Shown: positions 1-64,000 of the stretch, piece by piece
Numbering within the stretch: position 1 is the stretch's first letter
How the letters are laid out: every line of letters begins with the position of its first letter
Source: a virus
Lineage: Duplodnaviria; Caudoviricetes
Length of the DNA: 64,000 nucleotides
Strand: one strand, 5' to 3'
IMG/VR virus record: IMGVR_UViG_2684623050_000001
Location: 1 to 64,000 of that record
Program-made: the position numbers and the translations under genes
The notes under the pieces: model-generated
Seen by the model: only the letters and a program-made list of their open reading frames with translations
The model's database searches: none
Told to the model about the DNA's origin: nothing

Positions 1-77
1 AAAGGCCCCGAAGCTGGGGAGCTTCGAGGCCTTGGACCTTCATCGCCGGGTGGGCACCCGGATCTGAAAGCGATTCG
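1..77 (-). ncRNA. Probable counter-transcribed RNA (ctRNA) controlling repC
   Basis: Minus-strand promoter TTGACG(112-107)-17 bp-TAGAAA(89-84) points away from repC. Terminator hairpin aaggccccgaagct/agcttcgaggcctt at 2-33. This layout is typical upstream of repABC repC genes. Confidence 0.6.
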
Positions 78-111
78 CACCTCTTTCTAGCTCCCGCCCT
101 CCCGACCGTCA

Positions 112-1299
112 ATGACACCCATCTCGGGTGAACGGTCCCGCTTTGCCTTCTTCGGGAGGGTGAAAGTGGAGAGGGTTCATTCCGGCGGACGGCCGCTTAC
201 GCGCGCCGCTCTCGCCGGCCGGAGACGTGCGCTCGATGAGGGCCGCGCGATCTCCAGACGCGAGCTTGCGGGACATGCCCGCGACGCTGCCAAGTCACTG
301 CGCCTGCGCCCTGCCCTACGCCAGGTGCTCGAAGCGCTGACCGCGGTCTGGGGCGAGCAGCCCTGGAGCCGTCTCCTGGTCTGGCCGTCGAACGATCGGC
401 TCTGTGAGAAGACCGGGCTGTCCGAGCGGGCGCTTCGCTATGCACTGCGCGATCTTGTGGCCCTGGAGCTGATCGCGCCGAAGGACTCGGCCAACGGTAA
501 GCGCTATGCGATCCGGGCTCCGGACGGCACGGTCGTCGACGCCTACGGGTTCGATCTGACGCCGCTCGTCGCGCGCGCCGGAGAATGGGCCGAGCGGCTG
601 CGTCTCTTGACAGCCGAGGTTGAGCGCAGACGGCGTTCGTTCGATCTCCTGACCGTGTGTCGCCGCGCCGTCGCCGAAGCGCTCCACGGGCTCGCTACGC
701 ATCACCCCGAAATTTCCATCTCCGATCTGGTCGCGGCGCGCGAGGCGTTGGAAAAATCCTCCCCGAAGCGGTCGCGGGCCTCGGAAGACCCAAGCCTGGT
801 GATCGATGGGTGGAGTGAGCTGCGAGAGATGGCCGAGGAACGCTTCTATCAAGCCGGCTGTGCCGGCAATTCCTGCGGCCACATAGAAACAGACAACGAG
901 CCTCCTAGTGACCCTTGTAGCAAGGTCTCTTCGAGGGGTGATGCGGGCGGGACCGTGCTCCATCCCGGTCTCGTCGCTGCCGCCTGCCCTGTCGCCGGCG
1001 AATTCGGGTTCGAGATTCTGACGGAGCCCGATCTGATCGACGCCGGCCGCTCGATGCGCGGCTCGATTGGCGCTCACCCGAGCGCCTGGTCCGAGGCCTG
1101 CGAGGCCCTGGGTCCGCTTCACGCCGCGGCGCTCGTGGTCATGGTCGCCCAGCTGCACGACGACGAGGCATCGGGTCGGCGCAAGTCCGAGATTCGCAAT
1201 CCGGGCGGCTACTTCCGGCATCTCGTGCGTTTGTGTGCCGAGGGTCGCTACAGCGTGGCCGCCGAACTCATGACTATGCGTCGAAGGAGAATGACGTGA
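112..1299 (+). CDS. repC: repABC-type plasmid replication initiator RepC
   Basis: Hallmark motifs VWPSN, KDSANGKRYA, AYGFDLTPL and C-terminal IRNPGGYFR. True start may be slightly downstream. Confidence 0.92.
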   Translation: MTPISGERSRFAFFGRVKVERVHSGGRPLTRAALAGRRRALDEGRAISRRELAGHARDAAKSLRLRPALRQVLEALTAVWGEQPWSRLLVWPSNDRLCEKTGLSERALRYALRDLVALELIAPKDSANGKRYAIRAPDGTVVDAYGFDLTPLVARAGEWAERLRLLTAEVERRRRSFDLLTVCRRAVAEALHGLATHHPEISISDLVAAREALEKSSPKRSRASEDPSLVIDGWSELREMAEERFYQAGCAGNSCGHIETDNEPPSDPCSKVSSRGDAGGTVLHPGLVAAACPVAGEFGFEILTEPDLIDAGRSMRGSIGAHPSAWSEACEALGPLHAAALVVMVAQLHDDEASGRRKSEIRNPGGYFRHLVRLCAEGRYSVAAELMTMRRRRMT

Positions 1300-1526
1300 C
1301 GGACAAGGAACGCCTGGACGCCCAAGAACGCGCCATTCAGATGATCGCCTACTACACCAACAACGCGGACTCTGGATTCAAAGTCTACGTTCTGGAGCGC
1401 ATTCAGTCGTGGGGCGATACCACAGATCGAAATGACAACACGAGCGAAGAGGAAAAGGCCAACCATCGCAAGTTCCACGAGGAAATTTTGCGGCTTCTAC
1501 TGCCTGGAAAGCAGACTGTCGGGTGA
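1296..1526 (+). CDS. Hypothetical protein
   Basis: GTG start overlapping the repC stop, with AAGGAG upstream. Confidence 0.55.
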   Translation: MTDKERLDAQERAIQMIAYYTNNADSGFKVYVLERIQSWGDTTDRNDNTSEEEKANHRKFHEEILRLLLPGKQTVG

Positions 1527-1528
1527 AT

Positions 1529-1603
1529 TGGTCGCGGTGACAGGATTTGAACCTGTGACCTGGGCCTTATGAGGGCCACGCTCTACCACTGAGCTACACC
1601 GCA
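1529..1603 (-). tRNA. tRNA with CAT anticodon (Met or Ile2)
   Basis: Cloverleaf TGCGGTG..TAGCTCAGTGGTAGAGC..CTCATAA loop..GGTTCAAATCC..CACCGCG-A-CCA. Confidence 0.9.
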
Positions 1604-1610
1604 GTGAGAG

Positions 1611-1685
1611 TGGTCGTCAGGGGATGATTTGAACATCCGACCCCAGTCTTATCAGGACTGTGCTCTACCCCTGAGCTACCCGACG
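1611..1685 (-). tRNA. tRNA-Ile(GAT)
   Basis: CGTCGGG/CCTGACG acceptor stem, CAGTC-CTGATAA-GACTG anticodon arm, TTCAAAT T-loop, encoded CCA. Confidence 0.92.
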
Positions 1686-1696
1686 AAGCCTCTCAT

Positions 1697-1729
1697 AAAA
1701 AGGGCGGCCCACGTCATTCGGGGCCGCCC
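1697..1729 (-). terminator. Rho-independent terminator
   Basis: 9-bp stem gggcggccc/gggccgccc followed by T5 on the minus strand. Confidence 0.7.
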
Positions 1730-1779
1730 AGATGCACACACAGAGGTAACACGACGAAGCGTCTGTCTCACCGAGAGAG

Positions 1780-1808
1780 AATCTAGGCGTGCCCCTTTAG
1801 TAAGTCAA
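1780..1808 (-). promoter_or_regulatory. Sigma70-like promoter overlapped by the palindromic operator
   Basis: TTGACT-17 bp-TAGATT on the minus strand. The -35 box lies within the AGTCA-N4-TGACT palindrome at 1803-1816. Confidence 0.65.
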
Positions 1809-1836
1809 CGCTGACTGACGTTCTCGGGCGAGAAAA

Positions 1837-2019
1837 TCAGCTGGTGCCGGCCCGAATTGCCTTGAGCGCTTCGATGAACAGCCACACCGTCCGAAGCCCG
1901 AACAGGGTCGCGATCGAGGCCAGGATCAGCCCGCCGGCGATGTCGACCTTCGACGCGATGCGGGCCGAGAGCCAATAAAGCCAGCACACGAAGAACGCGC
2001 CGTAGAAAACCGTTTCCAT
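1837..2019 (-). CDS. Small membrane protein
   Basis: 60 aa, two hydrophobic segments, GGAGG upstream. Confidence 0.55.
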   Translation of the reverse strand: METVFYGAFFVCWLYWLSARIASKVDIAGGLILASIATLFGLRTVWLFIEALKAIRAGTS

Positions 2020-2165
2020 TCAACCCTCCGGGTCCATCTGCCGAACCACCCAGAACCAGTAGCCCAGGCGGGTGCGGTCGTTTGCGACGTCTTCCTTCCA
2101 GTCCGAGACCGGGTAGGACGGGTGAGCGCCGAGGGCGCCGTAGCAGGCGACGAGCTCGTGGATGG

Positions 2166-3566
2166 TCATGCGGCGATCCTCAGCTGCTCGTCCTTGTCAT
2201 CCCGGAACCGCACGAAGCGGGGATGCCGCAGCGAGCCGTCGGGCGTGACCTCGTGATACTCGACTTCCATCAGGCGCCACGGGTCGACGAACAGGGTGCG
2301 GGTCTTGTTCTTGACCTGCGTCGGCGCCTGGCTCGGGAGCGTGCGCACGAAGGCGTCCATCTCCTCCATCAGAGCCTGCGTCATGCCGCCGACCGACACA
2401 TGCACGCCCTCGAAATCCACGATGAAGGTCGCGAACTTGCCCTCGTTACGGGTGCCGGGCTCGCCCGTCTGCCAGCCGACGATGCGCAGGTCGGCCGTCT
2501 CCTGGGCCTTCATCTTCATCCAGAGGAAGCCCTTCTTCTTGACGTAGGAGGCGTCGAGCGGCTTCACCATCGCGCCTTCGAGCCCGGCCGCGCGGTGCCG
2601 GTTGTAGACGTCGTAGATCTCCTCGACCTTGTGACACATCTCCATCGGCGTCATCTGGATCGGGGCGCCGGCCCGCGCCTTCTTGACGATCCACTGGGCG
2701 AAGCCGCGCCGGAGCTTGAACGGGATCTTGATTTCGGGTGTGTCGCTGGCGAGCATCTTGTCCACGGGCAGCGCGTCGAAGACGTTGATGAGGGCGTCGG
2801 TTGCCTCCTCGCTCTTGCGCTTCACGTCGCCGCTCGTCTTGTTGAACGAGCCCGTCGTGACCTCGCTGTCGATCGCGCAGGACGGGCCCGCATCGCCGCC
2901 CAGGAAGCGGTAGTAGACCTCGGAGATCTTCGACACGTCCTTGTCGCGCTTGGCCTCCTGCCAGGCGTCGGTGACGATCTGCACCATCAGCTCGCCCAGG
3001 TGATCGAGGGCGGGGAAGTGGTTGCCGACGCGCGAGAAGAACTTGGCCGTCCCGTCCTTGACGATGCACATGGCGCGCAAGCCATCGAGCTTGGGCTCGA
3101 CCGCGATCGGCCACGCCTTGACCCGCTTCTCCTCGAACGGCTTGGAGAGCATCACGTCGAAGGTCGGCACGGTGCCGGGCAGGACCGTGTTGATGGTCTT
3201 CTCGGTGATGCCGCAGCGCAGGTCCTTCCGGAGGATGCGCCACAGGAGAGCCGCGCTCTCGGCGTCGAGCGCCTTGAACATCGCCTCGACCGCAGCCTTG
3301 GCCGCGTTGCCGGTCAACTGGCGCGTCGCCAGATTGTGCAGCATCTGCCAGGGCTGGCCGCTCGAATCCGAGAACGACGCCGGGCCGGCGACCGCGGGCG
3401 GCTCGGGCGGGGTCAGGCCAAATGTGATGAAGGGGTCGTAGGCGTGCCGGACGACCCGCTGCACGAGCGGGTCCTCGATCTGGGCGCGCAGGAGATCCTC
3501 CTTCGCGGTGCGGGAAGATGTGCTGCCGATCTGGATCAGCAGCTTGAGGACGTCGCGGGAGTTCAC
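2166..3566 (-). CDS. ATP-dependent DNA ligase
   Basis: Motif I EPKLDGLR, motif IV EGAMVK, motif V WMKMK, motif VI SLRHPRF. Confidence 0.93.
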   Translation of the reverse strand: MNSRDVLKLLIQIGSTSSRTAKEDLLRAQIEDPLVQRVVRHAYDPFITFGLTPPEPPAVAGPASFSDSSGQPWQMLHNLATRQLTGNAAKAAVEAMFKALDAESAALLWRILRKDLRCGITEKTINTVLPGTVPTFDVMLSKPFEEKRVKAWPIAVEPKLDGLRAMCIVKDGTAKFFSRVGNHFPALDHLGELMVQIVTDAWQEAKRDKDVSKISEVYYRFLGGDAGPSCAIDSEVTTGSFNKTSGDVKRKSEEATDALINVFDALPVDKMLASDTPEIKIPFKLRRGFAQWIVKKARAGAPIQMTPMEMCHKVEEIYDVYNRHRAAGLEGAMVKPLDASYVKKKGFLWMKMKAQETADLRIVGWQTGEPGTRNEGKFATFIVDFEGVHVSVGGMTQALMEEMDAFVRTLPSQAPTQVKNKTRTLFVDPWRLMEVEYHEVTPDGSLRHPRFVRFRDDKDEQLRIAA

Positions 3567-3695
3567 GATTGGTTCCTTAGATGAGGATGAAAGCGATAAA
3601 GAGGAGCCAGCCCCAGCCGTCGTGACCGGTCAGCATGACGATGGCAGCCAGGACGAGGCAGATGAGGACCAGGAACGAGCGATCCGCGCGGCTCA

Positions 3696-4430
3696 TCACG
3701 CGGCCTTCTGCGCAGCCATCAGGCGAGCGCGTTCGAGGAGGGAGAGACCCTTGGGCGCGTCGGCCGCGGGAGCGGGCGCCGGCTTCGGGGCGGACTTGAA
3801 CTTCGGAGCCTCGACCTTCGCCGGCTCGGGCTTGGGTTCGGGCGCGATCGGCGGGCCCGACGGGCGGACGTCGGAGAGATCGAGCATGACGGGCTTGCCG
3901 ACGGCCGCCTTGGTGATCGCCGCGCTCATGTCGCCCGACAGGGCGGCCTGGGTGACATCATCGCTCTCAGCAGCGGGCGCCGCGCGCGGGACGCTGCGCT
4001 CCTCGGCCTTCACGCGCCCGAGCGACACGGCCGGCGCCTTCTTCGCGCGCTTGGCGCCCGACGACGTGGTGTCGTTGGCAGCCACGATCGCATCGAGCTC
4101 CACGCCGGAGACGCCGAGCTCGTTGATGTGGCGCTCCTGGACGACGATCGGCGCGATGGCGTCGAGGATGCCGGGCTTGAGCGAGAGCACCTTCGGCTCG
4201 CCGGCATGGTAGTGATCCTCGCCGGTGCGCTGGATCTCGCGGTTGATCCAGTAGACCGGGCACTTGGACGACCGCATGCAGGCTTGGCAGCCGCGTCGCT
4301 CCTCCTGCACCTGGCCGCGGGCGAGCTGCTGCTCCAGCGTGAAGCAGTCGGCGATCTTGGTCTCGGCGTTGAAGATCGGGCAGACGATCTTCGCCTCGTT
4401 CTTGGGCGAGTAGGACTTGATGAGGGTCAT
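3696..4430 (-). CDS. Hypothetical protein with Cys cluster and Pro/Ala-rich tail
   Basis: CP..C..GCQAC..KCP motif. Translationally coupled to neighbours. Confidence 0.7.
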   Translation of the reverse strand: MTLIKSYSPKNEAKIVCPIFNAETKIADCFTLEQQLARGQVQEERRGCQACMRSSKCPVYWINREIQRTGEDHYHAGEPKVLSLKPGILDAIAPIVVQERHINELGVSGVELDAIVAANDTTSSGAKRAKKAPAVSLGRVKAEERSVPRAAPAAESDDVTQAALSGDMSAAITKAAVGKPVMLDLSDVRPSGPPIAPEPKPEPAKVEAPKFKSAPKPAPAPAADAPKGLSLLERARLMAAQKAA

Positions 4431-4708
4431 CAGAACATTCCCCAGGTTTCGTTCTCGCCGATTTTCTCCTGTAGAGCAGCCTGTTCGGCTTCCTCTTGAG
4501 CGAGAACGGCGGATCGGTTGCGAAGGAGGGTGACGATCTGCTGCGCGGGCTCGCGCAGGCAGGTGGTGACTTCGGCCTTTGCCAAACGAGAGGCGAAGGC
4601 GAACTCGGCGAAGGGCACCTTGGCCGGCGTTCTACCGGCAGCCTTGAGAACCTGATTTGCCTCGCCGATCGCGACGTAGGCGCCGATGATCGCGCGGGCG
4701 GCGCTCAC
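4430..4708 (-). CDS. Hypothetical protein
   Basis: Overlapping start/stop with both neighbours. Confidence 0.6.
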   Translation of the reverse strand: MSAARAIIGAYVAIGEANQVLKAAGRTPAKVPFAEFAFASRLAKAEVTTCLREPAQQIVTLLRNRSAVLAQEEAEQAALQEKIGENETWGMF

Positions 4709-5217
4709 CAGGAGCCCCAGAGTTCATTCTCGGCGACCTTCTCCTCGACCGTCGGCTCGGGCTCCACATACTTGTGCTTGGGCTGGTAGCCCTTGTGGAC
4801 GATCCCACCGTTCCCATCGGGCTCCCAGGTCGGGAGATCGGGGTCCTTCATGCCGTCGGTGGGGATGTTGGGCACGAGGAAGACCAGATCGGACTTCATC
4901 TCGAACCAGTAGAGAGTGCCGACGGCCTTCTTGAACTCGGCCTCGTCGTTGCACTGGACGAGGTTGTCCTTGGACCGATCGTGGACGTAGCCGCCCTTCT
5001 GCTTGTCGCGATTCTTGGATTCGAGCGCGGCCGTCGCTTCCTTGATCGTGCCGAAGCGCTTGATCTCCATCTGACCCTTGGCGCCACGCTTGCCCCAACG
5101 GTTGATGACGACCGAACGACCTTCGTTCGTGCAGATCAGGACCTGGTGGTAGTCCTTCTCATGCGTCCGATGCTGCATCGTCAGCTTGCGGACCGCGATC
5201 GGATAGACCGGGATCAT
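4705..5217 (-). CDS. WGR-domain protein
   Basis: KDY...VINRWGKRGAKGQ...K.KGGY pattern typical of WGR domains. GAGGAG RBS and TATAAC -10 upstream. Confidence 0.7.
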   Translation of the reverse strand: MIPVYPIAVRKLTMQHRTHEKDYHQVLICTNEGRSVVINRWGKRGAKGQMEIKRFGTIKEATAALESKNRDKQKGGYVHDRSKDNLVQCNDEAEFKKAVGTLYWFEMKSDLVFLVPNIPTDGMKDPDLPTWEPDGNGGIVHKGYQPKHKYVEPEPTVEEKVAENELWGSW

Positions 5218-5303
5218 GCTCTCCTCGCTCGTGTGTGTGCTGTGTCGTGAGTTCAGTTATAGCGACGACTGATCGGCAGTTCAGTCAGTGCTGACTGGCG
5301 TCG

Positions 5304-6449
5304 TCAGGCAGCGAGCTGGGTGCGCTCTGCCTGAGCGTTCTGGCGCCGCTGGAGCGCGTAGGGGTTCCGCAGGCGCCACTGGACCGCGAGCTGCGCGGAA
5401 TAGGGCGTCGCGGCGTAGACGGCCTTCCGGACGGTCTCGCCGGGGACCTCGTTGGGGTCCTTGTCGAGCGGCAGGAGCGCGATCTTCACCCGCAGCCCGA
5501 TCTTGCGGAGCTGCTCGGCCGCGGCGAGCGCCGCTGCCAGGGCGTCGGGCGTTCCGTCCCAGACGATGATGACCTCTTCCAGCCCGTGCGATTTCAGCAC
5601 GAGGAAGGCGCCGAGCTGGTCGTTACCCTCGGCGTCGCCGGTGGACAGGTGCTTGCCGAAGGAGCCGATCGGCACGATGTCGCGCAGCGCCGGGTCCTCG
5701 TCGAGGGCGAGCTTGAGCCCGTAGACGTCGAAGGCGCCCTCGCCCATCGCGACGCGCTTGGCCCGGATCGCGTTCTGCCCGTTGTAGAGGAAGCGACCGG
5801 TGCCCGGCAGGCCCTTGGGGAACAGGTATTTGTCGTCCTTGGTGCCGGTGATGTCGCGGCCCTGGAACGTCACGAGGTTCCCGTCGAGGTCGAACACGGG
5901 GATGATGACCCGCTCGTCGAACTTCTGGCCGCCCTGCTTGCCGTCGTCGCGGGTGTAGTTCCACCAGCCCATGTCGCAGTAGCGCAGGTGGAAGTAGCCG
6001 GCGAGCTCGCCCGTGATGCCGCGATCCTCCAGGTAGCGGAGATTCTGGCCCTCGGGCGTCGGCAGCGCGAAGCTCGTCGGCAGCTTCACGGTCTCGACGT
6101 TGACCGCGGCCGTCGTCTTGCGCTTGGGGCGCCAGCCCTGGTCGGCCAGGTGCTGCTTCACATGCCGGAAGGTCTCGCCCCACTTCGACGCCTCGGGGTC
6201 GCCGTGCAGGTAGGTGTGAATGAACGAGAGCTTGCGGAACTTCGTGTTGCACACGAAGCAGTTGCCGACGCCCGTGTCCGCGTTCAGGTAGACGCGGTAG
6301 CGGGAATCGCCGCAGGTCGAGACCGGGCATTCCTGGGCGTTGATCTGCATGCCCGATCGGCCGCGTCCCATCTTGTAGGACACGCCCTCGGAATCGAACC
6401 ACTGCTCTAGGTCGAGCTCCTCGGAGAGCTCCGCGAAATTGTCGCTCAT
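5304..6449 (-). CDS. DNA primase (Zn-binding plus TOPRIM)
   Basis: CPVSTC..CFVC zinc motif, RVIIPV, FQGR, KYL, EGAFD, DPNE. Start at MSDNFAEL. Confidence 0.88.
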   Translation of the reverse strand: MSDNFAELSEELDLEQWFDSEGVSYKMGRGRSGMQINAQECPVSTCGDSRYRVYLNADTGVGNCFVCNTKFRKLSFIHTYLHGDPEASKWGETFRHVKQHLADQGWRPKRKTTAAVNVETVKLPTSFALPTPEGQNLRYLEDRGITGELAGYFHLRYCDMGWWNYTRDDGKQGGQKFDERVIIPVFDLDGNLVTFQGRDITGTKDDKYLFPKGLPGTGRFLYNGQNAIRAKRVAMGEGAFDVYGLKLALDEDPALRDIVPIGSFGKHLSTGDAEGNDQLGAFLVLKSHGLEEVIIVWDGTPDALAAALAAAEQLRKIGLRVKIALLPLDKDPNEVPGETVRKAVYAATPYSAQLAVQWRLRNPYALQRRQNAQAERTQLAA

Positions 6450-6727
6450 CGCGCGTATCCCGCGGCGAGCGCCTCGATGCTCTCGAAGCGGTTCTCCATG
6501 CGCTCGATCTTGGCCTCGGCGATCTCCAGGGCGACCTGTCGCTTGCGCTGGAGCTCCTGATATTCGGCGAGATCGCGCGCGGTCGCCTCGCGCCAAACGA
6601 GCCCGCGTGAGCCCTGCGCATCCAAGGGCTCGTCGTGCTCGACCATGAGCACGACTACGGACCGCGACCGGAACAGCCAGCCGATGCGCGCCTGACGGTT
6701 CTCGAAGCTATAGCGTCCAGTCTTCAT
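6446..6727 (-). CDS. Hypothetical protein
   Basis: Coupled between helicase and primase. Confidence 0.55.
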   Translation of the reverse strand: MKTGRYSFENRQARIGWLFRSRSVVVLMVEHDEPLDAQGSRGLVWREATARDLAEYQELQRKRQVALEIAEAKIERMENRFESIEALAAGYAR

Positions 6728-8097
6728 CAGAACCCCACCTTGACGACCGCCTTGATGAACTTCATCCGCGAGCGGTCCTGCTTGATCCGAATAACAAGTC
6801 CTTCTTCACCGTTACGATGAGCGACGAACTCGATGCGAGCCTCGTTGACTGACTTCTCATCAGTCGTTGCAGAGATTGCGATAACAACGTCGGCAATACG
6901 AATTTTATTGTAGTCTTCCGCCACGTCCGTTGCTTTTACGGACGTAGACTTCGCGCCGTCGCGATTGGTCTGCGTCGCGGTCAGCATCGCAGCGTTCTCC
7001 TCGAACGCGATGGCGCGCAGGTCGAGCCAGATGTTCTTGGAGTTCTCGATCGGGCTGTCCGAGCGGTGCTCGGGAGCCATGATGTCGGCATAGTCCACGA
7101 CGATCAGGTCGAAGATGATGCCCTGGGCGCGGTAGCGCTCCAGCACGCGCCGGATCTGGGACGGCTTCAGGGTGCCCGAGGGATACTCGTGGACCTTGAA
7201 GTGGCCGGACTTGGCGTGCGCCGCCTTGATGAGGCCCTCGACCTTGAACGGGTCGTCGTTCAGGCCCTTCATCAGGGTGTCGGAGATGTTGGCGTCGAGA
7301 CGATCCGCGATGATCTGCGCGCGGACCTCAAGCGTGAAGTAGATCACGTTGAAGCCGGCGAAGCTGGCGTATTTGCCGAACTCCGCGATCGACATCGACT
7401 TGCCGCCCTTCGCGGGCGCCATCATCGCGGCCAGTTCCTTGCGGCCCCATCCACCGTGGTAGAGGAGCTTGTCGAGCTCCGGGATGCCGGTGGTGATGCC
7501 GTCCTTCTTGATCGTGCCGGTCTTGACCGCGACGCGATGCTTGGTGCGGTTCTCGATCTCGGCCCAGTAGTCGTAGGCGCCGCTGTCCTCGTTGGCGCCG
7601 ACGAGCTTCGCCAGCTCGATGCGCTTGGCCGCCTTGTCGTAGTCCCCGTTCTGGACGTCGAGCGCGGCCTGCAGGATCGCGTCTTCGAGCGCCCGGTGAC
7701 GCGCGAAGGTCGCGACCTCATCGACCACGTAGTCGCGGTCGGAGATGTCGGTCGTCAGGAGTTCCTTGATCCGCTCCTTGACGTCATCGACCATATCCTT
7801 GCGGATCTGCTTCTTGGCGATGGCGTTCTTGGTCAGCGAGATCAGCGTGACCCGATCCGGAGCCTTCTTGTAGGTCCGGTAATACTCGTTCGCGAGCTGG
7901 ACGAGCCGGGCCGTTGCTTCCTCGGTGAAGAAGGACGGCTGGATCAGACCATCGGTGCGGCCGGCAAACATCGTGTCGCGCACGGCGAGCGCGGCGATCT
8001 TCGTCTGGAAGTCGAGGTCGAATTCGTAGGTGGGCTTGCCCGACGCGACCGCAGTCGCGCCGTCTTCCGCCTCATCGGGATCGACGTGCGCGGTCAC
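6727..8097 (-). CDS. Replicative DnaB-like (SF4) helicase
   Basis: GITTGIPELD, Walker A APAKGGKS, Walker B IVVDYAD, ATQTNR, HRNG. Confidence 0.9.
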   Translation of the reverse strand: MTAHVDPDEAEDGATAVASGKPTYEFDLDFQTKIAALAVRDTMFAGRTDGLIQPSFFTEEATARLVQLANEYYRTYKKAPDRVTLISLTKNAIAKKQIRKDMVDDVKERIKELLTTDISDRDYVVDEVATFARHRALEDAILQAALDVQNGDYDKAAKRIELAKLVGANEDSGAYDYWAEIENRTKHRVAVKTGTIKKDGITTGIPELDKLLYHGGWGRKELAAMMAPAKGGKSMSIAEFGKYASFAGFNVIYFTLEVRAQIIADRLDANISDTLMKGLNDDPFKVEGLIKAAHAKSGHFKVHEYPSGTLKPSQIRRVLERYRAQGIIFDLIVVDYADIMAPEHRSDSPIENSKNIWLDLRAIAFEENAAMLTATQTNRDGAKSTSVKATDVAEDYNKIRIADVVIAISATTDEKSVNEARIEFVAHRNGEEGLVIRIKQDRSRMKFIKAVVKVGF

Positions 8098-8101
8098 GAG
8101 A

Positions 8102-8392
8102 TCAGGCCTCCTCGCTCAGGATGTAGCCGCAGACGTCGTGCTTGAAATAAGTCACTGATGACTGACTTCCGGCGACAATCGAACGCACCTTGATCGTGAA
8201 CTGATCCGCCTCCTCAAGGGTGCCCGACGTGCGCAGGCCGTCGACGTGGACGAGCGTGATCTCCTTGCCGCGATGCGCCTTCAGCTCGTGCTGATGGTTC
8301 CAGGACGGCGGCTTCACGGTGAGCTTCGGGCGCTGGCCGGGGCTGCGCTGCTCGAAGGCGACAGGACGCGAGGGCTGCTTCATGGGTGCCAC
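8102..8392 (-). CDS. Hfq/Sm-like RNA-binding protein
   Basis: ITLVHVDGLRTSGTLEEADQFTI...TYFKHDV aligns by eye to Hfq Sm1/Sm2 (NGIKLQGQIESFDQFVI...MVYKHAI). Confidence 0.65.
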   Translation of the reverse strand: MAPMKQPSRPVAFEQRSPGQRPKLTVKPPSWNHQHELKAHRGKEITLVHVDGLRTSGTLEEADQFTIKVRSIVAGSQSSVTYFKHDVCGYILSEEA

Positions 8393-8446
8393 TGGTGTGC
8401 TCTCTGATTGCTGACTGTGATTATAGCGAGACGCGCGCGGCGCTTC

Positions 8447-9157
8447 TCAGTGGAGATCGTCGACCCGCTGCATGACCTCTGGGTCGATGCGGCCGCGGGC
8501 CTTGGCCTCGGGCAGGAGCTGCTCGTCGTGGATCATCGCGTAGATCAGCCGGGCGGGGTTCGAGCGAAGCCCGATCTGCTCGAAGATCCACTCGTGATGC
8601 GCGTCCTGGATCGGCGAGCCCGCATAGGCCTCGTTCTTGAAGCGCGCGTCCTTGGCGACGTAGAGGATGCCCTTCTGACGGTCGCCCCAGGTCTCGGAGA
8701 CGGCCGTCAGAAGGTCGAAGTTGTAGAGATGGGTCGGCCGGGGCAGGTAGTCCTTCTTGCACTTGCGCAGCGACCAATGCATCGCGATGGCGATGAACAG
8801 GTCGTAGGGCATGCCCAGGCCGTCCGCGAACTGCCGGGCCTTCCACAGACCCATGCGGTCGGAGTTCTTCACGCTCATGTCGAAGGGGTCTTGAGCCTTG
8901 ATCCCCTTCACATATTCGCCGCGGGCCGAATCCATCGTCTCGCGGAAGACGCGCTTGTAGACATTGCGGTAGTGGTCCGCGAACAGGTAGGTGGCGTGGA
9001 CGGGGTTCATGAAGCGGTAGTCGAACCACTTCGAGTTCATCAGCCAGCGCTCGGGCTCGATCGCCTTGGTGCCCAGCGCCAGCATGATGTCGTGGCACTT
9101 GTCGAGCGGCGTATCGAGCCCGAAGATCTCCTCACCTACCTGTTCCGCACTCATCAC
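8447..9157 (-). CDS. Hypothetical phage protein
   Basis: 236-aa ORF with phage-typical codon usage in the replication operon. Confidence 0.75.
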   Translation of the reverse strand: MMSAEQVGEEIFGLDTPLDKCHDIMLALGTKAIEPERWLMNSKWFDYRFMNPVHATYLFADHYRNVYKRVFRETMDSARGEYVKGIKAQDPFDMSVKNSDRMGLWKARQFADGLGMPYDLFIAIAMHWSLRKCKKDYLPRPTHLYNFDLLTAVSETWGDRQKGILYVAKDARFKNEAYAGSPIQDAHHEWIFEQIGLRSNPARLIYAMIHDEQLLPEAKARGRIDPEVMQRVDDLH

Positions 9158-9948
9158 CTAGCCTTGAGAAAGCGCTCGACGCCCTCCCGAGCCCCGGCGT
9201 CGTTATCGTTGACGCTCTCGTTATAGCGCTCTGCGCTCGGCGTTTCGTTCAGACGAGCGGTCCAACCTTTGTGATGGGACCGCTTGCCCTTCGAGACCGC
9301 GACCATGTGGCCCTGCTGGAGCCCATGATCGGCGCAGAAAGCCCGCAAGTTCGTCACAGAGCGCTCCAGGCCGTCCGGATCGGTCACGAGGTAGGTCTTT
9401 GCCGTCCGCGCGCCGATTGCCGTCTGGTGAGCGTCTGTGCGAGCCAGCGCGCCCTTCCTGATCCGCTCGATGACCTCTGCCGGCCGCGAACGCCCTACCA
9501 GAGCCTCGCGACGCCGCTGCTTCTCCTCGTCGGTCTGCTCACGGCCCACGGCAGCGGAGCGCTGCGCGTCGCGACAGGCCTCGGAAGGCACCCTCCCCTT
9601 CGCGATCTCCCGCATCTTGGCGCGCGAAGCCTCGGAGTGCCGGACGCCCAGATTCGAGCGAGCGTCGCGGCGCCGGTTGTAGAGGCCCTTGTGCCAGTAG
9701 CGGTCGATCCACTCCTGCTCGACCTCGATCAGGCGATCGGGATCGGCGAGCTCCAGGATGAAGAAGCCGAAGGCCTCGGGCCCGTGCTTCGTCCATGCTC
9801 GCTGGAGATAGGAGTTCTGGTGCGCGCCGCGAGCCAGATAGGCTCGATGCACGCTCCAGCGACGAGTGATGTGGACGGCACTGCCAATATAGTGCCGTCC
9901 AGATGCAAGATGAATGATGGCGTAAACGCCACTAAGCCGCTGCGTCAA
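9154..9948 (-). CDS. GIY-YIG homing endonuclease with NUMOD-like repeats
   Basis: SGVYAI...RHYIGSA..R, IEVEQEWID, LYN, HSEASRAKM, HHKGW. Confidence 0.85.
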   Translation of the reverse strand: MTQRLSGVYAIIHLASGRHYIGSAVHITRRWSVHRAYLARGAHQNSYLQRAWTKHGPEAFGFFILELADPDRLIEVEQEWIDRYWHKGLYNRRRDARSNLGVRHSEASRAKMREIAKGRVPSEACRDAQRSAAVGREQTDEEKQRRREALVGRSRPAEVIERIRKGALARTDAHQTAIGARTAKTYLVTDPDGLERSVTNLRAFCADHGLQQGHMVAVSKGKRSHHKGWTARLNETPSAERYNESVNDNDAGAREGVERFLKAR

Positions 9949-10780
9949 CCTTCAGGACCCTCATGAGGCCCGAATCGTAGCTCGCCTGATCGTCGTTGTC
10001 GGCAGAAATTCCTTCGTCCTCGGGAGTTTCATACGCGGATACGACCATCTGAGCGAAGCCCGAGCGCACGATGTCCTCGCGCTTGAACCGCATCACGCCG
10101 ACGCCGGGCTTGCCGGAGAGCTTGTCGAGGGCATCCGCGAGACCCGAGGGGCCGGGAATGTCCTTCTGCCGCAGGTCGCCGTTGACGACGACGCGGCAGT
10201 CCTGGCCGATGCGGGTCAGGAACAGCTTCATCTGGCCGGGCGTGGTGTTCTGCGCCTCGTCGAGCAGCACGTCGGCATGCTTGAAGGTCGAACCGCGCAG
10301 CAGCGCCAGCGGCCGGGCCTCGATCGTGCCGTTCTTGATGAGATACTCGACGTGACCCTTGCCCAGGACGTCCTCGAACGCCTCGCGCACGGGCCGGAAG
10401 TAGGGCTCGAACTTCTCGTCCAGCTCGCCCGGCAGAAAGCCGAGGGATTCGCCGGCCTCGACCGCGGGGCGGGTGATGATAACCTGCTGGATCTCACCGT
10501 CGCGCAGGCGCTCGGCCATGCGGGCGGCAGCGAACCAGGTCTTGCCCGTTCCTGCGGGCCCCAGGGCGATCGTGAGCGTGTTCTCGTGCATCAGAGCGTC
10601 GAACTCCCGCTGCGCAGCGTTCAGGGGCGCTACGGGCGTCTGACGGGGCTTCTGGGGCACACGGGGACGCTGCGTTTCGAGCTCCTGGGTGAGACGAAGC
10701 AGTGACCCGTGGTTCCCGCGCTTGGCGTGCTTCTGCTGGCGACGGGCGTTACGGGCGATGGCCTTCTCGGCGCTGGTCAT
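9932..10780 (-). CDS. phoH: PhoH-like ATPase
   Basis: GPAGTGKT, TRPAVEAGESLGFLPG, LRGSTF, LDEAQN, LTRIG, GD..Q.D, DIVRS. Confidence 0.93.
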   Translation of the reverse strand: MTSAEKAIARNARRQQKHAKRGNHGSLLRLTQELETQRPRVPQKPRQTPVAPLNAAQREFDALMHENTLTIALGPAGTGKTWFAAARMAERLRDGEIQQVIITRPAVEAGESLGFLPGELDEKFEPYFRPVREAFEDVLGKGHVEYLIKNGTIEARPLALLRGSTFKHADVLLDEAQNTTPGQMKLFLTRIGQDCRVVVNGDLRQKDIPGPSGLADALDKLSGKPGVGVMRFKREDIVRSGFAQMVVSAYETPEDEGISADNDDQASYDSGLMRVLKVDAAA

Positions 10781-11016
10781 GATGGTCCTCGCTCTGGGGA
10801 CGTGTTGTGCAAAGTCAGTAAGCACTGACTGACTGCGGGGCGCAAGTGTGTTTCTGATGCGCGAAAGGCCGCCCTGGGCAGGAGCGGCCTTCGAGAGACA
10901 CGTCAGATGTCGGTTGCAGCCCCGGATGGGCCGCGAGCAGATGCCTGGTTCACTGTCGAGGTTGAGGGCATGTCGGGCTCATCCGGGGCTTGCAGAGGGA
11001 ATCTTAGATCAGTCAG

Positions 11017-11217
11017 TCATGACTTACCATTCTTGACAATGATCTGATCCGCACGCAGCAGGATCTCCTCGCCGGACATGAAGACCAGGGTTTCCGGGAA
11101 GCCGTGGATGACCAACCGCCCGGTCGCCGGGTTGCGCGCCCAGTTCCGGGCCATCAGCCAGCGCGGCCACTCCTCGGTGGCCTGATTGGCCCAGGCGTAG
11201 CGGTCGGCGATCCTCAC
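11017..11217 (-). CDS. Hypothetical protein
   Basis: Overlaps the upstream stop at the end of the tail-fibre operon. Confidence 0.5.
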   Translation of the reverse strand: MRIADRYAWANQATEEWPRWLMARNWARNPATGRLVIHGFPETLVFMSGEEILLRADQIIVKNGKS

Positions 11218-11804
11218 AGCTTGGACGCCTGGTCGAAGAGAGCCTGGAGCTGCGTCGGGTTGAGATTGAGCTCCTCGGCGATCGCCTGGACGTAGGGGTT
11301 GGAGATCTCCCAGAAAGTCGCCGAGTCCCAGTAGATCTCCACCGGCGGGTAGGGATGGCCCTTCACCGCGGCGAACGCGTGCCCGATCAGACCGGCGTTG
11401 AACAGAGCCGTCTTCGCCTGTGCGGCCGAGACCTGCCGCACCTTGGGCGCGGGACGCTCGCGAAAGGTGCCGGTGCCGATGTCGCAGAGCTTCTGCTCGA
11501 AGGGCTTGTGCGGCCGGTCCTCGTCGCCCTCGTAACCGAGAATCTCGATCAGGGTGTGCCCCGCCTGCGGGAACAGGAGGCTCGGGTCGCGCACGATGGA
11601 CTGAACGAGCAGCCCGTCTTCGGTCGGCATCAGCACGCCCTTGAGGCTGCCCTCGGTCCAGCTCTTGGAATTGCGGGCGAAGACATACCAGTCGAGGCTG
11701 TCGGAGACGCGCCGCGCGAACATGGCCGAGGGCGGGGCGCCGGCCGGAGGTTCGTCCGGCACGTAGCGCTCCCAGATGCCGTGGTCGATGATCGTGTAGC
11801 TCAT
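11214..11804 (-). CDS. Putative tail fibre assembly/chaperone protein
   Basis: Directly downstream of the tail fibre. DWY motif and C-terminal L..LF..A as in fibre-associated proteins. Confidence 0.55.
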   Translation of the reverse strand: MSYTIIDHGIWERYVPDEPPAGAPPSAMFARRVSDSLDWYVFARNSKSWTEGSLKGVLMPTEDGLLVQSIVRDPSLLFPQAGHTLIEILGYEGDEDRPHKPFEQKLCDIGTGTFRERPAPKVRQVSAAQAKTALFNAGLIGHAFAAVKGHPYPPVEIYWDSATFWEISNPYVQAIAEELNLNPTQLQALFDQASKL

Positions 11805-11878
11805 GTGATCCTCTGCTCTCGTAAAAACGGGCGGTCCGCAGGGGCCGCCCGTAAGTCAGTGATGACTTATGCAGCGGC

Positions 11879-14800
11879 TCAGACGTAGCCGCAAGTATAC
11901 CAGTTGCCCCAGGCGTCGCTCATCTGGAGATAGCGCCAGCGGCCACCCTTCCACGAATCCACGATGAACTGGTTCGACACCACGTAGCGCGAGGTCAGCA
12001 CACCACCGCCATAGGGCTCGGCATAGCTCTGATCCTTGTTCCAGTCGTTCGAGAGGTCGCCCGCGTAGGCCAGACGGATCGACTTGTTGTTGACGACGGC
12101 GCGGATGAACTGCTCCACGTCGCCCATCTGTGCCGAATACAGCGAGCCGTTCGGGCGCACCGCGAACTTGATCGAGTCGGTGTCCGGGTTCATGACCTGG
12201 AACTCGGCACTGTTCGCCGTGCGCAGAGCCCAGCGGTAGACGCCGCCCCAGAGGAGCGTAAGGGTCGGCCACTCCCTGGCGATGGTGAGATCGCCCGTCA
12301 TCGTGTCGCCGGTCTTGGCGACGCGGTAGGACGCCCGATCCGCAGCCCACGCATACGCGCGATCCTCGATCCGGGTGTTCAGGTCGCCCAACTGGTTGGT
12401 CCAGATCGAGCCGTCGGCGCCGAAGCTGGCGACGTTGTTCTGGAAGGCCCAGCCCGCCTCCTTCTGAATATAGAGGCGGTTGTCCGAGTGAATGAGGAAC
12501 GAGAACCCGCCGACACCACTGCGGTCGATCTTGATGCGCGGGTCGCCCGTCTGAAGGCGCAGATCTCCCGACATCGTGTCGCCGGTCCGAGCAACGCGGC
12601 CGTTGGCGTTGTTGGTGATGTCGCCCATGGCCACCGAGAGCCACCTGTTGCCCCACGCGGAGCCCCAGATGTCGCCGTTGGTCGCCAGGCTCGCGGAGCC
12701 GTTGCCGGTATAGATCGAGCCGCGCGCGATGATGGCGCCGCTCGTATCGACGCGCATCTGCCAGGTGTTACCGCTCCAGTCCCACAGATACATGCAGGCA
12801 TCCTCACGGAGCTGCCAACCCATGTCCCGCACGCCGCTGTAGAAGAACCGATAGGTCGGGTAGGCCTTGCTGACCGTCAGGTCGCCCGTCATCGTGTCGC
12901 CGGTCTTGGCGACGCGCTCGTTGGCGCGAGCCACGGACTCCTGACGCGCCCACGCGGCCGACCGGTCCTCGATCCGGGTGCTGAGATCGCCGAGCTGCGC
13001 CGTCCAAAGGGCACCGGCGTCATTGACGCGCATCGCCCAGCCGGCCGAGCTGTTAAGGAAGCCGATATTGCCACCGTTGTTGTGGATGTAGCGCGTGCCC
13101 TCGTCGGTGTCGCGCATCTCAATGTAGGAGTTCGTCTGCCCCACGCCCGCGATGAGGCGACCCGTGGAGCTGACGCTCCCCGAGAAGTCCGCGCCCGTGA
13201 GGTTGGCCTTGGTCGCCGGGTTGAAGTTGCCCGGATACCAGACGTTCTGCCCGTTGACACGCGGCACACCCTTGGTGTCCCAGACGCCGGCGCGGCTGTC
13301 GTAGAAGCCGTTGACCGTGCCGTCGTAGGACTCCATGCCGAGGCCCCAGTGGGTCCGCAGGCGCGTGTTCGTGGTCGCGTAAGTCGCGTTGTCACCGTTG
13401 CCGATCGCGAACCAGTTGTTGCCCGTGCCCGGCAGGGTGAACTGCGGGGCCGAGATCGTGCCCGTGAAGGCCTGGCCCGCGACGTTCGCCTTAGTGTCGG
13501 GGTTGAACGAACCCGCGTGCCAGATCTGGTTGCCCGCGATGAAGGGCTCGTTGCCGGTGAAGTTGAAGCGCCCAACCTCGGCGGCGATGTTGATGGTGCT
13601 GCCGTTCGAGAAGCCGATGTAGCCGTGACGCACACCCGTGCCAGCCGGCCAGAACTCGATGTAGCCGGTGTTACTGGCGCCGCCCGCGACAACGCTCAGA
13701 CCACCGGCCGCAGCCGTGCGCGGGACCGCGACGCCCGGCGCCGTGATGCTGCCCGTGAAGGCCTGGCCCGCGACGTTGGCCTTGGTCGCCGGGTTGAAGT
13801 TGCCCGAGTGCCAGAGGCTCGACTGCGAACCGGCACCGGCGAAATCGAGTGCCACACCACGGAAGGGCGAGGCAGCCTCGTAGATCCGCAGCGACGTGCC
13901 AGTCGTGTCGAACGCGACCCTGCCGCCGTTCAAGCCTGCGGCGGGAATGTAGAAAATGCCAGCCTGCACCGTGCTGAACGCGACTTCCGTGTTGACCGTC
14001 GCCTTGGTGTTCGGGTCAAAATTGCCCGTGTCCCACGGCGTCAGACCCGCCCAGGTCGGGCGCGCGGAGACGGTCAGCGCCGAGAAACTGACGCTGGCGT
14101 TGAGCGAGGCCTTGGTATCGGGGTTGAAGTTGAGGCTCGTCCAAACGCGATACCAGGGCTGCCAGGTGGCACTCGACTGGTTGCGCACGTAGACCTCGGG
14201 CGACCCGTTGAGGCGCGTGGCGCGCTGCTGGACGTGGCCGTTGTCGCTCGTGTGCCGCTGGACCTCGACATACCACCAGCTCGTAGCATCCGGCGCGTTC
14301 ACCAGAGCCGAGCCGTCGTAGAAGCCAGCGACCTTGATCGTGTTGAGGTCGGTGCCGGTCGCGAGGCTCGTCGCGCGGGTGTAGGTGAGCCGGTCCGAGC
14401 GCAGCATGCCCGTCGCCGTCACGTCACCCGAGACCGTGCCGCCCGACTTGTCGAACTTGGTCGAGAGCGCAGCGTTCACGTCCGCGCGCAGGCCGTCGAG
14501 AGCCGCCTGGAGCCCGGCCACGTCGCCGATGGCGATGCCAAGCGCTGCCTTCAGGCCGGCAGCCGTGATCGCGCCCGTGAGGCCCGCGACCGAGAGAACG
14601 GCGTCGGTGGGCGTGAGCAGTTCCTTCCAGTTGGCGAGCGTCGTCGCCGGCTCGACCTGGAGGATGTAGCAGCGATTCAGGTCGGTGCGGATCGCGATGT
14701 CACCGCGCTCGGCGCCGGACGCGAGCATCGCAGCCTGCGTGGCGACCGGGAAGGTGTCGGTGATCGCGACAGCCGGGATCGTCGAGGCATCGAGCTTGCC

Positions 14801-15313
14801 GTCGGCGCCGAGCACCGGGAGCTGGCCCGCGGCGTTGCCGGCGTTGCGCGCCGAAGCGGTCCCGAGACCGTTGATGACGGCCTGGAGATCGGCCTTCACC
14901 TTGGCGTCAGCCGCGGCGAAGTCGGTGCGGACCTTGGCGTCCTTGGCCGCAACGTCGGCCGTCAGCGTGTCGAGCTTGGTCTTCACGGAACCGTCGAGGC
15001 CGCCCAGCGCCGTCGTCAGCTCCTGCTTGGTCGCGCGAGTGTCCACGTCGGCCTGGAGCGCGTCGAGGCTGTCAGAGACGGAGCCGCCCAGCGTCCCTAG
15101 AGCATCCTGGAGCTCCTGGTGTGCGGTCGCGCCGATGGCGTCGAGCGCCGCCTGGAGCTCGTTCACGTCCTCGATCTGAAGGACCGTGCGCAGCCACACC
15201 AGGATGTCGCCGACGCTGATGCGCACGTCGCCGCCGTTCTGGACCGCGGCCCAGAAGTCCTCCGACCCGAGCGCAACGACCGGGTTCTCTTCACTCGCCT
15301 TGCGATATGCCAC
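11879..15313 (-). CDS. Tail fibre protein
   Basis: Gly-rich. Repeated W..GNFNP.TKA modules and GDTMTGDL modules, GTDLN..GFY..NAP segment, C-terminal RWRYLQ..GNWYT. GTG start with GAAGGA RBS. Confidence 0.88.
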   Translation of the reverse strand: MAYRKASEENPVVALGSEDFWAAVQNGGDVRISVGDILVWLRTVLQIEDVNELQAALDAIGATAHQELQDALGTLGGSVSDSLDALQADVDTRATKQELTTALGGLDGSVKTKLDTLTADVAAKDAKVRTDFAAADAKVKADLQAVINGLGTASARNAGNAAGQLPVLGADGKLDASTIPAVAITDTFPVATQAAMLASGAERGDIAIRTDLNRCYILQVEPATTLANWKELLTPTDAVLSVAGLTGAITAAGLKAALGIAIGDVAGLQAALDGLRADVNAALSTKFDKSGGTVSGDVTATGMLRSDRLTYTRATSLATGTDLNTIKVAGFYDGSALVNAPDATSWWYVEVQRHTSDNGHVQQRATRLNGSPEVYVRNQSSATWQPWYRVWTSLNFNPDTKASLNASVSFSALTVSARPTWAGLTPWDTGNFDPNTKATVNTEVAFSTVQAGIFYIPAAGLNGGRVAFDTTGTSLRIYEAASPFRGVALDFAGAGSQSSLWHSGNFNPATKANVAGQAFTGSITAPGVAVPRTAAAGGLSVVAGGASNTGYIEFWPAGTGVRHGYIGFSNGSTINIAAEVGRFNFTGNEPFIAGNQIWHAGSFNPDTKANVAGQAFTGTISAPQFTLPGTGNNWFAIGNGDNATYATTNTRLRTHWGLGMESYDGTVNGFYDSRAGVWDTKGVPRVNGQNVWYPGNFNPATKANLTGADFSGSVSSTGRLIAGVGQTNSYIEMRDTDEGTRYIHNNGGNIGFLNSSAGWAMRVNDAGALWTAQLGDLSTRIEDRSAAWARQESVARANERVAKTGDTMTGDLTVSKAYPTYRFFYSGVRDMGWQLREDACMYLWDWSGNTWQMRVDTSGAIIARGSIYTGNGSASLATNGDIWGSAWGNRWLSVAMGDITNNANGRVARTGDTMSGDLRLQTGDPRIKIDRSGVGGFSFLIHSDNRLYIQKEAGWAFQNNVASFGADGSIWTNQLGDLNTRIEDRAYAWAADRASYRVAKTGDTMTGDLTIAREWPTLTLLWGGVYRWALRTANSAEFQVMNPDTDSIKFAVRPNGSLYSAQMGDVEQFIRAVVNNKSIRLAYAGDLSNDWNKDQSYAEPYGGGVLTSRYVVSNQFIVDSWKGGRWRYLQMSDAWGNWYTCGYV

Positions 15314-15338
15314 CGCTTTTGTTCCTTCGTGTCGGGGT

Positions 15339-16400
15339 TCAGTTGACGTCGCGTTCGGTCTGCCGGACGTCACCGCTCTGGGTCTCGCGGATGTCCTCGG
15401 ACTGGGTGCGCCGGTAGGTGACGGGCGGCTCCATGGTCGCGACCATGATGGCTGCACCCGAGGTTGAGGCCTCAAGCCGCTTCCAGATGCGCTCGCGACC
15501 CGTCATCGCGCCCGTGCCCGCAGCGGTCTGCGCGCCCAGGATCTTCTTGACGGTCAGCGCGCCCGTGGGAGCGCTCAGGCCGGTCGCAGAGCCCGAAAGC
15601 TGCTTGCGAGTGAGCAGGGTCGCGACAACACCCGCGGACCCGTCAGAGAGCGCTCCCAGCTGCTTCTCGATGCGAGCCGTCGCAGCAGCATCAGCATGAC
15701 CCTCGACAGCAGTCGTGAGCACCTTCTCGATCAGGGGCAGCGCGGAAGCGGACGACGTGCCGATCACGGGCTGCGCGCCGAGGATCTTCTCGACCTGGAG
15801 CCGGATGTCGAAGCTCGGGGCGCCGGAAGCCGACGCGCCCAGGATCTTCTCGACGAGCGGGAGCGCGGCGACCTCGGCCTGACCAGCCGGCCAGGTGCGC
15901 AGGTTCTTGCGCACAAGCAGAGCGGACTGAGCCGACGCCTCGCCGCGGACGATCGCGCCGAGCTGCTTGCGGACTTCGAGGTAGACCTCGAACGAGGGAG
16001 CGCCGAAGGCTGCGGCTGCGAGCTGCTTCTCGATACGGGCGGTCGCCTTGCCGCTCGCGACGGCCGATGCCGCGGCACGAAGAACCTTCTCGACCCGCAG
16101 CGCACCGGTGACGGTCGACTTGCCGATCATCACGCCGTCGAAGACGCGCGGGCTCATCTCGGCCTGGACGCGGGCAACGCCGGCTGCCGGCTCGACCTTC
16201 AGGATCTTGTCGACGCGCAGGCGGATGTTGAAGCGGGTCTCACCGCCTGCGCGGGCTTCGAGCATGTCGAAGCGCTTCTCGATGGAGATGCGCCCCTTCA
16301 TCTCGCCGTAGCCCAGGCACGCGCCCGCGACGGCGAAACGGTCCTGGCGAAACACGCGCCGGACCGCGCCCGTCGGAGCGCTGTAGCCTGGGGTCAGCAT
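15339..16400 (-). CDS. Repeat-rich putative virion fibre protein
   Basis: About 13 copies of a 22-23 aa Ala-rich repeat with a (V/I)(E/R)K(I/Q/V)L core. Confidence 0.65.
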   Translation of the reverse strand: MLTPGYSAPTGAVRRVFRQDRFAVAGACLGYGEMKGRISIEKRFDMLEARAGGETRFNIRLRVDKILKVEPAAGVARVQAEMSPRVFDGVMIGKSTVTGALRVEKVLRAAASAVASGKATARIEKQLAAAAFGAPSFEVYLEVRKQLGAIVRGEASAQSALLVRKNLRTWPAGQAEVAALPLVEKILGASASGAPSFDIRLQVEKILGAQPVIGTSSASALPLIEKVLTTAVEGHADAAATARIEKQLGALSDGSAGVVATLLTRKQLSGSATGLSAPTGALTVKKILGAQTAAGTGAMTGRERIWKRLEASTSGAAIMVATMEPPVTYRRTQSEDIRETQSGDVRQTERDVN

Positions 16401-16406
16401 GACGGC

Positions 16407-16802
16407 TTAGTCTTCCGTCACCGAGACGGAACCGACCGGGAAGCTCACCGGGTTCGTGGTGTTGATGGTCTGCGTGCCGCCCGTCAGGGGAGCGGTGTAG
16501 AGCAGATTCCCGCCCGCCTGCGCAGAGAACAGGGCGAAGTGGGTGATGTTGGTCGTGCCGCCCGAGTTGCCGAAATCGACGATATTGGTGTTCGAGATCG
16601 TGCGGTTGGCGACGGCGCCGAAGGCGGCCTCGACGCGGCCAGCGGCGCGAACGGTCGTCGTGACCTCGGTGCCGCCGGCGCCGGAATCGGTCGGGTCGCC
16701 GTTGAAGAGGCCCACATAGACCTTTGCGGGCGCGGCCGGGAAGGCCGTGCCCTTGATGTAGTTCAGGATCGCGTTTTCAAGGAAGGTGCTCTTGCCCGGC
16801 AT
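16407..16802 (-). CDS. Minor tail/virion protein
   Basis: LENAILN..YVGLF.GDPTD.G..EV...ITHFALF.A..GGNLL pattern common in phage minor tail proteins. Confidence 0.7.
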   Translation of the reverse strand: MPGKSTFLENAILNYIKGTAFPAAPAKVYVGLFNGDPTDSGAGGTEVTTTVRAAGRVEAAFGAVANRTISNTNIVDFGNSGGTTNITHFALFSAQAGGNLLYTAPLTGGTQTINTTNPVSFPVGSVSVTED

Positions 16803-16922
16803 GTCTGCTCCGCTCAGGTAAGTCAGTGATGACTGACGCCGAGCGATGCAGCTCCAGCTGTCAGCAGTGCCTTATTATGGGCCTTCGGCTCGCATAAGTC
16901 ACCACTGACTGACAATCAAGGC

Positions 16923-17285
16923 TCAGAGCCAGGGCAGCTTCGACAGGTAGAACTGACCCCAGAGAAGCGCGGCGCCGAGGGCGGTTCCGGCCGGCACGAG
17001 CCACTGGATCACGTTCGAGCGGGACCAGAGGAACAGGAAGGTTGCCCCGAGCCAGGCCCGCAAGCCGTGAACGCCGGAGCGCTTGAGATCGTGTTCGCGC
17101 TGGCCGGCTTCGCGGCCGTAGAAGAAGGTCGAGACGAGCGCTGCCGCGACGAGCAGTCCGTGCATCCCGTAGGCGAACCAGAGCGGAACGCCGATCGCCG
17201 CGGTGTAGAGCGCTGCGAGGAGGAAATGGGTCAGAAGGGGAAGGCTGAGAAGAAGGTCCAAGATAGTCTCCGGAGTGATTTCCAA
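16923..17285 (-). CDS. Membrane protein
   Basis: Several hydrophobic helices with an H..FFYGREAGQ.E motif. Confidence 0.6.
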   Translation of the reverse strand: MEITPETILDLLLSLPLLTHFLLAALYTAAIGVPLWFAYGMHGLLVAAALVSTFFYGREAGQREHDLKRSGVHGLRAWLGATFLFLWSRSNVIQWLVPAGTALGAALLWGQFYLSKLPWL

Positions 17286-17354
17286 GTCCGCACTCCTGTA
17301 AAGAATATTATCTAATATACTACTAGATACACTCTTACTTACAGGAATGCGGAC
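17281..17354. repeat. Inverted-repeat element, copy 1
   Basis: gtccgcactcctgtaa / 37-bp AT-rich spacer / ttacaggaatgcggac. Confidence 0.85.
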
Positions 17355-17363
17355 GTTTCTAAG

Positions 17364-17687
17364 CTACCGGGCGAAGTCACGCCGCACCCGGCTGATCCAC
17401 TCGACGGCACGAAGCCCGCACTGGGTCTTCGCCCGGTCGAGAACGACCGCTTCCGCCGTGATCCGCATGACGTCGGCCTTGGTGAGGGCCTTCTCCGGGA
17501 TCTCGGGGAATTCCTTGCGCAGGCAGGCCTCGACGCCCTCGGGCGGCTGGGGCAGCGTCACGCGATGCTGAACGGGACCGGTGAGGCTCAGCTCAACGGT
17601 CGCCGGACCGGAGCTCACGCAGCCGGCGAGCGTCATCGACAGTAAGGCAGCGGCGATCCCGCTCAGGGTCCGTGGCGAGCGCATCAT
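17364..17687 (-). CDS. o-spanin (Rz1-like lipoprotein)
   Basis: Signal peptide with lipobox LAGC, Pro-rich, overlaps the i-spanin 3' end. Confidence 0.75.
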   Translation of the reverse strand: MMRSPRTLSGIAAALLSMTLAGCVSSGPATVELSLTGPVQHRVTLPQPPEGVEACLRKEFPEIPEKALTKADVMRITAEAVVLDRAKTQCGLRAVEWISRVRRDFAR

Positions 17688-18027
17688 TGATCCTCTTGAG
17701 TTCGGCGTTGTCGGCGCGCGCCTGGGCGAGCTCCGCTTCGAGCTTCTTGGCGTCCTCGGCCGCGTCCTCGGCAGCGAGCTGCGCGCGGATCTTCTCGGCT
17801 TCCGATGCCTGGTGATTGGCGAGGTCGACGGTCTCGCTGACGCCGGCCGAACGACCCTGCTGGTAGAGGGCCGCGGCCGAGAGGATCAGCATGCCGAGCG
17901 CGACGAGCCAGACCTTCAGCCGGCCGGGAGCCAGCCAGGCGCCGACGACCATGAGGGCGATCCCGCTCGCCCCGACGGCTGTCGAGGCGAACGAGTAGGC
18001 GGTCCAGGCCTTCAGGAACCAGTCCAT
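17593..18027 (-). CDS. i-spanin (Rz-like)
   Basis: N-terminal TM segments then coiled coil, directly after the endolysin. Start MDWFLK. Confidence 0.7.
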   Translation of the reverse strand: MDWFLKAWTAYSFASTAVGASGIALMVVGAWLAPGRLKVWLVALGMLILSAAALYQQGRSAGVSETVDLANHQASEAEKIRAQLAAEDAAEDAKKLEAELAQARADNAELKRINDALATDPERDRRCLTVDDARRLRELRSGDR

Positions 18028-18506
18028 CAGCCGATGTCCGCGAGGCACATCTTGCGCTCGCGCTCGCGCCGGTTGGTCAGGCCCTTCACGACGCGCCCGC
18101 CCGCCTTGTTCCACATGAGCATCGCGTCGCACGCGCCCTTGTGGTCCCCGGCGTTGTAGCGGCGCACGACGGTCGAGCCGCAGAAGCCACCCGAGCCGAC
18201 GTTGTAGGCAAGGCTCGTGAAGGCGACCATGGTCCGGTCCTTCATCGGGCGCTTGACGCAGGTCTCGACCTTGGTGCCGAACTCGTCGAGGCGCTTGAGA
18301 AGCATCTCGTCGCACTGAGCCTTGGTGAAGCTCATGCCCATCTTGATGTTCTTGGTCTCGCCGTAGCAGGCGGTCGGGACACCCACGATGTCCTTGTAGG
18401 CCTTGAGGCGCAGACCCTCTTCCTGGCCGGTGTGGGTGATTGCCATCAGGCCGGCTGCGGTCGCGACGAGCGCTCCCAGCACCGACCTCTTCACGAGGCG
18501 GCTCAT
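18027..18506 (-). CDS. GH24 lysozyme endolysin (SAR-like N-terminus)
   Basis: Catalytic E-X8-D-X5-T (EGLRLKAYKDIVGVPT), SLAYNVG, GLTNRRERE, hydrophobic Ala/Gly-rich N-terminus. Confidence 0.92.
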   Translation of the reverse strand: MSRLVKRSVLGALVATAAGLMAITHTGQEEGLRLKAYKDIVGVPTACYGETKNIKMGMSFTKAQCDEMLLKRLDEFGTKVETCVKRPMKDRTMVAFTSLAYNVGSGGFCGSTVVRRYNAGDHKGACDAMLMWNKAGGRVVKGLTNRRERERKMCLADIG

Positions 18507-18754
18507 TCGTCATCTCCAAGCTTGGACTGGGCGAAAAGGCGGGCGACGGCCGCGGCGACCGTCACGAGGCCGGAGATCGCCGCGAAGGTCGTGCGGTCGA
18601 TCGGCGGGTCGTTGGTGAAGATGCCGAGCACGACCTCGGCGCCGGAGAGCAGCGCGGCCAGCAGGGCGAGCCGGACGCTCCACGAGTGGCGAAGGATGCG
18701 GCGCCAGTCCCGGTAGAGGCGCAGGCGGCGCTTCCAGTAAGTCAGCACTGACAT
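18503..18754 (-). CDS. Holin
   Basis: DWRRILRHSWSVRL, two TM helices, ARLFAQ, upstream of the endolysin. Confidence 0.7.
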   Translation of the reverse strand: MSVLTYWKRRLRLYRDWRRILRHSWSVRLALLAALLSGAEVVLGIFTNDPPIDRTTFAAISGLVTVAAAVARLFAQSKLGDDE

Positions 18755-18755
18755 A

Positions 18756-19100
18756 CTACTTCACCCAAAACTTGAGGAGCGTGATCGCCGTGGCAGCGGT
18801 CGAGAGCGCACCGGAGATCAGGGCGGCCAGCGTGGCGACGGTCGCGGCGCTGGTGCGATACTTGGCGACGAGCTCCTTGAGCTCGGTGATCTCGGACTTG
18901 GCCGTGGTCAGCTCGGTCTTGGTGAGTGCCAGCTCGGCCTTGGTCTGCTGAAGGTCGAAGGAGGTCGCCTGGAGCTGCTCCTTCACCTTGACCATCTCGC
19001 GGCTCGTTTCCTTGAGCTCGTCGCGAGCCTCGGTCACGGTGGCGACCATGAATTCCATGCGTGCCATCAGGGCAGCAACGTGAGCGTCAGTCGTGGACAT
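18756..19100 (-). CDS. Coiled-coil membrane-anchored protein (lysis cassette)
   Basis: Heptad repeats and a C-terminal TM segment. GAGGG RBS before MSTTD. Confidence 0.6.
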   Translation of the reverse strand: MSTTDAHVAALMARMEFMVATVTEARDELKETSREMVKVKEQLQATSFDLQQTKAELALTKTELTTAKSEITELKELVAKYRTSAATVATLAALISGALSTAATAITLLKFWVK

Positions 19101-19177
19101 CGCGGCCCTCTTCGGTGAATCAGTCAGCACTGACTTATTATCGCACCGACGGGTCCGCGATGGAACCTTTTGGAAAC

Positions 19178-19537
19178 CTACTTCGGCCAATCAATGCCCG
19201 CGGCATCGAGAACCTGCCGGATTTCGGCGTGCGTTTTGGCCCGGTCGATCGCCACGTTGACGGCCTGCCGGCCGAGTTCGAGCACGAGCGCCTGGTCGTC
19301 GGACGCCTTCTGGATCGCCTTTGCCATCGCCAGGGCGTCGAGACCCTTCAGCTCGGCTTCCGCCTCGATGTAGGTCGAGCTCTCGCCGGCCAGCACGCGC
19401 TTGGCCTCGGCAAGCTTCAGGGCGTCGGTGCGTGCGAGGGCGCCGGGCCGCTGCTGCTCCTGGAGCTCGGCATAGTGCTCGATCGCCTTGGCGCGGGCGG
19501 CCGTCTTGAGAGCCGCGAGGGAGCGTCCGAGGATCAT
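19178..19537 (-). CDS. Hypothetical tail-associated protein
   Basis: Coupled ORF downstream of the tail tip gene. Confidence 0.6.
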   Translation of the reverse strand: MILGRSLAALKTAARAKAIEHYAELQEQQRPGALARTDALKLAEAKRVLAGESSTYIEAEAELKGLDALAMAKAIQKASDDQALVLELGRQAVNVAIDRAKTHAEIRQVLDAAGIDWPK

Positions 19538-19968
19538 GCCGTCACCGTGAGCGTGAAGGTTGCGGGGAGATAGGGGAAGGGCTCGCAGGTGATCGTGTAG
19601 ACGCCGGGCGAGGTGAACCCGACGACGAGATCCCCACCCTCGTGCGCGTGGGAGCCCGTCTCAGGGCCCGTGAATCTGATCGAGCAAGCAGGGAGCCCCG
19701 CGAGCACGCTTTCGGTCTCTACGGGCACGCTGGGCGGGTTGAAGGCCCCGTCGAAGCTGGGGCGCTTCTTCACGGTGGGCTCGCCGGTGAGATCCACGTA
19801 GTCGAGCATGCGGTCGGCATCGACGAAGAGGACGGACTGCCCCTTGGGGCAGTTCTCCTCGCTCGCCTTCCAACCCTGAATGCCGGTGCCGTGGATGCGA
19901 CCCTCCGCGTCGTAGAACGCGAAGGGCCGGAGTTCGAGGTAGCCGGGGTGGATGTCGATGGTGCTCAT
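19534..19968 (-). CDS. Hypothetical tail-associated protein
   Basis: Beta-rich ORF directly downstream of J. Confidence 0.65.
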   Translation of the reverse strand: MSTIDIHPGYLELRPFAFYDAEGRIHGTGIQGWKASEENCPKGQSVLFVDADRMLDYVDLTGEPTVKKRPSFDGAFNPPSVPVETESVLAGLPACSIRFTGPETGSHAHEGGDLVVGFTSPGVYTITCEPFPYLPATFTLTVTA

Positions 19969-19979
19969 TCAGTGGTGAC

Positions 19980-22900
19980 TTACTTCGTAAGCTCAATAAT
20001 GGAAAGGTTCATGCCCTCGGCCTGCCCGGTCGAGGATTCGATCGTGTAGGAGTGGTAGCCCGCTCCCGGCTGGTGGACGACCTCGATCGGCGTGGTGCCC
20101 CAGTAGTAGTTCAGGAACCGATCCATCCAGAAGTTCTGAGCGACCGTGGCGATAATCCAGCGCCGGCTGCCGTCGTTGTTCGGGTTGAAGTAGATGTGCA
20201 GGTAGCCGGCAGCCGTTCCACCCCAGTTGGTGTTCGGGTTGTTGTTGCTGATGCCCCGGATCTGGAGCTTGGCTTCGTTCGTGCGCACGGCGACGCCGAG
20301 CACCTGCGCGCCACCCGCGCCCCAAGAGCCGGCGAGAGCCTGGGAGACCGCGCCGTTCTTGATGTTGGCCGTGTCGACTTCGAGGTAGCCGATCTTGGCC
20401 GACGTGATGGCGCCGTTCTCGATCTTGGCGTTGTTGATGATCGCGTCGTCGATCATCGCGCGGCTCACCCGCAGGTTACGGATGAAGGCCGCGTCGATGT
20501 AGGCCTCGTTCTGGTCGACCTGGAAGACGTGCCGGCCGTCATTGGCGCGCACGATGATGCCGTGGCGACCGTTGTCGTCCTCGCCCCAGAAGCGACCGGT
20601 GTTGCCGATCGAGATGACCTCGACCCCGTTCGGGTTGAAAACGCGCATCATGCGGGTCGGCACGTCGAGCGAGAACCGCGACGAGCCGATGTAGATCGCG
20701 CTCGACGCCGTGATCGTGCCCGCACCGAGCTTGTCGGCCGTCACCTGGTTGGCGCCGATGTGGCCCGCGGTGATCTGGCCCGCGGCGATGTGGCCCGCCT
20801 GGATCTGACCGGCCGCGATCTGGGCGGCGAGAATGGTGCCGGTCCGGATCGTGGTGCCGTCGATCTGGGTCGCCCCGTAGATCGAGTTCAGATTGGCGTA
20901 GCCGTCATAGGTCGCCATCAGCACGCGGTTGCCGGCGAAGGCCGTGCCGAAGTCGCTCGTGACGTTCAGGTAGCCCGCGAAGGGCTCCCAGTAGAGGTAG
21001 AGGTAGGCGCCGTGGACGTAGGAGCCGCCCGCGACGTAGGTCGAGGCCGGGTTGCCGTTGTCGTCGGTGTAGCCGATCCAGCCGGCTTCCCAGTTGACCC
21101 GCGCGGCCTCCTTGTCACACCACATCCGCAGGCCGGAGATCTTCAGCCCGCGCGCGCCGATCGACAGCTTGTTGGCCGCGATGGTGTTCGCGGAAATCTT
21201 CCCGCCGTTGATCTCGGCGTTGTTCGGGCCCGAGAGCCAAGACGTGAGCGAGGCCCCGCCGCCGATCTGGATGCGGTCGGCATAGATCGAGTTGGCCGCG
21301 ATCTCGTTACCGGTCAGCGTCCCGTAGGCGATGTAGTCGGCCGTGATCGAGCGCGCGATCAGGCGGTCAGCCGAGATCGTGCCCGCGATGATCTTCTCGG
21401 CATGCAGCGAGTTCGTCGCCACGATGCCGCCGTCGATCACGGTGGACGAGTTCGGAGACCAGACCGAGTAGGCGGACTGGTTCGGCTGCGCGTTGCCGAG
21501 ATAGAGGCCGGTCCAGAACGTGTAGGGGTCCGTGCCGCCGGTCCAGGAGGTCCGGCAGATCGGCACCATCATGACGGCCGTGGACGGCGCCACGCCGAAC
21601 GTGCCGGTGCGCGGCCACGCGCTGAGCGGGCCGTTCGCCTGGTTGTTCGTGATCGCGTTGCCCCAGGCGATGCCGACTTCCTGGCCGGCAGCGTTGAGGA
21701 ACTGGAGACCGACGACGGCCGAGCAGCGGTGAACCGAGACGTAGGCCGTGAACTCGTAGCGCTTGTTCGGCTCGCACGGGTAGCGGTTGTCCCAGCCCGT
21801 CTGGGTGCGACGGCGCAGCACGTAGTCCGCGACCGAGCCGTAGCTCGGCACGCCCGGACGATGCACCATCGCCGAGCCCATCGTGGACGGAGCCCAGTCG
21901 GTGTTGCGCGCGATCGTCGCGGCAACGCCGTCGCTCCACCAGTTCGCGACCCAGGCGGCGATGTTGTTGGTGAAGTCCGAGCCGAACAACAGATTGCCGG
22001 CGCCCAGGCCCACGCCGATCTTGTCGGCCGTCACCGCGCCCGCATCGAGCTGCGCCGTCTTGATGGCGCCAGCCGCGATCTGAGCAGCCGTGATGGAGTT
22101 GGCGATGAGCCGGTCGGCGTGGATCGAGTTCGCGCGGATCTCGTTACCGGTCAGCGAGCCAGCCACGATGTTCTCGGCGCCAATGGTGCGCGCCGCGATC
22201 TGCCCCGCGGTGATCGAGTAGGCGACGATGTGTCGAGCCTCGATCGAGCCCGCGGAGATGGCCGCAGCCGTCACCGAGTTGGCAGCCAGCTGCCCGGCCG
22301 TGATCGAGTTCGCGACGAGACGATCGGCGTGGACGCCGCCTGCCTGGAGCTGCTGCGTCGTGATCGTGCCGGCAACGATGTGCCAGGCCGCGATCTGGTT
22401 GGCCGCGATGTTCGTCGCCGTGATCGAGTAGGCGGCGATCTCGTAGGCCGTGATGGCGCCGGCCGCGATGTTGCCGGCCTCGATCGAGCGGAAGGCGAGC
22501 TTGTCACCGGTGATCGTGCGAGCCGCGATGACGTCGGCCGTCAGCGTCCCCACGGCGATCTCGTTGGCCGTGATGGTGCGGGCGGCGATCTCGCGCGCGG
22601 TGATGGTGTCGACGACCAGACGGTCGCCGTAGATCGAGCCGGCCTGGATCTGCGGCGACGCGATGGCGCCGTCCGTGATCTGGACGCGCGTGATCTGACC
22701 GGCGAGCTTGCCCGCGCCGACGGATGCGATCTGCGCATCGACCACCTGGCCGATCAGCTTCGAGGCTTCGATCGCCTTGAGCTGCGCAGCCGACAGCTGG
22801 CCGATCAGCTTCGTCGCCTCGATGGCTTCGAGCTGGGAGGCCTTGAGCTGACCGATGAGCTGGTTGACGCCCAGGCTCTCGATCTGGGCCGCGACGATCT

Positions 22901-25900
22901 TGCCGATGAGCTTGTTGGCTGAGATCGCCTTCAGCTGATCGTCCGTGAGCTGACCGGCGAGCTTGGCCGCGTCGATCCGCTCGATCATCTCGTCGGTGAT
23001 GAGACCGCGGATGTCGTCGACGTTGACCTCGGCGACGACGAGCTCCCACTTGCCGTTGCGCAGCTGGTAGAGCTTGCCGTCCCGTTCGTTGGCGATGATC
23101 GACGGGCCGTCGTAGCCAGCCGGGTCGGGCAGGCCGTCGTAGGTGCCGATCAGCGAGAGGCCGCGGGCGAACTTCGTCTGGTCGAGAATGCCGTTGGCGA
23201 TCTCTTCCTTCTGAAGCTGGGGCGAAACGGCCGAGATTGGACCCACGAAGTCGGAGCGAAGCCCCGACGTGTTGACCGTGCGCGCCCAGTAGAGGCGCTT
23301 GATGCCGACGGACAGGTTCTTGTCGAAGGTGAAATCCTGCGGCGCGGCCACGCGGCCGAGCAGCGTGCTCGATACGGCCTGATCGTCCGAGCTCCAGATT
23401 TCGGTGAAGGCGAGATCCTTGTCGGCCGGCAGGGTCCAGGTCAGACCCGCGGTCTGAAAGTTGGTCGTGACCTCGAAATTCGTGACGGGACCGGGCGCGA
23501 CCTCGTTGAGGGGCGTCGTGATCTCAGCCTCAAGCGACCAGGCGCTCTCGATCGCCGAGCCGTTGAGGGCGCGGACGCGAACGCGGTAGCGGGTGGCCGG
23601 CTTCAGGCCGTGACGCTCCCAGGAGGGCGTCTCGGTGCCGCCGTCGCGCAGGAACTCGGTGTCGGCCTCGGCGATCTCGACCTGGTAGGTCTTGAAGTTC
23701 TCGGCGATGGCCGGGTCCCAGACCGCCTTGATGAAGGCCTGGAGCGTGCCGTCGGCCGTGAGCTCGGAGCCCGTCTCCAGCTTGAGGCCGGTCGGGATCT
23801 CGGGCGCCACCGTGTCGATGATGCGGTCGATGACGATGACCTTGTAGGCCGGCGAGATGTTGAGGTCGGTCTTGCCGAAGGCGTCGAAGCCCGCGATCCG
23901 GATGTAGTAGGCGGTGTTCTTGGCCGCCTTGAGCGCGACGAGGCTGTTGTCGCCCTCGTAGACCGGCTTCGTCGTCAGCGGATCGAAGTCCGGATCGAGC
24001 TCCTGCCAGATCTGGACGCCGCGGAAGTCGAAGTCGGCCGGACGGTCGTAGCCGGCGTAGATGGTCTCGGTCGTGGTCTGCAGGTCCGGGACGATGAGGT
24101 CCGGAGCCGGGTTCGAGACGACGAGCGCAGCCGGGTTGCCCTCGCGACCGTTCATGTCGCGGGCGCGGATCTGCACCCAGAAGCGGCGCCGCGGCCCGCC
24201 GTCGGCGAGATTCTCTGCGAAGGTGTAGGTGAAGGTCTGGGTCGGCGCGACCCACTCGGACAGGACCTCGCGGGTGTCGAGGTCGAACACGCGCACGAGG
24301 AAGTCGACCTCGTAGGGGACGGTCCCCTCGGGCCAGGACACGCCCCATTCGAGCGTCGCGTCGGGGCCGGAGAACTCCGATCCGCCGCCCTTCACCTGAA
24401 GGTCGACGATCTCGGGCCCGGCCATGCCGTCCCAGCCCTTGGCCTCGAAGGTCAGGGTGGCCGGCACCGACAGCTTGTTGTTGATGCCGATCGCGGTGAG
24501 CGAGAAGGTGTAGGTGCCGGCGCGGATGTCGTCGATGTCGATCGAGGTCGACGAGACCTGCCCGTATTCCCGCTCGCCTTCGGGCGTCGTGGCGTTGACC
24601 GCGTAGCGCGCCGACATGAAGTCGTCGCCGGGCGTCCACGACAGCGAGATGCGCGAGCGCGGGTTGCCGTCCTTGAAGTAGAGGCTCTCGGTCGCCTTCA
24701 GGTTCGTCGGCGGCTTCACCGTCGCCTTGGGGCGGGTGTAGCGGATCGGTTCGAGGATGATCTCTTCCTCGACACGGGCATACTTGAGCGGATCGTGGAA
24801 CAGCGCTGCGATCTTGAAGGTGTTCTTCTTCTCCTCGCGCACCGACAGGACGCGATACTGGCGCGGCGCGACGTCGGTGCCCGTGATCGCCCAGTTGGCG
24901 AAGGGAAGGATCTGCTCGGGCGGCTGATGCGCGAGCACCGCGACCAGATTGTCCTGCTCCCAGCCCTGGATCTCGTCGGTCCAGAGGTCGCCAGACGGCA
25001 GCATCACGGAGATGCGGTAGCTCTCGCCCGCGACCGGCTCGAAGGCCTTGTCGAGCGTCAGGCGCAGACCGGCATTGGCAGCCACGCGGCCACCCAGGCG
25101 CACCTGCGCCTTGCGCGGATCGGCGATGGCGACGATGTGGCCGGGCTTGATCGGGTCCTTGGCGAGGGCGTCGATCGAGCACTCGAAGTCGACCGTCTCG
25201 GTCGCGGTGTGCTCGGTGTCGAGCGTCCACTTGCCATAGCGGTAGGCCTGGCCGCGGCTGGTGCAGCCGATGGCCTGGATGTCCGTCTGGCGCCAGCCGA
25301 ACCGGTCGAGCGCGTCATCGTGCTGCACCAGCTCGATCGCGGTCCGGTAGAAGTCGTTCGGGTCGTTCCAGGTGACGGCCGCGACCGAGTGCCGGGCCTT
25401 CTTCGCGGTGCCGGAATAGTTGAACTGGCCGCCGATGACATTGGCCGGCGAGAAGATCTTGTCCACGTCGCGCGGCGAATCGGCCACGGCGAAGACCTGG
25501 CCGAGCGACCAGAACGCCATGCCGCGAAAGATCGTGCAGACGTTCTGGAGGACCTTGAAGGCCTCGTCGCGCGAGTTGATGACGCTATTAAAGGTGAAGC
25601 GCGGCTCGCGCCCGCCGAACCCATCGGGCACCAGCTGGTCGCAATACTGCGCGATCTCGTAGAGACCCCACTTGTCGATCTTCGAGGCGTCGACGAACTC
25701 GCCCAGGCCGTAGCGGTTGGCCGTGAGCAGGTCGTAGAGCACCCAGGCCGGGTTGTTGGTCCAGGCGCGCTTGAAGTTACCTTCCCAGAAGCCGTTGTAG
25801 GTCCGGGTCTCGGGGTCGTAGTTGTCCGGGACCTGAACGATGAGGCCCTTGACGTCGTAGTAGCGGGCCGGGATCGACGAGCCGAAGTTCTCAGCATCGA

Positions 25901-26648
25901 GTTCCAGGGCCACGAGCGCCGAATTCGGATAGGTAAAGCGGCCGGCGACGATGACCGAGTAGCTCTCCCAGACGGTCGAGGACTGCTCGTATTCGTTGGG
26001 CGCGTCGGCGTTGATGCGGCGCACGCGGATGTCCCAGGGGAACCCGTCCTGCGGCAGCTCGACGACGTGGGACTTCTGGTAGGGAGAGGTCGTCTTCTGG
26101 TTGAAGATCAGCCCGCGGACGATCGAATCCCACTGGCTAGAATTGTGCTTGCGGATCTCGATGACGTAATCGACCGAGGCCGGCTGCAGGTTTCCCGTGC
26201 TCTGATTTTGATAGAGCAGGCTTGGAATGTTCATGATGACGCGGAAAGCGGTCGCGTTACGATCCGCAATCGTGCGAATCGGCGGCTCCTGCTTCTGCTT
26301 GACCTCGACGTTGACCTGGTAGGGCGTCTCGGTCTGCGGGAAGCCGCTCAGAGCCTCCTGATCCGGGAGACCCACGCGCTGCTGCCAGGTGACGCCGGTG
26401 AAGTTGGCCGAGCCGTCCGTGTTCAGGAGCGGGGTCGCGTCGAAGTAGATCGACTTGGCGCCGTCTACGAGGCCGACGATTTCACCCTCGCCGAGGAGCT
26501 CGACCACGCGAGCCTTCGCGTTCGAGCGCAGCGTGTTGGCCGCGTCCGATCCCTTCTTGGAGCCGCCCTTGCCGCCGCCTCCCATGAGGCCGCCCGAGCC
26601 GTGAATGTCAGTGCTGACTGATGTCAGCGCGCGCACGTCGTCCGTCAT
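19980..26648 (-). CDS. Tail tip / central tail fibre protein (lambda gpJ-like)
   Basis: ELLGEGEIVGL, YPNSALV, AWTNNPAWVLYDLL, EPRFTFN, GCTSRGQA, FN3-like domains, long I.A..IT repeats. Start could be 26585. Confidence 0.92.
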   Translation of the reverse strand: MTDDVRALTSVSTDIHGSGGLMGGGGKGGSKKGSDAANTLRSNAKARVVELLGEGEIVGLVDGAKSIYFDATPLLNTDGSANFTGVTWQQRVGLPDQEALSGFPQTETPYQVNVEVKQKQEPPIRTIADRNATAFRVIMNIPSLLYQNQSTGNLQPASVDYVIEIRKHNSSQWDSIVRGLIFNQKTTSPYQKSHVVELPQDGFPWDIRVRRINADAPNEYEQSSTVWESYSVIVAGRFTYPNSALVALELDAENFGSSIPARYYDVKGLIVQVPDNYDPETRTYNGFWEGNFKRAWTNNPAWVLYDLLTANRYGLGEFVDASKIDKWGLYEIAQYCDQLVPDGFGGREPRFTFNSVINSRDEAFKVLQNVCTIFRGMAFWSLGQVFAVADSPRDVDKIFSPANVIGGQFNYSGTAKKARHSVAAVTWNDPNDFYRTAIELVQHDDALDRFGWRQTDIQAIGCTSRGQAYRYGKWTLDTEHTATETVDFECSIDALAKDPIKPGHIVAIADPRKAQVRLGGRVAANAGLRLTLDKAFEPVAGESYRISVMLPSGDLWTDEIQGWEQDNLVAVLAHQPPEQILPFANWAITGTDVAPRQYRVLSVREEKKNTFKIAALFHDPLKYARVEEEIILEPIRYTRPKATVKPPTNLKATESLYFKDGNPRSRISLSWTPGDDFMSARYAVNATTPEGEREYGQVSSTSIDIDDIRAGTYTFSLTAIGINNKLSVPATLTFEAKGWDGMAGPEIVDLQVKGGGSEFSGPDATLEWGVSWPEGTVPYEVDFLVRVFDLDTREVLSEWVAPTQTFTYTFAENLADGGPRRRFWVQIRARDMNGREGNPAALVVSNPAPDLIVPDLQTTTETIYAGYDRPADFDFRGVQIWQELDPDFDPLTTKPVYEGDNSLVALKAAKNTAYYIRIAGFDAFGKTDLNISPAYKVIVIDRIIDTVAPEIPTGLKLETGSELTADGTLQAFIKAVWDPAIAENFKTYQVEIAEADTEFLRDGGTETPSWERHGLKPATRYRVRVRALNGSAIESAWSLEAEITTPLNEVAPGPVTNFEVTTNFQTAGLTWTLPADKDLAFTEIWSSDDQAVSSTLLGRVAAPQDFTFDKNLSVGIKRLYWARTVNTSGLRSDFVGPISAVSPQLQKEEIANGILDQTKFARGLSLIGTYDGLPDPAGYDGPSIIANERDGKLYQLRNGKWELVVAEVNVDDIRGLITDEMIERIDAAKLAGQLTDDQLKAISANKLIGKIVAAQIESLGVNQLIGQLKASQLEAIEATKLIGQLSAAQLKAIEASKLIGQVVDAQIASVGAGKLAGQITRVQITDGAIASPQIQAGSIYGDRLVVDTITAREIAARTITANEIAVGTLTADVIAARTITGDKLAFRSIEAGNIAAGAITAYEIAAYSITATNIAANQIAAWHIVAGTITTQQLQAGGVHADRLVANSITAGQLAANSVTAAAISAGSIEARHIVAYSITAGQIAARTIGAENIVAGSLTGNEIRANSIHADRLIANSITAAQIAAGAIKTAQLDAGAVTADKIGVGLGAGNLLFGSDFTNNIAAWVANWWSDGVAATIARNTDWAPSTMGSAMVHRPGVPSYGSVADYVLRRRTQTGWDNRYPCEPNKRYEFTAYVSVHRCSAVVGLQFLNAAGQEVGIAWGNAITNNQANGPLSAWPRTGTFGVAPSTAVMMVPICRTSWTGGTDPYTFWTGLYLGNAQPNQSAYSVWSPNSSTVIDGGIVATNSLHAEKIIAGTISADRLIARSITADYIAYGTLTGNEIAANSIYADRIQIGGGASLTSWLSGPNNAEINGGKISANTIAANKLSIGARGLKISGLRMWCDKEAARVNWEAGWIGYTDDNGNPASTYVAGGSYVHGAYLYLYWEPFAGYLNVTSDFGTAFAGNRVLMATYDGYANLNSIYGATQIDGTTIRTGTILAAQIAAGQIQAGHIAAGQITAGHIGANQVTADKLGAGTITASSAIYIGSSRFSLDVPTRMMRVFNPNGVEVISIGNTGRFWGEDDNGRHGIIVRANDGRHVFQVDQNEAYIDAAFIRNLRVSRAMIDDAIINNAKIENGAITSAKIGYLEVDTANIKNGAVSQALAGSWGAGGAQVLGVAVRTNEAKLQIRGISNNNPNTNWGGTAAGYLHIYFNPNNDGSRRWIIATVAQNFWMDRFLNYYWGTTPIEVVHQPGAGYHSYTIESSTGQAEGMNLSIIELTK

Positions 26649-26658
26649 CGCGCTCTCC

Positions 26659-27297
26659 TCAGCCTTCCTGAACCGTGCCGGAGCGGACAGCCCCGATCGG
26701 GATGTCCTCGACGTCGATGCCGAAGGAGATCGGCAGCGAGCCGGTCATCACGCGGCCGTAGATCAGTGGGACCGGGTTGCCCTGCTCGGTGTTGTTGCCG
26801 GGACCCGAGAAGGAGAAGCTCTCCTCCTTCTTGGTCTCGTCCTTCGACTGCTCCTTCTTGGCGAGCATCTGCGAGACACCGGTGAGCGCCATCGAGACGC
26901 CCAGCATCGCAACGGTGCCCCACATCGAGCCCGCCGTAAGACCGGCAAGCGGAGCAGCCAGAGTGCCGCCCGAGGCAAAGATCGCCACACCAATGAGTGC
27001 GACTCCGAGAATGGTCTTCAGGATGCCGCCCGACTTCTTCGAGCCGGCCGTCACGGGGACGATGTGCAGATCGCCTGAGCCCAGGCGGAACTCGTTGATG
27101 TGCTCCTCGACGAGACGCATGCCGGTCGAGCGCTTGCCGCGGATGACCTCGTAGGAGCCCTCGGACAGAGCTTCGAGGAAGCGCTGCGGGAAGTTGGCCG
27201 CGAGCGCGCGCACGGCTTCGCCGGCCGTGGCGACGTTGAGATTGAAGGGGCCGCCGAACAGCTTCTTGAGCCGGCCGTGGAGAACGATCTTACGCAT
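26659..27297 (-). CDS. Tail assembly protein I-like
   Basis: LHGRL..FG, T.GEAVRAL, IVPV..G, FSG..N...QG.PVPLIYG. Confidence 0.88.
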   Translation of the reverse strand: MRKIVLHGRLKKLFGGPFNLNVATAGEAVRALAANFPQRFLEALSEGSYEVIRGKRSTGMRLVEEHINEFRLGSGDLHIVPVTAGSKKSGGILKTILGVALIGVAIFASGGTLAAPLAGLTAGSMWGTVAMLGVSMALTGVSQMLAKKEQSKDETKKEESFSFSGPGNNTEQGNPVPLIYGRVMTGSLPISFGIDVEDIPIGAVRSGTVQEG

Positions 27298-28117
27298 GGT
27301 TAGTCACCGATGACTTATCTTCCAGGGCGGCAAGACGCCGGTCGTTTGCTTCGTGGCGCAGCCAGGTGTGGACGGCTCGCGCCCAGATCCCGATCGGCTC
27401 GCGGCGTGACGCGCGCGTCGGCAGGTGATGCAGGATCAGGTGGCCTTCGAGCAGGACCCCGCAGTGGTTCGGGGTAGGGCTCTGGATGTTCACGAGGAAG
27501 GCATCGCCCGGCCGGGCTTCGTTGGCCGGGATGATGCGGAAGCCGTTGGCCCGGTAGTGGTCGAGCAGCATGTTCTGCGCGGCGAGCTCGCCCTCCTTGG
27601 CCCACCAGCCGTCACGCCGGGGCCAGTCAGGGAAGCTCACAGGGTCGAGCGGCCAGCCCGAGACACCCTGAGCAGCAAGCGCGTCCCGACCCAGCCGGTA
27701 GACGTCCCTGCCCAGGCAAAAGCAGTCCGCGACCCCGTGAACGAACGAGCGCCCAATCACCGGGGCGGGTTCGCCCTCGCTATCCCAGATGATCGGCGGG
27801 GCGATGTCCTTGTCGTCGAGGGCAACGATGACCCACGGCACAGCCGTCTGCTGCTGACCCTGCATATCCTGCGCGCTCGGGTAGAGCGGGCCGTTCGGGT
27901 GGCTGTGGACGACGGCCTGAACCTCCCTCCCCTCCTCCGCGAGCCTGGCCCAGATCTCGCCCGCGATGACGAAATCCGTCTCGGGGTCGAGCGCGTAGTT
28001 GAAGCAGGGCAGGTAGGCACCGTCGACCACGAGGCCGCAGGCTTCCTTGGGGAATTCGCGACGCGCATGCGCCTCGGCGGCCTGACGGGCGGCGACGGGG
28101 AGTTCGTAGCGCATCAC
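27290..28117 (-). CDS. Tail assembly protein K-like (JAB plus NlpC/P60)
   Basis: FPKEACG, VHSHP..PS..D, FVHGVADC, NHCGV, ILHH. Confidence 0.88.
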   Translation of the reverse strand: MMRYELPVAARQAAEAHARREFPKEACGLVVDGAYLPCFNYALDPETDFVIAGEIWARLAEEGREVQAVVHSHPNGPLYPSAQDMQGQQQTAVPWVIVALDDKDIAPPIIWDSEGEPAPVIGRSFVHGVADCFCLGRDVYRLGRDALAAQGVSGWPLDPVSFPDWPRRDGWWAKEGELAAQNMLLDHYRANGFRIIPANEARPGDAFLVNIQSPTPNHCGVLLEGHLILHHLPTRASRREPIGIWARAVHTWLRHEANDRRLAALEDKSSVTNHA

Positions 28118-28818
28118 TGCCTCACGCGGGCCATGCCGGGAAAGCCCCAGAAGGGGAGCGGATTTTCCTTGCCGAACCGGAGCTCGCAGTCGGACAGGCG
28201 CCGGCCGCAGGCGTCCTTGTCCGGGCTCGTGGGTTCACCCTTGCGGTTGAAGCAGGCCTCGCCCGTGTAGGGACAGGTCGCCTTCGAGTAGTCGAAGGTG
28301 CCGTCCCGATTGCGCCGGTAGCGGGCAACGCAGGTGTCGCGCAGCGCCTGCCGGCCAGGGATGAGTCGACCCTGCTGGTCGATCGAGGCCGAGAGCTTCC
28401 ACTCGATGAAGATCGGGTTCTCGGAGACCTTCTGCTCGATCTCGAAAGTGTCGGGGCCGAAATAGGCGCCGGGGTCCGCGTCGGGCATGCCGTCGAGGAA
28501 GCGCGCGTAGGTGCGCACGCGCTGCATCTTGCAGCCGATCAGGTCGTCGCCATAGGTGTTCACGAGGCCCTGGATGACCTCGTTGGTGTTCGACAGCTTC
28601 ACGGTCGGCGTGGGCAGCGCGCCCTGGCCGTTCAGCTCGTAGCCGGAGAAGTCGAGATCGACGGCCGTGTAGGTGACGCCGCCGAACTTGACAGCGCCGT
28701 CGGCATGCGCCGACTGCGTGAAGAAGTAGACCTGCCCGCCGATCGGAGTGCAATCGAGGCGGAACAGGAACACCTGATCGCCGGGCGACCGGCTCTGAAC
28801 GGCGGAATGGATCGACAT
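28114..28818 (-). CDS. Minor tail protein L-like
   Basis: RTYARFLD, C..RYR, CPYTG, DACGRRLSDC..RFG, FWGFPG. Confidence 0.9.
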   Translation of the reverse strand: MSIHSAVQSRSPGDQVFLFRLDCTPIGGQVYFFTQSAHADGAVKFGGVTYTAVDLDFSGYELNGQGALPTPTVKLSNTNEVIQGLVNTYGDDLIGCKMQRVRTYARFLDGMPDADPGAYFGPDTFEIEQKVSENPIFIEWKLSASIDQQGRLIPGRQALRDTCVARYRRNRDGTFDYSKATCPYTGEACFNRKGEPTSPDKDACGRRLSDCELRFGKENPLPFWGFPGMARVRQ

Positions 28819-28872
28819 GAGGGCCCTGTGGGAAGGTCCTCATGATAAGTCAGTGGTGACTGACGTTCAACC

Positions 28873-29211
28873 TCAACCGAGGTTGAAGCTCTGGCGAAAT
28901 ACGCACTCGATCTTGTTGGGCGTGCCGCGCGTGCGGGTGATCTCCTTGCAGGTCCACTTGAGCTGCTCGGCCGTGTCCGAGAGCGTGTAATAGAAGTGGT
29001 CCGCACCCTTGTGCTTGCGGATGAACCCCTCGATCTGGTCGGCCTGCTCGACGTTGAGCCAGTCCCAGGACAGGCTCACGACGCGCCGGACGCTGTTCAT
29101 GCCGTCGCCCATCGTCTGGGTGTAGCCGTCGCCGAAGTCGGCTTCGAGAAGCTTGAACTCCGGCTTGTCCTGGGACGTCGTGGGCGGAAGGGGCGGGTCG
29201 AAGGTTTCCAT
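28873..29211 (-). CDS. Minor tail protein M-like (distal tail)
   Basis: FGDGYTQ..DGMN, F...H.G..F, C-terminal FRQ.F. Start METFDPP. Confidence 0.85.
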   Translation of the reverse strand: METFDPPLPPTTSQDKPEFKLLEADFGDGYTQTMGDGMNSVRRVVSLSWDWLNVEQADQIEGFIRKHKGADHFYYTLSDTAEQLKWTCKEITRTRGTPNKIECVFRQSFNLG

Positions 29212-29219
29212 TTCTGTCC

Positions 29220-32200
29220 TTATCCGTTGAGCATGTTGCCGGGCCGGCGCTGAGCCATGATCTCGTCGACCACGATGGAGCGGATCGCACCCTCGGCCGC
29301 CTTTGCGGTCTGGGCTGCGAGGTCGGCGTTCTGCTGGGGCGTCCCGCCGTTCGCGTTGACCTGGATGGTCGGGGCGATGGTGACGATCTGCGAGCCCGAG
29401 GCCCCGCCCATCGCCTTCATCTGCTCCTTGGTGAACACGCCCTCGCCGCGCTGGGCGATGATCGGAACCTCGTCGGCACCGATGACGCCGCCCGTGTGGA
29501 AGCGGGGCGCGCCGGCGAACATGCCGGGCGAGACCATCCGGGACATCGAGAAGCCGGCGCCGACGATGCCGCCCGTGTGCATGGCGCCGAACATCTTCAG
29601 CCCGCCGCCCGCGGCACCGCCCGCCTTGGCTCCACCACCCTTGGCCGCTCCACCGCCCTTCAGGAGCGACTTCAGGCCACCGCCCTGCCCTCCTCCTCCT
29701 CCGAACATGCCGGACAGCGCCCACTTGAGCGCCATCTTGGTGATGTCCTTGGCGATCGACTGGAACAGCGAGGCGAAGTCGGCCTTGCCCGTCGTGACGA
29801 ACTCGGCCAGGGCGTCGACGCCGCTGTCGAGCCAGCCCGTCATCGCCTTTTCCATGTTCTCGCCGAGCGAGGACCACTCCTTCATCTGCTTGCCGAGCGG
29901 GCTGCTCTGCGAGACCGACTGCCGGGCCAGGATCTGACGCTTGGCGAGCGCCTCCTCGGCCTGAGCACGCGCCTCGGTGCCCTCCTTGGTCTCGTTCACG
30001 AGCGCCTGAAGCCGCGCGATCTCCTCGTCGTGCATCGCCTGACGACGCTGGTCAGCCGTCATCAGCTCGCGCTCAAGGTCGCGGTTCTTCTTCTGCTCGG
30101 CGATCAGGCTCGTCTGGACCTCGATGTCCTTCGAGCGCGTGAAGGATTCGAGGTTCGAGGCGACCAGCTGGTCCTGCTGCGCCTTGCTCCAGTTGCTGTC
30201 GCCGCGCTTGATGAGCTCCTCGCCGGCCTTCTCGTCGCGCATCTGGTTGAAGCGCATCCGGTAGAGGCTCTCGGAGAGCTTGAGCGGGTTCTCGGCCTTG
30301 AGACGATCGGCGATGTCCTGCTGCTTGAAGTCGAGGTCGTCGCCGAGCGTCTTGTTGCGCTCGACAGCCGAGTTCAGCCGGGAGCGCAGGCGCCGGTTCT
30401 CGGCGAGCGTCTTCTCGGCCGCGTCGACCTTCATGGCCTCCTCGCGGATCTCCTTGTAGCGGTCGGCCATCGGGTTCGTCTGACCCTCGGCCTTGCCGAA
30501 CACGCCGTCGCGGATCGCCTGGTCGATCTTGGAGAGCTTCGAGCCGGTGCCGGTCGCCTCCTCGTTGGTCTTCCGGAGCTCCAGACCGAGCTCCTTCACC
30601 TTGTCGGCAAGCGCGTTGTCGACCTTGAGGGCGTTCAGCTTCTGCTCCAGCTGGGTCAGACGCTCGACGGTCGCGCCCTGCTCGGCGTTGAGGCCGGTCG
30701 GGGTCGGCAGCCGGCTGTCATTGGCCTGCTGGGGCGCGTAGGTGCTCGACACACCCATCTTGTTGTTGGCCCAGTTCTTGAGCCAGCCGATGTCCTTGCC
30801 GCGCAGGAAGGCGTTCGCCGATACGGCGTCGGGCAGCACGGAGGAGACGCTCGCGCCGTCGTTGGCACGCAGCGCCTTGACCGCGCCCTGCGGCCCGAGG
30901 AAGTGGGCGAGATAGACCGTGGCGTCGTTGACCGTGACGCCGGCCTTCTTCAGGTAGGCCGCGTTCTCGCGGGCATACCAGACGATCGCCTCCTTCATCA
31001 TGTCGGAGTTGGTGCGCAGCGCGAGCGCCTGCGCCTTCGTCATGTTCCGGAATTCGTCCGGGTGCATGTCGCGCAGGAAGTTCATCCAGGTGGTCTCGAT
31101 GAACTGGCCGAGCCCGACGGCCGAAGACGTCGCCGCCTTCGCGTTCGGGTTTCCGCCGCTCTCCTGCTTGATGAGGCGCGAGAGGTAGCCGCTCGTGAGG
31201 CCGTCGCCCGAGGGCATGATGGTGCCACCGTTCGCCGAGCTCGACGTGGTGCCGCCGATGTTGACCTCGACGCCCGAGAGCGCGCCCACGCCGTCGCGCA
31301 TGCGCTGGATCTGCTCGACGGCCTGCTTGAGGATGCCGACGAAGGTGTTGCCGCTGTTGATCGTCTCGGAGCCGAACAGCTGCTGCTGGACCGAGCGCGC
31401 GAGCGCGCCGGCCTGGTTCGTCGCGACCGTGAAGCCCTCATTGATCGAGACGAGCGAGCGCTCCAGCGGAGACGAGCCGGGGCCGACGCCGCTGTAGAAG
31501 CCCGAGTTGATCTTGGCCTTCCACTTGTCGACCTCGGACATGCCGCGGGTCTGCTCCTCGAAGATCTCCTGCCGGAGCTTCAGTTCGAGGGAGGCGGCAT
31601 CGTTGTCGAACTTGGTCTTGCCTTCGAGCAGGTCGTCGAGGGCCTTCTTCTCCTCCTGGGCGGCGACGAGATCCTTGATGAGCTCCTGCACGCGACCGGA
31701 GTCGATCGGGCCATACTTGCCGGCAGCCAGGGCAGACTGAAGCTCGGCGACCTCCTTCGAGGCACCGGTCATCTCGGCGCGCACGCCCGCGATGGAATCC
31801 TTCAGGCCCTGGAGTGCGTTCTGGCCCTTCTTGTAGAGCTTGTCCTCGTCGAGGGGCTTGGAGAGCTGCGGGACCTCGATCTGCGACTTGGCGAGCTGCT
31901 CGCGCAGCTGCTTGGCCGTGTTGATGGCCTTCAGCTGACCGTCGAGCTCGCGCTCGGTCGCCTCACGCTGGAGACCGGACTGCCGGTCGAGCTGGGCCCG
32001 CAGGTCCTCGTAGCTGTCCTCGCGCTGGGCGATCTCCAGGTCGTAGATCGAAAGCTGGCGCTCGCGCTCGCGGCGCGCGTAGTCGGCCCGGATCTTCTCG
32101 GTCGACAGACCCTTCGCGGCCGCGTCGGCGAGGGCCTCGTCCTGGGCCTTCGCCATGTCGGTGCCCCAGATGTCGATCTGGCGACGCTGGCTCTGGATCA

Positions 32201-34076
32201 TCTCGTCGAAGATCTTGAGCTTCTTGTCCGCCTCGCGCTGGGCGAGGTTGGTCGAGAACTCGGCGCCCGCAGCCTCGATCAGGCGCTGACCGTCAGCGAG
32301 CGTCTTGCGCTTGCCGGCGAGCTCCTCGTCGATCTCCTGGAGACGCTTGGCACGCGCGTTCGGGCCGATGCCGGCCGAGCCCGCATAGACGCCCTGGGTG
32401 CGCACGCTCTCGCGGCGCTTCTCCAGAGCGTCGATCTCCTTCTGCTGGTCCTGCAGGTCCTTGATGAACAGCTTGAGCGAGGCCTTGGCCGCGGCGCCGC
32501 CCAGCTCCTGAACCTCCTTCTTGGCGTCCTTCACCTTGGTGCCGAACAGGTCGAAGTAGGAGACGGCGAACGAGATGCCCGCGCCGACGGCGACCAGCAC
32601 CGGGGCCAGCGCGGCGAGCGCGACCGCGGTGGCGAGAATCGCGGTGCGGGTCGCGGCGAGGCCGGCGCGCACGACGTTGAGCGCGTTGACGTAGGTGCCG
32701 AGGCTGTTGGCGCCCGTGACGAAGCCCGTGCCGAGCTGCACGATCGCGGCGTAGGTGTTGGTCAGCACCGTCCGGGCGGTCTGGAGCGGCGAGAACATGC
32801 CGTTCAGGATCACCTGGGCGAAGTTGGCCGCCGCACCCGCGGCCGAGCCGATGATGTTGACGCCACCGTTGAGCACGCCGATGAAGCCCGCCCACGCGGT
32901 CTGCATCAGCCCGACGTTGCCGACGAACCGGGTCTGGGCCGCGAGCGCGTTGTTGTAGACGCTCGGGATCGTGCCGATCGCGATCTGGTAGGCCGTCCAC
33001 TGGGCGCGCGCGTTGCCCAGCGCCGTCATGACCGTGGTCAGGCCGCTCGTGACGACGGACAGCCCGAGGCCCGCGGCCAGCGTGTAGCCGACCGAGATGA
33101 TCTCGTCCTTGAACTGGACGACCTTCTGGATCACCCGGTCGAAGACGCCGATCGCCGTGGTGAGGCCGGAGCCCAGCGCGTCCGCGAAATTGCCGGCCGA
33201 CTTCGAGGTCAGGAAGTCGTTGAGCTCGACGGCCTTGTCCTTGACCGCCTGGAAGAAGCCGGTCTCGTTGCCGCCCACCCGGAGCTGCAGGTTCTGGAAG
33301 GAGTTGGCGATCGTGGCTGCGATACCGTTCCAGGACTGCATCTGAGCCTGGGCGGCGCCGCCGAAGGTGCGCTCCAGCTCGCCCTGGAGCAGGTTGATGC
33401 CGCGGCGCGCCTCGACGGTGCCGGTCGAGAGCTTCTGGACGAGCTCGCCGACGGTGACGCCCATGGAGCGGGCCATCAGCTCCGTGGCGCGCGGGACCGC
33501 CTCGCCGAGCTGCTGGCGCAGTTCTTCCATCTGGATGACGCCCTTGCCCGACATCTGCTGGATGGCGAGCGCGGCGCGCTTCATGACCTCTTCGGACCCT
33601 CCGAACGCCGCGACGGCGTTGACCAGGCCCTGCATCGAGCCCTTCATGGGATCGAGGCCGCCCGAGCGCAGCTTCACGAAGACGTCGGAGAGAGCCTGGA
33701 GCGAGTAGGGCGTCTGGCGCGCGAAGTCCCGGAGCTCCTGGACCTGCTGCTTGGCCTCCTTCAGCGGGTCGGCCGCCGAGGACATGCCCTTCATGAGGGT
33801 GGTGAGGCGCTCGAACTCGGCGTTGACCTTCACGATGTCGCCGGCCCAGCCGGTCGTCACGGTGCGGATGGCGCCAATCGCGGCGGATGCCATGCCCAGC
33901 GTGACGGTGACGTCGCGCAGGGTGCCGAGGAAGTTGGAGCTCGTGGACTGGAGCGCGTTGACCGACGTGATCGTCCGGCCGACGTTCTGCTGAAACTGCT
34001 GGACGCTCTCACCCGCGCGGATCATCCGCGTGGTGAACGAGCCATCGTCCAGTTCGATCTCTACGCGGATTGCCAT
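29220..34076 (-). CDS. Tape measure protein with lytic transglycosylase-like domain
   Basis: 1618 aa, helical, QMSGKGVIQMEELRQQLGE, ESGGNPNAK..SSAVGLGQFI..TW..YLAHFLG, C-terminal FHTGG..DEVPII.QRGE. Confidence 0.92.
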   Translation of the reverse strand: MAIRVEIELDDGSFTTRMIRAGESVQQFQQNVGRTITSVNALQSTSSNFLGTLRDVTVTLGMASAAIGAIRTVTTGWAGDIVKVNAEFERLTTLMKGMSSAADPLKEAKQQVQELRDFARQTPYSLQALSDVFVKLRSGGLDPMKGSMQGLVNAVAAFGGSEEVMKRAALAIQQMSGKGVIQMEELRQQLGEAVPRATELMARSMGVTVGELVQKLSTGTVEARRGINLLQGELERTFGGAAQAQMQSWNGIAATIANSFQNLQLRVGGNETGFFQAVKDKAVELNDFLTSKSAGNFADALGSGLTTAIGVFDRVIQKVVQFKDEIISVGYTLAAGLGLSVVTSGLTTVMTALGNARAQWTAYQIAIGTIPSVYNNALAAQTRFVGNVGLMQTAWAGFIGVLNGGVNIIGSAAGAAANFAQVILNGMFSPLQTARTVLTNTYAAIVQLGTGFVTGANSLGTYVNALNVVRAGLAATRTAILATAVALAALAPVLVAVGAGISFAVSYFDLFGTKVKDAKKEVQELGGAAAKASLKLFIKDLQDQQKEIDALEKRRESVRTQGVYAGSAGIGPNARAKRLQEIDEELAGKRKTLADGQRLIEAAGAEFSTNLAQREADKKLKIFDEMIQSQRRQIDIWGTDMAKAQDEALADAAAKGLSTEKIRADYARRERERQLSIYDLEIAQREDSYEDLRAQLDRQSGLQREATERELDGQLKAINTAKQLREQLAKSQIEVPQLSKPLDEDKLYKKGQNALQGLKDSIAGVRAEMTGASKEVAELQSALAAGKYGPIDSGRVQELIKDLVAAQEEKKALDDLLEGKTKFDNDAASLELKLRQEIFEEQTRGMSEVDKWKAKINSGFYSGVGPGSSPLERSLVSINEGFTVATNQAGALARSVQQQLFGSETINSGNTFVGILKQAVEQIQRMRDGVGALSGVEVNIGGTTSSSANGGTIMPSGDGLTSGYLSRLIKQESGGNPNAKAATSSAVGLGQFIETTWMNFLRDMHPDEFRNMTKAQALALRTNSDMMKEAIVWYARENAAYLKKAGVTVNDATVYLAHFLGPQGAVKALRANDGASVSSVLPDAVSANAFLRGKDIGWLKNWANNKMGVSSTYAPQQANDSRLPTPTGLNAEQGATVERLTQLEQKLNALKVDNALADKVKELGLELRKTNEEATGTGSKLSKIDQAIRDGVFGKAEGQTNPMADRYKEIREEAMKVDAAEKTLAENRRLRSRLNSAVERNKTLGDDLDFKQQDIADRLKAENPLKLSESLYRMRFNQMRDEKAGEELIKRGDSNWSKAQQDQLVASNLESFTRSKDIEVQTSLIAEQKKNRDLERELMTADQRRQAMHDEEIARLQALVNETKEGTEARAQAEEALAKRQILARQSVSQSSPLGKQMKEWSSLGENMEKAMTGWLDSGVDALAEFVTTGKADFASLFQSIAKDITKMALKWALSGMFGGGGGQGGGLKSLLKGGGAAKGGGAKAGGAAGGGLKMFGAMHTGGIVGAGFSMSRMVSPGMFAGAPRFHTGGVIGADEVPIIAQRGEGVFTKEQMKAMGGASGSQIVTIAPTIQVNANGGTPQQNADLAAQTAKAAEGAIRSIVVDEIMAQRRPGNMLNG

Positions 34077-34086
34077 CCCACTCGCC

Positions 34087-34425
34087 TCAGAAAGACATTG
34101 CCTTCAGTTCGGCGAGACCTGCGCGGTCGAGCTCCTCTTCGTGTGCTGCCTTACCGGAGCCCGTCATCTTCACGACGGTGCCCATCTGCTGCTGAAGCTT
34201 GTCGAAGGTCTTGCTGTAAGCTTCGGGGCTCTGTGCAGCTGCCATCACCTGCAACAGCCGAAGATCGCGTTCGGCTGAGAGACGATCAATGTTCTTGGAG
34301 TAGAGCCAGAAGGTCCGAAGCGGGAGCTTCAAGACCTTCTGGTGCTCCATGCCGTAGAAGGCGGATACGCGGGTGACGAGGAAGCCGAAGTCGATCGCTT
34401 CTACTCGGCCGCTGCCGGAGGGTTT
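34087..34425 (-). CDS. Tail assembly chaperone GT extension (-1 frameshift)
   Basis: Open -1 frame from slippery A-AAC-CCT (34425-34419) reading ..IDFGFLVTRVSAFYGMEHQKVL.. Confidence 0.7.
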   Translation of the reverse strand, partial: KPSGSGRVEAIDFGFLVTRVSAFYGMEHQKVLKLPLRTFWLYSKNIDRLSAERDLRLLQVMAAAQSPEAYSKTFDKLQQQMGTVVKMTGSGKAAHEEELDRAGLAELKAMSF

Positions 34426-34763
34426 GCGGGAGCTTCCTTCGCCACGGCGTTCTGCACCGCCTTGGTGCCGTCGTCGTTCTGGGCCGCGGCCATCAGCTTG
34501 TTCAGGTTGGCGAGCGGCATGGCGCGCAGCATCTTGTCGGTCATGGTCGGGAAGGCCCGAAGGATGACCTCGATCACGGTGTTGACCTCGGCTTCGAGGT
34601 CGCCGTCCTGGGCGCCGAGCTTCTGCAGGAGCTTGGTGTTGGCGACGAAGCTCTCGACGGTCACGGGGACCAGTTCGTGCTCCTTGCCGCCGAGCTTGAC
34701 CACGAGCTTGCGCGGGAGATCCACGGCGTCGAGGTCGATGAAGGTGGTGTTGGTGTCGGCCAT
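34401..34763 (-). CDS. Tail assembly chaperone G
   Basis: Between the major tail and tape measure genes. Start MADTNTT. Confidence 0.75.
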   Translation of the reverse strand: MADTNTTFIDLDAVDLPRKLVVKLGGKEHELVPVTVESFVANTKLLQKLGAQDGDLEAEVNTVIEVILRAFPTMTDKMLRAMPLANLNKLMAAAQNDDGTKAVQNAVAKEAPANPPAAAE

Positions 34764-34849
34764 GTTGCCCTTCTGGCGTGCGAAAACTGACCGTAGCGGG
34801 TCTGCCACGGTCAGTCAGTAGTGACTTATCCTTCTGCCGAAGGCAAGGC

Positions 34850-35368
34850 TCAGCCGGAGACTTCGTTGTCGCCGACGACGAAGAGGGTCTTCGTGGTCGG
34901 GTCCGGGTAGCCCTTGAAGGTCGTGTTGTAGATCCGCTCGTCTTCGAGCTTGTAGGCGAACTGGAGCGCGCCCGAGGTCGCGGCCAGCGGGATCGTGAAG
35001 TCGTCGGAGCGGTCGTCCTCGGCGTTCGCCTGCGGGTGGAACCGGAGCTCCTTGGCGATCTTGAGGAGCGACGTGCCGACGGCGTTGGTCACGACGACCT
35101 TCTTGTCGGAGCCGGTGCCGACGAGCTTCGCGCCCGGCATGACCTTCACGAGGTTCTCCAGGGTCGTCTCGGCGAGCGGCACCTTGGCCGTCACGGTGCG
35201 ACCCATGACCACTTCGTCGATCGGCGACTTGCCGAACTGGTCGACCTGGACCTCGTGGGTCTCGGTCTGCACTTCGACCTCGACGCCGCCCTTGGTGTAG
35301 CCGAGATCCTCGTCGCCGAAATACACCAGGCAGACGCCCAGCTTCACGTTCTTGGTGTCAGAAGCCAT
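34850..35368 (-). CDS. Major tail tube protein
   Basis: NVKLG.C, DLGYTKGGVEV, VDQFG..P, VPLAETT. Confidence 0.85.
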   Translation of the reverse strand: MASDTKNVKLGVCLVYFGDEDLGYTKGGVEVEVQTETHEVQVDQFGKSPIDEVVMGRTVTAKVPLAETTLENLVKVMPGAKLVGTGSDKKVVVTNAVGTSLLKIAKELRFHPQANAEDDRSDDFTIPLAATSGALQFAYKLEDERIYNTTFKGYPDPTTKTLFVVGDNEVSG

Positions 35369-35452
35369 TTTCCCTACTCCTTGGTCTGGGCGTCAATCAG
35401 CCCTGACTGACCACATCAGACATGCGATGTCAGTCAGTGATGACTGACAATT

Positions 35453-35854
35453 CTAAAGCAGCACATAGGAGGCGTCCAGATTGATAGACCACTCCTTTCC
35501 ATTTCCGTCCGAGCGCCGGTAGGTAATCGGCAGGGTCTGGGGCAGCAGATGGTTGATCCGCATCACCAGCCGCCCCTCGCTGTCCTTGAACTCGCGCTTG
35601 TAGAGCGTGAGCGCCTTGGAGAGCCGGCCGGCGAGCGGCCAGCCCGTCTCGTCCTTCTGGGCCCGGACGATCGCCTGGAGCGCCCGGCCGCGGTAGTAGC
35701 CCGGCAGCTCGTGGCAGATCTTGATGCCTTCGAGCGGCGTGCGCAGCAGGATGCCGACCTTGGTGTTGGCCGGCATCTCGTGCTCGAACAGGTCCTTGCC
35801 GACGGTGCCCAGCCCTTCCGCGGCCAGGTAGTCGGTGATGCAGTCGATCCTCAT
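35453..35854 (-). CDS. Tail terminator / minor capsid protein
   Basis: Position. DYLAAEGLGTVG.DLF, QAIVR, EWSIN. Confidence 0.7.
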   Translation of the reverse strand: MRIDCITDYLAAEGLGTVGKDLFEHEMPANTKVGILLRTPLEGIKICHELPGYYRGRALQAIVRAQKDETGWPLAGRLSKALTLYKREFKDSEGRLVMRINHLLPQTLPITYRRSDGNGKEWSINLDASYVLL

Positions 35855-36294
35855 CCCTTGCTCCCAATCACGACGGCCTGAATGACGGCCTTCTCCAGCT
35901 TGGCCTTCTGATCCTCGACGGCGCGCGTCAGGTAGTGGCTCCCGATCTGCCGGCCGGGGTTGGCGTCGCGCTTGGCCGCGGTGCCGGGGCCGGGCCGGGC
36001 ATCGTCGTAGTTCTCGTGGACTTCCATGGCGTATTCATCGACGTCCACGCCGTTGACCTGCCCGCCCGCGACGATCGAGATCGAGAGCCGGCGCCGCAGA
36101 CCCGTGTAGTTGACCTCCTTGCGGATCGACTCCTCCAGATTGTGCTTGTCGACCGGGGCGTTCAGCTTGGCCTCGCGCACGATGGTGTCGGCGCCGCGGT
36201 GCATGGTCTTGCGGGCGTTCTCCGGCACCTTCTCGGCGACGTTGCGCAGCATCGCCATCACGCCCTCGAAGCCCGAGGTCTTGAGCTTAAACAT
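35851..36294 (-). CDS. HK97 gp10-like neck protein
   Basis: EAKLNAPVD..NL..SI, YA.EVHE, YLTRA. Confidence 0.75.
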   Translation of the reverse strand: MFKLKTSGFEGVMAMLRNVAEKVPENARKTMHRGADTIVREAKLNAPVDKHNLEESIRKEVNYTGLRRRLSISIVAGGQVNGVDVDEYAMEVHENYDDARPGPGTAAKRDANPGRQIGSHYLTRAVEDQKAKLEKAVIQAVVIGSKG

Positions 36295-36643
36295 CTTCGC
36301 CCTCCCACAGGACGAGCAGGGCCTCGTAGTGGTCGAGGCTGCCGAACACGTCGAGGCGCGGCTCCAGGCTCTCGACGCGCAGCGTCTGGCCCATGATGAC
36401 GAAGCGGTCGCCCAGCCGCGGTGCGGTGTCGACCTCGAACAGGATCTTGGCGCTCGCCGTGTTCTCCTCGGCCGCGCCGCGGGACGCGGAGCCGTCGGTG
36501 CGCACGGACGTGATCGCCACGTTGCGCAGCAGGTGGATGACGCCGACGCGCGCGGGCGCCGGCGCGCCGTAGATCGGCTCACCGGTGCGATTGTGGCCGG
36601 TCAGGCGCGAGAGCATGCCTTCCGCGGTGCCGGTGAACCTCAT
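36287..36643 (-). CDS. Head closure / head-tail joining protein
   Basis: Position. TSVRTDGSASRG, GD......LRV. Confidence 0.6.
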   Translation of the reverse strand: MRFTGTAEGMLSRLTGHNRTGEPIYGAPAPARVGVIHLLRNVAITSVRTDGSASRGAAEENTASAKILFEVDTAPRLGDRFVIMGQTLRVESLEPRLDVFGSLDHYEALLVLWEGEDV

Positions 36644-37419
36644 GGGACGCTCCGATGGATGCCCGGCACGACGAGGATCGCCTCGGCGTTCGGGTGGAAG
36701 ATGTCGTTGCGGACCTCGCCGTAGGCGGGCAGCGACGAATTCGAGGACAGGGCGAGCTCCATCCCGTGGACGCCGGCCTTGCCGTGAGCGTGCGCGACCT
36801 CGGCCGTCTCGATCCCGTGCTCGGCCAGCATGCAGAGCGTGACCTCGTTGAAGGCCGAGAGCAGCGACTGGCGCCAGGTCGAGCGCACGAACAGGCGCGA
36901 GGGCCACTTGCCGTTGCGCCGGTCCCGGAAATGGAAGGCCGGGGTCTCGTTCGAGCCGATCCGGTGCTGAATGAGCGCGGCCCGCTCGCTGATGCCCTGG
37001 GCGGCCGCGGCGATCTTCACCTGCAGGGCCGTCTGCCGCAGCGACTGCTGAAGCTGGGCGATGTCGCGCTCAATCTGAATCGTGATCTCGCGCACGAGAT
37101 AGCCCTGCGTCGCGCTCAGGGTCTCGCTGGCGTGCGCCGGCAGATCGTCAGCATCATCGACGCCCAGATCGCGCGACGCTGCCCTAAGAGCTTCGTGCGC
37201 GATCGTGGCGATCTTCTCGGCGACGATGCCCGTCTCGGTGTCGAGGAAGGCACGGGCGAGGTTGTAGGCCTCCTCCCCTGCCCGCTCGATCATCCGCGGC
37301 GTGCCGAAGTCGAGGGCGCCGAGCGCGTCGGCGTAGATCAGGGACCAGGCGTCCACCAGGCCCTGGTAGCGGGCACCCGCGGCGTCGGCCGCGGGCGTCA
37401 TCAGGTCGGTCGTAATCAT
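36640..37419 (-). CDS. Head morphogenesis-region protein
   Basis: Coupled ORF with FRDRRNGKW and IFHPN motifs. Confidence 0.6.
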   Translation of the reverse strand: MITTDLMTPAADAAGARYQGLVDAWSLIYADALGALDFGTPRMIERAGEEAYNLARAFLDTETGIVAEKIATIAHEALRAASRDLGVDDADDLPAHASETLSATQGYLVREITIQIERDIAQLQQSLRQTALQVKIAAAAQGISERAALIQHRIGSNETPAFHFRDRRNGKWPSRLFVRSTWRQSLLSAFNEVTLCMLAEHGIETAEVAHAHGKAGVHGMELALSSNSSLPAYGEVRNDIFHPNAEAILVVPGIHRSVP

Positions 37420-38216
37420 GCGCGGGTCGTGACCATCCGGAGCTCGACGTAGCCGTTGAGCTGGTCAAGGGTCTCGCGGGCGATGCCGAGATCGAGCGGC
37501 GCGCCCGAGCGGAACATCGCCGAGCTCTCGCCGACGGTGCGCGACAGCAGGCCCTGGCGCCGGAAGTCGCTGGGCTGGCCGGGCATCAGGATCGCGTTGG
37601 CCTCGACCACCTGCGCGCGCCGCAGCGCCTTCTTGAACCGGTCCGGGAACTCGGCCCAGCGCTCCTCCGTCATCACGGGGAACTCGCGCGGGGTGACGCG
37701 CCAGGAGCAGCCGACGATGCGGTCGCGCCAGCCCTCCTCCTCGGCGTCCTCGCGCACGAAGTAGCCGAGCCGCGTCAGCCGCTGGTAGGCTTCGAGCAGC
37801 GCGGACTGCTTGGTCTCCTTGGTCGCGCGGGCGAAGGCGTCGAGCTTCACCATCTGGGCGGCCGTCAGCTCGGCGCCGGCTAGGCTCTGGAAGGAGTTCT
37901 TGAGCGGCTGGAGCTGGAGCGCCGCGCGCACCAGCCAGGTCTCGTCCTTACGCACGGTGCCGCGGGCCGTGTCGAACTCGATCTCCAGGGTCCGGGCGGC
38001 CATGGCGAGCCCGGCCGGGAGCGTGTTGGCCGCGGCCGGGATCTCGATTGCGATCTCGTTCTCGGGGATCTCGCTCACGAACACGGGATCGAGGACCACG
38101 CGGCCCTCGTCGTCGACGACCGTGTAGGTGATCCCGGTCGGCGAGATCTTCTCGCCGCTGCCGTTCTCCAGCGGCACGAGCACGATGTAGGCCTCGCCGG
38201 CCGGGATGTTGCGCAT
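37416..38216 (-). CDS. Head-tail adaptor-like protein
   Basis: Position. NSFQSL, ALLEAY, AQ..EA, S.TVGESS. Start MRNIPAGE. Confidence 0.6.
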   Translation of the reverse strand: MRNIPAGEAYIVLVPLENGSGEKISPTGITYTVVDDEGRVVLDPVFVSEIPENEIAIEIPAAANTLPAGLAMAARTLEIEFDTARGTVRKDETWLVRAALQLQPLKNSFQSLAGAELTAAQMVKLDAFARATKETKQSALLEAYQRLTRLGYFVREDAEEEGWRDRIVGCSWRVTPREFPVMTEERWAEFPDRFKKALRRAQVVEANAILMPGQPSDFRRQGLLSRTVGESSAMFRSGAPLDLGIARETLDQLNGYVELRMVTTRA

Positions 38217-38869
38217 TACTCCGGCGCCTTCTCGTTCTCGTCGGACTGCTCGGTGCCCTTGGCAGCGTCGGCCTCGGGCTGCTCGGTCGGGGTCTCGTCG
38301 GCATCGCCCTCGGCGACGACATCGGGCTCCTCGGGAGCGGGCGTCTCGGGCTCGCGCGTGGTCTCGGAGCTGGCAGCCAGCGCGTCGGCCTGGGCCTTGA
38401 GCTTGGATTCGGCCTTCAGGATCTCCTTGACCAGCTCGTTGATCGAGCGGCCCTTGACCTTCAGCACGTCGCCGATCTCGCGCAGCCCGCCGATGCCCTT
38501 CTTCTCGGCGATCGCTTCGAGCTCCTCCTTGGAGTGGAACGTGAGCGCGAGCGGGTCGAGCTTGGGCTCCTTGGCCTTCTTGGCGTCGGCCTTGGCCTCG
38601 GCCTTCACGTCCTCGTCGCTGGCGCGCGCGAGCGGGGTCAGGACCGGGGCCGGGACGATGGCCGCGCCGTCCATGTTGTCCTGCAGGCCGGGCTTGCCGA
38701 GGCTGTTGCCGTCCTCGTCGACCTCCTCGACCGCGATCGTCGCCGCGATCACGACGAGCTGGCGCTTGGACACCAGGTCGACGGACACGCCGTCCGCGAA
38801 CTCGACCATACCGAAATCGCCGTTGAAGCCTTCCCAGCCGGGCTGGGTGATCTTGATCCGCTTCGCCAT
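38216..38869 (-). CDS. Hypothetical head-region protein
   Basis: Start MAKRIKIT. EELEAIAEKKGIGGLREI motif, acidic tail. Confidence 0.65.
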   Translation of the reverse strand: MAKRIKITQPGWEGFNGDFGMVEFADGVSVDLVSKRQLVVIAATIAVEEVDEDGNSLGKPGLQDNMDGAAIVPAPVLTPLARASDEDVKAEAKADAKKAKEPKLDPLALTFHSKEELEAIAEKKGIGGLREIGDVLKVKGRSINELVKEILKAESKLKAQADALAASSETTREPETPAPEEPDVVAEGDADETPTEQPEADAAKGTEQSDENEKAPE

Positions 38870-38871
38870 TG

Positions 38872-39132
38872 TCAGGCGCCTCCAATCATCTGCTGGAGCT
38901 CGCCGCGCTTGTCGGCCGTCGCGAGCTGGGTGAAGCCGCCGACATGGGTCTCGCCCACGAAGATCTGCGGCAGGGTGTCGAACTGGCCCATGCGGGCGAT
39001 CAGCTCGTCGCGGGCGGCCGGGCTCTCGTTCACGTCGGAATAGGCGAAGGTGAGCTTGCGGGCTTCGGCGAGCTGGACGGCGCGAGAACACCAGATGCAG
39101 TTCTTGCGGCCGTAGATGCGGATGGTCTGCAT
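38872..39132 (-). CDS. Glutaredoxin
   Basis: IYGRKNCIWC, TLPQIFV, HVGGF. Confidence 0.88.
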   Translation of the reverse strand: MQTIRIYGRKNCIWCSRAVQLAEARKLTFAYSDVNESPAARDELIARMGQFDTLPQIFVGETHVGGFTQLATADKRGELQQMIGGA

Positions 39133-39162
39133 CGTGGTCCTCTGTCAGGGGGTTGATACGAA

Positions 39163-39192
39163 GAAGGGCGGGGATCTCTCCCCGCCCCTCTT
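39163..39192 (-). terminator. Terminator-like hairpin after the major capsid gene
   Basis: Stem gggcggg/cccgccc flanked by short A/T runs. Confidence 0.55.
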
Positions 39193-39222
39193 TGGTAAGT
39201 CAGTGGTGACTGACCGTCCAGA

Positions 39223-40125
39223 TTAAACGTTGGTGATACCCTTGAGACGGGCGACCGAGTGCGTGGCGCGCAGGACGGTGCCGGCATACCACTTCAGACG
39301 CCAGCGCTGGGCGTCCTTGCCTTCGAGCTTGCCGATCTCCTCGACACGCAGGCCGGCAGAGGCGCCGCCGTAGATGCCGTGGAAGCCGTCGGCCTCGTTG
39401 AGGCGCAGAGCGTAGATCGAGCAGGTGTTCTCGGCCGTGCCCTGGGTCTCGTCGGCGTTCATGTAGTCGTTGATGATGACCGGCGTGCCATCGAACGCCG
39501 GAATCGGGCGGCCGAAGTTCGGGATCATGATCGTGGTGGCGTCGTTGCCGCCCATGGCGCGAAGCAGCTGCTTGATGGCGCGCCAGGTGCCCTTGCGCAT
39601 CATCAGGACGTCGCAGCCGTTCTTCACCGCGTCGCGGAGCTCGTCGAGCATGGTGAAGGTGACGGCCGAGCCGTTGAGGCCGGCGACGAGGGTCTGCTTG
39701 GCCGGCACGAGCTTCTTGATGCCGTCGAACTCCTTGCGGTTCACCGCGGAGTCGCCGTTCACCAGGGTGCGACGGAACTGACGGCCGAGGGCCTTCGCCT
39801 TGGCGGCCAGCTGGATCGCCAGCTGCGGGTTGGTCTCGCTCTGGGTCTCCAGGATGAAGTTGTCCAGATCGACGTGGCCCGCGAGGATGCGGAGCTTGGC
39901 CTGGACCTCATCGAAGGTCGCGGCGCCCTCGGGGATATCCTCGTAGGGGTCGAGGAACGCGCCCTCGGAGAGCTCCTTCTCGCGCACGTAGTCGTAGGCC
40001 TTGCCGTTCACGAACATGAACGGAACCAGGGCGAACATCTCGTCCTGGTCGATGATCTCTTCGATGACGCCGCGCTCCAGGTAGTCCTGGGACAGCTTTT
40101 CCGCCTCTTCACGAAGCAGGGGCAT
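39223..40125 (-). CDS. Major capsid protein
   Basis: GVIEEII, Y.Y.RE, L.G.VD.D.F, NGDS...EFDGI, R.KWY.G. AGGAG RBS, follows the scaffold gene. Confidence 0.85.
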   Translation of the reverse strand: MPLLREEAEKLSQDYLERGVIEEIIDQDEMFALVPFMFVNGKAYDYVREKELSEGAFLDPYEDIPEGAATFDEVQAKLRILAGHVDLDNFILETQSETNPQLAIQLAAKAKALGRQFRRTLVNGDSAVNRKEFDGIKKLVPAKQTLVAGLNGSAVTFTMLDELRDAVKNGCDVLMMRKGTWRAIKQLLRAMGGNDATTIMIPNFGRPIPAFDGTPVIINDYMNADETQGTAENTCSIYALRLNEADGFHGIYGGASAGLRVEEIGKLEGKDAQRWRLKWYAGTVLRATHSVARLKGITNV

Positions 40126-40248
40126 TTCACGTTCTCCTTACTTGATCCGAGGCTCGTCGGGATCAGTCAGTGGTGACTGACAAATTCTAACCCGACGAGC
40201 CAAGCCACTCCAAGCGGAAAAAGTCAGTAGTGACTTATTTTTCCGCGC

Positions 40249-41109
40249 TTAAGCGGACTTCTTTCCGTTCCGGGCCGCGAGAATGGCCGCGATACGGGCA
40301 GAGCCCTTCAGTTCACCATCGCCGATCTTGTCGGAGACCTTGGTGTTGTCGGTGGTATTGGACCGTCCGCCCGGAGCCAGCTTGCCCTTGAGCAGGCGCT
40401 CCTTGTCCGGATGGGCCTCGACCAGCTTCGCGATCGCCGTCTCGAACGGGACCGCCTTGCCCTGGGCGTCGACCAGCTGCGTGCGCTCGGAAGCGCCCTT
40501 GGGCTTGTCGTAGGCCACGGGCACGCCGTTGACCGTCTCGAAGTGGGCGCCGAACTCACGACGGGCGACCGAGGGCGGCAGCACGAGGTTGTCGGCGATG
40601 AACTTCGAGTTCAGGAACGAGGCGCCGACCGTCAGCTCCTCGATCGTCGCCAGCGCGGCAGCCAGCGCGGTGTCCTTCTGGCCGAGGAGGTCGTCCTTGG
40701 CCTTCAGGTCCTTCGTGTGCTGCTCGCCCATGGCCGCCTTCACCCGGTCGAAGTCGCCGCGCTGCTCGGCGAGCGCGAGCTCGTCCGCCTTGCGCTTGTC
40801 CTCGGCAGCGGCCGCATCCGTCACGAGCTTGCGCACCGCTTCGGGATCGAGCCCTTCCCAGGCCTTCAGCTGGCCTGTGAGCGTCTCGATCTGGGTCTTC
40901 TGCTTCATGTTCTCCTTGAGCAGCTTGGCGTCAGCATCGCTGGTGCCGGGCTTGGGCTCGGGAGCGGGCGGGTCCTGGGGCTTCGGCTCCGGCTTGGGCT
41001 CGGGAGCGCCGCCCTCGTTGGGCTTGTCGAAGACGGGCCGGGAGTGGCCGAAGGGATGGGTGAAGATCGAGTGCAGCGGGAAGCTGCGGGCGGTCTTGGT
41101 CACGTTCAT
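40249..41109 (-). CDS. Capsid scaffolding protein
   Basis: Between portal and capsid genes. Pro-rich N-terminus, coiled coil. Confidence 0.7.
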   Translation of the reverse strand: MNVTKTARSFPLHSIFTHPFGHSRPVFDKPNEGGAPEPKPEPKPQDPPAPEPKPGTSDADAKLLKENMKQKTQIETLTGQLKAWEGLDPEAVRKLVTDAAAAEDKRKADELALAEQRGDFDRVKAAMGEQHTKDLKAKDDLLGQKDTALAAALATIEELTVGASFLNSKFIADNLVLPPSVARREFGAHFETVNGVPVAYDKPKGASERTQLVDAQGKAVPFETAIAKLVEAHPDKERLLKGKLAPGGRSNTTDNTKVSDKIGDGELKGSARIAAILAARNGKKSA

Positions 41110-41190
41110 GGTTCGCTCTCCTCTCGGCACAGTCTCTCGGCCGGTCGGGTTGAAGGGGCGCCGCAGTCTCTCGGGCGCCGATGGTGCGGC

Positions 41191-42789
41191 TTACGCCGCG
41201 GTCTTCTTCTGGTCCTTGTCCGTCACCTGACCCTGCTGGTTGGCCTTCCCAGCGTTCTTGGGCGGTGACTTCGAGGAGCCGGAAGCGTTGGACCCGCCTG
41301 GGGCGGGGAAACCGGTCGGAGGCGAGGTCGCCTCGAACATCTGCTTGGCGCGCTCGACGGGATCGACCGGCCAGGACTTCAGCTCGGCGAGCATCTTGGC
41401 CTTGATCTCCTCGGCGACGCCGGGGAACAGCTTGTCCACGATCTGCTTCATCTGCTCGGAGCGGATGGTCTTGGGCGCCTCGATCAGGCCGAGGTTCTGC
41501 GCGACCGTGAATTCATCGAACAGCGAGCGAACATCGAAGGTCTCGGGATACTTGACCACGCGCTCCTTGAGCGGCGTAGCCTTGTGCCAGAGCAGCACGA
41601 GTTCGTTCAGCTGGTGCTCGACCTGCTCCAGGCTCTGGGCCTTGGTCGTCAGGAGCGAGTTCAGCTTGTCGAAGTCGTAGGCCTTGGCGACGCCCGAGGA
41701 GTTGTCGATGCCGACGGCGTTGTCCTGCTTGGTCCGCTCGCCCGAGGCGCCGGCCGTGTTGTAGATCTCGGCGACGATCTTGTTGATCGCCGTGATGATG
41801 AGCTGGGCCTGGCGCGGGTCCGGGGACAGGTATTCGGGCGCGGCGCCGCCCTCCCCGTCGTAGAGGAAGATGCGCTTCGTCCCCATGTCCACGAGGGCGT
41901 TGTGGGCCTCGGTGCCGGGCAGGACGTTCTGGGCCGGCATGGCGAGCTGCGAGAACGCCTGATCCTGGATGATGGCATCCAGGTTCGACAGGTAGTTCGC
42001 GCTCGCCCGGTCCAGGTAGGCGATGTCGTCGATGAGGCCGGACGCCGAGTAGAGGTTCTCGCCGAGGATGTGGTCGGCGAAGAAGCACGGGACCCGGCCG
42101 ATCGCGACGGGGCCCTGGTCGAGCAGGTCGACGCGCTGGGAGCCGCGCACGTCCTTGATCTCGAACAGCATCCACTCGTTGCGCGTCCAGAGCCGGTAGC
42201 GCACCTTGACCTTACCCGAGGCGTAGATCGGGTCCTTGTCGTCCCGGTAGGTCTCCTGCACGAAGACCCACAGCAGCTCGCCATCGTCGTCATGGAAGCC
42301 CATGTCGAGGATGTTCTGGGGACGGACGAAGTAGGTGTAGACGCGCGCGCCCTGCTCCTTCTCGTCGGCCTGACTCACCGCGTCGTCGGTCTTGGTGGAA
42401 TCGACGAACACCAGCACGCGGCCGAGGATCGAGGTCGCGGTCGAGATGATGCGGATATACTGGTCGATCGTCAGCCCGGAGCGGGTGCAGTTCGCCCAGA
42501 AGTCCTTGAGCTCCTTCGGCGCGTCGTCCTTGCGGATGATGCTGCCCTTGAAGAGATACTTCTGGACGAGCTCCACGATCTCGCGCGTGTGGTTGAACCG
42601 ATACGCGCGTTCGAGGCGATCCTTGTATTCCTTGTCGCCTTCCTTGATGTAGCGGAACACGTTGTCCTTGAACCACTCGCGGCCACCCTCGTAGGTGGCC
42701 TGGAGGAAGTTCCAGTGCGGCAGCTTGCCCTCATAGTCAGGGTGACGCCGCTTGAGCATCTCCTGAAGGACCTTCTGGGCAATCGCCAC
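41191..42789 (-). CDS. Portal protein
   Basis: HPDY..W, Y..RL.RA...N, SGVAKAYDF, 532 aa downstream of the terminase. Confidence 0.85.
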   Translation of the reverse strand: MAIAQKVLQEMLKRRHPDYEGKLPHWNFLQATYEGGREWFKDNVFRYIKEGDKEYKDRLERAYRFNHTREIVELVQKYLFKGSIIRKDDAPKELKDFWANCTRSGLTIDQYIRIISTATSILGRVLVFVDSTKTDDAVSQADEKEQGARVYTYFVRPQNILDMGFHDDDGELLWVFVQETYRDDKDPIYASGKVKVRYRLWTRNEWMLFEIKDVRGSQRVDLLDQGPVAIGRVPCFFADHILGENLYSASGLIDDIAYLDRASANYLSNLDAIIQDQAFSQLAMPAQNVLPGTEAHNALVDMGTKRIFLYDGEGGAAPEYLSPDPRQAQLIITAINKIVAEIYNTAGASGERTKQDNAVGIDNSSGVAKAYDFDKLNSLLTTKAQSLEQVEHQLNELVLLWHKATPLKERVVKYPETFDVRSLFDEFTVAQNLGLIEAPKTIRSEQMKQIVDKLFPGVAEEIKAKMLAELKSWPVDPVERAKQMFEATSPPTGFPAPGGSNASGSSKSPPKNAGKANQQGQVTDKDQKKTAA

Positions 42790-42801
42790 GACGCCGGCTC
42801 C

Positions 42802-43071
42802 TTACGCCAGGGCCGTGAAGGCGACGCGCGCGCCGGCCTTGTTCGGGGCACGCACGAACAGGGTCAGGCTCGGGTAGTTCAGCGGCAGCGGGCCGGACGC
42901 GCCGCGCAGCTGGTGCGCGGGCGCATCGAGCCCGGGCTCGGCGTCGGAGAGGACGAACAGCACATCGGCCGCGACCGGCAGCGCAGGCGAGGGAATGGTC
43001 TGCAGGAGACCCTGCGCCGGCCCGAGATCGAGCCAGTTCTCCTCGGTGATGTCGGTCTGGGTCGTTGCCAT
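42802..43071 (-). CDS. Hypothetical protein
   Basis: Between terminase and portal. GAAGGA RBS. Confidence 0.6.
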   Translation of the reverse strand: MATTQTDITEENWLDLGPAQGLLQTIPSPALPVAADVLFVLSDAEPGLDAPAHQLRGASGPLPLNYPSLTLFVRAPNKAGARVAFTALA

Positions 43072-43130
43072 GGGTCTGTTCGTCCTTCGGAAGAGCTAGA
43101 TGATAAGTCAGTGCTGACTGATCCACAAGA

Positions 43131-44396
43131 TCACAGCGAAACGCCGAGGATCTTGATCTGACGCACCGGGAATTCGAGATCGAGGCAGTAGCCCAGCGCG
43201 TCGGCCGGGTGCTCGACGCCCGCGCTCTTGTCCACGTCGCGCGAGCCCGGCTTGTAGATCGTCTGCTCGAAGGCGTTGATGACGTGCTTGCAGTTCCGGT
43301 CCACCTTGAGCCGGATCGTGCCGTCGGCCGCCTTGAGCATCCGATTGACCGAGTTCACGCGGTCGGCCACCTTCGGGTGCTTCTTGCGATACTTGAGATT
43401 CTTGAACTCGGCGTCGCGCAGGATGTCGAGGTCGCTCTCGCCGCGGCCGTGGCCGCGCTGGGCGCCGGCCGGGTCCGGGTAGAGAATGATCCGCTTCTTG
43501 TGCTTGAAGAACTTGCGGTCGAGCTCCTGCGCGACCTCTTCGGTCGAGGAACCGGGCAGGATGATCTCGCCCACGATCCAGACCTCGCCGTTGTCCTGCA
43601 GCTGCATGATGACCGACGACATCGGGTCGATGTTGAAGTCCTGCCCGATCCAGATCGGCAGCTGCGGGTTGAAGGCGTAGTCGCCGACGTGGATGTTGCG
43701 GTCGAACGCATGGTAGACGCGGCCGCTCATCGTCTCGAAGCTCGCCTCGAACTCCTGACGGAACGACTTGTCGTCCATGTTCTGGCGCGCGTTCTCGATC
43801 TCCTCCAGCGGGATGAACGGCGACGTGATGGTCGGGAACTGCCAGGACTTGTGCGTGTTGCGGCGCAGCTTGCCCTTCGCGTCGCGATACGTGTCGCCGC
43901 GCTGGCCCTTCATGTAGACGTCGTAGAGCCAGTTGTAGGCCTTGGGCGTCCCGATGATGATGGCGCTGCCGCGGGTCGAGGCGAGCGTCGGCATCAGGAC
44001 CTTGAACCAGGTGTCCGGCTCGATGTCCTGGGCCTCGTCGACCACGACCAGGTGCAGCGCGACGCCGCGCAGGCTGTCCGGCTTGTCCGCGCCCTTGCAC
44101 TCGATCAGCGAGCCGTTGCGCAGCCGGATCGCCATCCGGGTCTCGTTGATCCGCTTGACCCACTTGGCCGGGATCGAATCCTTTAGCTCGTCCCACAGGA
44201 TCGAGCGCGCCATCCCGTAGGTGGGCGCGACATACCAGACCTTCTGCTTGGACTTGGCCGCGGCAGCGGTGACGATCGAGATCCGCGCGAACTGGGTCTT
44301 GCCCCAGCGCCGGCCGGCAACGACCACCTTGACCCGGCGCGGATCGTTGAAGACCGTCGCCTGGCCGTGGTGGAGCTTATACTCAAGCGTCGCCAT
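43131..44396 (-). CDS. terL: Terminase large subunit
   Basis: AGRRWGKT, YVAPT, VVVDEA, GTP, FRQEFEASF, GQDFN, HPADALGY. Confidence 0.93.
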   Translation of the reverse strand: MATLEYKLHHGQATVFNDPRRVKVVVAGRRWGKTQFARISIVTAAAAKSKQKVWYVAPTYGMARSILWDELKDSIPAKWVKRINETRMAIRLRNGSLIECKGADKPDSLRGVALHLVVVDEAQDIEPDTWFKVLMPTLASTRGSAIIIGTPKAYNWLYDVYMKGQRGDTYRDAKGKLRRNTHKSWQFPTITSPFIPLEEIENARQNMDDKSFRQEFEASFETMSGRVYHAFDRNIHVGDYAFNPQLPIWIGQDFNIDPMSSVIMQLQDNGEVWIVGEIILPGSSTEEVAQELDRKFFKHKKRIILYPDPAGAQRGHGRGESDLDILRDAEFKNLKYRKKHPKVADRVNSVNRMLKAADGTIRLKVDRNCKHVINAFEQTIYKPGSRDVDKSAGVEHPADALGYCLDLEFPVRQIKILGVSL

Positions 44397-45093
44397 CGTC
44401 GCCTTCCTCGACGACGATCGCCTCGTCTTCGTCGACCACGATCGCGGCGTCCTCGTCCTCCACGAGGTCGCCGTCGTCCTCCTCCTGCTTCTCGCGCAGG
44501 GCCTTGATCTGCTCGTCGGTCAGGTTGCGGATCGAGAGCTCCGGCAGCTCGTTCTCGTCGACCTCATCGTGCGCGTTCAGGAGGTCGAAGATCTCCAGGC
44601 GGCCCATCCGGACGATCTTCATCGCCCGCTCGATCGTCTTCAGGTTGCCGTCCTCGGTCGAGAAGGCGCGCCCGTGGCGCTGCGCATCCGCGAGCCGGCC
44701 CATGGCCGCGCGCACGAGGTTGTTGGCGTAGCCGGTGTGTTCCTTCCGGACCTTCTCGATCAGGTGCTTGCGCTCGGCAGAGAGCTGCTCGGCCGTCTTG
44801 GCTGCGGGCACGGGTGCTGCGGCCGTCGCGGTCGTCTTGGCAGCCGCGGCCGTCGCCGTGGCGAGCTCATGGGCGCGCGAGCCCTTCTTCACGCCGTAGC
44901 GGAGGAAGCGCTTGCGCAGCGAGGCCGGCTTCACGCCGTAGCGGCTGCAGATCTCGTTGACCTCTGCGGTGCCGAGTTCCCACAGCTCCTTGATCTGAGC
45001 CCACTCAGCCGGGGTCAGTCGCTTCTCGCCGGAAGCTTCGATGTCCTTTTCCAGGCCCTCGTCGAGCTCCGGAGCCTCTGTCTCATTAGTCAC
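44383..45093 (-). CDS. Terminase small subunit (probable)
   Basis: N-terminal HTH (EICSRYGVKPASLRKR), directly upstream of and overlapping terL. Confidence 0.7.
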   Translation of the reverse strand: MTNETEAPELDEGLEKDIEASGEKRLTPAEWAQIKELWELGTAEVNEICSRYGVKPASLRKRFLRYGVKKGSRAHELATATAAAAKTTATAAAPVPAAKTAEQLSAERKHLIEKVRKEHTGYANNLVRAAMGRLADAQRHGRAFSTEDGNLKTIERAMKIVRMGRLEIFDLLNAHDEVDENELPELSIRNLTDEQIKALREKQEEDDGDLVEDEDAAIVVDEDEAIVVEEGDDGDA

Positions 45094-45125
45094 TGCTGAC
45101 TGACCTTTCCAAGCGCGCGTCCGGA

Positions 45126-45195
45126 GCCGCGTCCCTGTAATAGTAGTATATATAGTTACTTAGTATCTAGTCTTTATCAGGAGCGCGGACTTGGA
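45126..45195. repeat. Inverted-repeat element, copy 2
   Basis: ccgcgtccctgtaa / AT-rich spacer / tatcaggagcgcggacttgga. Confidence 0.8.
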
Positions 45196-45470
45196 TCTTC
45201 CAAGACAGGCTCTCCGGCTGTGGGCCGGATCAGCTGATAAGCCAGAAGCGTCGGAGCGAGAGATAGCCTGCGTCCGGCTCCATACTTCCGGACGAGGAGC
45301 CCGTGCTGCTCCAGATACCGGATGGAATACTGGAGCGCCTGCGGGGTCGCCTCGTAGGAGAGATCGGCGTGCAGATCGACGAAGCTGAGGTCCCGGCCCG
45401 CATCTGCGGAGCCGAGCACCAGATCCATGATCTCACGCTGCTTTGCTGTGGCTGCGAAGCGCTTGCTCAT
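45177..45470 (-). CDS. Winged-helix DNA-binding protein
   Basis: TAKQREIM..L, LQYSIRYLEQHGLLVRK, wing ..LAPT. Confidence 0.65.
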   Translation of the reverse strand: MSKRFAATAKQREIMDLVLGSADAGRDLSFVDLHADLSYEATPQALQYSIRYLEQHGLLVRKYGAGRRLSLAPTLLAYQLIRPTAGEPVLEDPSPRS

Positions 45471-46396
45471 GTCAGCACCAGGGGTTCGGTCGGCTTCTGC
45501 CGGTCGAATGCGGACAGAGGAAGGCTCTCGGGCAGGACCCGACCCTTGTCCGGGTTCTTCCAGACGCCATACATCGGCGAGGCCAACGTGATCTGTTGCA
45601 GGCTCCGGATCACGCGCCGCGCGTCCATCTCGTCGACCCGGCCCTGGCCCTTGTCGCGGTTGTTGCCGGTCTTCTCCAGCGCCGAGTGCCGGTAGTAGAA
45701 GTCGCGGGCGGCCTGGACGAGCTTCTCCTGCTCGGCCGGCGACTTGCCCGCGATCTCAGCCAGGATGGCCTCGTAGTCGGCCGGGTTCGCCTCGAAATGG
45801 CTGCGGAAGAACTTGAGCCCGGCCTCGAACTTGTTGGCGTTCATCGGCTTGACGAACTTGAACCCGGCCTTCTGCCCGAACAGGTTGAACTTCGACATGG
45901 ACGACTGGATCTCCATGAAGGTGTTCCCCTCCATGCGCGAGACCAGGTTCATCATCCGGTAGCCGCAGCCGATCCCGCGATACATCGTGTCCACGACGAA
46001 GCGCGCGATCACCCGGAAGTTGGCGTTCAGGTAGACGTAGCGGTTGGTGTTGGTGAGCTTGGTCTCGTCTCCACCCGGCTTGAGGCGCGGGAAGGCGACG
46101 TGGCGCTCCTTGAGCAGCCCCTTGGGGTTCGAGGTCACGAGGACGCCGATCGTCTCGCCGTGGAGCGCCAGCTTCCAGAACCGGGGCCCGATCGGCAGGC
46201 TCTCGGCCTTGTAGTGCAGGTCGTGCAGCAGCTCCCAGTCGTCCTTGGTGCCCCGCTCGACGACCATCTCGTCGATCAGCGAAAATCGCGCAGGGGCGCT
46301 TTCACGCGCGATCAGCGTGTCGGGGCCGTCAAACACGACGGTCGCGCTGTGCGACGAACCTCGCGCAACGCTGGGGCATCCAATTTCGAGCGACAT
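45467..46396 (-). CDS. GNAT-fold acetyltransferase, possibly DNA-modifying
   Basis: LHYK, IARFVVDTMYRGIGCG (acetyl-CoA motif A), N.F.QKAGF. Confidence 0.75.
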   Translation of the reverse strand: MSLEIGCPSVARGSSHSATVVFDGPDTLIARESAPARFSLIDEMVVERGTKDDWELLHDLHYKAESLPIGPRFWKLALHGETIGVLVTSNPKGLLKERHVAFPRLKPGGDETKLTNTNRYVYLNANFRVIARFVVDTMYRGIGCGYRMMNLVSRMEGNTFMEIQSSMSKFNLFGQKAGFKFVKPMNANKFEAGLKFFRSHFEANPADYEAILAEIAGKSPAEQEKLVQAARDFYYRHSALEKTGNNRDKGQGRVDEMDARRVIRSLQQITLASPMYGVWKNPDKGRVLPESLPLSAFDRQKPTEPLVLT

Positions 46397-46575
46397 CTCA
46401 GATCGGGGCGTAGAAGAAAGCTCGAACGAGCAGGGCGGCCCCGCCCAGGCATCCAACGATGCGGGCGAGGTCAATGAAGGTGTCGAGGCTCACGGCTGCG
46501 GGCCGAGCGCGACGAGCACGACGAGGGAGAAAGCTCCGGCGAGGAGCACGCCCCAGAAGGCTTCCCGGATCGTCC

Positions 46576-46914
46576 TCACAGCGTCTCTCCGGCACTCGGA
46601 TTGGTCCAGCGGGTGACGACCGGGCAGGAAACGCCTTCCCGGATGCCGGCCGAGATCGCGCGCCAGGCCATCGCCGGGATGTCCTCGCGGCGCAGGTCTT
46701 CGAGGATGACGGCGCCGTAGGTCTCCGCGGAGACGGCCGCGCGCTCCGAAGCGACCAGGCAGAGGCAATCCACCGTGGTTTCGCGCACCCGGTAGCCCAT
46801 CAGCGGGGCCGAGGAGCGCCAGCCGGAGCGCCGGACGATGAGGATGGTGACGTTCTCGCTCACGACACGATCTCCCAGTCCTGGGCCAGCAGATCGGACT
46901 GCGAGCACAGCCAC
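46576..46914 (-). CDS. Hypothetical protein (start uncertain)
   Basis: ORF filling the operon gap. Likely starts near 46863. Confidence 0.4.
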   Translation of the reverse strand: MAVLAVRSAGPGLGDRVVSENVTILIVRRSGWRSSAPLMGYRVRETTVDCLCLVASERAAVSAETYGAVILEDLRREDIPAMAWRAISAGIREGVSCPVVTRWTNPSAGETL

Positions 46915-47324
46915 GGCACCCGGTTCTTACAGGCCGTGAACATGAACACGTAGGGAAGGCTCATCTTCGAGTGAGCGTCCGGCACCTGAAGCTCCAGATA
47001 CATACCCTTGCCGTTCCAGCCGGCGCGGGCCACGCGCTTGCCGGCCTGCATCGCCTCGACGACCTCGCCGATCCGCAGACCCGTGGTCCGGGGCGCCTCG
47101 GCAGCCGGCGTGGTCAGGATCTTGGCCGCGGTGATGTTGAGGCGATCGGGCGCGCCGCCGAAGGTGATGTTGCCGATCACCAGATCGCCGTTCGTCTTGG
47201 CCTGGATGTCGACCTGCGAGCGCGGCTGTGAGGTCACGACGAGGCCCTCGGGCTCCCGGCTCGTGATGGTCACATCGTGATCGCCGATGACGATCTTGGT
47301 GTGAATGTCGGATTCGGTGCTCAT
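46860..47324 (-). CDS. DUF2829 / Tad2-like anti-defence protein with N-terminal extension
   Basis: GEVVEAMQAGKRVARAGWNGKGMYL...PY...VPWLCSQSDLLAQDW. Confidence 0.8.
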   Translation of the reverse strand: MSTESDIHTKIVIGDHDVTITSREPEGLVVTSQPRSQVDIQAKTNGDLVIGNITFGGAPDRLNITAAKILTTPAAEAPRTTGLRIGEVVEAMQAGKRVARAGWNGKGMYLELQVPDAHSKMSLPYVFMFTACKNRVPWLCSQSDLLAQDWEIVS

Positions 47325-47962
47325 ACTGCTGCCTTCTCGACTTCCACCTTCTCGCGGAAGCGCTTGGTGATGGTGAGGGAGGGACCGAGCTCGTCCTTGA
47401 GGTCGGTGTGGGTGGTCGCGACCATCAGCGTCCGGCCGGCAGCGCGGGCCGCCTTCTGGACGTTGAAGGCGATGACCTTCGCGGTGACGCGATCGAGGAC
47501 GGCGCCGAACTCGTCGGCGACCCACACATCGGCGTTCGAGCCGATGATCTTGGCGAGCTTCACCCGGTAGCGCTGACCGTCGGAGAGCTCGAACGGGCGC
47601 CGGATGAAGATCCAGGCGTCCGAAATGCCGGCCAGACCCAGCAGCCGCAGCCCCTCGGTCATGGAGCCACCCACCTGCTCGATGACGGGCTCGTCCGTGA
47701 GCTCGACCTCGTTGAGATCGGCCACGACCTTGCCGTCGGCGCGCAGCTTGCCCGTCAGGTCGCGCAGGAGCAGCGACTTGCCGGACCCGGACTGGCCGGT
47801 GATGTAGACGACATCGCCCTGGTTCAGCTCGACCAGCAGGTCGTCGTAGACGACGAAGCGCTTGTCGGAGAGGCCCAGACCGAAGGCCTCGGCGACTTCG
47901 AGCACGCGCGGCGTGCGCTCGACCGACGACGAGAAGGCGCGCGAGATCCGGTAGGTGCTCAT
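47321..47962 (-). CDS. Soluble ABC-family ATPase
   Basis: Walker A GQSGSGKS, signature LSDGQ, Walker B WVADEF..LD, H-loop ATTH. No permease partner. Confidence 0.85.
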   Translation of the reverse strand: MSTYRISRAFSSSVERTPRVLEVAEAFGLGLSDKRFVVYDDLLVELNQGDVVYITGQSGSGKSLLLRDLTGKLRADGKVVADLNEVELTDEPVIEQVGGSMTEGLRLLGLAGISDAWIFIRRPFELSDGQRYRVKLAKIIGSNADVWVADEFGAVLDRVTAKVIAFNVQKAARAAGRTLMVATTHTDLKDELGPSLTITKRFREKVEVEKAAV

Positions 47963-48411
47963 GCGCCGAGCTCCGGATCGTCATCGCCGTCGTCGAGGAT
48001 GATGACCTCATCGTCGGTCGGCTCGCCATATTCGGCCAGCTCCACGAGGTCGCCGCGCATCAGCTCCATCGCGCCGATCCAGCGCAGCGCCTCCTGCTCA
48101 ACCCGCTTGCCGGCCGGCGTGCGCAGCGCGAGATCGAAGAAGCCCTCGCGCTCGCCCTTGCACGAGACGATCACCAGCGCGCCCTCGACCTCGCCGGCCT
48201 TGAGCCGGGCCAGGATGCGCTCGACCATCTCGACGGCCTCCTGATCGACCTTGGGCCGACGGACGCGCTTCTTCTTCTCGACCTTCTCCGGCACCCAGGC
48301 CGAGCGGGTCTTGATCGAGATGATCTTCGGCTCCGCGGCGCGCGCCTCCTCGGCCGCCTTCCGCTTGGCGTCGATCTCCTTGATGAGCGGGTTGTTCTCG
48401 AAATCAGGCAT
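47959..48411 (-). CDS. Hypothetical protein
   Basis: Coupled ORF in the cassette. Confidence 0.6.
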   Translation of the reverse strand: MPDFENNPLIKEIDAKRKAAEEARAAEPKIISIKTRSAWVPEKVEKKKRVRRPKVDQEAVEMVERILARLKAGEVEGALVIVSCKGEREGFFDLALRTPAGKRVEQEALRWIGAMELMRGDLVELAEYGEPTDDEVIILDDGDDDPELGA

Positions 48412-48658
48412 GGGAAGTCACCACTGACTGACAGGTGCGGACAAGCCGATCCTGGCTCGGCAGGCGCTTGATCGACCCGAGATAGAGAGCGTTGGCGAGG
48501 TAGCCCCGGCGCGCGCGGTCGCGGGCCGTGAAGTTCCAGGCGAGCCCGTCGCGGGTGCGCCAGAAGGCGTGGTAGCGCCCGAAGCGGTTGCGCTGGAAGC
48601 GCATCCGGGTCCCGCCGCAGACGAGCGCGACGAGGATGCAGTTGGCCGGGAAGCGCAT
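48404..48658 (-). CDS. Hypothetical protein
   Basis: Coupled ORF with NC...H..W motif. Confidence 0.5.
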   Translation of the reverse strand: MRFPANCILVALVCGGTRMRFQRNRFGRYHAFWRTRDGLAWNFTARDRARRGYLANALYLGSIKRLPSQDRLVRTCQSVVTSHA

Positions 48659-49332
48659 CAGGCAGCGACCCCGAAGGCGTCGAGGAAGCCCATGAGGGCG
48701 TCCGCGCCGGTCTCGCCGGTCTCACCCTCGATCTTGGCGATGAAGGCCTTCACGCGCCGGCCCTGCTCGACCGTGAGCTTGCCGAAGCCGAGCGCATCCG
48801 CGACCCGCATGGTCGACGTGTCGACGGCCGCGGCCTTCTTGGTGTTCTCGACCTGCTGCTCCTCGACGGCCTCGGAGATGTCCTCGACGAAGGCGCTCTC
48901 GTCGAACTCGGCCGGGTCCTCGGTGAGGAAGCTGAGCTCCTTGGCCTCGTAGCCGAGCAGGTTGACGTCCACGTCGTCCTCGCCGGCGAGCCAGGTCAGG
49001 CTCTCGCGGATCTGGGCGGTGTCGTAGTCCTGGGTGGACGCCTTGTTGTCGGCCAGGCGCATCGCCTCGGCCTGGGCGTCGGAGAGACCCTTCACCACGA
49101 CGGCCGGGACGGACTTGAGGCCCATCTCGATCGCAGCCAGGCGCCGGCCGTGGCCCGCGATGATCTCGCCGTTCTCGCGCAGGATCAGCGGCTGGGTCCA
49201 GACGCCCGCGCCGCGGATGACGCCGACGAGCTTCTTCGTCGTCTCCGGCGTGTGCTTCTTGGCGTTCTTCGCGTAGGGCTTGAGCTTGCCGATCGGCCAG
49301 TGCTCGATGGGCAGGTCAGTCAGCGTCGTCAT
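48658..49332 (-). CDS. ParB/Srx N-terminal domain protein
   Basis: LKPYAKNAKKH, W..P, IIAGHGRRLAA, RLADNK. Confidence 0.85.
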   Translation of the reverse strand: MTTLTDLPIEHWPIGKLKPYAKNAKKHTPETTKKLVGVIRGAGVWTQPLILRENGEIIAGHGRRLAAIEMGLKSVPAVVVKGLSDAQAEAMRLADNKASTQDYDTAQIRESLTWLAGEDDVDVNLLGYEAKELSFLTEDPAEFDESAFVEDISEAVEEQQVENTKKAAAVDTSTMRVADALGFGKLTVEQGRRVKAFIAKIEGETGETGADALMGFLDAFGVAA

Positions 49333-49534
49333 CGGCCCAGTCCTTGATGATGTCGTAGAGGTCGCGCTCGGTGGGCTCGTTGTCCCGGATGCGAGGCTCG
49401 AAGTTCTCCCCGCAGCCGCAGGTGCGGCAGGCGGGATTGCGGTTCACCCGCCCGGTCGAGAAGAAGAGGCAGCTCCGGCAATCCTCGAACCGGGGCTCGA
49501 TGCGCTCGTGAACCCGAATGCCGCGATCACGCAT
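49316..49534 (-). CDS. Small Cys-rich (zinc-binding) protein
   Basis: CRSC...CRTCGC, coupled to both ParB-like genes. Confidence 0.55.
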   Translation of the reverse strand: MRDRGIRVHERIEPRFEDCRSCLFFSTGRVNRNPACRTCGCGENFEPRIRDNEPTERDLYDIIKDWADDDAD

Positions 49535-50225
49535 CGAGGGCGTCCGGGAAGTCGACGGTTGCGGGAGCGGTCTTGCCGAGCAGCAGGTGGACCAGCGCGT
49601 CGCCGGCATTCTGGAGCTCGGAGCCGGCCGTGAAGCCCTGGCGCTTCTGGGTCCGGGCGATCAGCTCGGCGAGCTTGTCGGCGTCGCCCTCGGGCACCTG
49701 GAAGCGCATGACCCGGTGGGTCTTCGGGGCGGCCGGGAGCTTGGGCTCCTCGGGATCGCTCGTGGCATCCGATTCGGACTCGCCAGCGTCGAGATCGAGC
49801 TTGTCGAGCGCTATATCGACCGACGAGAAGATCTGCGTAATGTCGTCGTTGCTCCAGGGGAGAATTTCCTGAAAGTCGAAGCCGTCACCAAAGCCCTTGA
49901 GCAGTTCCGCCAGCTCGATGGCGTCGTCACTGCCGTAGCGCTCGTTCAGGACCAGGCCGATCTGCTTGGCCTCGTCTTCGGAGATCGGTCCCAGGTTCAG
50001 CACCGGGATCAGCGGCACCTTGAGCTGAACGCAAATCTGAACGCGATGCTCGCCGCTCAGAATTTCGAGGTCCTTGCCGTTTTCGCGAACGACAATGGAT
50101 TCGATCAGACCAAGCCGACGGATCGACGCCGTAAGCTTCGCCTCGTTCTCGGGTGAAACGTGGTTGGTGTTCCACGAGTTCGGCACCAGCCGGTCCGGTG
50201 GAAGCGAGAGGGCCTTGGGATACAT
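49527..50225 (-). CDS. ParB/Srx N-terminal domain protein
   Basis: PNSWNTN, L.ASIRRLG, EILSGEHR, N..YG.DD. Confidence 0.82.
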   Translation of the reverse strand: MYPKALSLPPDRLVPNSWNTNHVSPENEAKLTASIRRLGLIESIVVRENGKDLEILSGEHRVQICVQLKVPLIPVLNLGPISEDEAKQIGLVLNERYGSDDAIELAELLKGFGDGFDFQEILPWSNDDITQIFSSVDIALDKLDLDAGESESDATSDPEEPKLPAAPKTHRVMRFQVPEGDADKLAELIARTQKRQGFTAGSELQNAGDALVHLLLGKTAPATVDFPDALDA

Positions 50226-50289
50226 GGGAGCCTGTGATAAGTCAGTGGTTACTTACCATAGGCGAAGCGGAAGGCAAGGTAAATCAGTG

Positions 50290-51984
50290 GTGACTGATCG
50301 CGTCACGATGGCCCGCGGGGTCGTCAACGCGCAGCTCGTCGGGGCCTCGAAGGAGGTCAAGGCGATGGCGCACGAGGTTCTCAGCTACGCCGTCGAGGGC
50401 GCTGAGTTTTCAGCGGCCTTCGGGCCGGGCAAGTGGGACGGTCGATCCTCCTTCTTCGCGAACGCGACCTGCCGGTTCCCGGCCGGCTTCGCCCACATGC
50501 TCCACGCGGAGCTCACGCGCCGCGGCGTGAAGGTCCAGATCGCAGCCAACCCGCTGCCGAAGCCCAAGGGCTCTCCGGACGTCCTGAGCGACGAGGAGCG
50601 CGACGGAGATCCCCGCTACGCCTATCAGCCCCGCACGATCCGGCAGCTGCTGAAGCACGGCCGCGGCATCGCCCAGATCGCCACGGGCGGCGGCAAGTCG
50701 CGGATCGCCCGGCTCGGCGCGCGGGCGCTGCGCATGCCCACCCTCTTCATCACGACGCGCGGCGTGCTGATGCACCAGATGAAGGAGGGCTTCGAGGAGG
50801 ACGGCTGGCGCGTCGGCGTGATCGGTGACGGCGAGTGGTCCCCGGTGCGCGGCATCAACGTCGCGATGGTGCAGACCCTGATGGCCCGGCTCGCCGAGGG
50901 CTCGGTCGAGAAGGAGCTCACCGCGATCATCGAGCGCCGGGCGCGCGCCGAGGAGCAGGAGAAGCTCGACCTCAAGAAGTCCATGAAGGCCTCGAACGCC
51001 AAGCCCGGCGACATCCACAAGATGCTCGACCGGCTGGAGAAGCGCCAGGAGAGCGAGCGGCTCTCGGACGAGGCCCTGGCGAAGGAAGCGACCGCGAAGG
51101 CCGATCGCCAGAACAAGCTGCGCGCGACCACGATCAAGTTCCTGGAGATGATCGAGTTCGTGATCGGCGAGGAGGCGCACGAGGCGGGCGGCAACAGCTA
51201 CTTCGAGATCCTGCGCCACTGCAAGAACGCCCACTACCGGCTGGCGCTGACCGCGACGCCCTTCATGCGGGACGACGCCGAGGACAACATGCGCCTCATG
51301 GCCGCGTTCGGCCCGATCCTGATCCAGGTCACGGAGAAGGAGCTGATCGACAAGGGCATCCTGGCGACGCCCTATTTCAAGTATGTGGACACGAGCCCGC
51401 CCAAGGCCCTGTTCAAGACCACGCCCTACCAGCGCGCCTACAAGGTCGGGATCTCCGAGAACTCGATCCGGAACGCGGTGATCGTCAACGAGGCGATGAA
51501 GGGCGTGCGCGCCGGCCTGCCGGTGATGATCCTGGTTCAGCACAAGGCGCACGGGGTCAACGTGCAGACCGCGCTGGAGACGGCCGGCGCCAAGGTCCGC
51601 TTCATCCAGGGCGAGGACAACCAGAAGGCCCGCAAGGCGGCGCTGGCCGGGCTGAAGACCGGCTCGATCGAGGTCCTGATCGGCACGACGATTCTGGACG
51701 TCGGCGTCGACGTTCCGGCCGTCGGTATGGTCATCCTGGCCGGCGCCGGCAAGGCAGAGGTCGCGCTCCGGCAGCGGATCGGTCGCGGGCTGCGCGCCAA
51801 GAAGGGTGTCCCGAATATCGCCTTCATTCTCGACTTCGTGGACAAGCAGAACACCCATCTGCGCGACCACGCCCGGCAGCGCCGCGGCATCGTCGAGGCC
51901 ACGCCTGGATTCGCCGAGCGCATCCTGCTCCCGAACCAGGACTTCCCCTGGCACCTGCTCGTTTCGGCAGCGCAGGCCGCGTAG
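50290..51984 (+). CDS. SF2 (DEAH-like) helicase
   Basis: YQ, ATGGGKS, EEAH, LTATP, GVDVP, QRIGRGLR. Divergent from the ParB cassette. Confidence 0.88.
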   Translation: MTDRVTMARGVVNAQLVGASKEVKAMAHEVLSYAVEGAEFSAAFGPGKWDGRSSFFANATCRFPAGFAHMLHAELTRRGVKVQIAANPLPKPKGSPDVLSDEERDGDPRYAYQPRTIRQLLKHGRGIAQIATGGGKSRIARLGARALRMPTLFITTRGVLMHQMKEGFEEDGWRVGVIGDGEWSPVRGINVAMVQTLMARLAEGSVEKELTAIIERRARAEEQEKLDLKKSMKASNAKPGDIHKMLDRLEKRQESERLSDEALAKEATAKADRQNKLRATTIKFLEMIEFVIGEEAHEAGGNSYFEILRHCKNAHYRLALTATPFMRDDAEDNMRLMAAFGPILIQVTEKELIDKGILATPYFKYVDTSPPKALFKTTPYQRAYKVGISENSIRNAVIVNEAMKGVRAGLPVMILVQHKAHGVNVQTALETAGAKVRFIQGEDNQKARKAALAGLKTGSIEVLIGTTILDVGVDVPAVGMVILAGAGKAEVALRQRIGRGLRAKKGVPNIAFILDFVDKQNTHLRDHARQRRGIVEATPGFAERILLPNQDFPWHLLVSAAQAA

Positions 51985-52004
51985 ATCCAGCTATAGAGAG
52001 CAGC

Positions 52005-52205
52005 ATGAGCAACGCACGCAAGCCGGTCGATCCGGTCCACTTCTTCGATGCGCGGGGCAATCACGTCTCGCGTCTCGATCGCCTGGAGCAGGAGAACGCC
52101 CGGCTCCGGGCCCGCAACGAACGGCTCGTGGCGATGCTGCGGGCCCTGAAGCGCAAGGCCGCTCTCGCGGGCGACCAGGCTCCCGACGTCACCACCCTTC
52201 ACTAA
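52005..52205 (+). CDS. Small coiled-coil protein
   Basis: Start MSNARKP. LEQENARLR heptads. Confidence 0.5.
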   Translation: MSNARKPVDPVHFFDARGNHVSRLDRLEQENARLRARNERLVAMLRALKRKAALAGDQAPDVTTLH

Positions 52206-52285
52206 CCCCTCCCCTGCCAAATTCTGTAGCCCGAACAAGGGCTTAGTGCGGCTTCCATCATCAGTCAGCAGTGACTTAGCATCCC

Positions 52286-52876
52286 ATGAGCACCACCCTT
52301 CCCCGCTACATCGCCCTCTGCGGCAACCCGAAGGCCGGCAAGACGCTGGTCCAGACGATCCTGCAGCAGGACTACGGCGTCCAGCCGATCGACGACGGGC
52401 TCCCCTTGCGCGAGATCGCCGTCCAGCAGTTCGGGCTGACCTGGGATCAGGTCTCGACCCAGGCCGGCAAGACCGAGTTCGTCGACGTCAACGGCCAGCC
52501 CTGGCAGATCCGCAAGATCCTCGGCGAGATCGGCAACGCGCTGGAAGACAAGTTCGGCCGCAACATCCTGCCGGCGCTCGCCATCCCGCGCGCCGAGCGT
52601 GAGCACCCGGACGCGAAGGCCTTCTCCTTCGGCTCGGTGCGCCGCGATCAGGGCCTCGTCTACCGGGACCGGCTCGGGATGGTGATCGGCGTCCGGAACC
52701 CGCTGGCGCCGCCCACGGGCAACGAGTTCGACACCTTCGACGAGACCATCGTCGATTTCTGGATCGAGAACGACGGCGTGAGCATCGACAACCTCAAGCG
52801 CGAGGTCGCCGCGGCGCTCAAGCACTGGGACGCGCTGATGCACTGCGCCCAGACGATCGCTCGGAGGGCTGCGTGA
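52286..52876 (+). CDS. Deoxynucleoside monophosphate kinase-like
   Basis: IALCGNPKAGKT, PLREIA, R.ILGEIG, SVR. Confidence 0.7.
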   Translation: MSTTLPRYIALCGNPKAGKTLVQTILQQDYGVQPIDDGLPLREIAVQQFGLTWDQVSTQAGKTEFVDVNGQPWQIRKILGEIGNALEDKFGRNILPALAIPRAEREHPDAKAFSFGSVRRDQGLVYRDRLGMVIGVRNPLAPPTGNEFDTFDETIVDFWIENDGVSIDNLKREVAAALKHWDALMHCAQTIARRAA

Positions 52877-52991
52877 TGGCCTGGTTCCGCTTTTGGGTGA
52901 ACGCCGCCCTGACCGCCCAGGGTCTCTCCATCGCCTACTGGACGGCTGTCTCGAATGAGGCGGCCGACCTGATCGAGAAGGATCTCCAGCC

Positions 52992-53693
52992 ATGACCTGG
53001 GGAGGCCTCACCGCGACCAACGGGCACGCGGAGCTCGACACCAGCCGCGTCCGGCAGGGCCTCGACTTCTTCGAGGTCCGATCCGACGGCTCCGGCGAGC
53101 TGCTGGGCTGGGTCCAGGGCATCGACGGCGTTCAGGTCGAGCGCGAGAAGTCCGAGCGGATCACCTTCAACACGGTCGATGTCGACGACGAGGACATGAG
53201 CTTCGTGGTCGAGAGCGACGAGTTCGGTGCGGTCGAGATCCGCGACCAGCCGATCCTGTCGTTCCGGGTGCGCGAGCGCAAGATCACCTACCGCGGCGCC
53301 GATCTCGACCAGAGCCCGAAGCCCTACGAGAACGAGACGCCGCGCTACGCCACCCGCACGCACGGGACCGCCTGGGGCAGCATCAACTACACCTGGCGCG
53401 CGCTCGCGGTCTCAGCCGAGGAAGCCGAGCTCCTGTTCGACTATCCCGAATTCGTGCCCCACACGCCCAAGCCCAACATGCACGAGGTCGCCGGCCTGCT
53501 CGAAGAGGAGCTGTTCCACGGCAAGCTCCCGAGGGCGCCGCAGCTCGAAGGCGTGAACTACGCAGAAACGGATGCTCACGAGCTTGCTCGACAGATCACG
53601 AGAGCCGTGACGAAGGAGCACGAGCGGAGCAATCTCGGTGGATCGTGGACGCCCTCCTATCCCGGCCGCGCCGGCTCGGGGTTCCAGTCATGA
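52992..53693 (+). CDS. Hypothetical protein
   Basis: 233-aa acidic ORF with AAGGA RBS. Confidence 0.65.
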   Translation: MTWGGLTATNGHAELDTSRVRQGLDFFEVRSDGSGELLGWVQGIDGVQVEREKSERITFNTVDVDDEDMSFVVESDEFGAVEIRDQPILSFRVRERKITYRGADLDQSPKPYENETPRYATRTHGTAWGSINYTWRALAVSAEEAELLFDYPEFVPHTPKPNMHEVAGLLEEELFHGKLPRAPQLEGVNYAETDAHELARQITRAVTKEHERSNLGGSWTPSYPGRAGSGFQS

Positions 53694-54172
53694 GCGGCTT
53701 CCGCAAGCAGAACTTCTGCGACCTGCTCGATCCGTTCCAGGAGGAGTTCAACCGGTTCATGCTGGGCGAGCTTCTCGGCAGCGGGGAGAGCCGCGTCGTC
53801 TACGCCCAGCCCGACGGCAAGAATCTGGTCTTCAAGGTCGAGGCCGGCTGGAACAAGGGCGAGTTCCACAACGTCCGTGAGTGGAACCTCTGGAAGGAGC
53901 TTGAGGACTATCCCGACGCCCGCGCCTGGCTGGCGCCCTGTCGCGCGATCTCCGAGGGCGGGAAGATCCTCGCCCAGGCCCGCGTGCGCCCGCTCAAGGG
54001 GATCGAGGAGCTCAAGGGCATCAAGATCCCCGACTTCCTCGGTGACTGCCACTGGGGCAACCTCGGGCACTACAAGGGCCGGATCGTCTGCCACGACTAC
54101 GCCTACAACCGGGTCAGCGAGAAGGCGGCCCGCAGCTTCCGGCTCATCAAGAACCGGCGCGAGGACGGGTAG
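53690..54172 (+). CDS. Minimal protein-kinase-like fold protein
   Basis: LLGSGESRVVY, VFKV, N.RE, D.H.GN.G, HDY. Confidence 0.65.
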   Translation: MSGFRKQNFCDLLDPFQEEFNRFMLGELLGSGESRVVYAQPDGKNLVFKVEAGWNKGEFHNVREWNLWKELEDYPDARAWLAPCRAISEGGKILAQARVRPLKGIEELKGIKIPDFLGDCHWGNLGHYKGRIVCHDYAYNRVSEKAARSFRLIKNRREDG

Positions 54173-54265
54173 CGTTCCGGGTCCGTTCCCTACCCGTTAA
54201 CCGGGCCTTAACGTAAGCATGGGCGAATCCGCTTGTCAGCGACTTCGCGAAACGGAAATCCGCCC

Positions 54266-54946
54266 ATGCTCACCATAGCTTGCCTCTCCCAGAAGGGTGG
54301 CGTCGGTAAAAGCACCCTCACCCGACTGATCGCCCGCAGCTACGCGGCTGCCGGCTGGCGCGTGAAGATCGCCGACCTCAACACCAAGCAGAAGACGTCC
54401 GTGGACTGGGCCTCGCTCCGGATGGAAGCGAACCTGGAGCCGTCCGTCTCGGCCGAGCCCTTCGCCAACGTGCGCCAGGCGCTCCTGCAGTCGATGAACT
54501 ACGACCTCATGGTGTTCGACGGCCGCCCCGATTCCGAGACCGCGGGCCGTGACGTCGCCAAGGAGGCAGACCTCATCATCGTGCCGACCTCGGTCGCGCT
54601 CGACGACCTCGCCCCGCAGGTGAAGTTCGCCCACGAGCTGATCTCCAACGGCATCGAGCGCAAGCGCATCCTCTTCGTCATCAACCAGACGGGCGAGAGC
54701 CAGGTCGAGGTCAACGACGCGCGCGAGTATGTCCGGGTCGCCGGCTACGGCGTCTGCGAGACCCACATCTCGGCCAAGCCCAGCTACCGGACCGCGCAGA
54801 ACACCGGCCGCGCCCTGAACGAGACCACCTTCCCCTCGCTCAATGAGCGCGCCGACGCCCTGATGCAGGAGGTCGTGGATAAGGTCGCCGAGCTCGATCC
54901 CCGCGCCTCCCAGCGTGCCTCCCTGATCGCCAAGGTGCCCGCATGA
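54266..54946 (+). CDS. parA: Partition ATPase ParA (short, type Ib-like)
   Basis: SQKGGVGKST, ADL..KQ, YDLMVFDG, ADLIIVP. Confidence 0.9.
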   Translation: MLTIACLSQKGGVGKSTLTRLIARSYAAAGWRVKIADLNTKQKTSVDWASLRMEANLEPSVSAEPFANVRQALLQSMNYDLMVFDGRPDSETAGRDVAKEADLIIVPTSVALDDLAPQVKFAHELISNGIERKRILFVINQTGESQVEVNDAREYVRVAGYGVCETHISAKPSYRTAQNTGRALNETTFPSLNERADALMQEVVDKVAELDPRASQRASLIAKVPA

Positions 54947-55371
54947 GCCGTCTGAAGATCGCCCCGCCTCCCATGCCGGCCGAGCCGGCGCCCGAAGTCG
55001 TTCCAGAGCCCGTAGAGGCGCCCTCCCCTGCTCCGGCTCCCAAGGTCGACGCGCGTCCCTCGCGGCTGTCTGCGGCCCCGCCCAAGCTCGCGCAGGCCCC
55101 GATCAACCTGCACCTGCCCAGCGAAGGCTTCGTCGACCTCAATTTCAAGGTCGAGCCCGAGCTGCGCCAGCGCTTCAAGCTCGAAGCCGTCCGCCGCGGC
55201 ATGTCGAACAAGGAGCTGCTCGAAGCCTGCTTCACCGTCTACCTGGAGACGTTCCCCTCGGACGAGCCCATGCCGACCATCAAGCGTCCGACAGCAGAGA
55301 CGCTCGCCCGGCGTCGGGAGAAGCGGCTGGAGCGCGAGAAGCGTCTCGAACGCATCCGGTCGCGCCAATGA
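54943..55371 (+). CDS. Ribbon-helix-helix partition partner (ParG-like)
   Basis: Flexible Pro-rich N-terminus then LNFKVEPELRQRFKLEAVRRGMSNKELL, coupled to parA. Confidence 0.72.
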   Translation: MSRLKIAPPPMPAEPAPEVVPEPVEAPSPAPAPKVDARPSRLSAAPPKLAQAPINLHLPSEGFVDLNFKVEPELRQRFKLEAVRRGMSNKELLEACFTVYLETFPSDEPMPTIKRPTAETLARRREKRLEREKRLERIRSRQ

Positions 55372-55580
55372 GCGCCGGCCCCGAGGAGATCGACCTGCTG
55401 GAGCTGGCCCGCGAGCTCATGCGGCAGTTCACGCCCGAGGAGAGAACCGAAGTGGTCCGCGAAGCGGACCGTCTCGGGATCTCCGAGGAATACGTCGTCC
55501 TCGAAGCCATCCTGCAGCTCGATCTGTCCGAGTTCGCGCACGGGGAATTGGGGAGTGGGGAGCCTGGGACCCAAGGATGA
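55368..55580 (+). CDS. Hypothetical protein
   Basis: ATGA overlap with the parG-like gene. Confidence 0.5.
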   Translation: MSAGPEEIDLLELARELMRQFTPEERTEVVREADRLGISEEYVVLEAILQLDLSEFAHGELGSGEPGTQG

Positions 55581-55714
55581 TCGCCGGGGATCTGGTGCCT
55601 CTCCCAAGGACCGGCCGGAGATGCTGGTGGACACCCGAGGCATAGCCCAGAGCGCGTGAGTGTGGCTCTAGGACATCACTGTGTCTCAAAAACTACAGTG
55701 ACAAACGTGCAACG

Positions 55715-55751
55715 TGATGCGCGCGTGCATCAGTGTGTCACGCGCGCATCA
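55715..55751 (-). terminator. Hairpin built without GG/CC
   Basis: 13-bp stem tgatgcgcgcgtg/cacgcgcgcatca just past the 55757 stop. Confidence 0.6.
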
Positions 55752-55756
55752 GTGTG

Positions 55757-56137
55757 TCATGCTTGCTCGTCAAGCACTAATTCGACGCAATGCATAAGAA
55801 AACGCTTGAAGTCTGCGAAGTTGTCGAAGCGAAAACATTGCTTCTGCAATGTAATGTTTTCGTCAAAGTTAAGATCAGAGCATGCATAATGCGCATCGTT
55901 AAGCGTGCGCACAACGACGTGATGAAAGCTGTCGTGCTTGCGTTCGATGCGCACAGCGTCGATGTAGTGAAACTGCATCACAAGCATTTCAACGCGCTCG
56001 CTGTAAGCGTCAAAATCGTCGCGCGCGCTCATGTCAGTGCGATAGTCTGCGAAGCTGTCGAACGCGCTCATCAGCGCTTGCTCTTGCGCGAGCTTGCGTG
56101 TCTCAGCGTTCATCTCAGCGATATCTTGAAGCGTCAT
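55757..56137 (-). CDS. Hypothetical protein lacking Gly/Pro/Trp
   Basis: 126 aa from MTLQDIAE. Purine-rich AGAGAG upstream. Confidence 0.7.
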   Translation of the reverse strand: MTLQDIAEMNAETRKLAQEQALMSAFDSFADYRTDMSARDDFDAYSERVEMLVMQFHYIDAVRIERKHDSFHHVVVRTLNDAHYACSDLNFDENITLQKQCFRFDNFADFKRFLMHCVELVLDEQA

Positions 56138-56197
56138 GACGAAAACTCTCTGTGTTGCTGACAAATGCTTGTCGCATGCGTTCGCATTGCAAGTCAA

Positions 56198-56389
56198 TCA
56201 CTGCTGACTGACTTTTTCGAGCTTTTTGCGCGCGCGATGCTTCGCGACACGCAAGCGCGCATCTTCGTCTCTGTGCGACGCGACAAGCGCTAGATAAGCT
56301 TCGCGTGCGCGTTGCTTCTCTGTGCGAAGCTCGCTCAGACGCGCTTCGATTGACGCGATTTCAGCGCGCAGAGCGTCAGACTTGCACAT
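56198..56389 (-). CDS. Small coiled-coil protein lacking Gly/Pro/Trp
   Basis: 63 aa, heptad pattern, GAGAAG upstream. Confidence 0.5.
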   Translation of the reverse strand: MCKSDALRAEIASIEARLSELRTEKQRAREAYLALVASHRDEDARLRVAKHRARKKLEKVSQQ

Positions 56390-56449
56390 AGCGTTTGCTT
56401 CTCATGAGAGCGTCGCACAGCGCGTTCGCGCGCTCTGAGCTAGTGAGAG

Positions 56450-56478
56450 CGCTAGAGACGCGCGAAGCGTCTCTAGCG
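56450..56478 (-). terminator. Hairpin built without GG/CC
   Basis: Stem cgctagagacgc/gcgtctctagcg just past the 56492 stop. Confidence 0.65.
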
Positions 56479-56491
56479 TGCGTCTGAGCGC

Positions 56492-57106
56492 TTAGAGCGC
56501 GACGTTCAGCGCTTTCGCGAGACGCTTCGTCGTCGTCGCGCTCAGATTGAGCTTGTAAGCGACTTTGTTCATGTCGTCGCGCGTCTCTGTCAGCACGTCG
56601 AACATTTGCAGCGCATTGATGCTAGAGCTTGACTGAGTGTCAGCAGTGCTTGCAGCGATGCTGCGAGCGTAGCGCGAAATCAGTTGCTCTTTCGTCGCGT
56701 CGCACTTGAGCGCGTCGCACAGCGACGCTTGAGCGTCAGCGTGCGTCATGCTCTTGTCAGCTTTCGTCAGATTGAGAGCAGTCAAGAAAACGTGCTTGCT
56801 GTAGACGTTCAGCGCTTCAGCTTTGACAGCAGCGCGCGCGACGTTGAACACTTTCTCAGCGCTGTAGACGTTGAAACGCTTGTTGCGACGCTCTTGACGA
56901 TTGATGAAGTCAGCAGCGACGTTCGCAGTGTGCATGACTTCGCAAACGACGTCTGACGCGAAGTCAGCGCGAAGCGACTTGAACGTCTTGAAAATGTTTT
57001 CGTTAGCGTTGTTCTCGCGCTCATAAGCTTCGCGAGCGTCGAAAGCAGAAGTGAGAGCGAGCTTGTAAGCAGTGACAGCTTCGTTCTTCGCGACGTTGTT
57101 GCTCAT
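56492..57106 (-). CDS. Hypothetical protein lacking Gly/Pro/Trp; paralog of 58363-59271
   Basis: 204 aa from MSNNVAK. Shares F.NR.....R.NVY...KV and AST..TQ.SS...AL with the 58363 protein. Confidence 0.82.
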   Translation of the reverse strand: MSNNVAKNEAVTAYKLALTSAFDAREAYERENNANENIFKTFKSLRADFASDVVCEVMHTANVAADFINRQERRNKRFNVYSAEKVFNVARAAVKAEALNVYSKHVFLTALNLTKADKSMTHADAQASLCDALKCDATKEQLISRYARSIAASTADTQSSSSINALQMFDVLTETRDDMNKVAYKLNLSATTTKRLAKALNVAL

Positions 57107-57143
57107 GTCTGTGTCTCTCTGTGTTTGTGTGCTGACAAGAGAC

Positions 57144-57171
57144 AATTTAGTCAGTTCGCATTGAGAGTCAA
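57144..57171 (-). promoter_or_regulatory. Sigma70-like promoter of the island gene
   Basis: TTGACT-16 bp-TAAATT, with a degenerate palindrome immediately upstream of and overlapping -35. Confidence 0.55.

Positions 57172-64000: not shown

Follow-up and report, generated by a model that had tools for sequence, protein, structure and literature searches.

A packaging-linked ParB/ABC-GNAT cassette of a phage-plasmid and its possible role in DNA acylation

Described systems and the cassette

In this work we have examined a phage-plasmid cassette whose closest described counterpart is an already published computational prediction. According to this prediction (Iyer, Zhang, Burroughs and Aravind 2013, as cited in PMC7824862) a GNAT protein coupled to an ABC-type ATPase places an uncharacterised acyl modification on a DNA base; we found no experimental test of such base acylation in the literature. 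The Mom protein of phage Mu is described in PMC7824862 as a late-acting enzyme which acylates a DNA base, a modifier of DNA adenine. Mom has the GNAT fold in common with our protein, but it has neither an ABC ATPase nor a ParB partner. A further precedent concerns ParB-like genes: as described in PMC13229309, such a phage gene lies beside a post-replicative DNA-modifying enzyme, 5mYOX176, and it was shown experimentally that 5mYOX176 requires ParB176 on double-stranded DNA. Our locus differs in holding an ABC–GNAT pair instead of the Fe/2OG dioxygenase and two ParB paralogues, of which the second, ParB2, is similar to ParB176 in outline (a nucleotide-binding N-domain, a helical C-terminal part and no evident DNA-binding domain). 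Lastly, in TmcA and NAT10 an NTPase is coupled to a GNAT domain and a nucleobase amine in nucleic acid, the N4 of cytidine in RNA, is acetylated in an ATP-dependent manner. By analogy, these enzymes could be a chemical model for an ATPase–GNAT pair acting on cytosine. They differ in having an RNA substrate and a helicase-type ATPase domain; in the window the ATPase is of the ABC type and a helicase-type ATPase fused to GNAT is absent, and we rejected membership of this family.

The window, that is, the whole stretch of 64,000 nucleotides which was analysed, belongs to a replicon of 117,697 bp and 65.3% GC (contig C2) with a companion chromosome of 5.4 Mb. Every ORF of the cassette lies on the minus strand, directly ahead of a terS-like gene and terL, in the order ParB1, a Cys-rich ORF, ParB2, two ORFs without a family, the ABC ATPase, a Tad2-like gene, GNAT, a winged-helix gene, the terS-like gene and terL. 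The ORFs mostly abut or overlap by 1–17 nt and their GC3 is 0.71–0.97, compared with 0.59–0.76 for the plus-strand ORFs which overlap them. Next downstream of the cassette are the gene of a terS-like DNA-binding protein (44383..45093, minus strand; phrog_867, E 8.8e-34) and that of the large terminase, terL (43131..44396, minus strand; Terminase_3 and Terminase_6N; phrog_2, E 1.1e-51). The gene content and the position before terS/terL given in the preliminary description were supported by Pfam, PHROG and structure, except that the Tad2-like gene and ORFs of 84, 150 and 112 aa had been overlooked. With the system of Iyer et al., as it is cited, the locus shares the ABC-type ATPase coupled to GNAT in phages, and the window proteins match both halves. 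It differs in that ATPase and GNAT are encoded by distinct genes, up to two ORFs apart, in a cluster which also contains two ParB-like genes and a winged-helix gene and lies immediately ahead of terS/terL. No other DNA-base-modifying family was matched among 79 + 14 of the replicon's 133 ORFs, those outside the tail/head region (Pfam, E<=1e-5).

Every spanning IMG/VR locus (63 of 63) contains ParB1, ParB2, ABC, GNAT and terL, and the first four are among the 26 of 133 replicon ORFs common to all eight compared genomes. In the SSU5/nickie/RHEph10 phage lineage these four genes make up the core module and the other cassette ORFs are accessory. A terS-like gene precedes terL in SSU5, nickie and RHph_N1_15, and the 31 phage records with a terL of at least 52% identity are the same 31 that hold GNAT, as judged from the organism count and 30 listed accessions. 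The cassette is a real and ordinary member of a conserved packaging-linked module.

For the accessory ORFs we counted homologues among the 63 spanning loci. The small Cys-rich ORF (49316..49609, minus strand; 97 aa as listed, GC3 0.86) has five Cys in the pattern CxxC...CxxCxC, probably starts at an internal Met and has a homologue in 30 loci. Homologues of the 84-aa ORF (48404..48658, minus strand; GC3 0.89) and the 150-aa ORF (47959..48411, minus strand; GC3 0.91) were found in two loci and one, respectively, and no Pfam or PHROG family was matched by any of these three. The 112-aa ORF (46576..46914, minus strand; GC3 0.82) is an uncertain gene with no family match and a tblastn homologue in two loci. 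The small winged-helix protein (45177..45470, minus strand; 97 aa; phrog_900, E 1.3e-9), with PadR, MarR and IclR as its structure neighbours in the Atlas (TM 0.68–0.74), is more widespread, with homologues in 45 loci. The accessory insert at 46860..47330 (minus strand) matches PF11195 with 79.2 bits (cut-off 25; E 3.3e-22; residues 87–155), by which its product is a Tad2-like (DUF2829) protein, which may bind Thoeris signalling nucleotides.

Could the cassette be an anti-defence or host-takeover island, in which GNAT acylates host RNA polymerase, tRNA or a defence protein, the ParB/Srx proteins disturb host or rival DNA and the Tad2-like protein sequesters Thoeris signals? The inserted Tad2-like gene and the patchy distribution of the other small ORFs indicate that the locus accepts accessory genes. 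Phage GNATs which modify host RNA polymerase have been described, according to PMC7824862, and the Osa fertility-inhibition protein is found among the fold matches of ParB2, weakly (Z 4.9). However, the four core genes equal terL and portal in conservation, both across the spanning loci and within the 26-gene core. Anti-defence genes are usually variable. Moreover, the PADLOC matches consisted of a methylase ParB domain and generic ATPase similarity and nothing else, and the Tad2-like gene has homologues in only 11 of the 63 loci. We consider such an island improbable.

The ParB-like proteins

ParB1, the product of the first gene of the cassette (49527..50225, minus strand; 232 aa), matches Pfam ParB_N with 27.5 bits (cut-off 26.3, E 3.3e-6) and phrog_723 (E 1.1e-50), and the motifs NPWNTN, GGEHR, DNARYGxDD, KTH and NAGDAL are invariant in 22 relatives. 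ParB2 (48658..49332, minus strand; 224 aa) matches ParB_N with 33.6 bits, above the Pfam cut-off, and phrog_930 (E 2.5e-60); NxKxH, GHGR and RxxDN are invariant in its family alignment. In both proteins the invariant motifs include those of the nucleotide pocket. In the ParB2 model (pLDDT 87.8) the fold of the N-domain matches PadC (Z 12.7), KorB-CTP (Z 11.7) and sulfiredoxin (Z 10.9), while residues 143–224 are helical and gave no fold match above Z 3.5. Where the CTP-binding motif GERRxRA aligns, ParB2 has GHGRRLAA and ParB1 has GGEHRVQ, so that the Gly is retained, together with one or two Arg, and the rest is altered. Neither protein has a Pfam match to HTH_ParB. Both are ParB/Srx nucleotide-binding-fold proteins without a recognisable ParB DNA-binding helix-turn-helix. 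A further match of ParB2 is to the ParB portion at the N-terminus of ParB–DNA methyltransferase fusions (phrog_498, E 4.3e-31; PADLOC MTase_II, E 3e-22), from which ParB2 differs in lacking the methyltransferase domain.

Homologues of both proteins are labelled partition proteins in GenBank records. If this label were right, ParB1 and ParB2 would be partition or centromere-binding proteins of a prophage-plasmid, and the remaining cassette genes would be unrelated cargo. The Pfam ParB_N matches agree with this, as does a similarity to NCBIfam parB_part that stays below the cut-off (35.3 and 18.8 bits for the two proteins, cut-off 58.45). However, a separate pair of ParA and a ribbon-helix-helix (RHH) protein is encoded at 54233..55371, apart from the cassette (Pfam), and the preliminary description, which called this pair ParA/ParG, was right to keep the two ParB-like proteins distinct from it. 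Furthermore, nickie, one of the eight compared genomes, retains both ParB-like genes and has no ParA match, and for its relative psageB1 no temperate behaviour was observed, as reported in PMC8537276. The ParB-like genes are also co-oriented and overlapping with the ABC–GNAT genes, and ParB2 has no recognised ParB HTH domain. We therefore regard a partition function as very improbable.

The ATPase–GNAT pair and its possible substrates

The soluble ABC-type ATPase, the partner of GNAT (47321..47962, minus strand; 213 aa), matches ABC_tran in Pfam with 50.7 bits and phrog_293 with E 8.9e-41. Its catalytic motifs, namely Walker A (GQSGSGK), the signature (SxGQ), Walker B (DE) and the His of the H-loop, do not vary among 17 relatives. 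We rejected an ABC transporter: none of the ten cassette ORFs matched a permease family in Pfam, and gene fusions point to a GNAT domain as the partner of the ATPase.

The GNAT-fold acyltransferase-like protein (45467..46474, minus strand; 335 aa as listed) matches phrog_886 (E 4e-121) and has 954 homologues at E<=1e-3, with no Pfam match at E<=0.01. Since the homologues span only residues ~50–335, which form the conserved core, translation probably begins at an internal Met. The AF2 model, of middling confidence (pLDDT 72.6), has the GNAT fold, and the top 50 of 50 VIA-align matches are GNATs (Z 9.5–11.6, 109–161 residues aligned). R166-G167-x-G169-x-G171 (RGxGxG) is invariant in an alignment of 23 sequences; Q/R-x-x-G-x-G/A is the GNAT-defining motif which binds the pyrophosphate of acyl-CoA. 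Among these fold matches Mom (8bv8) is 22nd, with Z 10.0, rmsd 3.4 over 139 residues and 9% identity, and it is 49th in the Foldseek results. The specific resemblance to Mom that had been suggested earlier was not supported, as Mom is tied with dozens of unrelated GNATs and is no closer than they are. TmcA and NAT10 also appear in Foldseek (E 3e-4 to 3e-3) but, with an rmsd of 13–16 Å and TM of 0.13–0.29, they share the GNAT part alone.

A distant virus group clarifies the relation between the two proteins. In all 80 loci of this group (the best 80 of 524) one ORF was matched by both ABC- and GNAT-family profiles. ABC_tran lies upstream of the matched region in 13 of 13 long representatives of the distant GNAT homologues tested, and seven of these 13 fused proteins match Acetyltransf_1, _7 or _10 in the homologous region (E<=1e-3). 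The window ABC is 47–50% identical to the ABC half of the fused proteins. Close GNAT homologues bear the JGI name 'ABC-type ATPase with predicted acetyltransferase domain' and two phage records are labelled 'ABC-type ATPase fused to a predicted acyltransferase domain'. Judged by these sequence comparisons, the ABC and GNAT of the window correspond to a fused ABC-GNAT protein in split form. In 58 of the same best 80 loci terL adjoins the fused gene on the same strand (55 upstream, 3 downstream), which is a count of loci and not of independent events, because the 80 may be one broad clade. The terL of the fused group is at most 27% identical to that of the window; the module is tied to packaging in two separate lineages, the split type of the window and the fused group. 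The ParB partner is not general to ABC-GNAT: among these best 80 of 524 loci the window-family ParB profiles match one, and tblastn detected a ParB-HTH-type protein in eight.

What, then, does the pair acylate? It may be that ABC-GNAT serves packaging by acylating a protein, such as terminase, portal or a protein inside the head, or else a polyamine that acts as counter-ion, with the ParB proteins used for packaging initiation or DNA handling. The adjacency to terL in two lineages suits any packaging-linked substrate and fits a protein or counter-ion equally well. The best Foldseek matches of the GNAT model are agmatine, polyamine and arylalkylamine N-acetyltransferases, and the substrate of most GNATs that have been characterised is a protein or a small molecule. 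On the other hand, the GNAT fold matches are ties and name no substrate, and the genomic associations point to DNA: a PolB-ABC-GNAT fusion exists (P0241), and fused ABC-GNAT genes adjoin those of Pol III alpha, PolA-UDG and a D12 DNA methylase; they are also found paired with Amidoligase_2 plus GGACT. A DNA role is also supported by the ParB2 N-domain, which is common to the DNA methyltransferase fusions, and by the published precedent of a ParB-dependent DNA modifier, as described in PMC13229309. We consider a protein or small-molecule substrate rather unlikely, though it deserves serious attention.

The CC/GG-free island and a proposed role in packaging

It had been suggested that the cassette explains the nearby CC/GG-free island. 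A co-occurrence check did not uphold this. The core cassette is present in 10 of 10 cassette-bearing genomes examined, but a CC/GG-free island of at least 500 bp is found in six; it is absent from SSU5, ANB28, G004 and G005, and G004, a complete relative, has zero CC/GG depletion. The link between cassette and island is weak. In the genomes without an island no sequence footprint of a DNA mark was thus seen, which is in favour of a protein or small-molecule substrate. Is it possible that the module marks CC/GG steps with a bulky acyl group during packaging? If host polymerase could not read the marked DNA, one CC/GG-free promoter-plus-gene unit (here 55671–57202) would be retained for that reason, as an unmarked start-up cassette, and the writer of the island-less relatives would have another or a weaker specificity. 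We consider this a long shot.

We tentatively prefer, while doubting that it is right in every part, that the four core genes form one packaging-coupled machine in which ABC-GNAT is an ATP-dependent acyltransferase, and phage DNA would be its likeliest substrate; a DNA-modifying role for the cassette is plausible. The ABC ATPase and GNAT would be the two halves of the enzyme, and ParB1 and ParB2 may be its DNA-loading or activating partners, comparable to the ParB-like protein which accompanies a phage thymine dioxygenase. We infer that the phage's own DNA is modified, perhaps with a sequence preference such as CC/GG, and an exocyclic base amine would be acylated from acyl-CoA. The reaction would belong to the late phase of infection, shortly before the DNA is packaged or while this is under way. 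Acylation at that time would explain why these genes stand at the head of the packaging and structural operon.

Gene content and conservation of the cassette

The cassette lies on the minus strand, like nearly all genes of the replicon (contig C2, 117,697 bp and 65.3% GC, beside a companion chromosome of 5.4 Mb and 68.5% GC). Its first transcribed gene codes for ParB-like protein 1 (49527-50225) and is followed, on the same strand, by a small Cys-rich ORF (49316-49609), the gene for ParB-like protein 2 (48658-49332), ORFs of 84 aa (48404-48658) and 150 aa (47959-48411), the gene for an ABC-type ATPase (47321-47962; Pfam ABC_tran), a gene whose product has a C-terminal Tad2-like/DUF2829 domain (46860-47330; PF11195, 79.2 bits), a doubtful ORF of 112 aa (46576-46914) and the genes for a 335-aa GNAT-fold protein (45467-46474) and a 97-aa protein (45177-45470). 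These ORFs mostly touch or overlap by a few bases; a terS-like gene (44383-45093), terL (43131-44396) and a portal gene come after them on the minus strand, and a UvsW-like helicase gene starts at about 50350, divergent from the cassette. The GC3 of the ten cassette ORFs (50225 to 45177) is 0.71-0.97, compared with 0.59-0.76 in the overlapping plus-strand ORFs. Strong PHROGs matches were obtained for the two ParB-like proteins (phrog_723 and phrog_930, respectively), the ATPase (phrog_293), the GNAT protein (phrog_886, E 4e-121), the 97-aa protein (phrog_900) and the terS-like protein (phrog_867). In Pfam, ParB_N was just over the cut-off for both ParB-like proteins and no family was found for the 335-aa and 97-aa proteins, the latter having winged-helix neighbours in the Atlas structure comparison (TM 0.68-0.74). 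A promoter and terminator scan of 44300-50600 was uninformative, with no promoter-like sites and three terminator-like sites against 2.9 expected. The ORFs, their families and their strand order bear out the gene content and the place before terS and terL reported in the preliminary description, whose gene list was correct but overlooked the Tad2-like gene and three small ORFs.

The replicon falls in a lineage that contains Salmonella phage SSU5, Pseudomonas phage nickie and Rhizobium phage RHEph10, and to which phage-plasmids of Salmonella, Klebsiella and E. coli also belong. The order ParB - ParB - ABC - (small) - GNAT - (small) - terS-like - terL is the same in phage RHph_N1_15, nickie and SSU5, running across the end of the record in SSU5. 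With tblastn, the GNAT gene was found in 31 phage records, and terL of at least 52% identity likewise in 31, the same set as judged by organism count and 30 listed accessions; the next terL relatives are at most 41% identical, and no close terL relative (at least 52% identity) without the GNAT gene was found in the phage collection. We also fetched 80 IMG/VR loci, 63 of which reach from ParB1 to terL. ParB1, ParB2, the ATPase and the GNAT protein are present in all 63 of these spanning loci, with homologues of the winged-helix protein in 45, of the Cys-rich ORF in 30 and of the 84-aa, 150-aa and 112-aa ORFs in two, one and two, respectively. When the 133 ORFs of the replicon were compared with eight genomes (nickie, SSU5, ANB28 and G001-G005, all cassette-bearing), 26 were matched in every one, including the four core cassette genes as well as those for Pol III alpha, primase, RecA, helicases, SbcCD and parts of the head and tail. 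The four genes are therefore core to the SSU5/nickie/RHEph10 lineage, and the other cassette ORFs are patchy.

Some further observations concern neighbouring genes. The Tad2-like gene, which sits between the ABC and GNAT genes, has a homologue in only 11 of the 63 spanning relatives and is an accessory within the core operon, possibly with an anti-Thoeris function. Beside the UvsW-like helicase gene, a 196-aa ORF (52286-52876) matches the deoxynucleoside monophosphate kinase family (phrog_139, E 3e-14). Most relatives of the alphaproteobacterial type keep this ORF, but no counterpart was found in nickie or SSU5. Outside the window, the Pol III alpha of the replicon (L092:6836-10240, C2 106836-110240) has a C-terminal domain of the uracil-DNA-glycosylase superfamily (PF03167, E 3.5e-9).

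Split and fused forms of the ATPase and the GNAT protein

The GNAT fold of the 335-aa protein was confirmed on its predicted structure. With an AlphaFold2 model made from 23 sequences (pLDDT 72.6, core at residues 64-310), the top 50 rows of an exhaustive structural comparison were all GNAT enzymes (Z 9.5-11.6, 109-161 residues aligned), and Foldseek also points to GNATs. The motif R166-G167-x-G169-x-G171 is invariant in the alignment of the family, and a PDB sequence search gave no match at E≤1. A particular closeness to Mom could not be confirmed: Mu Mom (8bv8, Z 10.0) ranks in the middle of a tie among GNATs, sharing the fold with the protein of the window, and no closer relation was seen.

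A profile-free search of 1.84 billion representatives returned 222 relatives of the GNAT protein at E≤1e-3. Many of these are 450-900 aa long, the homologous part being preceded by an N-terminal region of about 200 aa, and in all 13 long relatives tested this region contains ABC_tran, with a Pfam GNAT match as well in seven. Could the ATPase and the GNAT protein be two parts of the same enzyme? We fetched 80 viral loci, the best 80 of 524, with an alignment of 27 fused proteins, and in all 80 the window-family ABC and GNAT profiles match one and the same ORF; the ABC protein of the window shares 47-50% identity with the ABC half of the fused proteins. Because both profiles match single fused ORFs, the ATPase and the GNAT protein are the split form of one putative enzyme. 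Walker A, the signature motif, Walker B and the H-loop of the ATPase are all invariant. We rejected a role of the ATPase as a transporter subunit, given that Pfam found no permease family in the cassette and that its fusion partner is a GNAT protein. Larger fusions were also seen, the ABC-GNAT unit being joined to a family-B DNA polymerase in the homologue P0241 (1260 aa) and to a TFIIB repeat in P0163 (665 aa), which is probably archaeal.

A terL homologue, sought with four terL queries and no general profile, directly adjoins the fused gene on the same strand in 58 of the 80 loci (upstream in 55, downstream in three), lies elsewhere in the locus in eight and was not found in 14. Since the terL of the fused group is at most 27% identical to that of the window and the gene order is different, ABC-GNAT and terL are paired in two groups that are very distant from each other, although the 80 fused loci may represent one broad clade. 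We tentatively favour a predicted function in which the module would transfer acyl groups to phage DNA in an ATP-dependent, packaging-linked reaction assisted by the ParB-like proteins; we regard this as plausible, if somewhat short of probable. It may be that the substrate of a packaging-linked module is instead a protein or a small molecule, which we consider a lesser possibility, while a role in anti-defence or host takeover seems unlikely to us. Some of the remaining probability belongs to explanations that we have not considered.

Eight of the fused loci were inspected by Pfam. The fused gene adjoins Pol III alpha in locus L129, a PolA with an N-terminal UDG domain in L156 and a protein containing a D12 DNA methylase in L105. 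At L171:7516-9338 and L113:3645-5440 genes for an Amidoligase_2 protein and a gamma-glutamyl cyclotransferase-like protein (GGACT) come after it, and terL lies some kb farther downstream, which hints at a multi-step pathway with an amino-acid-like adduct. In 27 of the 80 loci (L098-L177) fewer than 300 bp separate the end of the fused gene from that of the fetched locus, which is usually the contig end as judged from the listed ranges; together with terL just upstream, this may reflect a genome terminus or an assembly break.

The ParB-like proteins

The model of ParB2 (pLDDT 87.8) matches the ParB/Srx nucleotide-binding fold over residues 1-100, with PadC (Z 12.7, rmsd 2.3 Å over 94 residues), KorB with CTP (Z 11.7) and sulfiredoxin (Z 10.9) among its neighbours. 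Its helical residues 143-224 gave no fold match above Z 3.5, which is still compatible with DNA binding. In place of GERRxRA, ParB2 carries GHGRR and ParB1 carries GGEHR. Along with the remaining motifs of the pocket, they are invariant across 25 relatives of ParB2 and 22 of ParB1, which argues that the nucleotide pocket is in use. The N-domain of ParB2 also resembles the N-terminal ParB part of ParB-DNA-methyltransferase fusions (phrog_498, E 4.3e-31; PADLOC MTase_II, E 3e-22).

Are ParB1 and ParB2 the partition proteins of the plasmid form? We rejected this, and a partition role is hardly credible, because nickie keeps the cassette but has no ParA match and, as stated in an excerpt of PMC8537276, temperate behaviour was not observed for its relative psageB1. 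In PMC13229309, a thymine dioxygenase is shown to need a phage ParB-like protein on dsDNA; that protein combines a nucleotide-binding domain at its N-terminus with a C-terminal domain, a DNA-binding domain not being evident. ParB is not a general companion of ABC-GNAT, since the window-family ParB profiles match one of the 80 fused loci and a ParB-HTH-type protein occurs in eight.

The CC/GG-free island and the meaning of the module

The CC/GG-free island is real. Window positions 55671-57202 contain 1531 bp without CC or GG at 56% GC, the next longest such gap being 151 bp on the replicon and 115 bp in the remainder of the 5.6-Mb genome; Markov simulations gave at most 86 bp, and no comparable gap was seen for any other dinucleotide class. 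The two ORFs that it carries on the minus strand (55757-56197, and 56492-57106 when read from an internal Met) encode proteins without Gly, Pro or Trp. Neither has a Pfam or PHROG family, and the protein of 56492-57106 had no tblastn match in the phage collection. A small gene without a family (57667-57987, minus strand, 106 aa) lies just upstream of the island. On either side of it is a cluster (57364-57587 and 58141-58307) of the words CCCATGGG, CCGCGG, CCACGG and CCGTGG, which often follow one another at intervals of 10 bp. Each cluster adjoins a copy of a 43-nt repeat (57375-57417 and 58247-58289, 86% alike), and they look like operator or centromere-like arrays.

The preliminary description had proposed that DNA modification by the cassette explains the island, and its interpretation finds partial support here. 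The conserved, terminase-linked module stands, but its tie to the island is not obligatory: all ten genomes scanned for their longest CC/GG-free stretch have the core cassette, and six have an island of at least 500 bp. These are C2 (1531 bp), G003 (1350 bp), G002 (1339 bp), RHph_N1_15 (1150 bp in 41 kb scanned), nickie (1137 bp) and G001 (564 bp), the islands of the latter five (564-1350 bp) being syntenic. The longest stretch is 174 bp in ANB28 (98.4 of 108.4 kb scanned), 154 bp in SSU5 (lowest 500-bp window 14 steps, median 55), 110 bp in G005 (11, median 50) and 65 bp in G004, which is complete and has 60% GC (38, median 75). A local 4- to 5-fold CC/GG depletion was seen at the syntenic place in the island-less SSU5 (about 95.1-97 kb) and G005 (C1, about 46.7 kb), and a single gap of 154-174 bp is present there in both SSU5 and ANB28. 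Among IMG/VR loci with a full 10-kb flank, 18 of 35 have a 500-bp window of at most three CC/GG steps, a lower bound because in three of five apparent negatives the island lay just past the flank. No dinucleotide-free stretch, of CC/GG or other kind, was seen within about 6 kb of the fused genes, where coverage is too small to bear a conclusion.

Only one of the 133 ORFs (18027-18506) was found in all four island-bearing and none of the four island-less genomes, and we rejected it as a candidate writer because it matches a nickie region annotated as endolysin. As no methylase or other base-modifying family was found among the 79 other replicon ORFs scanned by Pfam, the cassette is the only candidate writer seen on the replicon, a weak candidacy held by default, and we consider a system of writer and unmarked island improbable. 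A table in PMC11256456 gives the termini of the nickie relative Nican01 as 'DTR (long)'; should long terminal repeats be used in packaging throughout the lineage, the island could be part of the DNA that enters first, as in T5.

The cassette is a further example of a conserved and widespread module which has been predicted but never characterised. The passage of PMC7824862 that reports the prediction of a DNA-base acylation system of GNAT and ABC ATPase cites Iyer et al. 2013; our literature search found no experimental work on the pair, and excerpts of the literature on RHEph10 and Nickievirus held no statement on DNA modification or restriction resistance. The present work establishes how the split and fused forms are related, documents a link to terminase in a second group of viruses, shows the four genes to be core and supplies clear counter-examples to an obligatory tie with the CC/GG island. 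The module is among the few genes retained by the whole SSU5/nickie/RHEph10 lineage, and the labels 'ABC transporter' and 'partition protein' which its genes bear in public records are unsupported by the present evidence. If the module acylates DNA, this would represent a novel type of DNA hypermodification in phages, with a tie to packaging and a ParB-like loader, and it would matter for restriction evasion, for how these phages are sequenced and cloned and for how the ParB fold has been repurposed.
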